Source: Carcharhinus amblyrhynchos
Lineage: Eukaryota
DNA length: 64,000 nucleotides
Assembly (NCBI GenBank): GCA_965287045.1
Contig: OZ336878.1
Location: forward strand, 10,230,001 to 10,294,000
Direction of reading: 5' to 3'
Shown here: positions 1-64,000 of the stretch, in pieces
How the letters are laid out: each line of letters starts with the position of its first letter
Position numbering within the stretch: the first letter of the stretch is position 1
Translations under genes and position numbers: made by a program
Notes under the pieces: generated by a model
What the model was told of the DNA's origin: nothing
Databases searched by the model: none
Seen by the model: the letters and a program-made list of their open reading frames with translations, nothing else

Positions 1-40
1 GGTTGGGCTCAGAAACAGATCCTATCTTTGACTCTAAGAT

Positions 41-516
41 GAAAATAAAATACTGTGGATGCTGAACATTGAGTTCAACAACTTCAGAGGATGAACTCTC
101 TCCTGCACCTTCACCTCATTTCCATTTATTTTATTTTGTTCTGTTTCATCTTATTTATCCATTTTATCATCCTTCTTTCTCACCTTCACTTTCCATTCCA
201 GCTCTCTTCCCTTTCTCCCCACTCCCCCTTTCAGGGCAACTGCCACATTACTCAGGCAGTCCTTTCACAATCTGCACCTCTGTTCTGCCATTCAAGCATT
301 CTTATCAATTAATGGACATTTTTTTAGCACCTTTCTCAGCCTTCTGTATCTGATTTACATTCTCTTTGCCCCATTCCATCCTCATTCTATAAATCTCTGC
401 TGATTCTCTTTTTTGTCAGTTCTGACAAAGGGCCTTCTAGACGTGAAACATTGGCTTTATTCTCTCCTCACAGATGCTATCAGACTTGTTGAATTATCCA
501 ACATTTTCTGTTTTTG
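41..516 (+). mobile_element. Penelope-like element 3' fragment with inverted terminal piece and degenerate hammerhead motif
   Basis: ORF-end-like NIEFNNFRG* near 64-93, a pyrimidine-rich UTR, then CTGACAA(422-428)...GAAAC(445-449) and a 'cacagatgct..gacttgttga' tail shared with copies at 5561 and 55165(-). Confidence 0.6.
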
Positions 517-649
517 CTCTATCCTTTACGCCTTCCTTTTTCTCCATGCTCCCTCTTAGTGTCATCAGTGTACTGACAGTACCCAGCTCTACCTTACTAT
601 CAGCTCCTTTACCCGTCCACTGTCTCAAAACTGTCAGACCTTTTGTCCA

Positions 650-1640
650 ACACTACTGAATGAGCTGAAATTTCACCCAGCTGAATATAGAAAAGATCAA
701 AGTCAGTGACTTGGGACTTTGCCGCAAGCTCTGTTCCCCAACCACTTTACATTTACTAGAAATTATCAGAGGCTAAATCAGACTGTTTGCAACTTTGATG
801 TTACTTTTACCCCAAGGGCATGATCATGCCATCATTAAAAGACTGTTTCTATCTTTGTAACATCAGTTGATACTGTCCTACCTCAGATTACCTAATGCTG
901 AAGCCCTTATTTATATCACAAACCTGGGGGCATGATTACAAGCTAAACGGCTGGTGAATCTCTGGAATTCTCTGCCTCAAACAGTGGTGGAGGTTGGAAC
1001 ATTACATGTATTTAAAGTAGAGGTGGATAAATATTTGATAGATTAAGAGATAGAGGGCCCTGGGGAAATGGCACAAAAAGAGAGCTGAGGCTGGCGTAGG
1101 TCAGCCATGATCTGATTGAATGACGGGGCAGGCATAAAGGGCCTGATGGCCTGCTCTTGTTTCTATTTCTTGTGCTCTTTGTTATCTCTAGACGTAACTG
1201 TTCCAACACTACTTCGCCAGCCTTCCCCTTTCTACCCTCCACAAACTCTGCTGCCCGTGTCCTAACTGACCAAGTCCTGTTCACAGTTAACCCTGTGTTC
1301 GCTGACCATACGTTGGCTCCTGGTTAAGCAATGCCTCAATTAAAAAAAAATGTAATCTTTATTTTCAAATATCTCCATGGCTCCTCCCTAACCCGAAAGC
1401 CCACATATGTCTGTACTTCTCCAGTTCTAGCCTCTTGAGCATTTCCCACTTAAACTATTGATTAACTGTGTTTACAGATGGCAACTCAAATTCTTCTCCC
1501 AAACCTACCTTCTGAATCAGGTTTTTGGTCATTTGCTCTAATTTTCAGTTATGGCTCTGTTTAATTTTCTTTGAAGTGTCTTGGGTTGCTTTATAATGGC
1601 ATGGCAAAGACATTGATATAAAGACCAGTTCTTGTTCCAA
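650..1640 (+). mobile_element. Degenerate L2-like LINE 3' remnant interrupted by a CR1 3' end (about 945-1180)
   Basis: 'tctctagacgtaactgttccaac' resembles the L2 SRLDYSN motif; the CR1 3' end reads 'gtgaatctctggaattctctgcc...gatggcctgctcttg'. Confidence 0.5.
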
Positions 1641-4343
1641 AGATTTTACTTTGAAAAAATGTAGATTTGGGATCAATTTTTGTTTATCCATTCATGTCTA
1701 TTCCTAATCGCTCTTGAACTGAGTGGCTTGTGAGGTCATTTAAGGGTATTTAAGAGTGAACCAACCACATTGTTGTGGATCTGGAGTCACAAGTAGGCCA
1801 GACCAGGTAAGGATGGCAAGTTTCCTTCCCTAAGGACATTAATGAACCAGGTGGGTTTTTATGACAATAGAGAGTGGTAACATAGTCATCGTTAAAGTTT
1901 TGATTGCAGATTTTTATTGAATTTGAATGATATGTGTGTCTCTTGATTACTACTTCAGTGACAATACCACTGCCCCAACTCATCCTGAGGCCAGTGTTTT
2001 TGCAGTACAAACCAAGTATTGGCATCCAGCCTGTGACTATAAGTGAGAATTTTCCCAAAAATATGCTCAAATTTATCTGGTGAAGTGGAATTGCTGTGAA
2101 CAAATTAACAAGTGCAAACATGTCACATTCTCTGATTTACAGCAGCACTGCATTGTTGCCTCATATTTTTGCCTCAAGTGCTTCCTTCTAAAGCATGTGC
2201 ATTTACAGCCGAGAGATTTATGAACTTAATTGGCATTTTAAGAATTTTTGCGATTAAAATCCTGAAAGATTGATATTGAAACAACTTTGGCATTCAGGCA
2301 TAAATCAATAATGAGATTAGTCATTTGTACTTTTTTGAGATTGGCTTTAGCTATGAAATGGCTAGTGTGTGCTAACACCACATCTGAAATCAGATGTTAT
2401 GGTGTTGACAGCACCACGTATGTAGTGAAAAATAGAAATGGTAAACAGAGTTTTTCCACGAAATGGTATGCAGGTATTCAGCACCTTAAGTAAGCTTTTG
2501 ATTTGAGAGTGTTCAGTTCTCTGTCCTTGCAAGTGAAGTGCTGGAGATAGAAAGAAAGGAAAACATCCAGAAGCACTTTTATGGGTGTACAATTTTCCAG
2601 TGGCACCATTATCCTTTGTGGGGCAGCCTAGAACTATAGGGCACAATTTAAACATGGGGGAGTGGGGTGGTTTCCCGTCCCACCTGCCATGGGAATCATA
2701 GGAGGGGAGGGGGGAACCATACAAAGGCCTGTGACTGACCTCAGGCTGGATTTTCTGGCTTTGGGGCGAGGGCAGTTGAAAAATCCTGCCGTCCTATGTG
2801 GTCTCCCATTTAAGACCCATGATGAGGAGAATTTTCTCTAGAGTGTTGCTAATCTGTAGAATTCTCTTTCCCAGTGAGCAGTGGAGGTTGGTTTATTAGA
2901 GTGAGTTAGATAGATTTTTAATAGTTAAGAAAGTCAAGGATTCTGTCGGGCAAACTGATAAGTAGAGTTGAGACCACAGTCTTATTGAATGCTCAAGGGG
3001 GCTGAATGCCCTACTCGTTCTTGCATTACATTTAGTGCAATTATTTGTCCTTTTCCATCACCTTTACGTGTAAGGAGTCACAGCAAACACCACTGGAAGA
3101 AATCAAGCTAAGAAATCCAGAACATACTACAGTGCTGCAATAAAAACGGTTTTCATTCATAAAAACAGTGGTTGAGTTCAAAATGTTGACTTGGAAATAG
3201 GGTTTTAATGTGTTACTTGGATTGAGTTACTTTTATTGCAATAACTTAGCTAGATAATCCATTAAATCCTCCTAAAATGTCCAGATTTGAGCTGTCATGT
3301 TCAATCCACGCCAGTAGATGGTGTGATGAACCATTTGCTAGCATTTATGATTCATTCATTCAGAAACTGCGATTGTAGCCTACATCTGCTTAGTTTCTGT
3401 ACAGTTTGGTCACAGGTCACAGTGCTTTTAGAAGCAGTAGATCCATGGTCGCACATGCAGTAGGGGATGAGAAGTTTGTCTTGCATCAGTTTAATGAAAT
3501 TGCAGTCATAGCCATTGTTCTGCGATCTTTCCATATGTCATCATGCTTGCTGATATGAGAGCATGGCATATTCTCAACATCTTATTTGATGCACCAGTAT
3601 TATTGAGCAGAAAGTGATTGTTCTAAAGAGGAATTTATCTTCATTATCACCAAGGAAGTCTAAGCACATCACCTGTTTGTGAGCGTATCACCTGTTTGTG
3701 GATATATCAATTTGCAATGGATCTTCATTAAAGCATCTTTTGTGGTTCATAAGATTTTTTTGGTCTACATCAAAAGCACAGATTTTCAGTTTTGAGGCTC
3801 AAGCTTCTTTCCTGTGAAAGGGGATCTTTTAGTGCTAAAACAGTCCCTAGTGCTGGTGGATATTTCTAACTTTCATTTGGAATATTATTTGGAAAAACTA
3901 CAGTGGTTGCTACATTGGAAGTGGAATTAGTGCAATGCAAAATGCCCATTATTAACCTTTCTAACTTTCTAACAGAAAAAAATCAAAATTTGGTGAAAAA
4001 GAAAAGCACTAAGGCTGGAGATTAATTCCTTTGTGTCCATTATTTATTCCTTTCCCTTCCCCTTACTTCCTGCTACCATTGCAACTGGTGTTTTAGTTTA
4101 TTCCTTCATTGGATCTGAACGCCATTGGCAAGGCCAACATTTATCCCTCACCCCTGAGCCGGTGCCATATTAATGGAGCAAAAAGTTCCTATATTTTGGA
4201 TTACCAGCCTCCTCCACATGCGCACCAACACTTGGGATTCACCATCTCTAAATGGCTTCTGGCACCCTTAGAACTGTGCTGTGAGTTGGGAAGAAATGAT
4301 TTTGTGTCATCTTAAAAACACTTTGATTGTGTTCTTACTACAG

Positions 4344-4434
4344 ATTGCAGCAAAAATTGGAGGGGATACAGGAACACCAATAAATACGTCTGACTATGGA
4401 TACGGTGGACAAAAAAGGCCTCTGGAAGATGGAG
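4344..4434 (+). CDS. FUBP1: FUBP1 coding exon 2 ([30 protein letters not shown])
   Basis: cag|ATT...GGAG|gtgagt, 91 nt; matches the FUBP1 N-terminal sequence. Confidence 0.95.
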
Positions 4435-5550
4435 GTGAGTCGTGGCAAATTATCTTATCCTCTTTAAGTTCATCAATAGGTTTAATCTGATATTGTATCA
4501 TGGGTTACTTTTTGGGGAGAATCATCGTTGGTAAATCATGATTTACCATATAAGCAATTTTAAAATTTGACTTGATATGTTTATGCAAATGATGGAATGA
4601 CATCAAATAACTAGCTCCTTTAAGAATAAAAAGTGCATCATGGATAGTTATGTCAAAATTCAGTCATTTTATGACGGAATGAGGACTTGCATTATTTTCA
4701 GAGTTATACTTGCTGCAGGAGGTGAAGGGGGTTACTGTGCAGTATTTGTTTTGGTGCACTCATTTTAGAGGTCTAAGGTTTCATAAAGATGGAGCAATTC
4801 AGATTATCCCATCAGTGACACTTGCACAAATAGCCTGATCCACACAGGTCAACATTTTAAATGATTTTGTTCTAGCTGTGTGGAAAAGGCATCTTCCACA
4901 TTGATGCCAGTTGCTTTGCATTAATTTTTTACTTTCAAATTTCTGAAATCTATGAACAATGCTGGACTTCTTCAGTTTTGCCATAATTAGTTAGGCTGCA
5001 CCATTCATTCTGCTGTGAGAGTATTCACTGCGATCTACTTCTTTGTAATGTCATAATAGCTTTTATTCACTCTTGATTCAAAAGATTGTTAGGGGTCAGT
5101 TTGAAGATTAAGGCAAAATAGAACCTAATTGTTCCATTTCACAATAGCTCTTCATTCTTTGCTCTGGAGTTTTTGGGGGGTCATTTTCAGGATCAGTGCA
5201 CAATCTTCTTGCCTTTTTTGCTTAGCAACATAACAGTTTTAACCAAAGGAGGAGTCTTGGTGACACTCAAGTCAGCCGTTGTAACTTGTTGTTGAATGTG
5301 TAGATATGACTGTTGGGCAAGTCTAAAGGTGAAAGTGAGCAAGCACTAGGAGGGGCACTTTCTGTTTTGAAGGCGGGAAATGATTTGCTTTGATGGACAT
5401 AGCAATAATTTCGGTGGTGATGGTGTTCTGATGCTGGCAGGTAATACATGGGTAAAAATATAGTCACCAGTTTGCACACTGGCCTAACATGGTGCTTAAT
5501 TTTTAATGATTTGTGCTATGTTCTAGGGGTTAGGGGATTTTCACAGTAAC

Positions 5551-5695
5551 TTGTCAAAGGTTTGACAAAGGGTCATCTGGCTCGAAACGTCAGCTCTTTT
5601 CCCTCCTTACGGATGCTGCCGGACTTGCTGAGATTTTCCAGCATTTTCTCTTTGGGTTTCAGATTCTAGCATCAGCAGTATTTTGCTTTTATTAT
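5551..5695 (+). mobile_element. Penelope-like terminal repeat fragment carrying a minimal hammerhead ribozyme motif
   Basis: TTGACAA-A-GGGTC atct GGCTC-GAAA-CGTC followed by the family tail; short inverted copy ttgtcaaa at 5551-5558. Confidence 0.65.
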
Positions 5696-6664
5696 TTTAT
5701 TGAATATTGCAATTCTGTGGTTAAATAATTAATTTTCTTCAATAAATCTGATTCAGTCCACCTACATTTCCCAAAGTATAAGAATCAGAATAGACTTTAT
5801 TCTAATTTGCAACACTTCTTGTGCTGGAGAAAGATGCTGACAAATTCTCATAGTAGGGCCATCCTTCCCCTGTTACAGAAACTCGATCAAACTAGAGAGC
5901 TGTGGGGGCATTAATTTTGAGTTCTTTGTCAGTTTTGTTACTGAAGCTGCTCTTCAAACCTGATGTAGAGAGAAGGAAAATCTCCTAGGACAGTAAGAGT
6001 GAGATGCTGGTCCTGGGATTGGTAGTGCACCATTTTGTGTCTTGACCTGTGTGTATCCACTTTATGGGGATGATTACAATTTATACTGAGATCACCAGCT
6101 GAGTGTGCTAAGTGTATTTGGTGGAACATTGCTTCTGGCTGCTAAATTTTGTGTGTGGGTACAAGGGCTTTCTTGGAACATAAAAAAACTTCAAGTTTGT
6201 GGGCCTCCTGATCCTATAGCATTTTTTAACCTGGTTTGAGATTGCAGTGAATCCCAAGCTGGACCCTCAGATCCCTGGGTCGGACCCATAGTTTTTAAAT
6301 AAACTCTAAGTGCATTGCTACCATTTGGATATAAGTGTGGCTATCATTTGGTTATAGTTTCTATCTTTTGTACCCTCATATTTAAACTGCTTTTAGAGCT
6401 GCCTGCACCTTTTAAGGGTTCTCATGACTGCTTGATTCTACTCATTTGTAATGCAAAAATGTTTTTTCTGTTATTTGGGACATAAAGCCATTTAAAATCT
6501 CCAACTCTCTTATTTCAAAGTTACTAATTTTCACTTAATCTAATTTATTGGCTGATGTATTGTTTTAAAGATGAAAGTTGATTGGCCTCTTCACAGTGAT
6601 TGTGTTTTCTGTGGTGCAGTTGACCAGCTATTTGCATCAGTTGAAAAAATTCTTTGTTTTGCAG

Positions 6665-6700
6665 ATCAGCCAGATACCAAAAAGGTCGCACAGAATGACC
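6665..6700 (+). CDS. FUBP1: FUBP1 exon 3 (DQPDTKKVAQND)
   Basis: gcag|ATC...GACC|gtaagt, 36 nt, phase 1-1. Confidence 0.92.
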
Positions 6701-7839
6701 GTAAGTAGTGCTATTCCGGCAGAAGCTTCTGTCTTTGTCAATCATATCAGGATGGGATTCTTTCCCACTCATTTTCTTTATGAATGTTAAGTGGTTACTC
6801 CCTCTGTTTTCTGAACAAAATTTATGTGAGCACTTCAGATAATTCTGATATATGTATCCAAAGTATGTACAAACCACTTGAGTTAAGAGAATCACATTAG
6901 GTTAGATTGCTGCTGTTGAAGAAGTGATGCCAGCACAGATACAAGGGTATAATGGCCTTCCCTTGATTCTATTATGGGAGTATCATGTACTTAAAACTTT
7001 AAATTAGTTAAAACCTTTTGCAGGTCTTTTGATATAGGCATTGGAATATCTATTTTCCCAAAATAGATTGAGTTGATTGAACATGCTCTGCCACTTAGTT
7101 TACAAAATAGCATCACAACTATGTCCGGGTAATAGCAGTGTGCGGGGAAAAAAAACTAGAAATCCTGAAAATCAGCTCACGGTCATTATAACATTAACAT
7201 TAAAAAGTAATTTTAGGTTTAAAAATAATTAAAATAATGTATTTGTGGGCCACCACTGTTTTCACCAAAGTCATGTTCACAAAATAAGAATCCAACCATT
7301 ATAGTTCGAGAATTTGATTTCCGTTTGGAAATAACAGTTCGTATTGGATTCATATCTTAAATGACTCAAGTGAACCTTCTCTGTATTGCTAATGCAATTA
7401 TATCTGTTTTCAAATAAGGAAGCTAAAACTGTACACAGTACTGCACGTGTGGTCTTGCCACTTCCCTGTACAATTGTAGCAACACTGCTACTTTTATACA
7501 CCATTATCTACTTTTGTATGCCATTATCCTTGCAATAAATGCCAACTTTCGATTTGCCTCCTAAATCACTTGATGTATCTGCGTACTAATGTTTTGTGAT
7601 TACCAGATCAGCCAGATCCCTTTGTACCAACGCGTTCTGAAAACTCTCTCCAATTACATAGTGCTCTGCTGTATTGTCTTTCATCTGACCTGAATTCCAT
7701 TTCCTCAGTGAGAATAAATGTGTTCTACAAAATAAGGCTCTCAACTCATTTTGTGAGCCTTATTTTGTCTTCCAGCTTTAACAAAATTTGTCTAAGTTTC
7801 TATCTTTGTATGCTTCATTAATTAGTTGAGAGAAAAAAG

Positions 7840-7975
7840 TCTTTGTCTAATCCATTTATGTCTTCAGGGGATCCCAGAATGCTTTTCAGATAATGAAGTA
7901 CTTTTGAAGTGCCATTGGTATTGTAGAAAGTGCTGCAGCCAGTTTGTGCACAGCAACATCCCACAGATAGGAATG
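7840..7975 (-). mobile_element. Deu-domain SINE (SacSINE1/AmnSINE1-like) fragment
   Basis: Reverse complement of the 'gtgggatgttgctgtgcacaaactggctgc...cacttcaaaagtacttca' Deu-type tail. Confidence 0.55.
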
Positions 7976-8682
7976 TGTTCTTACAGTGAGAAGATCATGG
8001 AATTTCAATTTCCTACATCCTCTGACCAGAGTTCTCTTGCTTTTAACTAAATGGTCACTCTTGTCAGGCCAGTCTTGCCTTACCTACTGTGTTGCCTTTT
8101 CCTGTGAGCGGATGAATTGCACTGAGTTACTGGAAGTTTAATGAGCAAAAATATTTGCATTTAGCTGTCTACTTTGCAAGGTGCTTCTGTATAAATGCAG
8201 CGTGCACTGTCACTCAGTTGGAAACTTGCCAGCTGAAGAGTGGCATGATTAAGAAACTGGTAATGAAATTGTGTCTCCACTAGAGTCTAAGAACCAATGA
8301 AGCCAATAAGGCATTCAAGAAAAATGTTGCCTAGATAATGGTTACAGTATGGAACCTACGACAGAGTACTGAAGATGAATACAATAGATACATGAATGGG
8401 GAAGTTTGACAAGCATGTGAAGTGAAAAAGAATGATATGCAAACATAGTTTTGACATATGGCGGGCAGAGACTTGTGTGGAGCATAGACAGAACCACAGA
8501 ACTGTTAGGTTGTATGGGCCTAATGTAAATTCTAAGCAGGGTGCTCCATAAAATCGATACAAGTGTAATTCATGTTATTTAACTGACCTTTTCATGCTAT
8601 GCATTTTCTTATGTTTAATTATCTTTCTGTTTTTATAGTGATTGACAGATTGTTGGTTAATATTTATTTTTTCCTCTTCAAG

Positions 8683-8719
8683 CATTTGGAGCACAGCTAG
8701 CTGCAATGCATCAACAGAG
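8683..8719 (+). CDS. FUBP1: FUBP1 exon 4 (PFGAQLAAMHQQR)
   Basis: caag|CAT...AGAG|gtagga, 37 nt, frame-consistent. Confidence 0.9.
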
Positions 8720-9011
8720 GTAGGAAAAAAAATTATGTTTTTATACAGTGGATCGTAAGATATTGCTTCATACTTGTGAATGTATCATGTCATTTTATGT
8801 GTCTTAGATAATTCACTTGATAAGATTTATTAAAACCAGCGCTGTGTGATATAGTTTCATCACTGTTTAAGTTAAATAGCTACAAAATGATTATATTACA
8901 GAGAAGCAACAAGTGGTACATTTTGATAGAAAGGATGAAGTGAGGCAATATAACGAGTACTATTAGAAAGGTTGATGCCAGGATAGGGAGTTTCTGTGCA
9001 GAAAGGTTGAA

Positions 9012-9293
9012 GGTGGCAAGGCAGGTTGAGTAGTTAAGGAGGCAGTGCCAGAAACCAGGGGTCAATCCTGGCCTTGGGTGGCTGCCTGTGTGAAGTGTGC
9101 ACATTCTCCCCATGTCTGTGTGGGTTTCCTCCCACAGTCCAAAGATGTGCAGGTTAGGTGGATTGGCCATGGTCAAAGTGCGGGGTTGCAGGGATAGAGC
9201 AGGGAAGTGGGCCTGGAGAGTGCTCTTTCAGAGGTTAGTGCAGACTCAATGTGTCAACTGGTCTCCTTCTGTATTGTAGAGATTCTATGACTC
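9012..9293 (+). mobile_element. tRNA-derived V-SINE (HE1-like)
   Basis: Central 'cacattctccccatgtctgtgtgggtttcctcccacagtccaaagatgtgcaggttagg' and a 'gattctatga' tail. Confidence 0.8.
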
Positions 9294-9409
9294 TGTGGAG
9301 CCACATAGTATCTTAAGCTTAAGCAGAGGCAAGGAGACTACAAAGGCAAAGAATTTATGAACAACTTTCTTTTGCACTGACACAGCCTCAATTGGAAGAT
9401 TGTGCTCTT

Positions 9410-9890
9410 TTCTGGACATTTATTTCTGGGAGAATATGAAGGCTTTAAAGGGAGTGCAGAAAGGATTTAAGAAAATGAGGGATTTCAGTTGAGTGGGTAG
9501 ATTGGAAAAGCTGAAGTTATTCTTAAGAGAAAGTTGAGAGGAGATTTCATTGGTGGTACTCAATCATGAAGGGTCCAGAAAGGATAGATTGGAGAAACTG
9601 TTCCCTTCTGCAGAAGGGTTGAGACCAGGAAAGCACTGATTAATGGTATTTGATCAAGCCAGAAATAATAAGTGAAAAAAACCTATTTAGCAGTTGAGTG
9701 GTTAAGATGTGGAATGCACAAGTTAAGGCGGTGGTTGGGGTGCATACAATTGTGGCTTTTACAAGGGAATTGGAAAAGCACTTTGAGAGAAAAGGTTTGC
9801 AAGACTGAGTTATGGGCAAAGGAGTGAGTCTAGCTGAGATCTTACAGAAAATTGACACAGATACAGTGGGCGAAAAGGCCTCTTCTAGGC
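9410..9890 (+). mobile_element. Degenerate CR1 LINE 3' fragment
   Basis: Decayed ALEGVQRRF / LRGD / RVVKMWNA-coding sequence. Confidence 0.6.
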
Positions 9891-10818
9891 TTGAAAAATA
9901 AAATAAATCACTAAATATAAGATAACACTTGGCTTTTCAAAAAAAAGGTAAAGTGCAAGTTGTACATTCCTAAATGCTTACAGTAATATTAAATGATGTT
10001 TAAAATAAATTTAAAAGTAATAAAAGAAATACAATGTTTGGTACATACGGATGATATTAAAAGATGCACTCACCTGATTTTGAATTGACTGGGTCCTATC
10101 TAGCAGCAGAAGTTGTTGGGTGCAGGTAACGGTCCCTGGACTTGAGATGTTTTTATGACCTTAGAGGGAAATGGAAGGGGGGGGCAAAAGGAGCTGGTTG
10201 AAGAAATCTCTGGTGGTAGCAAGAATATTTCTGTTACAATCTAATTTGTTGCATAGTTCAAATAAATTGACTCAATCAAGTGATTTTAAAAGATGTGCAT
10301 CATAAAGGTTGCGCAACAGCAGTGGACGTTTTGGTTAAGATGGGGTTGCCCTTGCATAACTTTATCCAAATGACAGCCTTTGGTGTATGAGTATGGAACG
10401 TTGGGAAGCGACATCACAGCTGAGTAAAATTCTGCTCAGATTGATATCTGCATTTGCCCTGTTTCTGGTAGCAGTCACTGTGTTGCTAACCTGATTGAAT
10501 TTGATTTTTCAGTACTCTTGCAGCTCCTACTACGATAGCTATATAAATCAGATGAAGCAAACCTGAGATGTTGCTGATCTGTCTGCCTCATATTTGGTGC
10601 TATAACAAATTAAATAACTGGGGAAACCAGGGCCTGGATGGATGGGGTTGTGGTCGGTGTGGTCTCGTTTGGCTGAATGGCCGCCTTCTGCACTGTAGGC
10701 ATTCTATGATTTTATGCAGTGGCTGAGAACTCATTGGAGAGTGACTGCTGTAAACTGCAAAACAACTAAATGCTGGACAAACTGTTGGGTAATTTCTGAA
10801 TTTTTCTATAAAATTTAG

Positions 10819-10868
10819 GTCAATAGCCACAGAGGAATACAAAGTACCTGACGGCATGGTTGGATTTA
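10819..10868 (+). CDS. FUBP1: FUBP1 exon 5 (SIATEEYKVPDGMVGF), start of KH1
   Basis: ttag|GTC...TTTA|gtaagt, 50 nt. Confidence 0.95.
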
Positions 10869-11154
10869 GTAAGTTAATTTATAAGTTATTTAGTTTTGAT
10901 TATATCACATATATACTGATGACAAGTGGCTCGATTTCTTGACCCCCTCCACTGCTTCAGTGTCATCCTGCTTACCTGACATCCAATCTTTGAACCTTGA
11001 TTATCTTTGGAAAAGACTGAAGCTATCTTTGAGGGCCCTTGCTGCAAACTTCCTGCCTTTAATACAGACTAGTAATATCACCAGCTGCAGTCTTTAGCTG
11101 AGTCAGATGGCTGGTCCCTTGGCTGAACATGTGATTCCATGGCCAGAGAATGGC

Positions 11155-11368
11155 AAACCTGTGGAACTCTTTGCCATAGAAGGCTGTGGAGGCCAGGTCA
11201 TTGAGTGTTTTGAGATAGAGGTAGATAGGTTCTTGATTAATAAGGGAATCAGGGGTATGGGGAAAAGGCAGGAGAATGAGGATGAGAAAAATATCGCCCA
11301 TGATTGAATGGCGGAGCAGACTCAATAGGCCAAGCGGCCTAATTCTGCTCCTATCTATGTCTTATGGT
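11155..11368 (+). mobile_element. CR1 LINE 3' end
   Basis: 'ctgtggaactct...ggcctaattctgctcctat...cttatgg' tail. Confidence 0.7.
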
Positions 11369-11439
11369 TCTCCTCTATGACTCTCAACTTCTACCTCTGT
11401 AATAACACCTGCCTCTGCCCATCTGATGTTCAAGTTTAG

Positions 11440-12090
11440 CATCCACCTTTTCCACAACAGCCCCTGAAAAATATTGGTTTGAACGCCAAAAAATTAGTCA
11501 AAGGTGGTTTCATTTTCACAAAACCATGTTGACTTTGCTTGATTGTGTTGAGAGTTGAAGTGTCCCCCATGACATCCTTAATAATTGACGTTAAACTAAT
11601 TTGCTTGTAGTTTTCTGCTTTCTGTCTCCCTCCTTTTTGAAGACTCGCGTTCAGTATTTTCAAATCTGATGAAACGGTTCCAGCATCTCTGGGATTTTGG
11701 AAAATTAAAACCAATGCATCTACTATTCTAGCATCCACTCCTTTTAAGACCCTCAGGTGAAGTCCATCAGGACAGTTGTTATAATTTTCTTTGTACCTTT
11801 CCCTTATAATTGTTAATGTTACAAGTTCTTCCCTCCATTTCACATGATTCACAGTTAATCCTGGGTTATTTGTATATTCCATGGTGAAGATGGATGCAAA
11901 ATATCTGTTCAATTCATCCACCATTTCCTTATTTTTCCATTATGAGCTCCCCCATTCTCATTTAAGAGGACTGACGTTCACTTTACTTAATCATTTCCTT
12001 TTTAAATACCTTGCTATCTGCTTTATTTCTAGCTAGCTTTCCCTCGTACTTGTAAATTTCTCCATCCTTATTAATCATTTGGTCATTCTT
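11440..12090 (-). mobile_element. Degenerate CR1 ORF2 internal fragment
   Basis: ORF 11436-11924(-) has ELNRYFASIFT, PDGLHLRVLK, KGGRQKAENY, QSQHGF. Confidence 0.75.
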
Positions 12091-12322
12091 TGGTCAGAAT
12101 ATAAAGAAGAACAAACTTCTGATCTGCTTAAATCAGAGCAGGAAGAGTTGATGGCTGAAACAAACTGCACCCAAGCCTCACGCCTTCCTTTCATGACTTG
12201 TGTGCATATCCTATTTCCGGGGTTTCACTTGATCTGGTTGTGACCTTCCCACGTCCAGCATTGTCACAAGTGAGATCAGTTAACTCAGTGTCAGTCAAAC
12301 CTCCAAAGGAAATTCCTTAATA

Positions 12323-12801
12323 GCAGCACAATGGTCAGTATTGCTACATCGCAGTGTCAGGGACCTGGGTTCGATTCTGCCTTCAATGACTATGTAGAGC
12401 TAGCCCATTCTCCCCATGTCTGTGTGGGTTTCCTCTGGGTGCTCACACTCCAAAGATGTGTAGGTTAGGTGGATTAGTGGGGCATCGATGGCACAGTGGT
12501 TAGCACTGCTGCCTCAGAGCACCAGGTACCTGGCACTGTGGTCACTGTCTGTGTGGAATCTGCACATTCTTCCCATGTCTGCACGGTTGTCCTCTGGATG
12601 CTCCAGTTTCCTCCCACAGTACGAAAGATTGCTGGGGGATTTTCACATTAACTTCACTGCAGTGCTAATGTAAGCCTATTTGTGACACTAATAAGTAAAC
12701 CTTTAAATACGTGGGATGGCCCTGAGTAAGATGTTCTGTCCGAGAATCGGTGCAGACATGATGGGCTGAATGGCTGCCTTCTGCACTGTAAGAATTCTAT
12801 G
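12323..12801 (+). mobile_element. V-SINE with a second SINE nested inside (about 12479-12703)
   Basis: Outer head and core break at 'gttaggtggattagt'; the inner SINE ends 'gtgacactaataagtaaac'; the outer tail resumes to 'gaattctatg'. Confidence 0.7.
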
Positions 12802-13048
12802 GACGCTTGAGGGAAAAAGTCTGATGGAAACTTTCTATAAATTAACAGGCATTTTGAACCTCGGTGTATGGAGTATTAGAGACAGATAGGTATGCTCGTC
12901 AAAGGTTATTCTATTGGTTCTGAGTCAATGCAGAAAAGTAAAGACTGCTGTCGTTAATACATGTTGAATGTTTCAGTAGTTTGTGTGGCACATGTATCTT
13001 GGTCTGAAATATATGCTAGATAAGAGTAAGAAAATCCAATCTCTTCAC

Positions 13049-13240
13049 CAACCACCACTAACTACCCTGACCTTAACCAAACCCCCAGCATCTCTACCAC
13101 TACCCTGACCTTAACCATCCCCTAGCATCTCTACCACTACCCTGACCTTAACCAACCCTGAGCATCTCCACCACTACCCTCAGCATCTCCACCACTACCC
13201 TGACTCTTCACTAGCCTCCAGTACCCCCACCATTACCTTG
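13049..13240. repeat. Minisatellite, unit about 34-35 bp (ctaccactaccctgaccttaacca..cc.agcatct), 3 copies plus degenerate partials
   Basis: Direct repeats visible in the sequence. Confidence 0.85.
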
Positions 13241-13627
13241 ACTCCGTTCCTCATTTTGAGGTTTGAGTTAGGGTTTTTTGTTTTGCTGCCTCACTTGTGC
13301 CTCTCTGTTTATGCACTCTTCACACCTATCTTCATTCCTTATCTGTTTCCCGTTACCATCTGCATTCTCTTTCCTCTTTTCTCTTCCAGCATCCAATTTT
13401 TTACTAGGGAATAGAGTTTGCAAACATTGGGGGTATCCAAAGCTTTTCTGGTTTTCCTCTAGAGGATAGATTGAAAGAGATGAGAATCACCGACTTGCTT
13501 TTCATGGAATCAGTTGCAATATAGTGTTTGTGGAAAAGTTGTGTTCGTAAGAAAATTTGACTTAGATGTGTGGAATGTCTAGGGTTTAAAACTGCATTTT
13601 GATGGAGCTAATGTATTTTTCTTTTAG

Positions 13628-13699
13628 TAATTGGTCGAGGTGGGGAACAGATCTCGCGCATACAGCAAGAGTCTGGATGTAAAGTTCAGATTGCGCCTG
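13628..13699 (+). CDS. FUBP1: FUBP1 exon 6 ([23 protein letters not shown]), KH1 GxxG loop
   Basis: ttag|TAA...CCTG|gtaaga, 72 nt. Confidence 0.96.
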
Positions 13700-14216
13700 G
13701 TAAGAGTTTGTTCGTCTTGAATTTTTTATGGTTAAATCATTTGCATTGATATCGAATTAGAAGCTTAGTTTTGGTTGGGCTGTAATGAGCTATTATTAAG
13801 ATACTGCTATCGTCTAGGCAAATTGTCAGAGAGCAATTGGAATAAACAGATAGTTAACACATTCAGAATTAGAATTACACACTGTTAGTTTACTCGAAAC
13901 ATGATAATTTTGTTCTTGGTCCTCCAGATCTTAATTTGATTCCTTTTGATTGAAGGGCATGTTCCCCTCTCTCTTTCTCCCATGTACTTATGTAGCTTTC
14001 CCTTAAATGCATTTAAGCTGATTGCCATAATCTCTTTAAATGCATCTGCCCTTAATTGTGGTATCATCCTTGTGAATCTTTTTTGCGATTTGTCAAGTCT
14101 TTATGTAAATGGAGACCAGATCTGTGCCCATGGTTCTCTGCAGAGTCATGGAGTTTTACAACACAGTGAGAAGCCCATCATGTCCACACTGGCCATCAAG
14201 CATCTATCTAATCTCA

Positions 14217-15356
14217 GAGGACATGGAGTTGGGGGTAGGGTGTTAGCGTGGATAGAGGATTGGTTGTCAAATAGGAGGCAGAGAGTGGGGGTCAATGGGT
14301 GCTATTCGGATTGGCGGTTGGTGACTAGTGGGGTGCCCCAGGGGTCGGTGCTGGGGCCTCAGCTATTTACCATTTATATAGATGATCTGGAGGAGGGAAC
14401 CGAGTGTAGGGTGTCGAAATTTGCTGATGACACCAAGATTGGGGGAAAGGCAAATTGTGCGGAGGGTGTGGAGAGTCTGCAGAAGGATCTAGATAGGCTG
14501 GGTGAATGGGCCAGGAAATGGCAAATGGAATTTAATGTTGGCAAGTGTGAGGTGGTCCACTTTGGTAGGAAGAATGGTAGGAAGGACTATTACTTACGTG
14601 GCGAAAAACTGCAGCAGGCGACGGTGCAGAGGGACCTCGGGGTCCTTGTGCATGAGTCGCAAAAACCCAGCCTGCAGGTGCAGCAGGTGGTCAGGAAGGC
14701 GAATGGGATGCTGGCCTTCATAGCGAGGGGGATTGAATATAAAAGTAGGGAGGTCTTGCTGCAGCTGTATAGGGCATTGGTGAGGCCGCAGCTGGAGTAC
14801 TGTGTGCAGTTTTGGGCGCCGCACCTGCGCAAGGATATTTTGGCCTTGGAGGGAGTGCAGAGGAGGTTTACTAGGCTGATACCGGAGTTGAGGGGGTTGA
14901 GCTATGAGGAGAGGCTGAATAAACTAGGCTTGTACTCGTTAGAGTTTAGAAGAATGAGGGGAGATCTCATTGAGACGTATAAGATGATGAATGGGATGGA
15001 TAGGATAGAGGTGGAAAGACTCTTCCCGCTCAAAAAAGACAGTAGGACTAGGGGGCACAGCCTCAAGATAAAGGGGGGGCAGTTCAGAACGGAGTTGAGG
15101 AGGAACTTCTTCACTCAAAGGGTGGTGAATCTCTGGAATTCTCTGCCCGTTGAAGTGGTGGAGGCTGCCTCGCTAAATATTTTTAAGAAGCGGGTTGATG
15201 GGTTTTTGATAAGAGAGGGGATTAAGGGTTATGGGGCGAGGGCGGGAAAGTGGAACTGAGCCACGACAGATCAGCCATGATCTTATTGAATGGCGGGGCA
15301 GGCTCGAAGGGCCAGATGGCCTACTCCTGCTCCTATTTCTTATGTTCTTATGTTCT
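14217..15356 (+). mobile_element. Young 5'-truncated CR1 LINE with uninterrupted RT C-terminal half, 3' UTR and (TATGTTCT)n tail
   Basis: GVPQGSVLGP and FADD motifs, stop at 15259; 8-bp TSD TAATCTCA at 14209-14216 and 15357-15364. Confidence 0.92.
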
Positions 15357-15427
15357 TAATCTCATTTTTCAGCACTTGGCCATAGCTTTGTATGCTATGG
15401 CATTTCAAGTGCTCATCTAAATACTCC

Positions 15428-15686
15428 TTGGCGTTATGGTGGTTAACACTGCTGCTTCATAATGCCAGGGTCCTAGGTTCGATTCTCAGCTTGCATCACT
15501 GTCTGTGCAGAGTCTACACGTTCCCCCCCCGTGTCTGCGTGGGCTTCCTCCCACAGTCCTGGTTAGCTGCACTGGCTATGCTAAATTCTCCCTCAGTGCA
15601 GGCACCGGAGTGTGGCGATTAGGGGATTTTCACAGTAACTTCATTGCAGTGTTAATGTAAGCATACTTGGGCCACTAACTAAATCT
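15428..15686 (+). mobile_element. V-SINE with 'ggggattttcacagtaacttcattgcag' tail
   Basis: tRNA-like head (ggtggttaacactgctgc...ggttcgattc), core and family tail. Confidence 0.8.
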
Positions 15687-15817
15687 TTCCTATATTCCAT
15701 TCATCGAAGCAACCAACCATTAATCTCTATGTTATTTTCCAACCAGTTTTCTAGCTGTTCTATTCTACTTGCGCTCTGGCTCCACGTGTTCTGACTGTAT
15801 GTGCATTTCATTTTCAG

Positions 15818-15875
15818 ACAGTGGTGGTTTACCAGAAAGATCCTGCATGTTGACAGGAAGTCCTGATTCTATTCT
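15818..15875 (+). CDS. FUBP1: FUBP1 exon 7 (DSGGLPERSCMLTGSPDSI)
   Basis: tcag|ACA...TTCT|gtaagt, 58 nt. Confidence 0.95.
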
Positions 15876-16104
15876 GTAAGTGTACTCCAAGTAGTCAGTG
15901 ATTTCTCTATGCCATAATATCATTGCCTGCAGAATAATTGTAATGCATGGTGTTCGGGTTGCATACGTGGTTATGCATCCAGTTATCTCCCTGTTCTTGC
16001 ATTTAAATTTCTCAGTAGATTGGGAGGTAGTTAAAACTTGCATGAAGATTTTTCACTTGCCCTTTCGCTGACTGTTCCCAAACTTCAAACATTCGATGTT
16101 ACAG

Positions 16105-16267
16105 AGCTGCAAAGAGGCTACTTGATCAAATAGTTGAAAGAGGCCGAATTGGTCCAGGTACGCATCATGGAGATGGACCAGGTACTTCAGTGCAGGAGAT
16201 CATGATTCCTGCAAGCAAGGCTGGACTTGTTATTGGGAAAGGTGGAGAAACAATCAAGCAGTTGCAA
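16105..16267 (+). CDS. FUBP1: FUBP1 exon 8 ([14 protein letters not shown]...[15 protein letters not shown]), KH1 end and KH2 start
   Basis: acag|AGC...GCAA|gtaaga, 163 nt. Confidence 0.96.
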
Positions 16268-16364
16268 GTAAGAGTTCTGTTTACTGTCTTTGCTTCGTAA
16301 ATGCTGAGACCTGGTATTTAAACTCGCAAAGGTGGGTACATGGAGTTGTTTTGTTGCAAAATAG

Positions 16365-16463
16365 GAACGTGCAGGAGTCAAGATGGTGATGATTCAAGAT
16401 GGACCTCAGCCAACAGGATCAGACAAACCCCTCCGCATAACAGGAGATCCATTCAAAGTACAG
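16365..16463 (+). CDS. FUBP1: FUBP1 exon 9 ([33 protein letters not shown])
   Basis: atag|GAA...CAG|gtacga, 99 nt. Confidence 0.96.
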
Positions 16464-16559
16464 GTACGAGGCAGCTTATCTTCCTCACCTTTTTTAGACA
16501 GTGTCACCAATGAATGAAAATGAGGACAAACTTCAGTGTTTTTCTGTTGTGTACATCAG

Positions 16560-16670
16560 CAAGCCAAGGACATGGTGATGGATCTAATTCGTGACCGAGA
16601 CCAAGGTGGTTTTAGGGAGCAGCGCAATGAATATGGATCCCGTTTGGGAGGAACCAATGAAGCATTGGAT
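16560..16670 (+). CDS. FUBP1: FUBP1 exon 10 ([37 protein letters not shown])
   Basis: tcag|CAA...GAT|gtaagt, 111 nt. Confidence 0.95.
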
Positions 16671-16916
16671 GTAAGTACAAGGCACACTGACCAAGCAAAT
16701 GAAATAATGTTTTCCAGCCTGTAATTTATGCAACAAAGAATTATTCAGCTTCAATCTTCGTGTTATTTTCAATTGACTTGTGTTTAATTTTTATTGTATT
16801 GACATGTTTGGTATATTGCTTTTACAGGCAAATCTGGCAGTGTTATTTATAACTGCCACTGGTTTTGTCCAAAGGGCCTCTTTGTTGTAGTAGATACTAA
16901 TTATTTTTTCTCTTAG

Positions 16917-17019
16917 GTCCCTGTACCTCGATTTGCTGTTGGTATTGTAATAGGGAGAAGTGGAGAAATGATCAAGAAGATACAGAATGATGCTGGTGTG
17001 AGGATTCAGTTCAAGCCAG
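16917..17019 (+). CDS. FUBP1: FUBP1 exon 11 ([34 protein letters not shown]), KH3
   Basis: ttag|GTC...CCAG|gtgaat, 103 nt. Confidence 0.96.
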
Positions 17020-17115
17020 GTGAATTTAATACAACCTTAACTGTTCTGCAATTGGAATAAGATTTAATGCCTTTTCTTGTTGCAAAAAAAAACTTGCCAA
17101 TTTTTTTATCACAAG

Positions 17116-17216
17116 ATGATGGGACGACGCCAGAAAGAATAGCTCAGATCCTGGGCCCTCCAGACAGATGTCAGCATGCTGCAGAAATACTTACAGACCT
17201 CCTACGAAGTGTGGAG
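17116..17216 (+). CDS. FUBP1: FUBP1 exon 12 ([34 protein letters not shown])
   Basis: caag|ATG...GAG|gttagg, 101 nt. Confidence 0.95.
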
Positions 17217-17408
17217 GTTAGGTTACAAATGCTTTCTTTTTAAGCATGCCAATTTAAATGTCTGTCGTAAGAGTGTTTGACTAGAATTTTCATTATCTGT
17301 ACCTACACTGTATTGATTGTTGATAGCTAGAAAATACCTTTAGGATGCTTGCCATTTGGGGCCTTTATGTGAGCAGTGGTTCAGAAGTTTTTTCACTCCC
17401 ACTTTTAG

Positions 17409-17556
17409 GCTGGCATGCCTCCAGGTCCTGGTGGCCCTGGACCTGGCAGAGGAAGAGGGAGAGGCCAAGGGAACTGGAATATGGGCCCTCCAGGTGGACT
17501 TCAAGAGTTCACTTTCACAGTACCCAGCAGCAAGACTGGCATCATCATTGGCAAAG
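17409..17556 (+). CDS. FUBP1: FUBP1 exon 13 ([49 protein letters not shown]), GR linker and KH4 start
   Basis: ttag|GCT...AAAG|gtaatg, 148 nt. Confidence 0.95.
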
Positions 17557-18171
17557 GTAATGTGTTGTCATGAAAAAGTTACTCTTGGTTTCTTTTTAGT
17601 TTTGCATTACCTGCGCAAATAATTACATACCTTTAAAGACAGTGTAGTGCTTTCCTATTGAACAGAATTGCTGAACTGAAGTTAACGCTTTCTAATTAAA
17701 TTGCATAGTGTTAACAGCTCAAACTGGCCATTCAACCTAAAATGTGTGTGTTGGTGCTTATGGTGCATCTAATCCTATTCTCATTTTTTTTCCATTCTCT
17801 TCATTCTTGATACTCATCTAGATAACCCTTAAATGCACCTGTGCTGTTTGCCCCATGTGTAGCAAGTTCCATATTCTAACCATTAGTGGATGTGGTTCTG
17901 TTCTTTGGCATTGATGAGAGGATTTGAAAATGGGCCATGTGATGACTTGAGTAGAAAAAGCTTGCTGGCAAAAATATTCTGATGTGATACGAAAGGCCAG
18001 TTGTTTATTTGGTTAAAGTGTTGAATAATTATACAATATTCTCAGGTGGTTCACAAGCAAAACGTTGGCATTTTAAATGCAAATATTGATCACAGATTTC
18101 CCTGGGGTGCAGGGAGTGCTGTTCTGATCTACCTGAGAGACTTTTAATTCACCTAAGCACGGTTTGAGGTA

Positions 18172-18330
18172 AAATAAGCAAAATACTGCAGATTCTGGAA
18201 TCCGAAACAAGATAAGAGAATGCTGGAAATACTTAGCAGGTCCATCAGCATCTATTAGGATCAAAGAGTCAATTGATTGGAAATGTTAACTCTGCTAATA
18301 CATGCTGGCAGACCGGCTGAGGTTTACCAC
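18172..18330. mobile_element. Degenerate Penelope-derived foldback remnant
   Basis: Inverted family tail 'aaaatactgcagattctgg...gcagg..cagcatct' followed by forward 'gaaatgttaactctg...atgctggcagacc'. Confidence 0.5.
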
Positions 18331-18848
18331 GTTAGCTGGCTTGAGATGCTCTACTCCTGTTTTGTACGATTATATTAGATTCTTGACTGACAAAAGGGGT
18401 CAGAGGTTATTCGGAGTGGGTGGGAATGTTGAGTTGAGTCCACAGTCAGATCAGCCATGATCTTATGGATTGGTGGTGTAGGCTCGAGGCACTGAACAAC
18501 CTACTCCTGTTCCTAATTTGTTTGCTTTTATTAGTCTGCTTTAGCTAAAACCTGTGGGGAATAGAGAAAATATGGTCATTTTAGCTTCAAGTGAAGGCAG
18601 ATAATTGGGGCATAGTGTTAGGGGCTTTACCCTGCAGCTAACCTCTGATATATCTTATCTGAGGGTGTTTGCCACTGATACTGTTGTGTAAAATGGCTAA
18701 GCACTCAATTTCACACCACTTCCTCGGCTTTGACTAAAAAGTGTCGACACAATGTTTGATTACTGATTGTCAGTTAATCAACAAGTGAACATGTGAATGA
18801 CACCCATGTTTGACAGATTAATGCCAGTTTTCTTGATGATTGCCGTAG

Positions 18849-19009
18849 GTGGTGAGACCGTAAAGGCAATTAGCCAACAGTCGGGAGCACGGATAGAGCT
18901 TCAGAGAAACCCACCTCCGAATGCTGATCCCAACTTTAAAATGTTTATTATTCGTGGATCGACTCAGCAGATTGATTACGCGAGACAACTTATTGAAGAA
19001 AAAATTGGG
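18849..19009 (+). CDS. FUBP1: FUBP1 exon 14 ([53 protein letters not shown]), KH4
   Basis: gtag|GTG...GGG|gtaagc, 161 nt. Confidence 0.96.
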
Positions 19010-19899
19010 GTAAGCTCAAGAAGACTGTTTGTTTATTTAATAAGATCTTTGTGAGACAAAATGAATCCTATGATGAAGCTTCCTGAGAGATCGTTAGATG
19101 AGTTATTGCAGATTAACAACTTTCACTACTTTGAGTACATGAGCAGATTGCCATGATTCACTTGGTTTAATTGCTCTCATACCCCATGGTGTGCTTGTTT
19201 CCAGGCTGTCGCTAGACACTTATCTCTAGGATTTAGAAAAGGAATTTAGTGGTGCTTAAAGTAGATCAATCATGGTAGTAGGAAAGTCATTGATAAAATA
19301 ATCAAAACTTGCTTTGAATCACATGTTTGGAGGATCTGCAGACTCTCTTGTTTTTGATTGGACTTCATAGCATATGGAGCAGCTAATGTTTGTGTAGCAT
19401 TCCACGTGTAAAGGAACATCTCCATGTTTTATCTGAACACCAAGCAGCAAGTGAATGGTAAATAGTTTGTTATTTTGACCATACTGGTGGCGTTCCTTAC
19501 TGGTGTTCCCATGTAAGCTGAAGTTTGATGTTTCACCTGTCTTACCTCTCTGAATTTTGCAGATAACCAAATAAGCAGTAACTAAAGTGCACGCTGATCA
19601 AAAATATACATGCAGACTCTGCTTTTCATCTGACTGTTTTGCAAAAAAACACATAACTGTTCCAGTACACATACAAATGCTCTGCAGTTTTGAATATCAT
19701 CAACCCAATAGTGTTTATTACTGATTTTTGAAACTTACCAATGGAAAATACAGTCTGCCAGGTATGGATTCCACAGTCCCTGCATGTGGTGGCTGACATG
19801 TTGAATAATAGTTTGTGAAAATGGGGTGTAATGGCTGCTTTCAAATAGCAGTGCAATACAAGGGCCAGAAGGCTGCAAAGAGATGTATTGGGTTAGGTT

Positions 19900-20680
19900 T
19901 TGAGTGTGCGACAAGATGGTAGATGGAGTGTAATGTGATCGAGTGCATGGTTACTCAGATGGTGGTAAGAATAAAAAGCATAGTATTTTTTAAAAGGGAT
20001 GAAGATTTTTAGCTGTTCAGTGACAATTGGATGTATTTGTACAAGGAACACAGAAGTTGGCGTGTAGGTACAGCAAGTAATTAGAAGAGAAATAACCTTT
20101 ATTGCAAGGAGATTGGAGGATAAAAATAAGGAAATCATACTGCAGTTATAAGGGATTTTGGTAAGACCTTGCCCACAGTACTGTATGCAGTTTTGGTTTC
20201 TATAATTCAGTAAGTATATACTTGCATTGGAAGTAGTGCAACAAAGGTTCACAAATTGATTCTGGGATGAGAGGATTGATTTCTAAGATGGGCTATGAAA
20301 AGTAGATTTATATTCGCTTGGATCTCTTTGAAATATGCAAGATTCTGGAGAGGCTCAGCAGAGCAAACACAAAGATTGTTTCCCCTGGCTGGGGATCGTA
20401 AAACAATCTCAGGTTCAGGAGTAGATCATTTGGGGCTGAGGTGGTAATATTTCTTAATTCTGAGAATGTCTGGAATTATCTACCCCAAGGGGTTGTGAAT
20501 ACTCATTCATTAAGGATTTTTAAGGTTGAGGTACAGATTTTTGGTTTGTCGGAAACAAATGATGTATGTATTAGGTGTGAAAGTGCAGTTGAGGCAGAAG
20601 ATTGCGATTGTTTTGGATGACGGAGCAAGCTTGAGGAGCTGAAGATTTACTCCTGCCCATTTATGTCTTAAGTTCTTGTG
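19900..20680 (+). mobile_element. Degenerate CR1 LINE 3' fragment
   Basis: Decayed MEYNV / QQVIRK / LQLY.ALVRP.LEYCVQFW coding and CR1 tail. Confidence 0.7.
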
Positions 20681-21039
20681 TTTAAATAATGGACAGATAG
20701 ATGGAGTGGATTGGATCATTACCAGCATTGGCCGAGAAGTTGTAAAGAAGGATCTTGATGACTTCTGTGTGCAAAGAATGTTAATGGGGGCTTTGTGATA
20801 AAGGAGCAAATTGTTAAATTTGTCTAATGATGCATCATTGATGACATTCATCTCCTGGAGCATATTTGATTGTTGTAAATAGTCAAGGGGTGATTTCATG
20901 TAGTCCTGCCAATTCCAAAGACATGGGTTTAAACAGCAGGACTATCTGAGGACAATGTCAGTGATCCCCACCTCCAACTCACCAGTACCACCAGGCATGA
21001 CTCTTCCATTGTCTTCAAATTATCAGATATGGAGTGCAT

Positions 21040-21770
21040 CATCAAACTTAGATGAGCTGAAATTTTGTCCAGTTAAATATTGGGTAGATGGAATCCATTT
21101 GCCTTTGCTCCCCACTGTAGACTCAGTTCAGTAGCCATCAGCTTCATCTCTACTTAAGGCTGAACCCGAATGGTTGGAATCTTGGTGTCTCAATTTCACC
21201 CCAAGATGAGCTTCTTACCATTACCATCATAGGACCATTTATTTCAACCTCCATAACGTTGCCTGACTCTGCTCACCTACTGCAACCCTCATTGGTGCCT
21301 TTCTTATCTCTAGACTTGACTATTCCAACACACTACTGATCAGTCCCACTCATTCTACCCTTAATAATTTTGAGATTATCTAATCTCTGATGCCTGCGGT
21401 TTAACTTGCTCCAAATTCAATTCACCCATTAATAATCAATGTCGGCTGCTAGTTGAAGTACTCATCCTTGTTTTCAGATCTCTCCGTGACCCCTCTATTC
21501 TGTAATTTTTAGCTGCAAAACCCTGATTTGGATGTTCTGATTTTAACTGTTCCAGAATCGATTGCACGATAGCTTCCATGGTACTAAACTCTGGAATTCC
21601 TACCCTAACCGTTTGCTTCTTACCTTCTTTAAAATGCCCTACCTTTCTAGCTGAGCTTTTGATTTTCTTCTCTTAATATCTCCTTATGTGGTTCAGTGTC
21701 GAATTTTTCTTCAAATGCTTCTGAAAGCACCTTGGGGTAAAGTTATAGACCCTATATAAATACAAGTCTG
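21040..21770 (+). mobile_element. Degenerate L2-like LINE 3' remnant
   Basis: 'accctcattggtgcctttcttatctctagacttgactattccaac' (TLI.AF..SRLDYSN) and 'ctatataaatacaagt' tail. Confidence 0.65.
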
Positions 21771-22322
21771 TTCTCCAGTATATAGGGTGAACCTTAGTGG
21801 GTCCGTGGTTCTGACACAGTGTCCCAGTGATCGATAATGTAACAATACTTCATAGCGTCCCAGTGACAAATCAGGTAGTCAAATCAGTTTGTTCAGTGCA
21901 TTGTTAATTTTAACGCAGGCTGCTGCAAGATCATTAACAAATGAAAATGAAATTAAGGTTTGTAATCTGCAGCCTCCATTTTTGTCACAAACCAAACGAA
22001 GAGGAAATGTCCTAAAATTAGGATTAAATTTGTAGTTTTCTGAATCAAGCATTGTGAAATTTTCCATTTTATGATGAAATGCTGCTATATTTATGTGAAA
22101 CAAAGTTTTATCCACTCCTGCATGGAAATAATGGAGTTGACCAGTCTGAGAGTCTGGAAAATGCATTGATGGGGGAATATTTTTAATATCTTTTTAAAAA
22201 TGTCTAGTTTAGCTCTCAGTGAGAATAATAAGTTGTTTTTCATATGGGCTGGTGCTCTCTCCACAGGAACCTCCCTATTTGTAGACTTGATTATATTTCA
22301 CAATGTATGTTTGTGTATTTAG

Positions 22323-22483
22323 GCTCCTACTGGTCCTCCTGGGCCACCTGGCCCCCATGGTCCTCATGGACCCCACTTGCCTCCTGGCCCTCATGGGCCC
22401 CCTGGTCCTCCAGGCCCTGGAACTCCAATGGGACCCTATAATCCGGGGCCCTATAATCCAGGACCACCTGGTCCTCCTCAGCA
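22323..22483 (+). CDS. FUBP1: FUBP1 exon 15 (Pro/Gly-rich APTGPPGPPGPHGPH...PYNPGPPGPPQ)
   Basis: ttag|GCT...AGCA|gtaagt, 161 nt. Confidence 0.93.
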
Positions 22484-22573
22484 GTAAGTAATCTGATTTA
22501 AATCGAACAATTGTTTTAAATTTGACTACAGAGTAAGGAATGTTGCCATTACTTAATCTCTCAACCTCTGCAG

Positions 22574-22653
22574 TGGTCCACCAGCACCGTATGCTCCACA
22601 AGGATGGGGGAATGCCTATCAGCCCTGGCAGCAACAGGGCCAACCAGATCCAA
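22574..22653 (+). CDS. FUBP1: FUBP1 exon 16 (GPPAPYAPQGWGNAYQPWQQQGQPDP)
   Basis: gcag|TGG...CCAA|gtaaga, 80 nt. Confidence 0.95.
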
Positions 22654-22719
22654 GTAAGACACAATTTCTTTCTTAACATTTTGCATCAGAGCTTTTAAAA
22701 GCAATCTACTGAGCTCCTC

Positions 22720-23090
22720 AATGGCTCATTTGCAGTATATAATTGGGCCATGCAGACCCACAGGGCCCAGGTTTGATTCCTAGTATGTGCTGAGTTGGCT
22801 TATCTCAGCCAGGGTGGGTGGGGTGGTATTATTTAGGGTTCCCACCCCTATATGCTATTCAGTGACCCCTGCTCAAAAAGCATGTGTGCGCCAGCATCAG
22901 TTGAGGTCAGGGTCAGTTTTGACTGGGATGTCCTGTCCAGTTAAATAGCTGAACAACTTTTGCACTGTTGTGGCTGAAACGTGCAGATTGACCACTCGGT
23001 TGGGATACTGGAGAGTAGCTTGCACTTGTGGCATCATACATGAGCAGGACCTGACACCTTCAGGGGAGGAAGAGGGAAAGAGAAGTGATT
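22720..23090 (+). mobile_element. Ancient tRNA-derived SINE (AmnSINE2/LF-SINE-like, family uncertain)
   Basis: B-box-like 'ggtttgattcc' followed by 'tgtgctgagttggcttatctcagcc'. Confidence 0.4.
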
Positions 23091-23192
23091 CACTGACCTT
23101 GCTATAATACTGTAATGTATTAAATAACTTGAACATTTTTATCTACAGCATTTGAATACCAGCAGTAATAAAATATTTTTAATCTATTGTAG

Positions 23193-23318
23193 ATAAAGCT
23201 GGAGATGCAAATACAGCTGCATGGGCAGCATATTACGCTCAGTATTATCAGCAACAAGCACAGCAGCCACCTGCAGCTTCAAGCACTGGTCAGGGCAATA
23301 CCCCAAATTCTGCACAGG
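23193..23318 (+). CDS. FUBP1: FUBP1 exon 17 (KAGDANTAAWAAYYAQYYQQQ...), tyrosine motif 1
   Basis: gtag|ATA...CAGG|gtaaat, 126 nt. Confidence 0.94.
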
Positions 23319-23671
23319 GTAAATCATCGGGTATTTTTATTAGATCTTCTGGCTACACTGACAGAAATTTAATTGCTGCAGTTTTTAAAATCTTTTAAGA
23401 ACTAAGCTTGCATCTTACTCCAAAAGAAATTTCATAAGCTCTGATTTCTTTTGGAAACCAGTATTAGCTGTTATAGTATTCTTGTTTCTTAAATCAGTGG
23501 CATTATGTGCCTAAATCACTTTACACAGAGAGTTAGAAAAGCTGTTCTCAATTAGTGTAGCAGCTTTTGGGTTTTCCTTATGTTACAAAACTGCCTTCTT
23601 CTATTCCCTCCATGGGAAATGACAACCTTGGTGTTAATATGATATTGACAGTGTTGTACTTTTATCAGCAG

Positions 23672-23752
23672 GTGACCCAAACCAGCCCAATGCGGCCCAG
23701 GCTCCTCAGACCGATTATACCAAAGCCTGGGAAGAATATTACAAGAAATTAG
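23672..23752 (+). CDS. FUBP1: FUBP1 exon 18 ([26 protein letters not shown]), tyrosine motif 2; NAGNAG alternative start at 23669
   Basis: cagcag|GTG...TTAG|gtaaac, 81 nt. Confidence 0.93.
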   Translation: MTQTSPMRPRLLRPIIPKPGKNITRN

Positions 23753-23840
23753 GTAAACACCTGGGCATGCCTTCTCAAAATTTTGGCAAATGAAAGGAGA
23801 TGTGCAGGTTAGGTGGATTGATCATGCTAAATTGCCACTT

Positions 23841-25330
23841 AACATAAGAAATAGGAGCAGGAGTAGACCATCTAGCCCTTTGAGCCTGCCTCGCCATTCA
23901 ACAAGGTCATGGCTGATCTGAAGCGGATCGGTTCCACTTTCCTGCTTTCTCCCCATAACCCTTAATTCCCTTGTCCATCAGAAATCTATCTACCTGTGAC
24001 TTAAATATATTCAGCAAGGTAGCCTCCACCACTTCAATGGGCAGAGAATTCCAGAGACTCACTACCCTTTGAGTGAAGAAGTTCCTCCTCAACTCCAATC
24101 TAAACTGCTCCCCCCCCCGCTTATTTTGAGGCTGTGCCCTCTAGTTCTGCTATGGTTTCCAAGTGGGAAGAATCTGTCTACCCTATCTATCCCCTTCATT
24201 ATCTTATACGTCTCTATAAGATCCCCCTCATCCTTCTAAACTCCAACGAGTACAGACCCAGTCTATTCAATCTCTCCTCATAGGCTAACCCCCTCATCTC
24301 TGGTATCAGCCTAGTGAACCTTCTCTGCACTCCCTCCAAGGCCAATATATCCTTTCGCAAATGCAGCAACCAAAACTGCACACAGTACTCCAGTTGCGGC
24401 CTCACCAATGCCCTGTACAGTTGCAGCAAGACCTCCCTGCTTTTATATTCTATCCCTCTCGCTATAAAGGCCAACATTCCATTCGCCTTCTTGATCACCT
24501 GTTGCACCTGCAGACTGGGTTTTTGTGATTTGTGCACAAGGACCCCCAGGTCCCTCTACACCATAGCATGCTGCAGCTTTTCGCCCTTTAAATAATAATC
24601 CCTCCTATTATTTCTACCAAAGTGGATAACCTCACATTTGCTAACATTATACTCCATCTGCCAGGTCCTCGCCCACTCACTCGGCCTATCTAGATCTCTC
24701 TGCAGACTTTCCACGTCTTCCACGCAATTTGCTTTTCCACTCATCTTCGTGTCATCAGCAAATTTCATCACCCTACGCTCAGCCCCCTCCTCCAGAATGT
24801 CTATGTAAATGGTAAACAGTTGAGGCCCCAGCATCAGTCCCTGCGGCACTCCACTAGTCACCAACTGCCAACCAGAATAGCACCCACTAATTCCAACATT
24901 CTGCTTCCTATTAGACAACCAATCCTCTATCCACGCTAACACCTTACCCCCAACTCCATGCACCCTAACCTTTTGCAGCAACCTTTTGTGAGGCACCTTA
25001 TCAAATGCCTTTTGGAAATCTAAAAACGCCACATCCACTGGTTCCCCTCTGTCTACCGCACTAGTCACATCCTCATAGAAATCCAGTAAATTCGTTAAAC
25101 ACGACTTCCCCTTCACGAATCAGTGCTGCGTATGCTTGATCAAACCGTTCTTTTCTAGGTGTCTCACTATTTCTTCTTTGATGGATTCTAGCATTTTTCC
25201 AACTATGGGCGTTAAACTAACTGGCCTATAATTCCCTGCCTTTTGTCTGCTACCTTTTTTAAACAGCAGCGTAACATTAGCTGTTTTCCAATCTTCTGGC
25301 ACTTCCCCAGAGTCCAGCGAATTTTGATAA
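23841..25330 (-). mobile_element. 5'-truncated CR1 LINE (RT domain, disrupted) inserted into a V-SINE
   Basis: ORFs 25120-25302, 24556-25116, 24214-24537 and 23907-24098 (-) carry NYRPVSL, LDFQKAFDKVPH, GVPQG, FADD; SINE halves flank at 23799-23840 and 25360-25495. Confidence 0.92.
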
Positions 25331-26047
25331 ATAATTTATCCTAAGTTAAATAACTTGGTTCCCAAGATGTGTAGCTTAGGGGGATTAAATATGTGGTGTT
25401 ACGGGGATGTGCCTGAATAAGATGCTCTGTCAGAGAGTTAGTGCAGGCTTGATGGCCTGAATGACCCCCTTCTGTATTGTAGGGATTCTGTGATGTACAA
25501 AAAAATGTCCAGTCAGGCTAAAGAATAAATCATGTACAAAGCTCAACACTGCTCATTACTACTGAGTTAAGTATTCCTATTTCATCCTGGGTGGATTGAG
25601 TATAATTTACAAGTGGCATTGGCCTATAATAGGCATGATTACCTGGTCCACTTTTCTACTGAACTAGAGTGCATGACAAGTCTTTGTGCTGGTGCTAATC
25701 ACCTGAAGTTAAAACTCATGGAATTCAAAAGGCACGTTGTATTAATATTTTATTCAAATGCATTGATTATTTGTACCAATATAATGCCTAATCATTAGCA
25801 AATTCAAAACCATTTTTGAATCGTCTTGGTTTTTCTTCTTGTTTTATCTTTAGATATTCCAAATAAATGGGATTTTAAATAGCCTGAGTTTTTAAGGAAA
25901 GTATTGGATGATGATGTGCACCCAAAATAGTTAGTTATTTTGCGTGTTAATTCATTACTTTAAAGACTGAAACTGTCTACATTTTATCTGCATATTCTTT
26001 GCTTAATTAGACTTCTTTCATAAAAATGTTACCCATGTTTTGTTCAG

Positions 26048-26119
26048 GTCAACAGGGACAACCACAAGGAGCCCAACAGGATTACACCAAAGCTTGGGAA
26101 GAATACTACAAGAAACAAA
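26048..26119 (+). CDS. FUBP1: FUBP1 additional tyrosine-motif exon ([24 protein letters not shown])
   Basis: tcag|GTC...CAAA|gtatgt, 72 nt, symmetric phase 1-1. Confidence 0.9.
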
Positions 26120-26204
26120 GTATGTATGTCTCTGGAAAGCATGATTCAGTTAAGTTTGAATCATCTGAATTTGGTCAGTGACTCGGTCCTGCTTGTTATT
26201 TCAG

Positions 26205-26362
26205 GTCAGGCAGCTCAAGCTTCCAGTACGGCAGCTCAGCCCGGTGGGCAGCCAGACTACAGTGCGGCGTGGGCTGAGTATTACAGGCAGCAAGCGGCTT
26301 ACTACAGTCAGACAAACTCCCAGGGAATTCCCCAGCACCCGCCAGCACAGCAACCCCCACAG
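26205..26362 (+). CDS. FUBP1: FUBP1 penultimate exon ([33 protein letters not shown]...QQPPQ)
   Basis: tcag|GTC...CAG|gtaaat, 158 nt, ends phase 0. Confidence 0.95.
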
Positions 26363-26803
26363 GTAAATTCCAATAAACAAAGAGTACTTCGGTTCATGAT
26401 TGAGAGTGTGTTTTTGATTCGACATGCAAAAAACCTTCAAGTAGCCCTACTGGTGACTTCTGTGAGGTTCATAGATAAGTTGCTCGAGGTGGCAAAATTA
26501 AGATTGTACGATGTACAGAACACACTTTATATCAACACCCATGTACTCTTGAAAGTTACGTACACACTAAATTCAGAGAAACACATTTAAAGAGCATTGA
26601 ATGAATGATGTATTATTTGATTGGCTGTTCTTACTTGAAGTTTCCCCCCCAACCCAAACAGGCAATGTGAAAAGTGAGAGCAGCTGTCCAGCACTGCTTA
26701 ACCTTTCCTTTCACAGATAGAGGATCCTGCCCACACTCGGATGTCCATGAAATGTTTCATGTTGGTAACCACTTGTGTATTTCTATGTATTTCTTCTGTG
26801 CAG

Positions 26804-26812
26804 GCCCAGTAA
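26804..26812 (+). CDS. FUBP1: FUBP1 canonical last coding exon (AQ*)
   Basis: ttcttctgtgcag|GCC CAG TAA followed by an AU-rich 3' UTR. Confidence 0.85.
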   Translation, partial: AQ

Positions 26813-27145
26813 TGTGAAGTGGAGATATTTGCGTCATTTGGGGAAAAGCCTTTGTAAAATTTATGGATACAGACGCCTTGATGAAGATCTTAATTTTGTT
26901 TTTGGTTTAAGAAAAATAGTGTTTGTTGCTATTGTCATACTTAAGAGGTAGCGAACTTGATAACCATTATTTTGTGTAGAATTGCAAATTTGGTTTGCTT
27001 TTAGTGGAACACAATAGTTTGAACATTCCAGCATTTGTATTTTCAATTTCTATTCAGTCACTATAGTGACATGTGCTTCTGTTGTAAAATGTATTAATTT
27101 CATTGTATACTGTTCACTTTTAAAAATGCTTGTTTTGTGCTTGAC

Positions 27146-27151
27146 AATAAA
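27146..27151 (+). terminator. Proximal poly(A) signal of FUBP1
   Basis: AATAAA about 335 nt after the stop with GT-rich downstream 'ttgtttgtgggt'. Confidence 0.7.
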
Positions 27152-27945
27152 TAATATGAAAACCCTTGTTTGTGGGTAAGTTGGATCTATGGGTAAATGC
27201 GTAGTACTGTGTGTTGTACCTAGTGAATTGTAACCTGGTATGACAACAGATTTGCGTTATGGAATTTTCTGTTGGGTCAAACTGAGACTTTAAATGTGCA
27301 TAATTTCAATTCAGATCCAAATAGCTGATATAGTCCAGGTTCCTGAAGCCATCGTGACTGCAATTTAGCTCATCAGTAATGATGCATAATGCAAAGCAGT
27401 ATATCTTTTGCATAATCTTTCTATAGCAAAGCATATGGACGTGAAATGCTATTTAATCTTGTGGCTGGCATCCTTAGCTTTTGTTTGCAATTTTATTCTG
27501 ATGGTCTGTGACAGACTTATTGGAAGGCATTTTGTCAATTTGTTTTTATGGTCTGCAATTCTTGCCATGTAAAATAGTGCCCCATAACTTTTTTTTCTGA
27601 CAGAAGGAGTTTAGGAAAGCTGATGGTAAGGTATTAATCAAAGTACCATTAACGATTAAGTAGTTCCTCAAATTGACAATGGAATTGTTTTTCTAATGCA
27701 TTATTGACCTGCTTTAGATGCATTATTTTTCACGTTATTTAGTTGGAATTTGCCATTTTAAAACCTCGAAAGATTACCTGAATTGCTTCTGCATATTTTT
27801 CCCTCTATTTGAAAGTGATTGTTTCTGTGCAAATTAGATCTTTTCTCCCCCATGTTAGCACTTGAATATTCTGATAGTTGCTCAGTTTAATTATGCAAAA
27901 GACGAATGCAATTGCAGTCTCTGTTTGCCACTGTATTTATTGAAG

Positions 27946-27984
27946 TACAGGTGTGTTCCAGCCAATATAATACTAGCTCTGTAA
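27946..27984 (+). CDS. FUBP1: Alternative FUBP1 C-terminal exon (YRCVPANIILAL*)
   Basis: ttgaag|TAC...CTG TAA in phase 0, possible donor gtaacc at 27987; resembles the human isoform tail CRFDPASIELAL (from memory). Confidence 0.65.
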   Translation, partial: YRCVPANIILAL

Positions 27985-30900
27985 GGGTAACCTGGCGTAT
28001 GCTATGCACCATCCTTGATTCTGTTCCTTCAAGGAGCTTTGCACTGTAAGTACACTAAACCGTGTGACTGAAATAGAAATGACTTACTGCGCAGTAACAC
28101 TTGAACTTGTTTTTGCCCGTGTCTTTATTTCTCAATATATACATTGAAATTTGATTAACAGTGCAGAAATTAATGTGTCCTGATCTACTACTTAGAATGT
28201 AATACTTGTAGAAATTAAACTAATCACCTGCCAGTTTTGCTGATTTTACAAACCTTTTATTGTGGGTAAGTATTTCCTAAATTGTAGTAAATAATGTTTG
28301 AGGAATGCAGAATGGAAAGGTATTTTAGGTGATATTGTGATAGATTTTGTTTTAGATTTACTTAAACCATTTGGAATTTTGTTAGGTTGAAGGTAGGTAG
28401 GCCAGGAGTGTGTTGTATTTCAACTGCCTTGATGTTCAACTTAATAAATGAACGTGAATAAATCTGCTGTTTATGTTGATGCTTAGAATGGTGGAAATTA
28501 TTTCAGGTTTTTTAATGAGCGCGTTATGTTTCAGTAGCAAAGTTGTCTTCTTGCTGTGAATTTTATTAGAAATGGCTAACTGAAGTTGTAAACCGAGTAA
28601 ACTTTTTGGGCGCTGCCTTTATTTTTGCTAGGCGTGAGAATGGAGCGATGCAGTTTTTGTCATGGATACCATTGTTCTGAGCAGACACCTGAAATTAAGA
28701 AAAACGACTTGTCTAATAAACATCTATGTGCTGTTTTGAATGCTTTTTGATTGATTCAAGTGGAAGAAAATAATTCCTATCTGATATTTGAAAGAGTGAA
28801 TTATTGCTCTGTTCGTATGATGTGCATTTAGATAGTATCCGTTACTGTAACTTAGCTTCACAGATGGCACACATTCACAGAATCGAATTTTGCAGGCATT
28901 AATGAAAGCCTTCTGTCTCTGGAAAGCTACAAAAAAAGAGTGCTCAGTAGTCCAGGTGTTGCGGACTGCTTGTTTTTAGATGTGGAGAGCCGAATGAGTA
29001 CTATGACCGAGAACCACAAGACATCTGCAGGTTAAATCTCAATGTTAGTCTTATTCATGTATGAAAATCTTTGCTGAAGTCTAATGTTAAGAATCTAGAC
29101 TGAAAGTTTTTGAATTCTATTGTGCCGAAAATGCGGGAAGAGAATTGTGAACTTCTATAGAGTAAATGCTGTAAGTTTTGAAGTGGTTAGTCCATATATC
29201 TTGTTATTTTCTAATGCAGATTTTGAATTCAATGTTGTTAATTGGAGAGATTTTTTAAAAAACAAATGATCTCCATACTTCATTTACAACCATATGCACC
29301 ACTGTCTTTTTATTTAGGCATATTTATTGAAACAGGGAAGCATTTAAAATATTTTTCCCCATATCTCATTCAAATTTACACTTCACCCTTTTTTGCTATC
29401 TCTAATAGAGACTATTCACAGTTGCAACAATGGAGAACAGTACAACAATCATTTTCCCGTTTTCATTGCTGTCCTTGTCCATTTCAGGTCCTTTTGTCAC
29501 ATAGTCAAACTGACAATCTCAGCTCAACTTAATTTTAGAAGTGTGCCCAACAATAAACTTTTACAATGGGCAGATTACGTTGTCTTGCTGTGGATTTCAT
29601 TGAACACCCCAAGAAGCTTTAAACATTTAACAACAAGGATTCGTAAGCTGATGTCTTGTGTTACATGGAGAGTTTAACGTTGACAAAAACTCATGGTGAG
29701 TAATCACACCTGACCAAAAAGCGTATGACCACTGAATGATGTAACCTCTATATATTAAAGACAAATCTGAATCCTAAAAAAAGACATGCATTCATAGAAG
29801 ACTGGCCAGAAGGCCTTTTCTATAATTAAATGCTCCATTGGTCTTAGTGGGTTTGTTGACTCAAACTGCTTTGATCAGCCTTGCTGCTCTCGTGGTTATG
29901 AAAGAGATTGAGAAGTCAGTTTTCCTTTCTGTTTTTCTCCATTTTGTCTTTCCTGACAAGGGAGATTCATACTTGGGTGAAGTTCCAGGATGCTGGTGGC
30001 TGATGTTGTTCCCAAGAAATCATTGTTCATTAATGACCTAGGGTGCCTTGTCTGCAGGTTGGTCCACAGTTGGGGTGGGAATCATTGAAACCAAGCTCAA
30101 TAATGTTCCCATTCACGTTTTCAGCAAGAGGCACTTAGCTGCAGTTACGAACAGGGAACATTTTTCTTCCTTGTCTTAACTTTCAACACCACAACTCAGT
30201 CCCCTACCAAGTCCACCCCAGATGTCCCAGAATGCAGTCGTGGAACTGCCATCCTACTAATACACCTTGGTTGGCTTTGGCTCTGTATGGTCCTATAGGT
30301 CATGAACCCGCTTAAGCATCAAAGCCGATAAGAAAATGAACAAATATCCAAATTATGAGGGCAGATTTATGAGTGGCCAGTTACAGCTTTGATGTATTAT
30401 ATATAATTCACTGAGTATAATGGTAGAAAGTGCTTTTAGCAATTGGAACCAGATCAGTTGTAACTTAGGATATATTTTGTTCATATCTTTCTAACACTGA
30501 ACAGAAAATGATTTTTTTTTTAATTGGTGCATGTTTAAATAGCCCATCTGAAGTAAATTGCAGTTGATTCTTTGAGGGAGAATTTTATTGAAATTCTGTT
30601 TAATATGTTGTGACTTTTTTCATTGTCGTTACCCAGAACAGTTTGCCTCAAAAGTTTTGTAGGTTTTGACTTCTAGATATCTGTGCATTAACTTGAAATC
30701 CAAATGCCTCTTAATGTTCGGGGTGACTTAGAGAATGTGTCTTACTTGGGGTTAATGAATTCTGAAGTTGTATTCTTGTCTCACTGCAGGCTGGTGTGCT
30801 TACTAATTCTGTTATAGACCCTACGATGAAGTAAAAGATTTAAAATTCTGGGAATAAAAATGGGAAGACCATAGGAATAAAGTTGAATGCACTTAATGGG

Positions 30901-33900
30901 GCTGATTTTAAATGTTTGGATATGCTGGTTGATTTTCAATTTTAAACTGATGAATTATTAAAATATTCACCCTAAGGATGGCCACTCACTATTATTCGTG
31001 TGGATATCCTGGTCTGCAGTAAGATGGAGGATTCTGTCATTCCAATGTATTTCCTGGTCTCTATCCTTCAGGATCCCAATTATTCCAGATTGGTTTGTAG
31101 GTTGCATTTCCCTTCATTGAAAACAATATCTAAGTATTGTAGAAATTTACAGCATTGGAGACCATTCATCCTATTGTTACATGGGATAAAGTATTAATTT
31201 GAGTTGAATTTAATTTATTTCCAGAAATTTATATTTTTCTCCTAATTCTAGTCCAAACATTTTATACCTGCAGTGCCAAAATGCTCTTTGAACATTGTGG
31301 CTATGTGATTTCTATACTGAGGAATCCATTTATGACTGGTTTCGCTGGGATTAAATTCGAACTTGTGCTACAGCTAAAAATGAAATCTATGTTTCGACCA
31401 AATATTGGAGTTTATGTTTCTTATTTGAAAACTTCAGATTGACCGTATTTTAAGGTTCTTAATTATTGATTTGTGTTGTTTGTTTTGCTGTCAGTGTGTG
31501 CATAACAGAAAAATACTTGCATAAATGTACCTGCATTGCTGCAGCTTTTGTTTTAAAACTTTGGTCTGAAGCAGATTTAAGATAAACTGCATGTTTAGTC
31601 ATGGCTTAATGTCTGAAAATGGTATCATGGTGCAGTCCAGAAGTTTGAATTTAGTAACAATGTATAAGCAATTGCTATCACTAATTTAACATGGCTGAAC
31701 AACTGGGAATTTGAGAGTGCTTGAAGTGGTGTATTATATGGGTTCCAAGGGACACCCAAAAGAAGTGGGTAGATGAAGCAGTCCTTTTCCTTAATTCAGC
31801 CAATGTATAGCAAAGCAAAGTCTTCTGCCTGTAGTGTGACAGTAATGAGTTAAATATTGGCCTGAGTTAATCACTCAGTATTCTTGTGCAGCAGGTTTGT
31901 TTCATCAGCTTTGCCAGAGCTTTTCAATGTCAAGTTGATACAAATTTGGTTTTCAGTACAGGACAGCTTGTGCTGTATAGACATGAAACACTTAATTGAG
32001 TGAATTATCTTTGCATCTTGGCCTGGAGCTCGAGTGATATGATGGTTCTGCAACTTGACTTTTGAAACTTACACTTGGGTAGCAAACAGATCTCCACTCT
32101 TCAACTTGTTAGAAAATGAGTGTGCTAATGAATAGAGAAGATGGGATTATTTACAAATCAATTCACTATCTGTAAAATTTTTATGATCCCACATATTCTT
32201 CTTTCCTCTCCCAAAATCACTAACTTGGGGATTCTTCAGGTGCCCGTTACCTTCTCTCTAAGAACCCATTCTTCATGTCGGCATTGATGGTAAGCCAAGT
32301 TATTGGAACAGTGGAATACAACTGAGATTGTGCAATGCTGTCCAGACACCTGGACAACACAAACTGCGATGAATGTTGTCTTTATCTGTCCCTTCATTTA
32401 CATAACCGATGGTGGTGATACTCATTATGTAGCACAGTCTATCGCTGTCCCTGATTGAAATTGGCCAATTCGACTGACAACTTACTGGCCTGTATGACCT
32501 AAGAGCCTAGTGCTGTGGATTTGCTAATTGCGATAGCTGAAGTGCAATTGTATCTTCAGCACTTATAAATTAACTTTTCTAATGTAAATATCCTCAATCC
32601 AAAGGCTGAAATTTTATGTTGAATTCCCCTTATAAAGCATTCACTGTCCATACTGTCATCGTTGCTGGATTCTGCAATCAAATTTCAACTTTTGGCTTTG
32701 TTACTTAAGAAATATTTTTCAGTCCTTTTAGCCTTTTGAGGTGAATTGCCAAGTACCAAATGCCTCTATTATGCATTTGTCAAATTTCAACATGTAATTT
32801 ATTTTCAACTAGTTTTCATTCCATGAATGAAATGTGTAATCAGCAGAAGTTTTAAGTAATGCCCAGCAATTGGGCTATAGCAACTTTTATTTGTATCGTG
32901 CCATAAACGTTTCTGAGAGAGGGACTGGTACTGGCAATATTGGAAGAGTTCTGGAAATTAATCAATTGCTCCTATTTCTTATGTTCTTATGTTCTTAAAA
33001 CAAGGCTTTGAGAAATTTTATAAAGTTAGGGAGCAACGTAAAACTGGAGGATTAGGAGTTAGAGTGGGGCCAAGTTAGCTGGCAATTGCATTGAATCATT
33101 CCAATTAGATGATGATCTGGAAACTCAGAATAAACACAATCTTACAGACTTGAAACACTTTGCTTTGACTATAACATTTAGCTCCAAGGCACTGGACTCA
33201 TCTATGTAATATAGGAAATGTTCTATTGTGATATTGCTTCACAGTAGTTTTACATTTTCTTTCCCTTTTTTCACCACTACTCCCCACCCCATACCTCCTT
33301 TCAAAACATCCCTTACAATCATGGCAAATTTTTCAAGTCCATGTTGATAGGAATGCTGATCTGGAGAAGTTTGATTACTTGCTTACCTGTGCATTTAGCT
33401 TTAGTAGAAAAGTGTGCATATCTTTCTGTCAATTCATGTTGGGTACTTTATTCAATAGTGCTCTGTTTAAGCATAACCATTTACTTCATGATTTTGCTGA
33501 TAAACTGCATTTGTATCTGTAGGTCTGGCTTACACATTACAGGGAGATGATTTTGATATTCTAGGATTTGTGTTAATCTAATGCAGAGAATGTTTTCCTT
33601 GCACTGTCCATGAGACCTGATTCTGCATCTTTACTGCCCTGATTGGTTCAGTGAATGATGAGTGATGTGCTTATGGCAAAGAAGCCTGTTTTTGCAATCA
33701 CAACTAACTGAGAGGCTTCCAACTTGTGTTCTACGTTGTAACTGGAATTGAGTGGTGAGGGTGGGGACTAGTTAAAATGATAACGTTTTCACGTGCTCCA
33801 AAGGAAAGTCGCACTTCTTTGTAATTCTGTTTTGGGTTGATGAAGGTGCAATGTTTTCAACTGTTAATGCATTTGCCTATTGCTGGTGGAGTTTATGATT

Positions 33901-35063
33901 TAAAGTCATGATGTAGCTGTAAACAGTTATGTGCAGCTAAATGCTTAGATTTGATTCATACACACGTGCCACTCCACCTTTTCCCCCTAGGCCTGATGGA
34001 TACCAAAATTCAAATGATTGTGAACAATGTGATAAAATGAGAGTAATGATTGATCAGGGATATTTCTCTTGATTACTGTTCTGTAGGGTGGTGGTCACAT
34101 TTCATACCGTATAGGATTATTTTTCTGTTCATTTTTAAATTTAGGCTTTTATTCTTTGTCAGATTATAGACCTAAGCACTTCTGACAGTGTGACCTTGCA
34201 GACAAAATCCAGGCCAAATTGAATTAGTCATGACAAAATCTTCACCGGGATTACACGTGCCTGTTCAAAAGTTTGGATGATCCAGACTCCTTAACATTGG
34301 TCAGCAGCAGTCTCGGATCCCAAGGTGAGGATGACCGTCACCTCCCACAGTCTAATTCTATATCAGAATTGTTGCATATATGTTGGCGGCTCTGGATATC
34401 TGCCTTAGACTGCCACTAATTCAAAATTGATTTGTAGTGCATGTGGAATTTCTACTCTGCCAGAGCTCTCATTTTCTGCATTTACACAGGTGACTGTGCC
34501 TCAGTTAAATCTCACTTTTCAGATTTAATGCCTATAAGACCAAAGTACCTTTACAAACTTTACTTTTTATTCCATGATTACTAGAATATTATTCTGAAAT
34601 CATGAATGTTTATGTTCCTTAAGTTGTGATGCTTGGACAGATTTTACCTTTTTGGGGTAATTGTATTTATTTGCAATATACAGTTACGTTAGAAGGGTTG
34701 CCAACATGAAAGAAATGTCCAATAAAAATTTGTTCCCATGTTTCTAGTATTACTGCTCTTAATCTTCTGGGGCAGTTGAGTTGTGTACTCTGTGCTAACC
34801 CTGCCTCTCCCCTTCCTCTTAACAACTTCCAGCAGTGCTTTTGCACTTAACCTTGTAGATTTGCACACCTTTAATGATGGTAATTGATGCACCTTTTTTC
34901 CCTCCCCTTCAACTTCCACCCCCACGAGGGCACTAAAAGTTAAGCTGAGGTAGTAGTTTAATCCGTAGTTTAATTGGGAGCCTATTACACTTTCTGGTAC
35001 ACAGTAATGCCGCTTGTTTTGAAACCCTTTTGGTCAGTCAATTCCTGAGAATGCACTAACGTG

Positions 35064-35088
35064 TATGTATATATATATATATATGTAT
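35064..35088. repeat. (TA)n microsatellite
   Basis: tatgtatatatatatatatatgtat. Confidence 0.8.
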
Positions 35089-35808
35089 GAAAAATGTAAG
35101 TTAATTGGAATATTTTATCTGTTTACACTTTCAAGTTCTGCAAAGTATGTTAGGGAATTTGTAACTGTACTGCTGTATGAAGCATGCTTATTTTAATGTC
35201 TGGACTGGAGATGTACACTCAGCTTTGGTTTGGTCAGAAAAGTTTGTTGAAGGGTCAGAGCCTATATTTTGGTTTCTTTGCAGTGCACTTCCCCAGTCTA
35301 TCATACTTTAAAATAAACATTTATTGGGTGGGGAGGGGTGGTAATGTTCAGTGTAGTTCAGCGTAGCTTGTAACTCCTGCATCTTGTGTAGCAAAGGATA
35401 ATCTGAATCAATTTACCTACTTTTTATATAGTAATGAAGCATAAAGGAAAATGCTGTTTGAATAGTGCAGATGTTGACGGTTTATTAAACTTTGCAGTCA
35501 GTAACTGAAGCATGCCTTATTTATTTTAGGCAATTAGATAGCAAGAATTTTTTTTGAAGACATGCCGCAGAATATAATTACCTCTATTAAGAATCGAATT
35601 TTGTTTAATGAGAAAACCATCCTCACCTTTTAAACAAAAATTCCAGAAAGCGGGTCTTTTTCAGCTTGCATTGCTACTATCCACCAAAATATTAGTAATA
35701 CTGACTTTATAACGAAGTGTTTCAAAATGGAGGCTGTTGGTATAGTTTTCTTGTACCATGTGAAGTCGCAGCTCATCGCAAATGAAGTGCAATTTTTATA
35801 CTTCACAG

Positions 35809-35854
35809 TGCCACCCAGACCTTGAACCTTAAGTTCTGCTGCAGTACACTAAAG
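35809..35854 (+). CDS. FUBP1: Distal alternative FUBP1 exon (CHPDLEP* in phase 0)
   Basis: cttcacag|TGC...AAAG|gtaagc, 46 nt, strong splice sites; nucleotide similarity to the mammalian CLPRPSTLGSAAKS exon (from memory). Confidence 0.65.
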
Positions 35855-37206
35855 GTAAGCAAGAATGAAGGCATATTGTTTCAGGGTTTAAAAAGATCTT
35901 GGATCAGTCAATGGCCCTCTTTTATGTATGCGTTATTTTAATGAAACTCAACATTCCTTCACCAAAGTATGGAATTAAATGTTAGTCTGATCAGCCAAAT
36001 GTTCGATACTTTGTTTTTCCAGATAAAAGTCAAATGACTAAAACAAAAAAAAACTCAACAGCTGTAAATCTGAATTTTAAAAAATGTCAGAAGGTCAGCC
36101 AGTGCCTGAAAAAAAGACAGGTTAAAGCTTTGGGCCTACACCTGAAGGGTTAACCTGTCTTTCCAGGTGCTTTCAGCTTTGTGATTGATTTTTAGCTTTC
36201 TCTGTGAATACAACCATCCTCTTTGTGGATGTTGGGTGGGCCAGATTTAATACTTAAGATCATTATTAGTTTTCAGCAGAAACTACAGCAGCATTAGTTT
36301 TGATGGAAAGTTATTTTTGGATATCGTGCACAGTTTAACTGTTCCAACGAATGTTTATTTAGATTTCTGTTCATATTAGATATCTGATGTTCTATCATTC
36401 TTAGTCAAGTTTAAATGTATATGGCTATGATGTGAATCAGTTGTTGTGCAGACACTTTTGTTGGATAAATAGTTAGAATCCTACCGTATAGCTATTCATG
36501 CACTATAGGGAAAGAAAAGAGCTGTCCTGTTTGTACTTGTAGGATAAACTGTAGGTTGTGTTGGCAAGGATTGGTTCACATTGTCTTATTTTAACCCTCT
36601 TGTCATTCTGGTTGATGAAGGTCCTTGTTTAATTAACCTAATGCAGCAGTGCACTCTTTCAAAAAGAAAGATTTTAATGCGACCAAATAAAGATCAAACC
36701 TTTAAGCATAACAACAATGAAAGAATGCTTACAGCTCTTGCTGATACATCAGCACAAGAGCTAGATAGTTGGCTCTTCATGTTCATGTCCTGGGAGGCCG
36801 TTTTTGGGAAATAACCAGGGAAGAGGGTTAAAATATCTGCAATAAATTGCACTGCTCTAACTTCAGGTAGATAATTGCATCTTAAGGCGATGGGGTGTGA
36901 TATTATTTTTGGTATGGGATTTTAATGCTGAATTATTGTGTTTGGCGGTTTTGACATCTGTTTCTTGTTTTAAAATGCATAAAATATCTCGCTTTGAGAT
37001 GCATTTAGAATTCCAAGTGTTCATTGAGCTATAATTCCATCTTTAGTGCAATTTGTATGTTTTTTTTAAAGAGTAAATCTTGCAATGATAAAGATTTGTC
37101 TTTTAATCAGAAAATCTTAGGGTTTCTTTGCAAATAGCCAACCTTCTTACCTCTTGGCAATTTTCTTTTCAAAGTATTCAAAAGGTGGTCCCTCGTTCTT
37201 GTACAG

Positions 37207-38520
37207 TGCTGAAGAGCTAGCTGCCAGCACCCGATTCATAGGTCATAGGATCAGGTCCTGAGATAGTTTCTACCCCTATGGAGGACTCCTTTGCGTTCAT
37301 CCTATTGAACTGATGAACATAAACCATACAAGGGCTCTCTGTATAAGGTAAATCTTTTTGAGGGAAACGTAGCATTCAAGTGCAGGCAATTTGGCTATTT
37401 TCCATGAACTGTAATGTCTAGGCCAGGAGCTATGCTGTCCAAATCTTTGGTTTGTGCACTTGTTTTTATTTACCATTTGCATACAAATGTTAAAATTAAG
37501 CACACTTCTTTCTGCAGGGTGAAACAATATTGTAAAATGTCATAGCTCAGTCATATTAATCTGATAATTTTGGAGCTTTGCAAATTTTAGATCATTGGTT
37601 TAGTATTGCAAGACTCAAATGTTTGCCTTGCAAGGTTTCCCTAGTAAGTCAAGTTTTTTGACTCTTGACATTTAAACAGAAAATCCACAGTTCAAATATA
37701 ACTTGAATTAACTTGTTAACAATTAACATCTCAAATGTACATGCATCATATATTTGAATAGTGTTGAGGTGCAAAACGTAGTTTAATTTGCCTGATCTCT
37801 TGTTTAATGTAACTATGACCCCCGTCACCCGCCCACCCCATTTAAGGGCTAATGATTTCCCTTTTAGTGAGTCTGTCTGTGGATCTTATGTATGTATATA
37901 CATGCACATTTAGGATGCGATTATTTTACTTTTTTGTTCTAAAATAGTTAGAAGCTCTTCAGAAAAATCTGCAGAAGCGAATGTTTTTTAAAAAAATCTG
38001 TACGCAAATTGTGTAGTTACATTTTGTGGGGAGATGCATCAGTTAACCTAATGTAACATGTTAAAGCAGAGACAGAATCTGTGTTAGAATTAATTAGAGG
38101 AAAGATACACTTCAGGTTTTGACTGAAAGTTTTTGCTGTTGTCCCTGTTCCATACATTTAATATCAGCACACTGCTAGAATAGGTGTCCTGCATATTTCT
38201 TTTGCATGTTTTTTTTTTACACATGGCTTTTTGAGATGGATTAGCTATTATCTCGAAGAAAAAAATTCTTCAGAAAATGTGCATTGCTGGAGAAGACTAC
38301 TAAGCAGATAAAGGGCTTGCTGTGGTTGGAGAAAGGGATATCATACAGATTTGGAGCTGAAATATAAGGTAACTTCAATCTGACGGAAAAAAGCGGTTTA
38401 AGAATGATCCAGATGTATTCATACTCACTTTTTGTTTTTCTGATAATGTAATCAGATTTTAGTGTGAATTAAACTGTTAAGATTTTGAAATTATAAATAA
38501 AGTTTGAGGTGCACAAATAA
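37207..38520 (+). other. FUBP1: Distal FUBP1 terminal exon and long 3' UTR
   Basis: ccctcgttcttgtacag|TGCTGAAGAGCTAGCTGCCAGCAC..., similar to the mammalian AEDAASTKS* exon (from memory); AATAAA at 38496-38501. Confidence 0.55.
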
Positions 38521-39141
38521 TAATGGCTTTCTTTATTACTGTGTCCATCAAATGTGGATTTGGCACTACTTACCAGGGCCAGCAGTTACTGCTCATAACT
38601 AGTTAATTTTGAAAAGTGGGAGTGAGCTGGTACAAGACAATCTGCTCAGAGTTGAGGGGAAAAGAAACATTTAGCCAGATTTCTCATTCTAGATTTCATC
38701 CAGTGATCCCTGGATGAGTTCAGATTCCATCTGGATGCTCTTTAAATGTGTGTTTTTCAAGCTCTGTGGTGTACCTGCAGAGAGCTTGGGCCAGAGTTCC
38801 AGTACTTCTACCCAGCGCTGTTGGAGGAATAATGATATGATGTTCAAGTCGAGATGGTGTATGGCTTGCATGAGAGTGTTTCCATGCACTTGATCCTCAT
38901 CCTTCCAAGATTTGATGGTGCTGTCCCTTAAAGCTGTGTTATCAGGGCAACACAAGCACTCATGACTCAGTAGGGAAGCCAGAGTTATCCCTATGCTTCA
39001 CTAGTGCACCCAAGCAGACTCTGAAATGGGTTGCAGATACTACGAAAGGAGAATTGCCTCTTGACTAAAGTATGATGCTTGGTGCAGGGGGAGTGAAAAG
39101 ATCTCCAAAAGTAGTAATTTAATAAAAATGTTCTGCAACAT

Positions 39142-39147
39142 TTTATT
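39142..39147 (-). terminator. Candidate NEXN poly(A) signal
   Basis: TTTATT on plus (AATAAA on minus) about 1 kb beyond the NEXN stop. Confidence 0.45.
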
Positions 39148-40111
39148 AAACTAGCCGTTACAGAAAAAAATCAAAAGTTCATCTCTGTCGCTGTCTACAC
39201 TTCCCTGCCGAGTGTGAGCATTGGTGATTACACTGATTCAGGATGAAGCTCTAAAATTTTTGGGTTGTGTTGCTTCTGGAGATGCTGTCAGAACATATCC
39301 ACGCCACCAAGGTGCAAGTCAGTATGCTGGCATCAGTATTGAAACAGAGCAAGGAAAAGCAGCACATAGTTTTCTTTCAAAGTAAACTTTAAATGGTATC
39401 TGAAAATTCAATACAATTGAGCAGGAGTTGAACTGTTTACAAAAAACAAAGTAGATTCCACATGAAGAGCATTTCTGAAGGTCACAGATTGTCCAACATG
39501 AAATATGCCATGCCTCTTGGGCCCGTTATTCCGAGTTGCATGAAGGAACATCTTTGTCCGTGGACAATTTATATGTAAGGCTTCATGGTTATTTATAGTG
39601 GTTAAATAAGAGCTTTTTTTCTGTATGTATACAACCCAGAGTTGCTTATTGATTATGATCGACAAGTAATTTTCCTGTTGCATTTAATAAAAAAAACCTT
39701 TAAAACTCCTGTACGCAAAGTTTACTGGGCTTTCACAATGGACAATTCTAACAAGTTATTTCAAAACTGGCATTTTGCTTAAATTGGGTAACCCTGGATT
39801 ATAATTTTTAAGAATTTGCAGGTTCACAGATTGGTTCTTAAGTGGACTCCACTGTTAACAATCGTGCAAATATAATAGCATCTGTTAAATAACATCACAA
39901 AATAATTTCAAATGATTAAAACTGACCAAATAAAACCAGTATGTAAACATCATGCATTTTTCCTAGGCTATGCGTTAACCGTGAGAGGAATAATGATCAA
40001 CACTACTGCAATTTTTCCAAGGGTAATAGGATATTTAATTTTTTTTGGCCCCATCAGAGGGGAAAGACGGATGTAGTAAAGGTTGAGGACAGAAAGGAAA
40101 TTCCAGCAGAT

Positions 40112-40125
40112 TTAGTAGTCATCAG
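40112..40125 (-). CDS. NEXN: NEXN alternative terminal mini-exon giving ...IETDDY*
   Basis: Minus strand ctcttttag|CT GAT GAC TAC TAA joined to the donor GAA A|gtaag at 40273. Confidence 0.8.
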
Positions 40126-40262
40126 CTAAAAGAGAAGAGAAAATTGAAGAGGTTAGTTGCCATGAAAAAGAGCTGAAAATGGAAGTATAGTTTCTTTTTA
40201 CTTGGTGTGAGTGTGGGTGAGTTTGCGGATCTCCTACTTCTAGAGAGAGTGCCGTACAAAAT

Positions 40263-40637
40263 TTAATTCTTACTTTCAATGGTGAGAATGCAGGTGCTAG
40301 CAGCTGTTCCTCTGGTGTTGACAGCTTTGCACATGTATTCTCCTTCGTCTTCAGGAAAGGTTTCAGGTAGGTAAAGGCAGTAAGTTTCTCCTCTTTCAAT
40401 GTATTGATAGTCCTCGCAGTCCTGCAACATTTCGCCTTCAAACCACCACGTGACTCCCGGCGTGGGTTCCCCCATGACTTTCACGGTGAACCTCACGGGC
40501 TCGCCGTCCACGACCGATGTGTTCTTGAGGGGTTTCTTGAACCATGGAGCGCCGGACCGAATGAGTTCGTCCGTGTCATCCTCACAGGCTGAACCATTAA
40601 CAATGCTCCCTTCTTCTTCCTCCTCTTCATCCCCTTT
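40263..40637 (-). CDS. NEXN: NEXN last coding exon, Ig-like I-set domain ([11 protein letters not shown]...[10 protein letters not shown]...CILTIESKN*)
   Basis: tgcag|AAA GGG; characteristic nexilin C-terminus. Confidence 0.97.
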
Positions 40638-40920
40638 CTGCAAACAATTGAGTTCAAAAAAATGCTTCAGCATCTAATGGCAGTACAATCTGATTGTAGT
40701 GCAGGCAGAGTAATAGATGTTACTGAAATAGCGAATCTGGAATTCAGACCCATCATGAATTCATTCAGCCTGTAAATGTCTTGAACCATTGGGAGCTATT
40801 GATGGAACCTTAACAAAGGCTTCAGTGTTTTCTATATTAAGTTGAAGAAAGTTTCAAGAGGGGGTAGAGTACAGGGTTGAGAGGTAGCTTTGTATCAACA
40901 TAAGCATGCAGCTATAATGT

Positions 40921-41195
40921 TTAAAGTTTATTTATTCGTGTAACAAATAGGCTTACATCAACACTGCAGTGAAGTTACTGTGAAAATCCCCCAGTCACCA
41001 CACTCTGGTGCCTGTTCGGGCACACTGAGGGAGAATTTAGCATGGTCAGTGCACCCAACCAGCATATCTTCTGGACTGTTGGAGGAAACCCACACAGACA
41101 TAGGGAGAACATGCAAACTCCACACAGACAGTGACCCAAGTTGGGAATCGAACATGGGTCCCCAGCGCTGAGAGGTAGCAGTGCTAACTATAACG
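40921..41195 (-). mobile_element. V-SINE
   Basis: Reverse complement of SINE head, core and 'cacagtaacttcactgcagtg' tail. Confidence 0.8.
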
Positions 41196-41529
41196 TGCTG
41201 CTGTGTGGCATGAGTTTGGTGCCTCTATTGCTAACAGTGCTTGTGGGAATGAGAAGGGACCTGTGGGAGAGTGTCAGCCAGGAAGTGGGTTGGAAAGTAC
41301 AATTGCTAGTAAGCCGAGGGATCAGGGAGAGGTGAGAAGCAGTAGGGACAGTGAGCAGTGGTAAGTAGAAAGAGGGGGCTGCTTTATTTAAGAATTTTCA
41401 TTTTAAACACATTCATTTGTGTAATAATTTAAGTGTACAATATTTAAATGCAGGATATATTTTTTCCCCACAATTTGGAAATCTTATCTGTTGAACCTTG
41501 TTGCATTTAAAGCTGCACTTTTCAGGAAA

Positions 41530-41850
41530 CAGCCACAGTGTTAAAGAGGCAGTGACCATATTAAGAGTGTTGCACTGCATAAGGATGATTTTTCAGGGTA
41601 AGATGTTGCACCAAAGACCTGCCTGCACGTTCATGGTTCTATTTTGAACAAAAACAGGAGTTTCTTGTGGCTTCCTCGCAAATATCTAAACCTCAACCAA
41701 CATCACAAAAATGATTTATCTCATTGTACTGCTTTTTGTGGGAGCTTAATAGTGTACAAATTGAATGCTGCATTTCCTGTTTTTCAAGTTGTGTGCCTCA
41801 AAAAATAAGGGCTTTGGGGACATGAGATAAATGGCACTATATAAAATCAA
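41530..41850 (+). mobile_element. Deu-domain SINE (SacSINE1-like)
   Basis: 'ctcaaccaacatcac...gtgggagctt...caaattgaatgctgcatttcc...ggcactatataaa'. Confidence 0.6.
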
Positions 41851-42114
41851 TCGTCCTTTTCTCTTTCAAATAACGTAAGTTTGACATTATCGAATCAATG
41901 CATCCTGATTTACCCTTGACATTTATTTTCAGTCTCCGGCCATTTCGGGTTTTTCCTTGATTAACCCATCGAGGGTAAAATAGGCCGCTTGGCCCAACTA
42001 ATGTTTGTCAGTGCACATTCAGCAGCTGACAGGGAAAGAAAATGCCACTGGCTTTGTTTCAAAGGGAATGGGATATAAAAATTGTGAAATCTTGCTTAAA
42101 ATTACACAGCATTA

Positions 42115-43165
42115 GCTTGTTTATTTGTTAGTCAAACAAGTAGGCTTACGTTAACACAGCAATGAAGTTATTGTGAAAATCCCCTAGTTGCTCTGGCGCT
42201 TGTTCAGGTACACGGAGAGAATTTAGCACAGCCAATACGTGTAACCAGCCCATCTTTCGGACTGTGGAAGGGAATTGGAGCACCCAGAGGAAACCCATGC
42301 AAACACGGGGAGAAGGTGCAGACTCCGCACAGACAGTGACCCAAGTCAGGAATTGAACCTGGGTGAGGAAGTAATGCTAATGACTGTGCCATCTTGCCAC
42401 CCAAGGCAGTCATTGGATCACTCCTCGAATAGTTTTGGTCCCCTCATCAGGAAAGATGTACTGGCAGTGGAGGTATTCCACAGAAGGTTCACTAGGTTGA
42501 TCTCGGCTGTTGAGTGGATTGGGCCTGTACTCATTGGAGTGACACACACAGGATTCTCATAGGGCTCAACAGTAGCTGTTCAGTGCTTCTTTCCCCTATG
42601 GGAGAGTCTAGGACCAGAGGGCATAATTCCAGATTAAGGATTCATCCATTTAAGACGGAAGGAATTTCTTCTTCCAGTGGGAGGTGAATCTGTGGAATTC
42701 TTTACCACAGAGGGAGTTGTAGAAGCTGGGTCATTAAGCGTGTTCAAGGCTTGAGGTAGATTTATAATAAATAAGGGAACCTAGGGTTATGGGGTTACAG
42801 TGAGAAAATGAAGTTGAGGATTGTCAGGTCAGTCATGATCTAGAATCATAGAATCCCTACAGTGCAGAAGAAATCCATTTGGCCCATTGGGTCTGAACCA
42901 ACCACAATCCCACCCAGACCTTATTGCCACAACCCCACTTATTTACCCTGCTAATCCCCTGACACTAGGGTCAATTTAGTATAGCCAGTCAACCTAACCC
43001 GCACATCTTTGGACTGCGAAGGGAAGCTGGAGCACCCAGAGGAAACCCACGCACACTGGGGGAAGGATGCACAAATTGCACACAGACAGTGACCCAAGCT
43101 GGGAATTGAACCTGTGTTCCTGGCGCTTTGAGGCAGTGGTGCTAATTACAGTGCCACCGTGTGAC
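42115..43165. mobile_element. Cluster: V-SINE(-) about 42117-42407, CR1 3' fragment(+) about 42420-42840, V-SINE(-) about 42842-43165
   Basis: SINE cores and decayed RKDVLA..V.RRFTRLI coding. Confidence 0.75.
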
Positions 43166-43619
43166 CCAAACAGTTTTGAGTACCACAGCATATTACCTTG
43201 TCAGATGTCAGTATCCTAGTAGGAAAAGAATTCGGATTCCTCCCAGTGCCGTCATGGGATTTGAACCCATCTCACCCAAGAATAGCCCTCAGGATTAGCA
43301 TTCCCATGACATCACTGTACCTCTATCCATTCCCCCACCCCCTTTGAATGGCAGAGCAAATACGATGGGCTGAATGGCCTACCACTGCACCAAATCTTAT
43401 GCAATTCCCATTACTCAGCATGTAACAAAATCCCCATATTCTATTCTTTTCACCTTGTACTTGCAAAGCTTCCCCTTAAATCCATCTTTACAATTTGCTT
43501 CAATTACCCCATGTGGCATCAAGTTTCAGGTTTCACCTGAATTTTCATTTGGTAACATTTTGGAGGATGTATTGACAGAATGCTTGTGTTTCAGAAATTA
43601 TTTTTAAATAAAAGTTTAC

Positions 43620-43808
43620 CTTTTGCAATGCTGCATCAATTTCTTTCTGCTCAAATTGCATCCGTTGAAGTTTCTGCTCTTCAATTCTTCTCTTTTCCTC
43701 ATCCTCTCTTGCTTTAGCCATTTGCTCAAAGCGAGCTCGCATATCGACCTTGTGAGTAAATGGAGCATCATCTCTTTTGGCCTCCTTTGTGACCTCTTCT
43801 ATTTCTTC
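43620..43808 (-). CDS. NEXN: NEXN exon ([38 protein letters not shown]...DAALQK)
   Basis: tgcag|GAA...AAG|gtaaac, 189 nt. Confidence 0.96.
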
Positions 43809-44777
43809 CTGCAAGTGTAAAATATAATTGAATTCATGTCTTAAGAACTGCAGCTTTGACGGAACCTTTCGGGTAAATGCTCTCATCCCATCTCATGGCT
43901 CTTCCACTAAAATGTAAACAAGGAATGAGCGTGGTTTTTAGAATCTTGGTTGAGTTAAGGAAATAGATTTCTGATTGGATTCTTTTTTAGATTGGGGGGA
44001 GGAGGGTTCTTCGGGTTAGTTCTAGGACCGCTGTTCTTGAATAATACTTGTGGCCTAGATGTGTCAATGGCGTGCAAATACAAAATTTGCAGTTGAAAGT
44101 ATTGTGAACAATAAGGAGGATAAAAGTGAGGACGTGATCACAGGGTGGAGTGGATGTACATGTGGCAGTGAAGTACCTTCAAATAAAGGGTAATTCTAAA
44201 GAGAGTACAGGAACAGTGACATGGTGAGAGATGTATATGTGTGTATATCATTGACTGCAGCAGGGCAAGTTGAGAAAATGGTTACGAAGACTTCTTGGAC
44301 CATGAATAAGGGCTTAGAGGGGAAAAAAGGCAAAAAGCTGATAAACCTTTACTAGAAACTAGTTTGACCTCAACTGGAGTATTTTGTCAGCTCTGGGCAG
44401 CACACTAGTAGAAGGATGTGACAAAGTTAGAGAGGGTACAGGAAAGATTCAGGAGAATATTTCCAATCTAGAAAAATTTCAATCAGATGTTTTCTAATCT
44501 ATGAAATTGAAGTATTCAGGATCTTAAGAGATCTGAACATGGTAATAAGAAATATTTCGCATTGGGTGGAAGGATCGAGAAATAGAGGATACCAAATTAA
44601 AAAGTGGCTGATGACAGTATTCAGTAAGTGGTTAAGATCTGAAATGCTCTGTCTTGAGAATGTGATGGAGGCAGATTCAGTTGAGGACAAAACAATCACC
44701 TTGATGGATACCTTTCCACCAGTTTGAATGTTCATTCCTACCACTACTGGCACATTCAGCTGTGTGTACCATCTACA

Positions 44778-44920
44778 GGAGGTCATCAGGTGAGTCCTGA
44801 TGAAGGAGCAGCACTCCGAAAGCTTGTGATTCCAAATAAATCTGTTGGATTTTAACCTGGTGTTGTGAGACTTCTTACTGTGCCCATCCCAGTCCAAAAC
44901 CAGCATCTCCACATCACGAC
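44778..44920 (+). mobile_element. Penelope-like terminal fragment with hammerhead core, inserted in an older LINE
   Basis: CTGATGA(44797-44803)-A-GGAG cagca CTCC-GAAA-GCTT; 11-bp TSD TACCATCTACA at 44767-44777 and 44921-44931. Confidence 0.75.
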
Positions 44921-45002
44921 TACCATCTACATGAAGCACTGCAGCATCTTGCCAAGGTTCCTTTGACCGCACCTCCCAAACCGATGAGCGCTGTCACCTA
45001 GA

Positions 45003-45213
45003 GTTATTTTACACAGAGGGTGGTGAGGGCCTGGAACGCACTGCCAAGCAGGGTGGTGGAGGTGGACACGCTGGGATCGTTTAAGACGTATCTGGATAGT
45101 CACATGAGCAGACTGGGAATGGAGGGATGGAGAAGAATGGTCTAGTTGGACCAATGAACGATGCAGGCTTGGAAGGCCAAAGGGCCTGTTTCCTGTGCTG
45201 TATTGTTCTTTGT
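45003..45213 (+). mobile_element. CR1 LINE 3' end
   Basis: FTQRVVRAWNALP coding and 'cctgtgctgtattgttct' tail. Confidence 0.75.
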
Positions 45214-45841
45214 TAGAAGGACAAGGGCAGTGAAAGCTTTGGAGCACAACCACCTTTGACTAACCACCGTCCCCCCACTCCCCTTCTCTAAACTGTACAC
45301 CATTTTGATTTGGAATTGCATTACAGTTGCTTCATGTCTCAGGGCGAAAGTATCAGGATTTTGACTCAAACAGTTCATCACTACCTTGTCAAGGGCAATT
45401 TGGGGGGGAGGGTGTGGGGGATGGAGGTGCTGCTGGCATTACTATATTCCATGAACAAATAATTTTTTAAAAAATTAGGCAATATATAGTTAAACTTTAG
45501 CTTCACTGCTTAGTCATATAAATGATTTGGATGTATTGGCCATGGTAAATTACCTCTTAGAACCCAAAGCCGTGTAGGTTACGGGGATGGGGTCTGGGTG
45601 GGATGCTTTGTTAGAGTCAGTGCAGATTCCGTGGGCTGAATGGCCTCTTTCTGCTCGCTAGGGATTCTGTGAGGCTGTCAAAGTTCCTATAAGAACATAA
45701 AAAGTTGTGCATTCGTCACACCAACTCGATCCTTTTTTTAGAGTTGTGACAAAACTGAGTTTGAAAGCTTTCATTTTCCTCTTCCTGAGGAATGGTGCCA
45801 TCCAGTGGCAGGGAGTGGGAATTGCTGTGTATCCCACGTCA

Positions 45842-46106
45842 TGATGTGGCGATGCCGGTGTTGGACTGGGGTAAACACAGTAAGAAGTCTCACAACATCA
45901 GGTTAAAGTCCAACAGCTTTATTTGGTAACAAATGCCTCTAGCTTTCGGAGCGCTGCTCATTCCAATTATTCTCCTTTGTCGCTTCCTTCCTGCTCCTTC
46001 CTCACCTGATGAAGGAGCAGCGCTCCAAAAGCTAGAGGCATTTGTTACCAAATAAAGCTGTTGGACTTTAACCTGATGTTATGAGACTTCTTACTGTGTT
46101 TATCCC
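45842..46106. mobile_element. Penelope-derived foldback element with 92-bp inverted arms
   Basis: Arms 45868-45959 and 46015-46106 have 3 mismatches; same family as 44778; flanking tatcccaYgtca duplication. Confidence 0.8.
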
Positions 46107-46353
46107 ATGTCAGGCAAAACACACTGTTTCCTATTCACCAAGATCTGGATGTTGGAGCCAGTGTCTACTGGCCTTTTGAAACAAACTGAATAATTTGAAG
46201 GTCATGCAAATTCTGGCTACAGTGACTGACAATGACCTGGTATAAAGTGTGATAGATCACCATCTTGCTATTTGAATGCAAGATGATCTATTGCATTGGC
46301 TTTCATAGATGTAGTCTTACCAAGAAGGACCTGTTAACTGGCAGCCTCCAGTT

Positions 46354-46710
46354 ATGGATAGGATAGAGGTGGAGAGACTCTTCCCGCTCAGAAAGGATAG
46401 TAGGACTAGGGGGCACGGCCTCAAGATAAAGGGGGGGCGGTTTAGAACGGAGTTGAGGAGGAACTTCTTCACTCAAAGGGTGGCGAATCTCTGGAATTCT
46501 CTGCCCGCTGAGGTGGTGGAGGCTACCTCGCTAAATATTTTTAAGACGCGGGTTGATGGGTTTTTGATAAGTGAGGGGATTAAGGGTTATGGGGAGAGGG
46601 CGGGAATGTGGAACTGAGCCACGACAAATCAGCCATGATCTTACTGAATGGCGGGGCAGGCTTGAGGGGCTAGATGGCCTACTCCTGCTCCTATTTCTTA
46701 TGTTCTTATG
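46354..46710 (+). mobile_element. Short young CR1 3' end, close relative of the 14217 copy
   Basis: ORF MDRIEVERLFPL...AGMWN and near-identical 3' UTR and tail. Confidence 0.9.
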
Positions 46711-46949
46711 AGACTGTTCTGTATTGTGTTTCAATATTGTTGTCAGCAAATAAAGATTGAATATCAAAATGTGCTTGGCTACCTTCTTGTGTCCTAGCTA
46801 CCACAAAACCAAAAGCCAACGGAGCCATTCTTTGAACTTAACTGAGGACCCAAAATTTCTGTTTTTCAAAATCATCATTGAACCGATTGTCAGAAACTTA
46901 ACTCCTTGGATGATCTGTGTTGCTGGATTTTTCAGTGGCGTGAATAAAA

Positions 46950-47785
46950 GATTTGCATTTCTGTAGCATCTTTCTTGATCTCGATGTCCCAAAAACAATA
47001 ACAACGTCAACAAAGTACTTTTCAAATGGGCTCACTGTTGTAATGTCAGAATATAAGGTGGCCACTTTGCACACAGCAAGGCCCCACGAACAGCAATGAG
47101 GTAGGAGATGATTGAATTTGGTTGAAGGAAATATATTGACCAAGACATGAGTGAACTCTCCTTTTCCAACATGGTGCTGTGGGACCATCTAAGAAGGCAC
47201 ACATCATCATAGACTCCTAACAGTGTAGAAGAGGCCATTCAGTCCATCAAGTCTGCACTGACCCTCTGACAGAGTATCTTATCCAGGCCCCCTCCCTGTA
47301 ACCCCATGCATTTACCATGGCTAATCCATAGAAACATAGAAGAAAGGAGCAGGAAGTGGCTTTTCAAGCCTGCTCCACCATACGATCATAGCTGATTGTC
47401 CAACTCAATAGCCTAATCCTGCTTTTTCCCATAACCTTTGATCCTATTTGCCTCAAGTGCTATATGCATTCAATGTTTTGGCATTGCATGCATTCAATGT
47501 TTTGGTATTTAGCATTTTATGGCATCTAATCTACATATCTTTAGACACTAAGGGGCAATTTAGCATGGACAATCCACCTAACCCGCACGTCTTAAGACAC
47601 AACGGTGCAATTTAACATAGCTAATCCACCTGACCACATCTTTGAACTGTTGGAGGAAAATGGAGCACATGGAGGAAACCCATGCAAACATGAAGAGAAC
47701 ATGCAAATTCCACACAGTCGCCCAAGGCTGGAATCGAATGCGGGTCCCTGGTGCTGTGAGGCAGCAGTGCTAACCACTGTGCTGT
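46950..47785 (-). mobile_element. Cluster of Deu-SINE, V-SINE and CR1-tail fragments
   Basis: Reverse-complement SINE cores and tails. Confidence 0.6.
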
Positions 47786-47964
47786 TCAAAATCTGTGTGG
47801 AACCCAGCGTCTCTGACAGTATAGCACTCCGTCCATCCTGTACTGATGTGCCAGCCTAGTTTTTGAGCTCAAGTGTTTGAGGTGGAGCTCGAGTTCAATG
47901 TTCTGACTCAAGCAGAAGCGCTACCCACTAAGTTGCAAACTGCAACTTTAAAATGATGGAATAC

Positions 47965-49712
47965 AGGATATTATTAAACTAGAAAGCGTGCAGAAAAGAT
48001 TTATTAGGAGGATGGTTTGAGTTTTAAGAAGAGGCTGGATAGGATGGAACTTTTTCCCTGGAGCATTGAAGGTTGAGGGGTAATCTTATAGCGGTCTATA
48101 CAATAACGAGGGGCATGGACCAGCTAGATAGTCAATATCTTTTCCCAAAGGTAGAGGAGTCTAAAGCTAGAGGGCATAGGTTTAAGGTGAAAGGGGAGAG
48201 ATACAAAAGGGTCTAGAGGGACAGTTTTTTTTTCACGCAGGTCAGTGTTGGGACCGCAATTGTTTACAATTACGTAGATGATTTGGAGTTGGGGACCAAG
48301 TGTCAAAATTCACAGATGTATTGGTGACAGAGGTCACCAGGTCAATTGGTTCACCAGGATGTTGCCTGGTATGGAGGGGAGGTCCTATGAGAAGAGACTG
48401 AGGGATTTGGGGTTGTTTTCGCTAGAAAGAAGGCGGCTAAGAGGGGATCTTATTGAAACATATAAGATGATTAGAGGTTTAGATAGGGTGGATAGTGATA
48501 GCCTTTTTCCTCGGGTGGAGAAAGCTAGCACGAGGGGGCATGGCTTTAAATTAAGGGGGGGTAGTTATAGGATGGATGTCAGGGGTAGGTTCTTTACCCA
48601 GAGGGTGGTGAGGGATTGGAATGCCCTGCCTGCTGCAGTTGTAAATGCGCCTAGTTTGGGGGCATTTAAGAGATCCGTGGATAGATTTATGGATGAAAAG
48701 GGATTGGTTTAGGTTAGAGGGTCATTGTTTTTTAACTGGTCGGCGCAACATCGTGGGCCGAAGGGCCCATTCTGTGCTGTAATGTTCTATGTTCTAGAGG
48801 ATGCTGAAATTCTGCAAAGATATACAGATAGTCTAAGTGAGTGGGCGATGATCTGGCAGATGGAGTACAATGTTGGTATCCATTTTGATAGGAATAACAG
48901 CAAAATGAACTATTGTTTAAATGGTAAAAAATTGCAGCATGCTGCTGTGTAGAGGGACCTGGGTGTCCCTCTTGTGCAGGAATCTCAAGGAGTTGGTTTA
49001 TAGATACAGCAGGTAATTAAGAAGGCAAATGGAATTTTGTCCTTTATTGCTGGAGGGATGGAGTTTAAAAACAGCGAGGTTATGTTGCAGTTGTATCAGG
49101 TGCTGGTGAGGCTGCACCTGGAGTACTGTGTACAGTTTTGGTCTCCTTCCTTGAGAAAGGATATACTGGCACTGGAGGGGGTGCAGAGGAGATTCACTAG
49201 GTCGATTCTGGAGTTGAGAGGGTTGACTTATGAGGAGAGACTGAGTAGACTGGGCTATACTCATTGGAATTCAGAAGAATGAGGGGACAACTTACAGAAA
49301 CATATAAGAAGGAAATAGATAAGAAAGAAGCAGGGAAGTTGTTTCCACTGGCGGGTGAAACTAGAATTAGGGGGCATAGCCTCAAAATAAGAGGAAGCAG
49401 ATTTAGGACTGAGTTGAGGAAGAACTTGTTCACACAAAGGGTTGTGAATCTGTGAAATCTCTGCCCAGTGAAGCAGTTGAGGCTACCTCATTGAATGTTT
49501 TTAAGACAAGGTTAGATACATTTTTGAGCAGTAAAGGAATTAAAGGTTATAATGAGCAGGCCAGTAAGTGGAGCTGAGGCCATGGAAAGATCAGCCATAT
49601 GGGCCAAACGTGAGCAATTTGGATGAGCTTAGTGGTTTAAAAAAAAAGGGTGGCATAGACAAGTTGGGTTGAAGGGCCTGTTTCCATGCTGTAAACTTCT
49701 GACTCTACGACT
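47965..49712 (+). mobile_element. Triple-nested CR1 fragments
   Basis: Outer 47965-48240 + 49599-49712; middle 48241-48335 + 48797-49598; inner about 48346-48796 ending (atgttct)n. Confidence 0.7.
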
Positions 49713-49915
49713 GCTCATGTATAAAAGGGAAGTCCCTTTAAACAGCTCCTTATTCTCTCAAAGTGATGCAATTCCTTAAAAGAATGATACAGTTGCATAT
49801 CATGTTGGTAAATGTGAGAGCCACCCTCAAAAAGAAAGTGACAGGTTAGTCTGATTATAGTTATGTTAACTGAGGGAAGAGTGTTGGCCGGGACACACAA
49901 TTCCAAAATCTCAAC

Positions 49916-50187
49916 TGCATGGTGGTGCAGTGGTTAGTGCTGCTGCCTCAGCACCAGGAACCTGGGTTCGATTCCTGGCTTTGGTCACTATCTGTGTGGA
50001 GTCTGCACAGTTCTCTCATGTCTGTGTGGGTTTCCTCTGGGTGTTCTGGTTTCTTCCCATCCTCCAAAGATGTGCAGGTTAGGTAGATTGGCCATGCTAA
50101 ATTTAGCCACAGGCAGGGTTACGAGGATAGAGCGGAGAGTTGGTGCAGACCCCATGGCCCGAATGGCCTCTCTGCATTGTATGGAAT
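49916..50187 (+). mobile_element. V-SINE (HE1-like)
   Basis: Head 'ggtggtgcagtggttagtgctgctgcctca...ggttcgattcc' and core. Confidence 0.8.
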
Positions 50188-50371
50188 CCTGGGATCTTGC
50201 CTGGGAACACAGATGAGATCAATCTTTGACATCACATTTTAGGATGCGATCTTTCTGATGCGCAGCAATGTTCCATGACCACAGTGGTGTCCCATTATAA
50301 ATGAGCTTAATTCCTGGGGTCAGGATGAGCCCAGAATCTCTTCACACAGAGGCAGAAGTGCCACCAAGTTA

Positions 50372-50866
50372 AGGATATTATTAAACTAGAAAGAGTGCAG
50401 AGAAGGTTTACTAGGATGCTACCGGGACTTGATGGTTTGAGTTATAAAGAGAGGCTGGATAGACCGGGACTTTTTTTCTGGAGCGTAGGAGGCTGAGGGG
50501 TGATCTTGTAGAGGACTATAAAATAATGAGGGGCATAGATCAGCTAGACAGTCAATATCTTTTCCAAAGGTAGAGGAGTCTAAAATTAGAGGGCATAGGT
50601 TTAAAGTGAGAGGGGAGAGATACAAAAGTGTCCAGAGGGGCAATTTTTTCAGATTGAGGGTGGTGAGCGTCTGGAACAATTTGCCAGAGGTAGTAGTCGA
50701 GGCAAGTACAGTTTTGTCTTTTAAAAGCTATTTAGAAAGTTACATGGTTATAGAGGGATGTGGGCCAAATGTGGGCAATTGGGATTAGCTTTGGGGTTTA
50801 AGAAAAAGGGCAACATGGACAAGTTGGGCCTAAGACCTGTTTCCATGCTGTAAACTCTATGACTAT
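50372..50866 (+). mobile_element. CR1-derived ~500-bp element
   Basis: KLERVQRRFTRMLPG coding to 'ccatgctgtaaactctatgact' tail. Confidence 0.8.
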
Positions 50867-50969
50867 AACTGAGCCAAGAGAGTTGGTGACAAATGGAATT
50901 CATTCTGGAACGTCAGGGACAAGACTCTGTGATCGAATCAAATCCATTTTCTACCAAACGCAAGATTAC

Positions 50970-51191
50970 CTCTTTGAATCGCTCAGATTCTCTTTCCTTT
51001 ATCTCCAGGTCTTCAGCTCTCCTCCTGGCCCTTTCGTCTTCGATCTTCTTCTGTATTTCCTCCTCGGAGAGCTTACCGATCTTTTCAAACTTTGACTTTA
51101 GGTTCTTGGCTTGAATGGAGCCTGTTCGTTTTAGCCGAATTAACTCTTCGTACTCTGTGCTCACAACTTCAGTGCTCTCGTTGACTTCATC
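50970..51191 (-). CDS. NEXN: NEXN exon ([39 protein letters not shown]...ERFKE)
   Basis: tccag|GAT...GAG|gtaatc, 222 nt. Confidence 0.96.
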
Positions 51192-51989
51192 CTGGAAGAG
51201 AGTCAATGGCAGAGATTCAGGAATTGGGCTGGAGATACATGACTGGTTAATATTTATGTTGGTCTTCAATTGTCCACAACCGTGTGGCTTTTGTTTTCCC
51301 CCAGGGCTATTTCATGGATAGTTGACCACATTGTGTATGGCTGGAGTCATACATAGGCCGGACTAGTTAAAAATGGCAGGAATTCTTCCTTTAAAGATTA
51401 ATTATAATCTAATTATTTCTCAATCACTTTTTCTGATCCCAGCCTTTTATTTCCAGATTCTTTGTAAACAGAATTCAAATTCTCAAATTCATATCCTATT
51501 TAGTCCAGGGTTCTGGATTATTGGTGGCAGAACTTAGAAGCTGGACTAGGCCTTTTGGCCCTCCAAGCCTGCTCCGCCATTCATTTTGATCATGGCTGAT
51601 CATTGAATTCAATATCCTGATCCTGCCTTCCTCTCATGTCCCTCGATCTCTTTAGACCTAAGGGGTATGTCTAACACAACTGACAAACCACCATACATTC
51701 AACTGAGGGGAAAAATATTCACCATATTCCCAACAAGGCCAATGGGACTCTTGATTTAATAACTCACCCAAAAGCGGCACCTCTGGCAGTGCAGCACTCC
51801 CTCAGTTCCGCACCAGGAGCGTCAACTGAGATTTTGTGCCCAAGTTTCATGAGCTGGACTCCAGCTCACGATCTTCTGCTTTGGAAGCGAGCGAGTTTGT
51901 GGCTGAATCAGCAGTCGAAGTACGATGTGCCCCTCACCTGCCACTCACCGCGTGCCCATCAACCTCACCGCAAACTTTACTCCACTCAC

Positions 51990-52193
51990 CTCTCCCATTT
52001 CCTGTCGCTGTTGTTCAAACTCTTGTTTCTCCTGTTCTAGTTTCTGCCTTCGCTCCTCTTCTGTCCGTCTTTTCTCTTCTTCCATCTTTTGTTTCAAAAG
52101 CTCTTCAAAGTTGATTTCCAATTTGCGTGGGCAGAGCACATCATCGGATTCTGAAGATGTTCTTTTGACATCGGTTGACTCATCATCAAATTC
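51990..52193 (-). CDS. NEXN: NEXN exon (EFDDES...[47 protein letters not shown])
   Basis: aatag|GAA...GAG|gtgagt, 204 nt. Confidence 0.94.
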
Positions 52194-52552
52194 CTATTTG
52201 GGGAGGTGGCGGGGAGGGTGGTGGGAAAAAGCAATCTTTGTGAAAACATCTTTTCAAATTTGTATTGTTTACTCATTTGAGACACAACCCTTTCCTGCCC
52301 TCCAAAAGGCAAACTCTTGTTTGGCATTTCGTGAATGTGGGTGATCTATAATTATTAAGGATCGACTGTTTGATATTCTAAGTGTTTTGAAGTGTTGGAC
52401 ACTGAGAAATATTACCCTCTCCTTCACGATTAGTTATGTTCAGTGACGTACGGTCCTGTAGCCATCAGTGCTGTGAATGGCCATGTAGGTGGTAAGCTTC
52501 AGCATCTTACTAGGCTGCAGTAGAGGTACCAAACTCGGGTCTCAAGCAACAC

Positions 52553-52823
52553 AGCGGCACAGTGGTTAGCACTGCTGCCTCTCAGCGCTAGGGACACAGG
52601 TTCGATTCCCAGCTTGGGTCACTGTCTGCGTGGAGTTTGCATGCTCTCCCCATGTCTGTGTGGGTTTCCTCCAGGTGCTCTGGTTTCCTCCCACAGTGCA
52701 AAAGACATGCCGGTTAGGTGCATTGGCCGAACAGGTGCCAGAGTGTGGCGACTGGGGGTTTTTCACAGTAACTTCATTGCAATGTTAATGTAAGCCTACT
52801 TGTGACAAACAAATAAACTTTAA
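52553..52823 (+). mobile_element. V-SINE
   Basis: Complete head, core and 'gcctacttgtgac..aataaacttt' tail. Confidence 0.85.
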
Positions 52824-53977
52824 ACATACACTTTCCAGTGAGGTAGGACTGGAATTTAAGCAGCAAATGTGATCTCTCGAGGAGGGTGAACCGATATTTG
52901 AAGAGGAATGTTCCAATTTCTTTTCGCTTAACTTTTTTTTTGGTCACCCGGGAGATTGGATGGTTGTGGGAGGTCTTTGCGGTTGGATGTATATATTCAC
53001 AATTCTCCAGCCACCTTCAAGATGTGATGGAATAGCTGATCTTTTTGTTGGCCAATTTTGTAAGGCCAATTCTTGATCACAAATGCCTGCATGAGTTTGC
53101 CTTTTACCATCTTTCCCATCCGGACTCTCAGTGGGGACCAGTCTGCAATCGGCATTCACGGCAAACAAAAATCTAGGTGAGGTTTAAACCGTACTAAAAG
53201 TGAGGTGTGCCTTATGTGGCAGTGAGATACGCTATAAGGAGGTGCTGGGTTTGATGTTAACATTCTTGCTTACACAGTATTTGTACTTTTTAATAAATTA
53301 TGCCTTACTTCGTCAGGTCCATAATCATCCTCGTGTGAACTTGCATGCTCCTTCAGAATGCTATCCTGGTCTGGACTCTTAAAAAATAATTAGGACATTG
53401 GATAACTCTTAACAGCCGTAAATATCACTTCAATAATGGAACCACTAAAGTCAAAGGAGTTACGTTGGGGCATTATAATAAAAGATAAAACGTTACGTTG
53501 GCTTCACTGACTGTAAGCATGAAAATAACTGGTCTCACAATACCATTCCTGAAATGTAGGAAGCATGGCTCAAGTTTGGTCAATAACGTTGCCTCATCGT
53601 CCCAGTTAGTCAACTCTCAAGCCTGCTTCATCATTGAATTAAATTTTGATTAACTCTGTTAACACGCTTTGATTCTGAGACCTTTAATACAGTTGTCAAT
53701 AGAAGACTTCTGGGTTGCCTTTGATGTGAGCTGCCAGTCTCTTTTCAAACACTCTTTGCTTCTCTAATCTACTTTGTCCATTCCCCTCTTAACCTTCCAG
53801 ATTCAGCTTGGTTCTCAATTGTCTTATCCACCCGAGATTGATCATAAATTCGCTTTTTCTCCTTCATCTTTATCCCTCGTATCGTTCAGGCAGCCCCGGA
53901 TTTGTTTGCCCTGCCTATCCAGCTTTGTGGGAATATACCGTGTCTTCTGCCCAAAAAGCTACACATTCTCCCAAATA

Positions 53978-54890
53978 GAAAAGGCAAATGGAATGTTGGC
54001 CTTTATTTCAAAGGAAACGGAGTATAACAATAGCAGCGCTTTGCTGTATCTATAAAAGGCATGAGTTAGGCCACACCTGGAATACTGTGAACGGTTTGAG
54101 TCCCCTCGTCTAAGGAAAGATATACTGGCATTGGAGGCAGTCCAGTGAAAGTTCAGTAGGTTGATTCTGGGTATGGAGGGGTTTGCCAATGGGGAGAGGT
54201 TGAGTAGATTGGGCCTGTACTCATTGGAGTTTAGCGGGATGAGAGGAGACCTGATTGAGACATTTTAGATTCTCAGGGGACTTGAAGGGTAGATGCTGAG
54301 AGGTTGTTTTCCCTCATGAGACAGTCTTGGACCATAATCTCAGAGTAAGGGGTTGTCCATTTAAGACAACGATGAGGAAGAATTTCTCCTGAGGATGGTG
54401 ACTCTGGAATTCTTTACTGTAGGGGTTGGGTCATTAAGTATGTTCGAGGCTGAGAGAGACCGACTTTTAATCAGTAAAGGAATCAAGGTGGGAAAGTGGA
54501 GTTGAGGATTATATCAGATGCATAATGATTTTATTAAATTGCAGAGCAGACTGGGTTAGCACTGCTGCTTCACACCGCCAGAGACCTGGGTTCGATTCCT
54601 GTCTTGGGTCACTGTCTGTGCCGTCTGAACAGCACATTCTCCCTGTGTCTGCGTGGGTTTCCCCAGGTGCTCCAGTTTCCTCCCACAATCTGAAAGGCAT
54701 GCCGGGTTAGGTGCATTGGGCATGCTAATTTCTCGCTCAATGTACCTGAACAGGTGCCGGAGTGTGGCAACTAGGGGATTTTCACAGTAACTTCATTGCA
54801 GTGTTAATGTAAACCTGCCTGTGACACTAATAAATAAGCTTAAACTCAATGGGCCAAATGGCCTATTCTGCTCCTATGTCTTCTGGTCTT
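53978..54890 (+). mobile_element. CR1 3' fragment with a V-SINE (about 54554-54845) inserted in its 3' UTR
   Basis: KANGMLAFI coding; the UTR breaks at 'gagcagact' and resumes 'caatgggccaaatggcctattctgctcc'. Confidence 0.75.
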
Positions 54891-55160
54891 GCCTTTGGAA
54901 ACTGTTCTGGTTGCCAACCTTTGAATCAGGCCCAGATCAATTGGAATCATCCTTCCCCCACTGATATTGTTATTTTTCCCCCAATTAATTATTCTTACTC
55001 CAGATTGGCCCTCCTCCGTTCCCATAGCTAACCTGAACCTTGTGATAAAATGATCACTGTCCCCTAAATGCTCCCCAACTGACATTTGATTCATAAGAAT
55101 TCTGGTGTTGAATACCTATCCACCAAGATGACCTGTCTCGGCACAGCAGATGAATGTGAT

Positions 55161-55279
55161 AAAAATAAAATACTGCAGATGCTGAAATCTGAAACAAAAA
55201 CAAATCTCAACAGGTCTGACAGCATCTGTGGAGAGAATAGAGCCAATGTTTCGCGTCTGGATGACCCTTCATCAGAGAT
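55161..55279 (-). mobile_element. Penelope-like terminal fragment with hammerhead motif
   Basis: Minus strand CTGATGA-A-GGGTC atcca GACGC-GAAA-CATT plus family tail. Confidence 0.7.
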
Positions 55280-56015
55280 GAATAGGATGAACTGTCTTGG
55301 AAAGACTTTTGCTTCTTCTCCCTCTATTCTCCCTCTATTGTTTAACTGTCTTAAAGTACTTAAACTGTAGGCTACACCCATTAGTGGTAGATGGTAAATT
55401 GCATGAGATGGAGACTATAGTGTTTTCTGCTATCCAATAAAATGGCATGCCATATCTTAAAATACTAACCAAGAGGAAGGACTGAGGTTCAGTAAGGGGT
55501 GGAGTTGATCTTTAGCCATAAGCACCAAACAGGCAACAGTGAGTAGACTACCTGCCTTGGACCTCACCCAATGATCCCTTCCTTCCAAGTCTGGATAGAA
55601 ACCCTCCTCAAATCTTCCTGGAGCAAAGGAGAGTGAGCACTTCTCAGAGAGAGGCCCATCTTGTACGTGGCACTGCCAGAGAAACGTAACACGTGGCTGC
55701 CTCCAAAGGTCAAAAAAATCCGTGGCCTTGAAATCAGAATCATACAGCGCAGAAATGACCCTTTGACCTGTCAAGTCCGCACCAACACATTAGAAAGTCC
55801 TGAACTCCCATCTAATCCCACCTGCCAGCACTTGGCCCACAGTCCTGAATGTTACGAAATTATAACAGGGGAATGCTGAAGGTGCTTCATCTGTTACCAC
55901 TTTGCAGAGATGTCCAGCGAAACTCAAGACAATTGGGTAATTTCCCTGTCTAACACACCTGGAGACTACACGGCTTTGTGACTGGGATAGATGTTATGCA
56001 GGTAATTTATGGGTA

Positions 56016-56212
56016 ACTATCCTCCACTCGCTGCATTCTTGCGGAAGAAATAATTAATATCGATGATGTAAACTTTCCTCAACTCCTGTCATTTTGTGGG
56101 AGAAATAATTTATGTTACATAACTACGCTCCACTCGCTGCATATTCTGGGAGAAATATTTAACTTAGATTAGATAACTATCATCCTCTTATTCCATTTTG
56201 CAGGAGCAATAG
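56016..56212. repeat. Degenerate tandem repeat, 4 units of about 50-55 bp
   Basis: Units begin aact at 56016, 56071, 56121, 56175 and share 'c.cca/actc....cat....gg.aga/caata'. Confidence 0.65.
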
Positions 56213-56441
56213 GGTCAAACTGCCTGGTTTAAATTGCTTGACAATTAACTATCAATCTCCATCAACTGGTGCACTCTCCACGACAATGCCTCGACCAATC
56301 AGAATCCACTTGCCAATCAATCAGCATTCTCTTCTCATACGGTATAAATTATCATTTATCCCTCGTACTGGTATTCTTGTGAAGTGTCCTGTTGAATGCC
56401 AGATGAAAGCTTCAACATATCTCTCCTTTTCAGCAATACTC
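56213..56441 (+). mobile_element. Probable Penelope-type terminal repeat with CCAAT/TATA and decayed hammerhead-like motif
   Basis: ccaatca twice, tataaa at 56343-56348, then cctgttga...gaaagcttc. Confidence 0.4.
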
Positions 56442-57444
56442 GTACTGTACGACCTAATGACTAATTCTATTTTCATTGGGAAACTTTTCTGTAGTTTCAG
56501 TCATGGGCTGTATTTTCTATAGTTGGTGGAGAATTTGCGACAAGATCAACTATTTGCAACAGGTCCTTCTGTAAATCCCAGTCTAACTCCAACTCCTTGA
56601 ATGACACAGTCATGTTAATGCTCTCTCCATAAAATAAATGGGATAAAGTCCCCATTAAAATAAGAGCGCTCAGAATCTCAAACAAATGCAGCAACATTTG
56701 TGCCGTAGTTTTAATTTAAAGTGAATTTTGTTTTGGTAAGTCCTGATCTTATCCTGCTGGTATGTGAAGGACTCTTTATTTGAAATGATGAAAATTGCAA
56801 AGAAAAGTCATGAATCCAGCTCTTTATAATTTGAAGAGCTAGGATTTGAAAATCCAATATTTATCCCTCAACATTACAAATGAGATTGCACAGATTGAGC
56901 TGGTCAATATCTTATTGCTGTTATGAGAGCTTGCTGAGTGCAAATTGATTGCTATCTTTCCCTACATCATAACAGTAACTACACATTAGAAGTATTTACT
57001 TGGCCAAGGTAGTTTAAAATGTCCTGAGGTCATGAAAAGTTCATGAAAAGTCCCAAACAGGCACTGGAGTGTGGCGACTAGGGGATTTTCACAGTAACTT
57101 CATTGTAGTGTTAATATAAGCAAACTTGTGACTGATAAATAAACTTCTACATAAATGAAAGTTCCTCCTTTGCCTCCAATATTGTGTCTCTGACAGATCA
57201 AAGGATCATTCTTTGATCAAGGAATTTTGTATCATGCATTTTGCATTGGCTTTTCATTTAATGTATTTCCTCTGGTCCTAGATTGATAGAAATATAACCC
57301 AGTTTTGTTTTATCCGTGTCATTCAATGTTCAATAATCTCAATGAAGCCCATTAGCTGCTTTCCTTTCAGACTGTACAGCTGAAGCGTGGCCCATCTTTG
57401 TTCCTCAGAGGTCTCCTTTACGTTTGGATTTATTGCCCTTCAAG

Positions 57445-57750
57445 GGCAGCATGGTAGCACAGTGGTTGGCACTGCTGCCTCACGGCGCCAGGGACCACAA
57501 CTCGATACCGGCCTTCGGTTACTATCAGTGTGGAGTTTACCCATCCTCCCTGTGTCTGCATGGGTTTCCTCCCACACTCCAAAGATGTGCGGGCTAGGTG
57601 AATTGGCCATGTTAAATTAACCCTAATGTCAAGGGATTGGCAGGGTAAATGTGTGGGGGTTACGGGAATAGGGCCTGGGTGGGATTGTGGTTGATGTAGA
57701 CTTGATAGACCGAATGGCCTCCTTCTGCACTGTAGGGATTCTACAATTCA
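57445..57750 (+). mobile_element. V-SINE (HE1-like)
   Basis: Head, core and 'ctgcactgtagggattcta' tail. Confidence 0.8.
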
Positions 57751-58089
57751 AGGACCATCTGCTATGCTTGGATTGATATAATAATGGTAATAAGTGGATT
57801 AATGATGGAACCTGGATTACCAATTCTGTCCATCAGTAATATTTAGCTCTTGGAGTCTACTGCCCAAGTAATTAATGGCGTCTAGTTGCAATACCAAGAT
57901 TCAAGATTTAAAATAAAAATTAGGAAGTTTATTTATTAGTGTCACAAGTAGGCTTACATTAACACTTACATTCACATTGCTATGAATAAATAAAGTGAAT
58001 GATTAGAAATATTTGTGACGCCTCTGGAACAGCTACTATTCCAGACACCATTCCCTGCATAAGCATTTCCATGCTGGATTTTTCAAATT

Positions 58090-58720
58090 ATTATTCATTC
58101 GCAGGATGTGGGCAAGGACAGCATTCATTGCCCATCTAGAGCTGCCCTTGTGAAGGGAACTGCCTTCTTGAATCACTGCAGTCCATGTACGTACACCCAT
58201 AGTGCTGCTACGGAGAGAATTCCAGGATTTTGACCCAGCGACAGTGAGGGCACAGCCTCATATTTCCGAGTCAGGATGATGAGTGACTTGGAGGGGAACC
58301 TCTAGATGCTGGTGTTCCCCAGTGTCTGCTGCTCTCATCCTTCTGGATGGTAGCTCGAGGTTGTGGGTTTGGAAAGTGCTGCCTAAGGAGCCTTGGTAAG
58401 TTGCTGCAGCGCATCTTGTGGGATGGTACTGAGCTGCCACTGTGTGTTGGAGAGAGTGAATGTTTGTGTCTGGGGAGCCAGTCAGGCAGGTTGCTTTGTC
58501 CTGAATGGAGTTGAGCTTTTTGAGTGTTGGAACTGCGCTCGTCCAGGCAAATCGAGAGTATTCCATCACACTCCTGAGTTGTACCTTGTAGATGGTGGGC
58601 AGATTTTGGAGTGTCAGGAGGTGAGTTAATCTCCACAGGATAGGACTCCTTGGCTCTGAGCTGCTGTTATGGCCATAATGTTGAAAAGGCTAGACCAGTT
58701 TCTGGTCAATGGTAACCCCT
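58090..58720 (-). mobile_element. Non-LTR retrotransposon 3' fragment
   Basis: ORF 58258-58569(-) MEYS..AW.SA.PTLKKL..IQDKA..L...NIHSL, typical of RT C-terminal regions. Confidence 0.65.
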
Positions 58721-58974
58721 AGGAAGGGGTTAGGTCAGGTTAACCTCTCTCACACAATGGTCTGCCACGCCGATCAGCCCTGTTTTGCCAGTTGCGCTGA
58801 ATGGGGATGGACCTCTCTGTATTGCTGTCAGGAGAATTGGATTACCTGGGATCTGCTCATGTAAGAAACTAGACAAGGAAAGCTGCCCGTTGGTCTGTGA
58901 CCTGCCTGATATCCATCCAGTCACACCCACTAATTCCTTTGGGCTGGTGGTTGGGAGGGTTTACTGTCCCCAGA

Positions 58975-59331
58975 TCATAGAATGAAAGAATCCCCATAGT
59001 GAAGAAAGAGGCCATTCGACCCATCAGGCCTGCACCCATGACAATCCCACCCAGGCCCTTTCCCCGTCACCCCACATATTTACCCTGCTAATCCCCTTGA
59101 CATAAGGGACAATTCAGCAGGGCCAACCCACCTAACCTGCACATCTTTGGACACCAAGGGGCAATTTAGCATGGCCATGTCTTTATACTGTGGGAGAAAA
59201 CCAGAACGCCCAGAGGAAACTCACACAGATACGGGGAGAACATGCAGATTCCGCACAGGCAGTGACCCAAACCAGGAATCAAACCTGGGCCACTGGCACT
59301 GTGAGGCAGCAGTGTTAACCACTGTGCCACC
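58975..59331 (-). mobile_element. V-SINE (HE1-like)
   Basis: Reverse-complement SINE. Confidence 0.8.
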
Positions 59332-59490
59332 CAAGTTCTTGGCCTGACCCTAACCCGAAACCACATTTTCTGCAGATTTTCCACTTGGCGAGAACTTGTT
59401 ACTGAGGAATTTCACAACTTTCTAGATGTCAGTAACCACTCGCTACTTTTCAGTGATCGATACAACGTGAGTTACAACATGAGTACCTAC

Positions 59491-59688
59491 CATGTTTCTC
59501 CGAGCTTCGGCAAATTGCTTCCTCTCTTCCTCCAAGCGCTTGCGAGCCTCCTCCTCTGCTTTGCGCTGCTCCTCCTCACGCCGCTGCCTCTCCAGCTCCT
59601 CGAAACTTAGCTTTAGTTTCCCGGGCCGCATTGGATCCTTCTGAGCCACACTCAGGCTGGGTAGATCATCTTCATCTTCAGCTAGAGA
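59491..59688 (-). CDS. NEXN: NEXN exon ([40 protein letters not shown]...FAEARRNM)
   Basis: ctcag|TCT...ATG|gtaggt, 198 nt. Confidence 0.9.
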
Positions 59689-60194
59689 CTGAGTAGAAAG
59701 GAGCCATCAGATTAGGGTGATAGTCAAGGCAACGTCAGGAGAAAAATAACTAGGCCACTCAGCCCCCTGAAGGTCATTCTCCTAACATCCAAACTCCCCG
59801 TTTAGTCACCAGTCCCATTTTTGAATGCCTTTTGCCTGGCTGACTATTTCAGATTTTTATTGCTCTAATTGAGAGTTTCTTATTAACATTGTGCAGTAAA
59901 ATTTGGAAGTGGCCAGAGAGCTCAAGAAGATAACATTGTTAAAATGCAAAGGAGATCCCGGATCTTATAAAAGGAGCAAAACCATTTCTGGGTCAATGGG
60001 GGAAGGGTGAGAGTAATTGGACAACTCTTTCAAAGAGCCAGTATGGTTATGAGGGGCAGAATGGTCTCCTGTGTTGTATTATTCTGGTTCAGGTGTTCAG
60101 ACTCTGAAGATGGAACTTGAATCCATCATCTACTTTTTGTCCTTGCCCACCAGCTATTGAATTAAGACTGTCCAGACTCCAATATGCATTCACT

Positions 60195-60492
60195 AAGTGA
60201 TAGACTCCATATTGTGCAGAAGGAGGTCATTCGGCCCATCAAGACTGCGCTGACCATCCCATTCAGGCCCTATCCCTATCACCCCAAATGTTAACCCTGC
60301 TAATTCCCATGACACGTAGGGGCAAATTAGCTTGGCCAGTCCATATAACCCACACATCTCTGGACTGTGGTAGGAAACCCACACAGACACAGGGAGAATG
60401 TATAAACTCGCAAGTTTAGACAGCAATCCAATCCAGGAATTGAACCCAGATCCCTGGCGCTGTGAGACGGCAATGCTAACCACTGTGCCACA
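60195..60492 (-). mobile_element. V-SINE
   Basis: Reverse-complement SINE. Confidence 0.75.
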
Positions 60493-60536
60493 TTGTACAT
60501 GGATAACAAGTGCAAGCTGTAGCATTAGGTTCCAAC

Positions 60537-60716
60537 CTTCCTTGCTTCAGCAAAAGCTGCCTTTTCCTCCTCGATGCGCCGCCTAGCTTCCTCCTCTGTT
60601 TTCCTCCTCTCCTCATCCTGCCTCCGCCTTTCTATTTCTTCAAAGCTGAGTTTTAACTTCCCGGGACGGATTTCACTTTTGCAGGGGGCTGCGTTCTCCG
60701 GCGTCTCGTCTTTATC
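60537..60716 (-). CDS. NEXN: NEXN exon ([36 protein letters not shown]...AFAEARK)
   Basis: aaaag|GAT...AAG|gttgga, 180 nt, phase 0-0; not in the ORF track because it lacks a start codon. Confidence 0.85.
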
Positions 60717-61557
60717 CTTTTGATGCAGAACGTAAGCAAATTAGCTCTAGAACGAGCGATTATAAAACATCAGCAGAGGACTCGCATCCAGATTCAGGTT
60801 GCCAACTCTGGATAGCGTCTGGGAAGGTTTTACCACATGACCTACCACTTAAGGACCTGCCCTCAAGCTCCTGTCATTGACCCATCTGCACGGTGCCCCG
60901 CCTTGTGTCACTTATTGGAAAGCAAAACAGGCTTATTGTAACTTGATCAATTGATAGTCAAGATATTTTTGCCACCTTGTTCGAACCCATATGGAATTCA
61001 ATTCAGACAAATGCTGAAAGGAGAGAATTTAAAGGTCCATTATCTGAACCCATTTGTAACCAGATTCATGGCGCAGATAGAGAGTATAATATGATAGCAA
61101 CAGCAAAGTGGAATAATCAGGTCCCAGCCATGGTCAAAGTTAGTTTTGGAAGAAGAGGTGGAAAGGTAAAGTGGGTAGCTTTGGTCACCAAAAATGAAAT
61201 CCGTACAGCAGTGAGAAACGATCTTGGTTCAGAGGATCAAAATGTAGAATGAATTAGGGTGAACATAAGAAATAGCAAGGGAAAGAAGTCACCAGTGGGA
61301 ATGGTTTCTGGGCCCCCGAACAGCTACCTTGTAGGACTGAGTATAAATCTGCAATTATCATGGGAGATGTTAATCTTCATCCAAATTGGATGAATCGAAT
61401 TGGTGATAATAACCAGTAGGATGGATTCATAGTGTATTTGGAGCAGATTCTTCCAATTAAGGACCCCACGCACTGTTCTAACAGATTTCAAAACATGAAT
61501 ATGTTATTGGAATGTCACAGATACAAACAAAGCAGGGACAGGATTCCATTAAGTTGA

Positions 61558-61850
61558 AGCTTATTTATTCATGTCACAAGTAGGCTTACATTAACACTGC
61601 AATGAAGTTACTGTGAAAATCCCCTGGCCACCACACTCCGGTACCTGTTCAGGTACACTGAGGGAGAATTTAGCATGGCCAATGCACCTAAGCAGCACAT
61701 CTTTCAAACTGTGGGAGGAAACCGGAGCATCCAGAGGAAACCCATGCAGACATGGGGAGAACATGTGGACAGTGACCCAAGCCGGGAATTGAACCCGGGT
61801 CCCTGGCGCTGGGAGGCAGCAGTGCTAACCACTGTGCCACCTTGCTGCCC
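61558..61850 (-). mobile_element. V-SINE
   Basis: Well-preserved reverse-complement copy. Confidence 0.85.
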
Positions 61851-61946
61851 TAACATTGCACAATAATAATGTTGCTCAAAGTGAATTCCAGGTCAGAGTT
61901 CTAAGGATTCAAAATTACTTTTCTGAATCTGGAAATGTCTCAGTAC

Positions 61947-62095
61947 CTCTGCAGCTTTCTTTGCGAGCTCACGCTGTAACTTCCTCTTCTCCAGGATGTC
62001 CTGCTGAATCCTTCTCTTCCGCTCTTCCTCCATTCTTTTCTTCTCCTCCTCCTGCCTTACCTTTGCCATTTCCTCAAACTTGCCCTTAACCGTCC
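61947..62095 (-). CDS. NEXN: NEXN exon ([50 protein letters not shown])
   Basis: cacag|GG...GAG|gtactg, 149 nt. Confidence 0.94.
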
Positions 62096-62196
62096 CTGTG
62101 GATGGAGGAAGGCACAAGGATCATCTCTTTCCGTCCCCAGCTTTTACACAAGTGGCTGCTTGAATGTTGGGTCAGAGTGATTTCGCTGTTCATTAC

Positions 62197-62278
62197 CTGT
62201 CAGTTTGGGGACGTACGCCTTCTTCAGTTCATTTGATTTGTTCTCATCTTCTTCGTCTGAGGCGAGAAGCTCTCTCAG
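62197..62278 (-). CDS. NEXN: NEXN exon (LRELLASDEEDENKSNELKKAYVPKLT)
   Basis: tacag|CTG...ACAG|gtaatg, 82 nt; upstream exons lie outside the window. Confidence 0.92.
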
Positions 62279-62404
62279 CTGTAATAGATTGAGAGGATCA
62301 GTATAGTTTGTTAAAACTCTCAGTCCAAACCGCTCAGATCCAGTACTAACATTTAAAGTTAGTTTCTTAGTATCACAAGTAGGCTTACATTAACACTGCA
62401 ATGA

Positions 62405-62870
62405 CGTTGTCTACATGGACTTTAACAAGGCCTTTGACAAGGTACCACATGGTAGAATGTTGCATAAAGTTAAATCTCACAGGACCCAGGGTGAGGTATC
62501 TAAATGGGCTTTCCAGTGAAAACAATCCTCGCTTATTCAACCTCTCCTCATAGCCAACACCCTCGAGACCAGGCAACATCCTGGTGAACCTGCTTTGCAC
62601 TCTCTCCAAAACTTCTGATCACCAACTGCAGGCAATACTGCAAATGTGGCCTAACCAAGATTTTATACAGCTGCAACATAATTTCCCAATCCTGTACTCA
62701 ATACCCTGGCTGATGAAGGCAAGCATGCCTTCTTAATCACTTTGGCCATCTGTGTTACCGCTTTTAGAGAACCGTGGGCCTGCGCGCCCAGATTTCTCCA
62801 TATGTTAAAGTTCCGAAGGTTTCTGCCATTTACAGTAGAATTCATAGCTAAATTTGATCCTCCAACATGC
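62405..62870. mobile_element. CR1 fragments in both orientations
   Basis: Plus-strand DVVYMDFNKAFDKVPH (about 62403-62500) joined to minus-strand ERVQSRFTRMLPG. Confidence 0.65.
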
Positions 62871-63229
62871 ACTGTGCCACCGTGCCGCCCATGAAGGCAG
62901 TATTGTATGTTCAGTGCAATGTAGGGATGACACTAGTTTCTCTGGGTAGGATTTTGGATGGACCTGAAATTCCCACCCAGAGTCAATGGACCATTGCAAT
63001 GGACCATGTACAGCTGGTCTATCAAATTACCCGTGAAGGGCAAGTCTAAAAAATTGACCAACAGGTTTTATTGACAATGCTTTAAAATGTCTCCCCTAGT
63101 TCTTTCTATAGTTTGTCTACTTTTTTCTGAGTCCACACCCAGCCTTAACTAATCAAACACCGTGAAAGTCAATAGTAAACAGACCGTCATAATCAAGCGC
63201 AGAAAAATTGAATATTACAGATAACTCAT

Positions 63230-63999
63230 CAGCGAGGGCTCTCAGAAGACTAAGGAAATTTGGCATGTCAGCTACGACATGCACGTGTCAGCACGTTCTC
63301 CTCATTCCGTGTGGGTTTCCTCCGGGTACTCCGGTTTCCTCCCACAGTCCAAAGATGTGTGTGTTAAGTTGATTGGCCATGCAAAGAAATTGCCCCTTAG
63401 TATCCAGTGATGTGTAGGTTAGAGGGATTAGTGGGTATAATGTGTAGGGATATGGGGGTAGGGCCTGGGTGGGATTGTGTTCGGTGCAGACTCAATGGGC
63501 CGAAGGGCCTCTTTCTGCACTGTAGGGTTCTATTGTTCTATGACTCTCACCAACCTTTACAGATGCACCATAGGAAACATTCTTTCTGGTTGTGTCACAG
63601 CTTGGTATGGGCTCCTGCTCTGCCCAAGACTGCAAATATCTACAAAAGGTCGTGAATGTAGCCTAATCCATCATGCAAACCAGCCTCCCATCCATTGACT
63701 CTGTCTACACTTTCCGCTGCTTCAGCAAAGCAGCAGCATAATTAAGGACCCCACGCACCCCGGACATTCTCTCTTCCACCTTCTTCCATTGGGAAAAAGA
63801 TATAAAAGTTTGAGGTCACCTACCAACCGACTCAAGGACAGCTTCTTCCCTGCTGCTGTCAGACTTTTGAATGGACCTACCTTGCATTAAGTTGATCTTT
63901 CTCTACACCCTAGCTATAACTGTAACGCTACATTCTGCATTCACTCCTTTCCTTTTCTATGAATGGTATGCTTTGTCTGTATAGCATACAAGAAACAAT
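63230..63999 (+). mobile_element. Rex1/Babar-like LINE 3' end interrupted by a V-SINE (about 63279-63544)
   Basis: LRRLRKFGMSAT | TLTNLYRCTIGNILSGCVTAWYG; ctaYgac duplication flanks the SINE. Confidence 0.75.
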
Positions 64000-64000
64000 A

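What the first reader, a model, noticed from the sequence alone, without database searches (positions are those of the whole stretch)
5551..5600. Minimal hammerhead ribozyme motif with a U3-A8 covariant core, sense to FUBP1 intron 2
Seen: UUGACAA (5562-5568), an extra A, a fully paired stem II GGGUC/GGCUC, GAAA (5584-5587), palindromic ACGU and a GUC triplet (5589-5591). Known: Penelope-like elements carry minimal type I hammerheads whose tiny palindromic stem III forms by dimerisation, and the C3-G8 tertiary pair tolerates U3-A8. The inverted piece at 5551-5558 also reads UUGACAA, which suggests the double change predates insertion. Inference: a Penelope family uses a variant catalytic core, and this copy is transcribed within FUBP1 pre-mRNA. 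Stem I is imperfect here.
Basis: partly seen in the sequence, partly recalled or inferred. Interest (0 to 1): 0.7.

Follow-up and report, generated by a model that had tools for sequence, protein, structure and literature searches.

The report
Decayed U3-A8 hammerhead in Penelope stub
This is a short, damaged leftover of a common jumping gene in a FUBP1 intron; its whole subfamily (about 1,600 intact-motif copies) carries an already known base-pair swap in a small self-cutting-RNA motif, and this particular copy is predicted to be inactive.

Summary
The motif is real and correctly placed. It is the 3' end (5551-5692) of a Penelope-like retroelement (PLE), sense in FUBP1 intron 2. U3-A8 is fixed in a younger subfamily B: U3 in 92 and A8 in 95 of 100 core-blind copies; 22 of 22 ORF-selected copies; no CpG-decay signature. 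Older subfamily A has C3-G8. Genome-wide intact motifs: 1605 U3-A8, 599 C3-G8, 355 C3-A8, 84 U3-G8. This is one historical switch, not repeated covariation. U3-A8 is already published for Schistosoma PLE hammerheads and natural hammerheads; I found no vertebrate report. This copy is predicted inactive: a G-G mismatch in helix I, a one-base deletion in helix II, and its own inverted piece pairs with the core (p about 0.8). No role in FUBP1 is supported. The more interesting point: 1034 of 1293 copies stop sharing element sequence exactly at helix I (AGCT), 30 nt after a TATA box kept in both subfamilies, so the ribozyme likely sits at the very 5' end of the element's RNA. The scan noted U3-A8 hammerheads before (43 notes, at least 10 genomes).

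The parts
5551..5558 (-). Short inverted piece of the element's own 5' end; predicted to pair with the catalytic core as a hairpin (5551-5557 with 5562-5568)
   Evidence: pair probabilities 0.54-0.83 in 160-nt context
5558..5561 (+). Helix I 5' strand, AGGT here against AGCT in the family (G5560 is a private change at position 2.2); the preferred 5' end of genomic copies and the likely transcription start of the source element
   Evidence: (C in 51 of 59 copies with AG)
5562..5568 (+). Hammerhead core box U3-U4-G5-A6-C7-A8-A9 (U3-A8 variant, subfamily B source state)
5569..5583 (+). Extra A between 9 and 10.1, then helix II (5 bp, 4-nt loop here; one A deleted after 5580 relative to the family)
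5584..5591 (+). G12-A13-A14, palindromic ACGT (A15.1-C15.2-G16.2-U16.1) and C17; predicted cleavage site after 5591
   Evidence: numbering after PMC4209133
5592..5595 (+). Helix I 3' strand AGCT
5596..5656 (+). Rest of the pLTR end, up to the first of two preferred 3' ends
   Evidence: 3'-end peak at 5653-5656 in 22 of 100 copies; loose ends
5657..5692 (+). Optional PLE 'tail' of about 35 nt, up to the second preferred 3' end
   Evidence: ends at 5688-5693 in 36 of 100 copies; tail described in PMC11167929
4435..6664 (+). Host intron (FUBP1 intron 2) that holds the insertion

Best explanation
The locus is a 5'-truncated, partly inverted 3'-end copy of a Penelope-like retroelement whose subfamily carried a U3-A8 minimal type I hammerhead motif, and this copy is likely a neutral, predicted-inactive remnant in FUBP1 intron 2. 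Shown: the family, its RT and GIY-YIG-type ORF remnants, the fixed U3-A8 state in subfamily B against C3-G8 in subfamily A, the two 3' ends, the 5'-end pile-up at AGCT, and this copy's lesions. Inferred: in the source lineage G8 became A (likely by deamination of the C7-G8 CpG) and C3 became U, restoring the tertiary 3-8 pair, so the ribozyme was likely under selection while the element was active. Inferred: the element's promoter (TATA at -30) likely started RNA at helix I, and the short copies are likely reverse transcripts of uncleaved RNA from the tail start sites to that 5' end. In the active element the ribozyme would cut after GUC only as a dimer or with protein help, removing a 35-nt 5' piece.
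For: Core-blind sample: 68 of 100 exact TTGACAA; U3 92, A8 95. ORF-selected copies: U3 22 of 22, A8 22 of 22; positions 7-8 never CG or TG, while two true CpGs nearby each decayed to CA 7 and TG 4 of 22. Genome-wide 1605/599/355/84 (1605 by subtraction). Eleven diagnostic sites outside the core split the copies into A and B with no intermediate haplotypes. B is one clade, 100/98, and less diverged (6.3% against 10.7%). The other A-to-B changes inside the ribozyme keep the fold: U17 to C17, G1.1 to A (U-G to U-A), two loop-2 letters. 557-aa open frame with an RVT_1 hit E 2e-4, below the curated cut-off; weak GIY-YIG hit E 0.24; CxxxxCxxC linker and DKG motif seen. Only 4 of 22 ORF-selected copies keep an intact ribozyme. 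In this copy helix I pair probability is 0 and the core is in a hairpin. 1034 non-T against 259 T before AGCT. TATA at -30/-31 in A and B.
Against: No cleavage or transcription data. The switch is a single event, so selection on the ribozyme rests on one compensated pair plus three compatible changes. PMC11167929 found hammerhead cleavage dispensable for in-vitro insertion and no RNA-seq reads ending at the cut site. The insertion is shared by orthologous contigs from three coded organisms with 0-2 differences in 5519-5594, which does not exclude a function, though flanks differ at similar rates (5 in 79 nt for organism B). An extra non-templated G (cap signature) was not replicated: 24 of 100 (my hand count). 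The same bases before AGCT also read as a 3' splice site. Pfam support for the ORF is below cut-off.
Confidence: 0.8

Rival explanations
1. U3 and A8 are two independent drift changes fixed in a source element whose ribozyme no longer mattered; the restored pair is coincidence.
For: Only one switch on the tree. G8-to-A is the commonest kind of mutation at a CpG, and C-to-T runs at 5-6%. Hammerhead cleavage was not needed for insertion in vitro (PMC11167929), and hammerheads may simply ride on PLEs (PMC8557442).
Against: Of 14 A/B differences in about 100 columns, none hits U4, G5, A6, A9, G12-A14, A15.1 or U16.1, and all those in helices or the core keep the fold. The same U3-A8 swap arose in Schistosoma PLEs and other natural hammerheads.
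Confidence: 0.15
2. This copy acts as a self-cleaving element in FUBP1 pre-mRNA and affects its processing.
For: Sense orientation in intron 2, all core letters intact; present at the orthologous site in three coded organisms.
Against: G-G mismatch in a 4-bp helix I, core held in a private hairpin, helix I probability 0. No helix III as a monomer. The other same-sense copy in the window (405-520) has lost the ACGT palindrome and has a broken core. Minimal hammerheads cleave poorly even as dimers (PMC4209133).
Confidence: 0.04
3. U3-A8 is an after-insertion artefact of CpG decay and C-to-T changes in copies of a C3-G8 element.
For: This does happen in subfamily A: about 250 C3-A8 and about 300 CTGATGA copies (estimates), and 9 of 17 TTGACAA copies with the A-type loop are A-class.
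Against: In B, positions 7-8 are CA 19, TA 2, AA 1 of 22, never CG or TG. 90 of the first 100 GANNA-core copies read GACAA, 2 GACGA, 0 GATGA (hand count). The window copy scores 11 of 11 B diagnostics.
Confidence: 0.01

Closest known systems
Minimal type I hammerheads in pLTRs of metazoan PLEs, including the U3-A8 variant of Schistosoma mansoni Cercyon elements (Cervera and De la Pena 2014, PMC4209133; read parts 1-2 of 4: abstract, results, discussion, part of methods)
   Same: 4-bp helix I, extra base between 9 and 10.1, G10.1-C11.1, palindromic 15.2-16.2 with no helix III, mostly solo copies, U3-A8 core variant (about 1,300 hits there).
   Different: Vertebrate host; helix II 5 bp rather than 7-8; here U3-A8 is the majority form of intact motifs and its C3-G8 parent subfamily survives in the same genome.
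Natural U3-A8 hammerheads (Perreault et al. 2011, PMC3088659; read 4 passages)
   Same: C3-G8 covaries to U3-A8; the passage says such ribozymes were already shown active in vitro.
   Different: Those passages concern other hammerhead examples; this one is a helix-III-less PLE form.
Poseidon PLE of Anolis carolinensis, PAc (Frangieh et al. 2024, PMC11167929; read parts 1-2 of 4 and passages)
   Same: Hammerhead in the pLTR, two RT start sites 30-40 nt apart giving an optional tail, insertion from uncleaved RNA.
   Different: PAc has C3-G8 and is Penelope/Poseidon clade; this element has a Cys-rich RT-EN linker typical of Neptune/Nematis, and no ORF start was found after the tail here.
EN+ PLEs of the Neptune clade (as described in Craig et al. 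2021, PMC8557442; read 12 passages)
   Same: RT then CX2-5CxxC linker then GIY-YIG; 5' truncation, inverted 5' copy, tail; start site in the pLTR known for Penelope and Chlamys.
   Different: Clade not tested by a tree; no full-length or direct pLTR-ORF-pLTR copy recovered; a start site exactly at helix I was not stated in the passages read.

Membership tests
PLE minimal type I hammerhead | Core boxes N3-U-G-A-N-N8-A and GAAA with a 3-8 Watson-Crick pair | tested here: met
   family
PLE minimal type I hammerhead | Extra nucleotide between 9 and 10.1, G10.1-C11.1, helix II | tested here: met
   (helix II probability 0.98 in intact copy L054, 0.26 in this copy's context)
PLE minimal type I hammerhead | Palindromic 15.1-16.1 segment in place of helix III, NUH triplet | tested here: met
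   ACGT and GTC
PLE minimal type I hammerhead | Helix I of 4-5 bp | tested here: not met
   Met in the family (AGCT/AGCT) but not in this copy: G5560-G5593 mismatch, probability 0
PLE minimal type I hammerhead | Self-cleavage as a dimer or with protein help | not testable with these tools
   needs in-vitro assay
EN+ Penelope-like element | Single ORF with RT and C-terminal GIY-YIG upstream of the pLTR | tested here: met
   In longer copies, not in this stub: RVT_1 E 2e-4, GIY-YIG E 0.24, both below curated cut-offs; motifs visible
EN+ Penelope-like element | 5' truncation with inverted 5' segment and optional 30-40 nt tail | tested here: met
EN+ Penelope-like element | Direct partial tandem (pLTR-ORF-pLTR) | tested here: inconclusive
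   None among the 9 stretches of 7-10 kb examined; no shared element sequence beyond the tail in 100 copies
Neptune clade | CX2-5CxxC linker between RT and EN | tested here: met
   C-x4-C-x2-C in L153, L257, L258 translations; definition from PMC8557442
Neptune clade | RT phylogenetic placement | not tested
   no reference RTs on hand
Non-LTR retrozyme | Tandem non-coding units each with a hammerhead | tested here: not met
   single stub with a short inversion; definition from bioRxiv 10.64898/2026.07.22.740005

The most novel reading that the evidence does not exclude
In this vertebrate PLE the hammerhead is the first thing transcribed: a TATA-driven pLTR transcript starts at helix I, so dimer- or protein-dependent cleavage clips the capped 35-nt 5' end and acts as a dose-sensing off switch, while uncleaved RNA is copied into the thousands of 135-bp stubs. 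The switch was kept under selection through a CpG-driven C3-G8 to U3-A8 replacement in the subfamily that then spread most.
Probability: 0.25. Interest if true: 0.6.

Novelty: new member of a known kind. Interest (0 to 1): 0.3.

Why it matters
The locus itself is ordinary. The family-level result matters modestly. The role of PLE hammerheads is open (PMC8557442; PMC11167929). A parent C3-G8 subfamily and a daughter U3-A8 subfamily in one genome are a natural compensatory pair that argues the ribozyme was maintained in active elements, and they give ready constructs for a four-way cleavage test. The 5'-end pile-up predicts an exact start site, which would tell what the cut does.

Tried and rejected
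Rfam scan: no hammerhead family at E<=10. RNA evidence: no RNA holder listed; both layings were contigs, which cannot show ends or expression. Cap-derived extra G before AGCT: 11 of 20 solo copies in a post-hoc split (its p-value used too low a null because T and AA contexts were excluded), but only 24 G, 37 C, 39 A of 100 in the larger list (hand count), so rejected. An amplified intermediate source (C3-A8 or U3-G8): single-change copies sit on full A or full B backgrounds and are scattered in the tree; their numbers are of the order expected from later substitution (expected about 58 and 104; estimated about 100 and 40). The 17 TTGACAA copies with an A-type loop split 8 A-like and 9 B-like or so, with no mixed haplotype. 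Target-site duplication of 6 or more bases at this copy: none found. Dimer minimum-energy folds did not give the double-hammerhead shape for either sequence; the energy model lacks tertiary contacts, so this is uninformative. The first similarity search was not used for frequencies because the query held the core. PDB search with the ORF gave nothing. Rows dropped: L095 and L111 as duplicates; 8 gappy rows from the tree (111 of 119); 7 of 30 ORF-selected loci without an ungapped hit and L178 with a shifted core; 5 A and 2 B rows from the divergence means. Literature searches for U3-A8 in vertebrates or sharks returned only the papers cited; the library lacks most subscription journals, and I did not open any supplements, where PMC4209133's alignments may list fish or shark variants.

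Full report
Observation. All listed letters are at the stated coordinates. The window lies in a 2.92-Gb genome at G000:C9:10230001-10294000. That the host is a shark is my recollection of the repeat's look and appears in earlier scan notes; I did not test it. The gene matches FUBP1 best. Exon 2 (4344-4434) and exon 3 (6665-6700) flank the motif on the same strand, and an exon-1-like stretch lies about 3.3 kb upstream of the window.

What it is. The stretch 5551-5692 is one of thousands of related copies (4334 candidates). Longer copies extend upstream into decayed coding sequence. One holds a 557-residue open frame with an RT hit (RVT_1, E 2e-4, below cut-off); another gives a weak GIY-YIG hit (E 0.24); a DKG motif and a C-x4-C-x2-C linker are visible. 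Copies end 3' at two places about 35 nt apart (22 and 36 of 100) and often carry an inverted 5' piece. This is the described anatomy of an endonuclease-bearing PLE, likely Neptune clade (PMC8557442, passages; PMC11167929).

Is U3-A8 the family state? Yes, on three samples. (a) A pattern that omits the core has 547 exact matches; in the first 100 by position, 68 read TTGACAA, with U3 in 92 and A8 in 95. (b) Copies chosen by similarity to a 1.6-kb, mostly coding query: U3 22 of 22, A8 22 of 22. (c) CpG control: in those 22, positions 7-8 are CA 19, TA 2, AA 1, never CG or TG, whereas two real CpGs in the ribozyme are each CG 9, CA 7, TG 4, other 2. So A8 is not decay after insertion.

Is it covariation? 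A general pattern gives 2643 matches (9 for the reversed control): C3-G8 599, C3-A8 355, U3-G8 84, U3-A8 1605 by subtraction; odds ratio 32. But 11 diagnostic sites outside the core divide the copies into subfamily A (CTGACGA, GTT triplet, U-G at 2.1-1.1; 10.7% from its majority) and subfamily B (TTGACAA, GTC triplet, U-A; 6.3%) (both samples favour well-preserved copies; ORF-selected B copies are 78-85% alike pairwise). B is one branch (100/98) drawn inside A on an 85-column, midpoint-rooted tree (the class labels use the same columns, and the bootstrap had not fully settled). The association is therefore one event. All 30 C3-G8 loci are A. Of 30 C3-A8 loci 21 are A; this fits CpG decay, since CTGACGA and CTGATGA are 45 and 50 of 100 listed by my count. 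No intermediate haplotype was amplified. Selection on the ribozyme in the source lineage is inferred: 14 A/B differences, none at invariant core positions, and those within the motif are the 3-8 swap, U17 to C, G1.1 to A and two loop letters.

This copy. It scores 11 of 11 B diagnostics. It has a private G at 5560 (C in 51 of 59 comparable copies) that mismatches helix I, and lacks one A in helix II. In 160 nt of context the inverted piece pairs with the core at probability 0.54-0.83, helix II falls to 0.26 and helix I to 0; an intact copy started at AGCT gives 0.98 and 0.4-0.9. Decay is the norm: 4 of 22 ORF-selected copies are intact. Single contigs from runs of three coded organisms run from unique flank through 5594 without a gap, so the insertion and the deletion are shared; differences within 5519-5594 are 0, 2 and 1 by subtraction, with positions not shown, similar to the flank. 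One of these runs may be close to the window's own source. No evidence for or against expression was obtained.

How it likely worked. The element's own letter before AGCT is T. Genome-wide, 1034 copies have another letter there and 259 have T, and in the 100-copy sample 32 end 3-4 nt before U3 while 12 end in the next 29 nt. A TATA box starts 30 nt before that A in B and 30-31 nt in A, though the spacer has diverged (12 of 67 A copies shown, not all with a clear box). I infer a start site at helix I. The stubs span the cut site, so they come from uncleaved RNA, as found for the Anolis element. Cleavage in a dimer or with protein would remove a 35-nt capped piece. Against this: no cap-G signature; many 5' ends are inversion junctions that may be favoured by the AGCT palindrome itself; and the same bases read as a pyrimidine tract and TAG acceptor, where D. 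virilis Penelope has its intron end at helix I.

Comparison and verdict. U3-A8 was reported in natural hammerheads in 2011 (PMC3088659, passages) and in Schistosoma PLE minimal hammerheads in 2014 (PMC4209133). My searches found no vertebrate or shark report; supplements were not opened. I also read part 1 and passages of bioRxiv 10.64898/2026.07.22.740005, which covers one chondrichthyan for retrozymes. The scan's own notes list 43 U3-A8 findings in at least 10 genomes and 14 hammerhead notes in this genome. New member of a known kind; locus ordinary; family-level switch and start-site hypothesis modestly interesting. Interest 0.3.

Noticed in passing
window 405-520 (+): Subfamily-A-type copy with CTGACAA (CpG-decayed C3-A8), a short inverted piece and upstream TATA, sense in intron 1; its GAAACGT is degraded.
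   Followed up: partly
window 55159-55277 (-) and 18163-18260 (-): Another A-type copy with CTGATGA, and an older tail-only fragment.
   Followed up: partly
window 5596-5612 and 5645-5661: The family sequence holds two pyrimidine-tract + AG sites that look like 3' splice sites. In this sense-intronic copy the first AG is GG (GG in 7 of 93 copies); it could reflect selection against a cryptic acceptor or plain A-to-G drift.
   Followed up: partly
L153, L257, L258 around the hammerhead: One reading frame runs open through the ribozyme and tail in several copies, and both core changes (CTG to TTG, ACG to ACA) are synonymous in it; most other A/B changes are not, so coding constraint is not shown.
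   Followed up: no
L256 (G000:C5:31102500-31112000): A long B copy is interrupted just upstream of the TATA region by another retroelement fragment with a LINE-like RT tail; a 310-bp part of it recurs at 97% identity 6 kb away.
   Followed up: no
G000:C2:116282269-116288841: Two identical-looking back-to-back pairs of B hammerheads 6.3 kb apart, probably a local duplication.
   Followed up: no
L258 3225-3402 (reverse-complement coordinates): A 178-bp perfect-layout fold-back of two A-type hammerheads (CTGACGA / CTGATGA) 4 kb from a long B copy.
   Followed up: no
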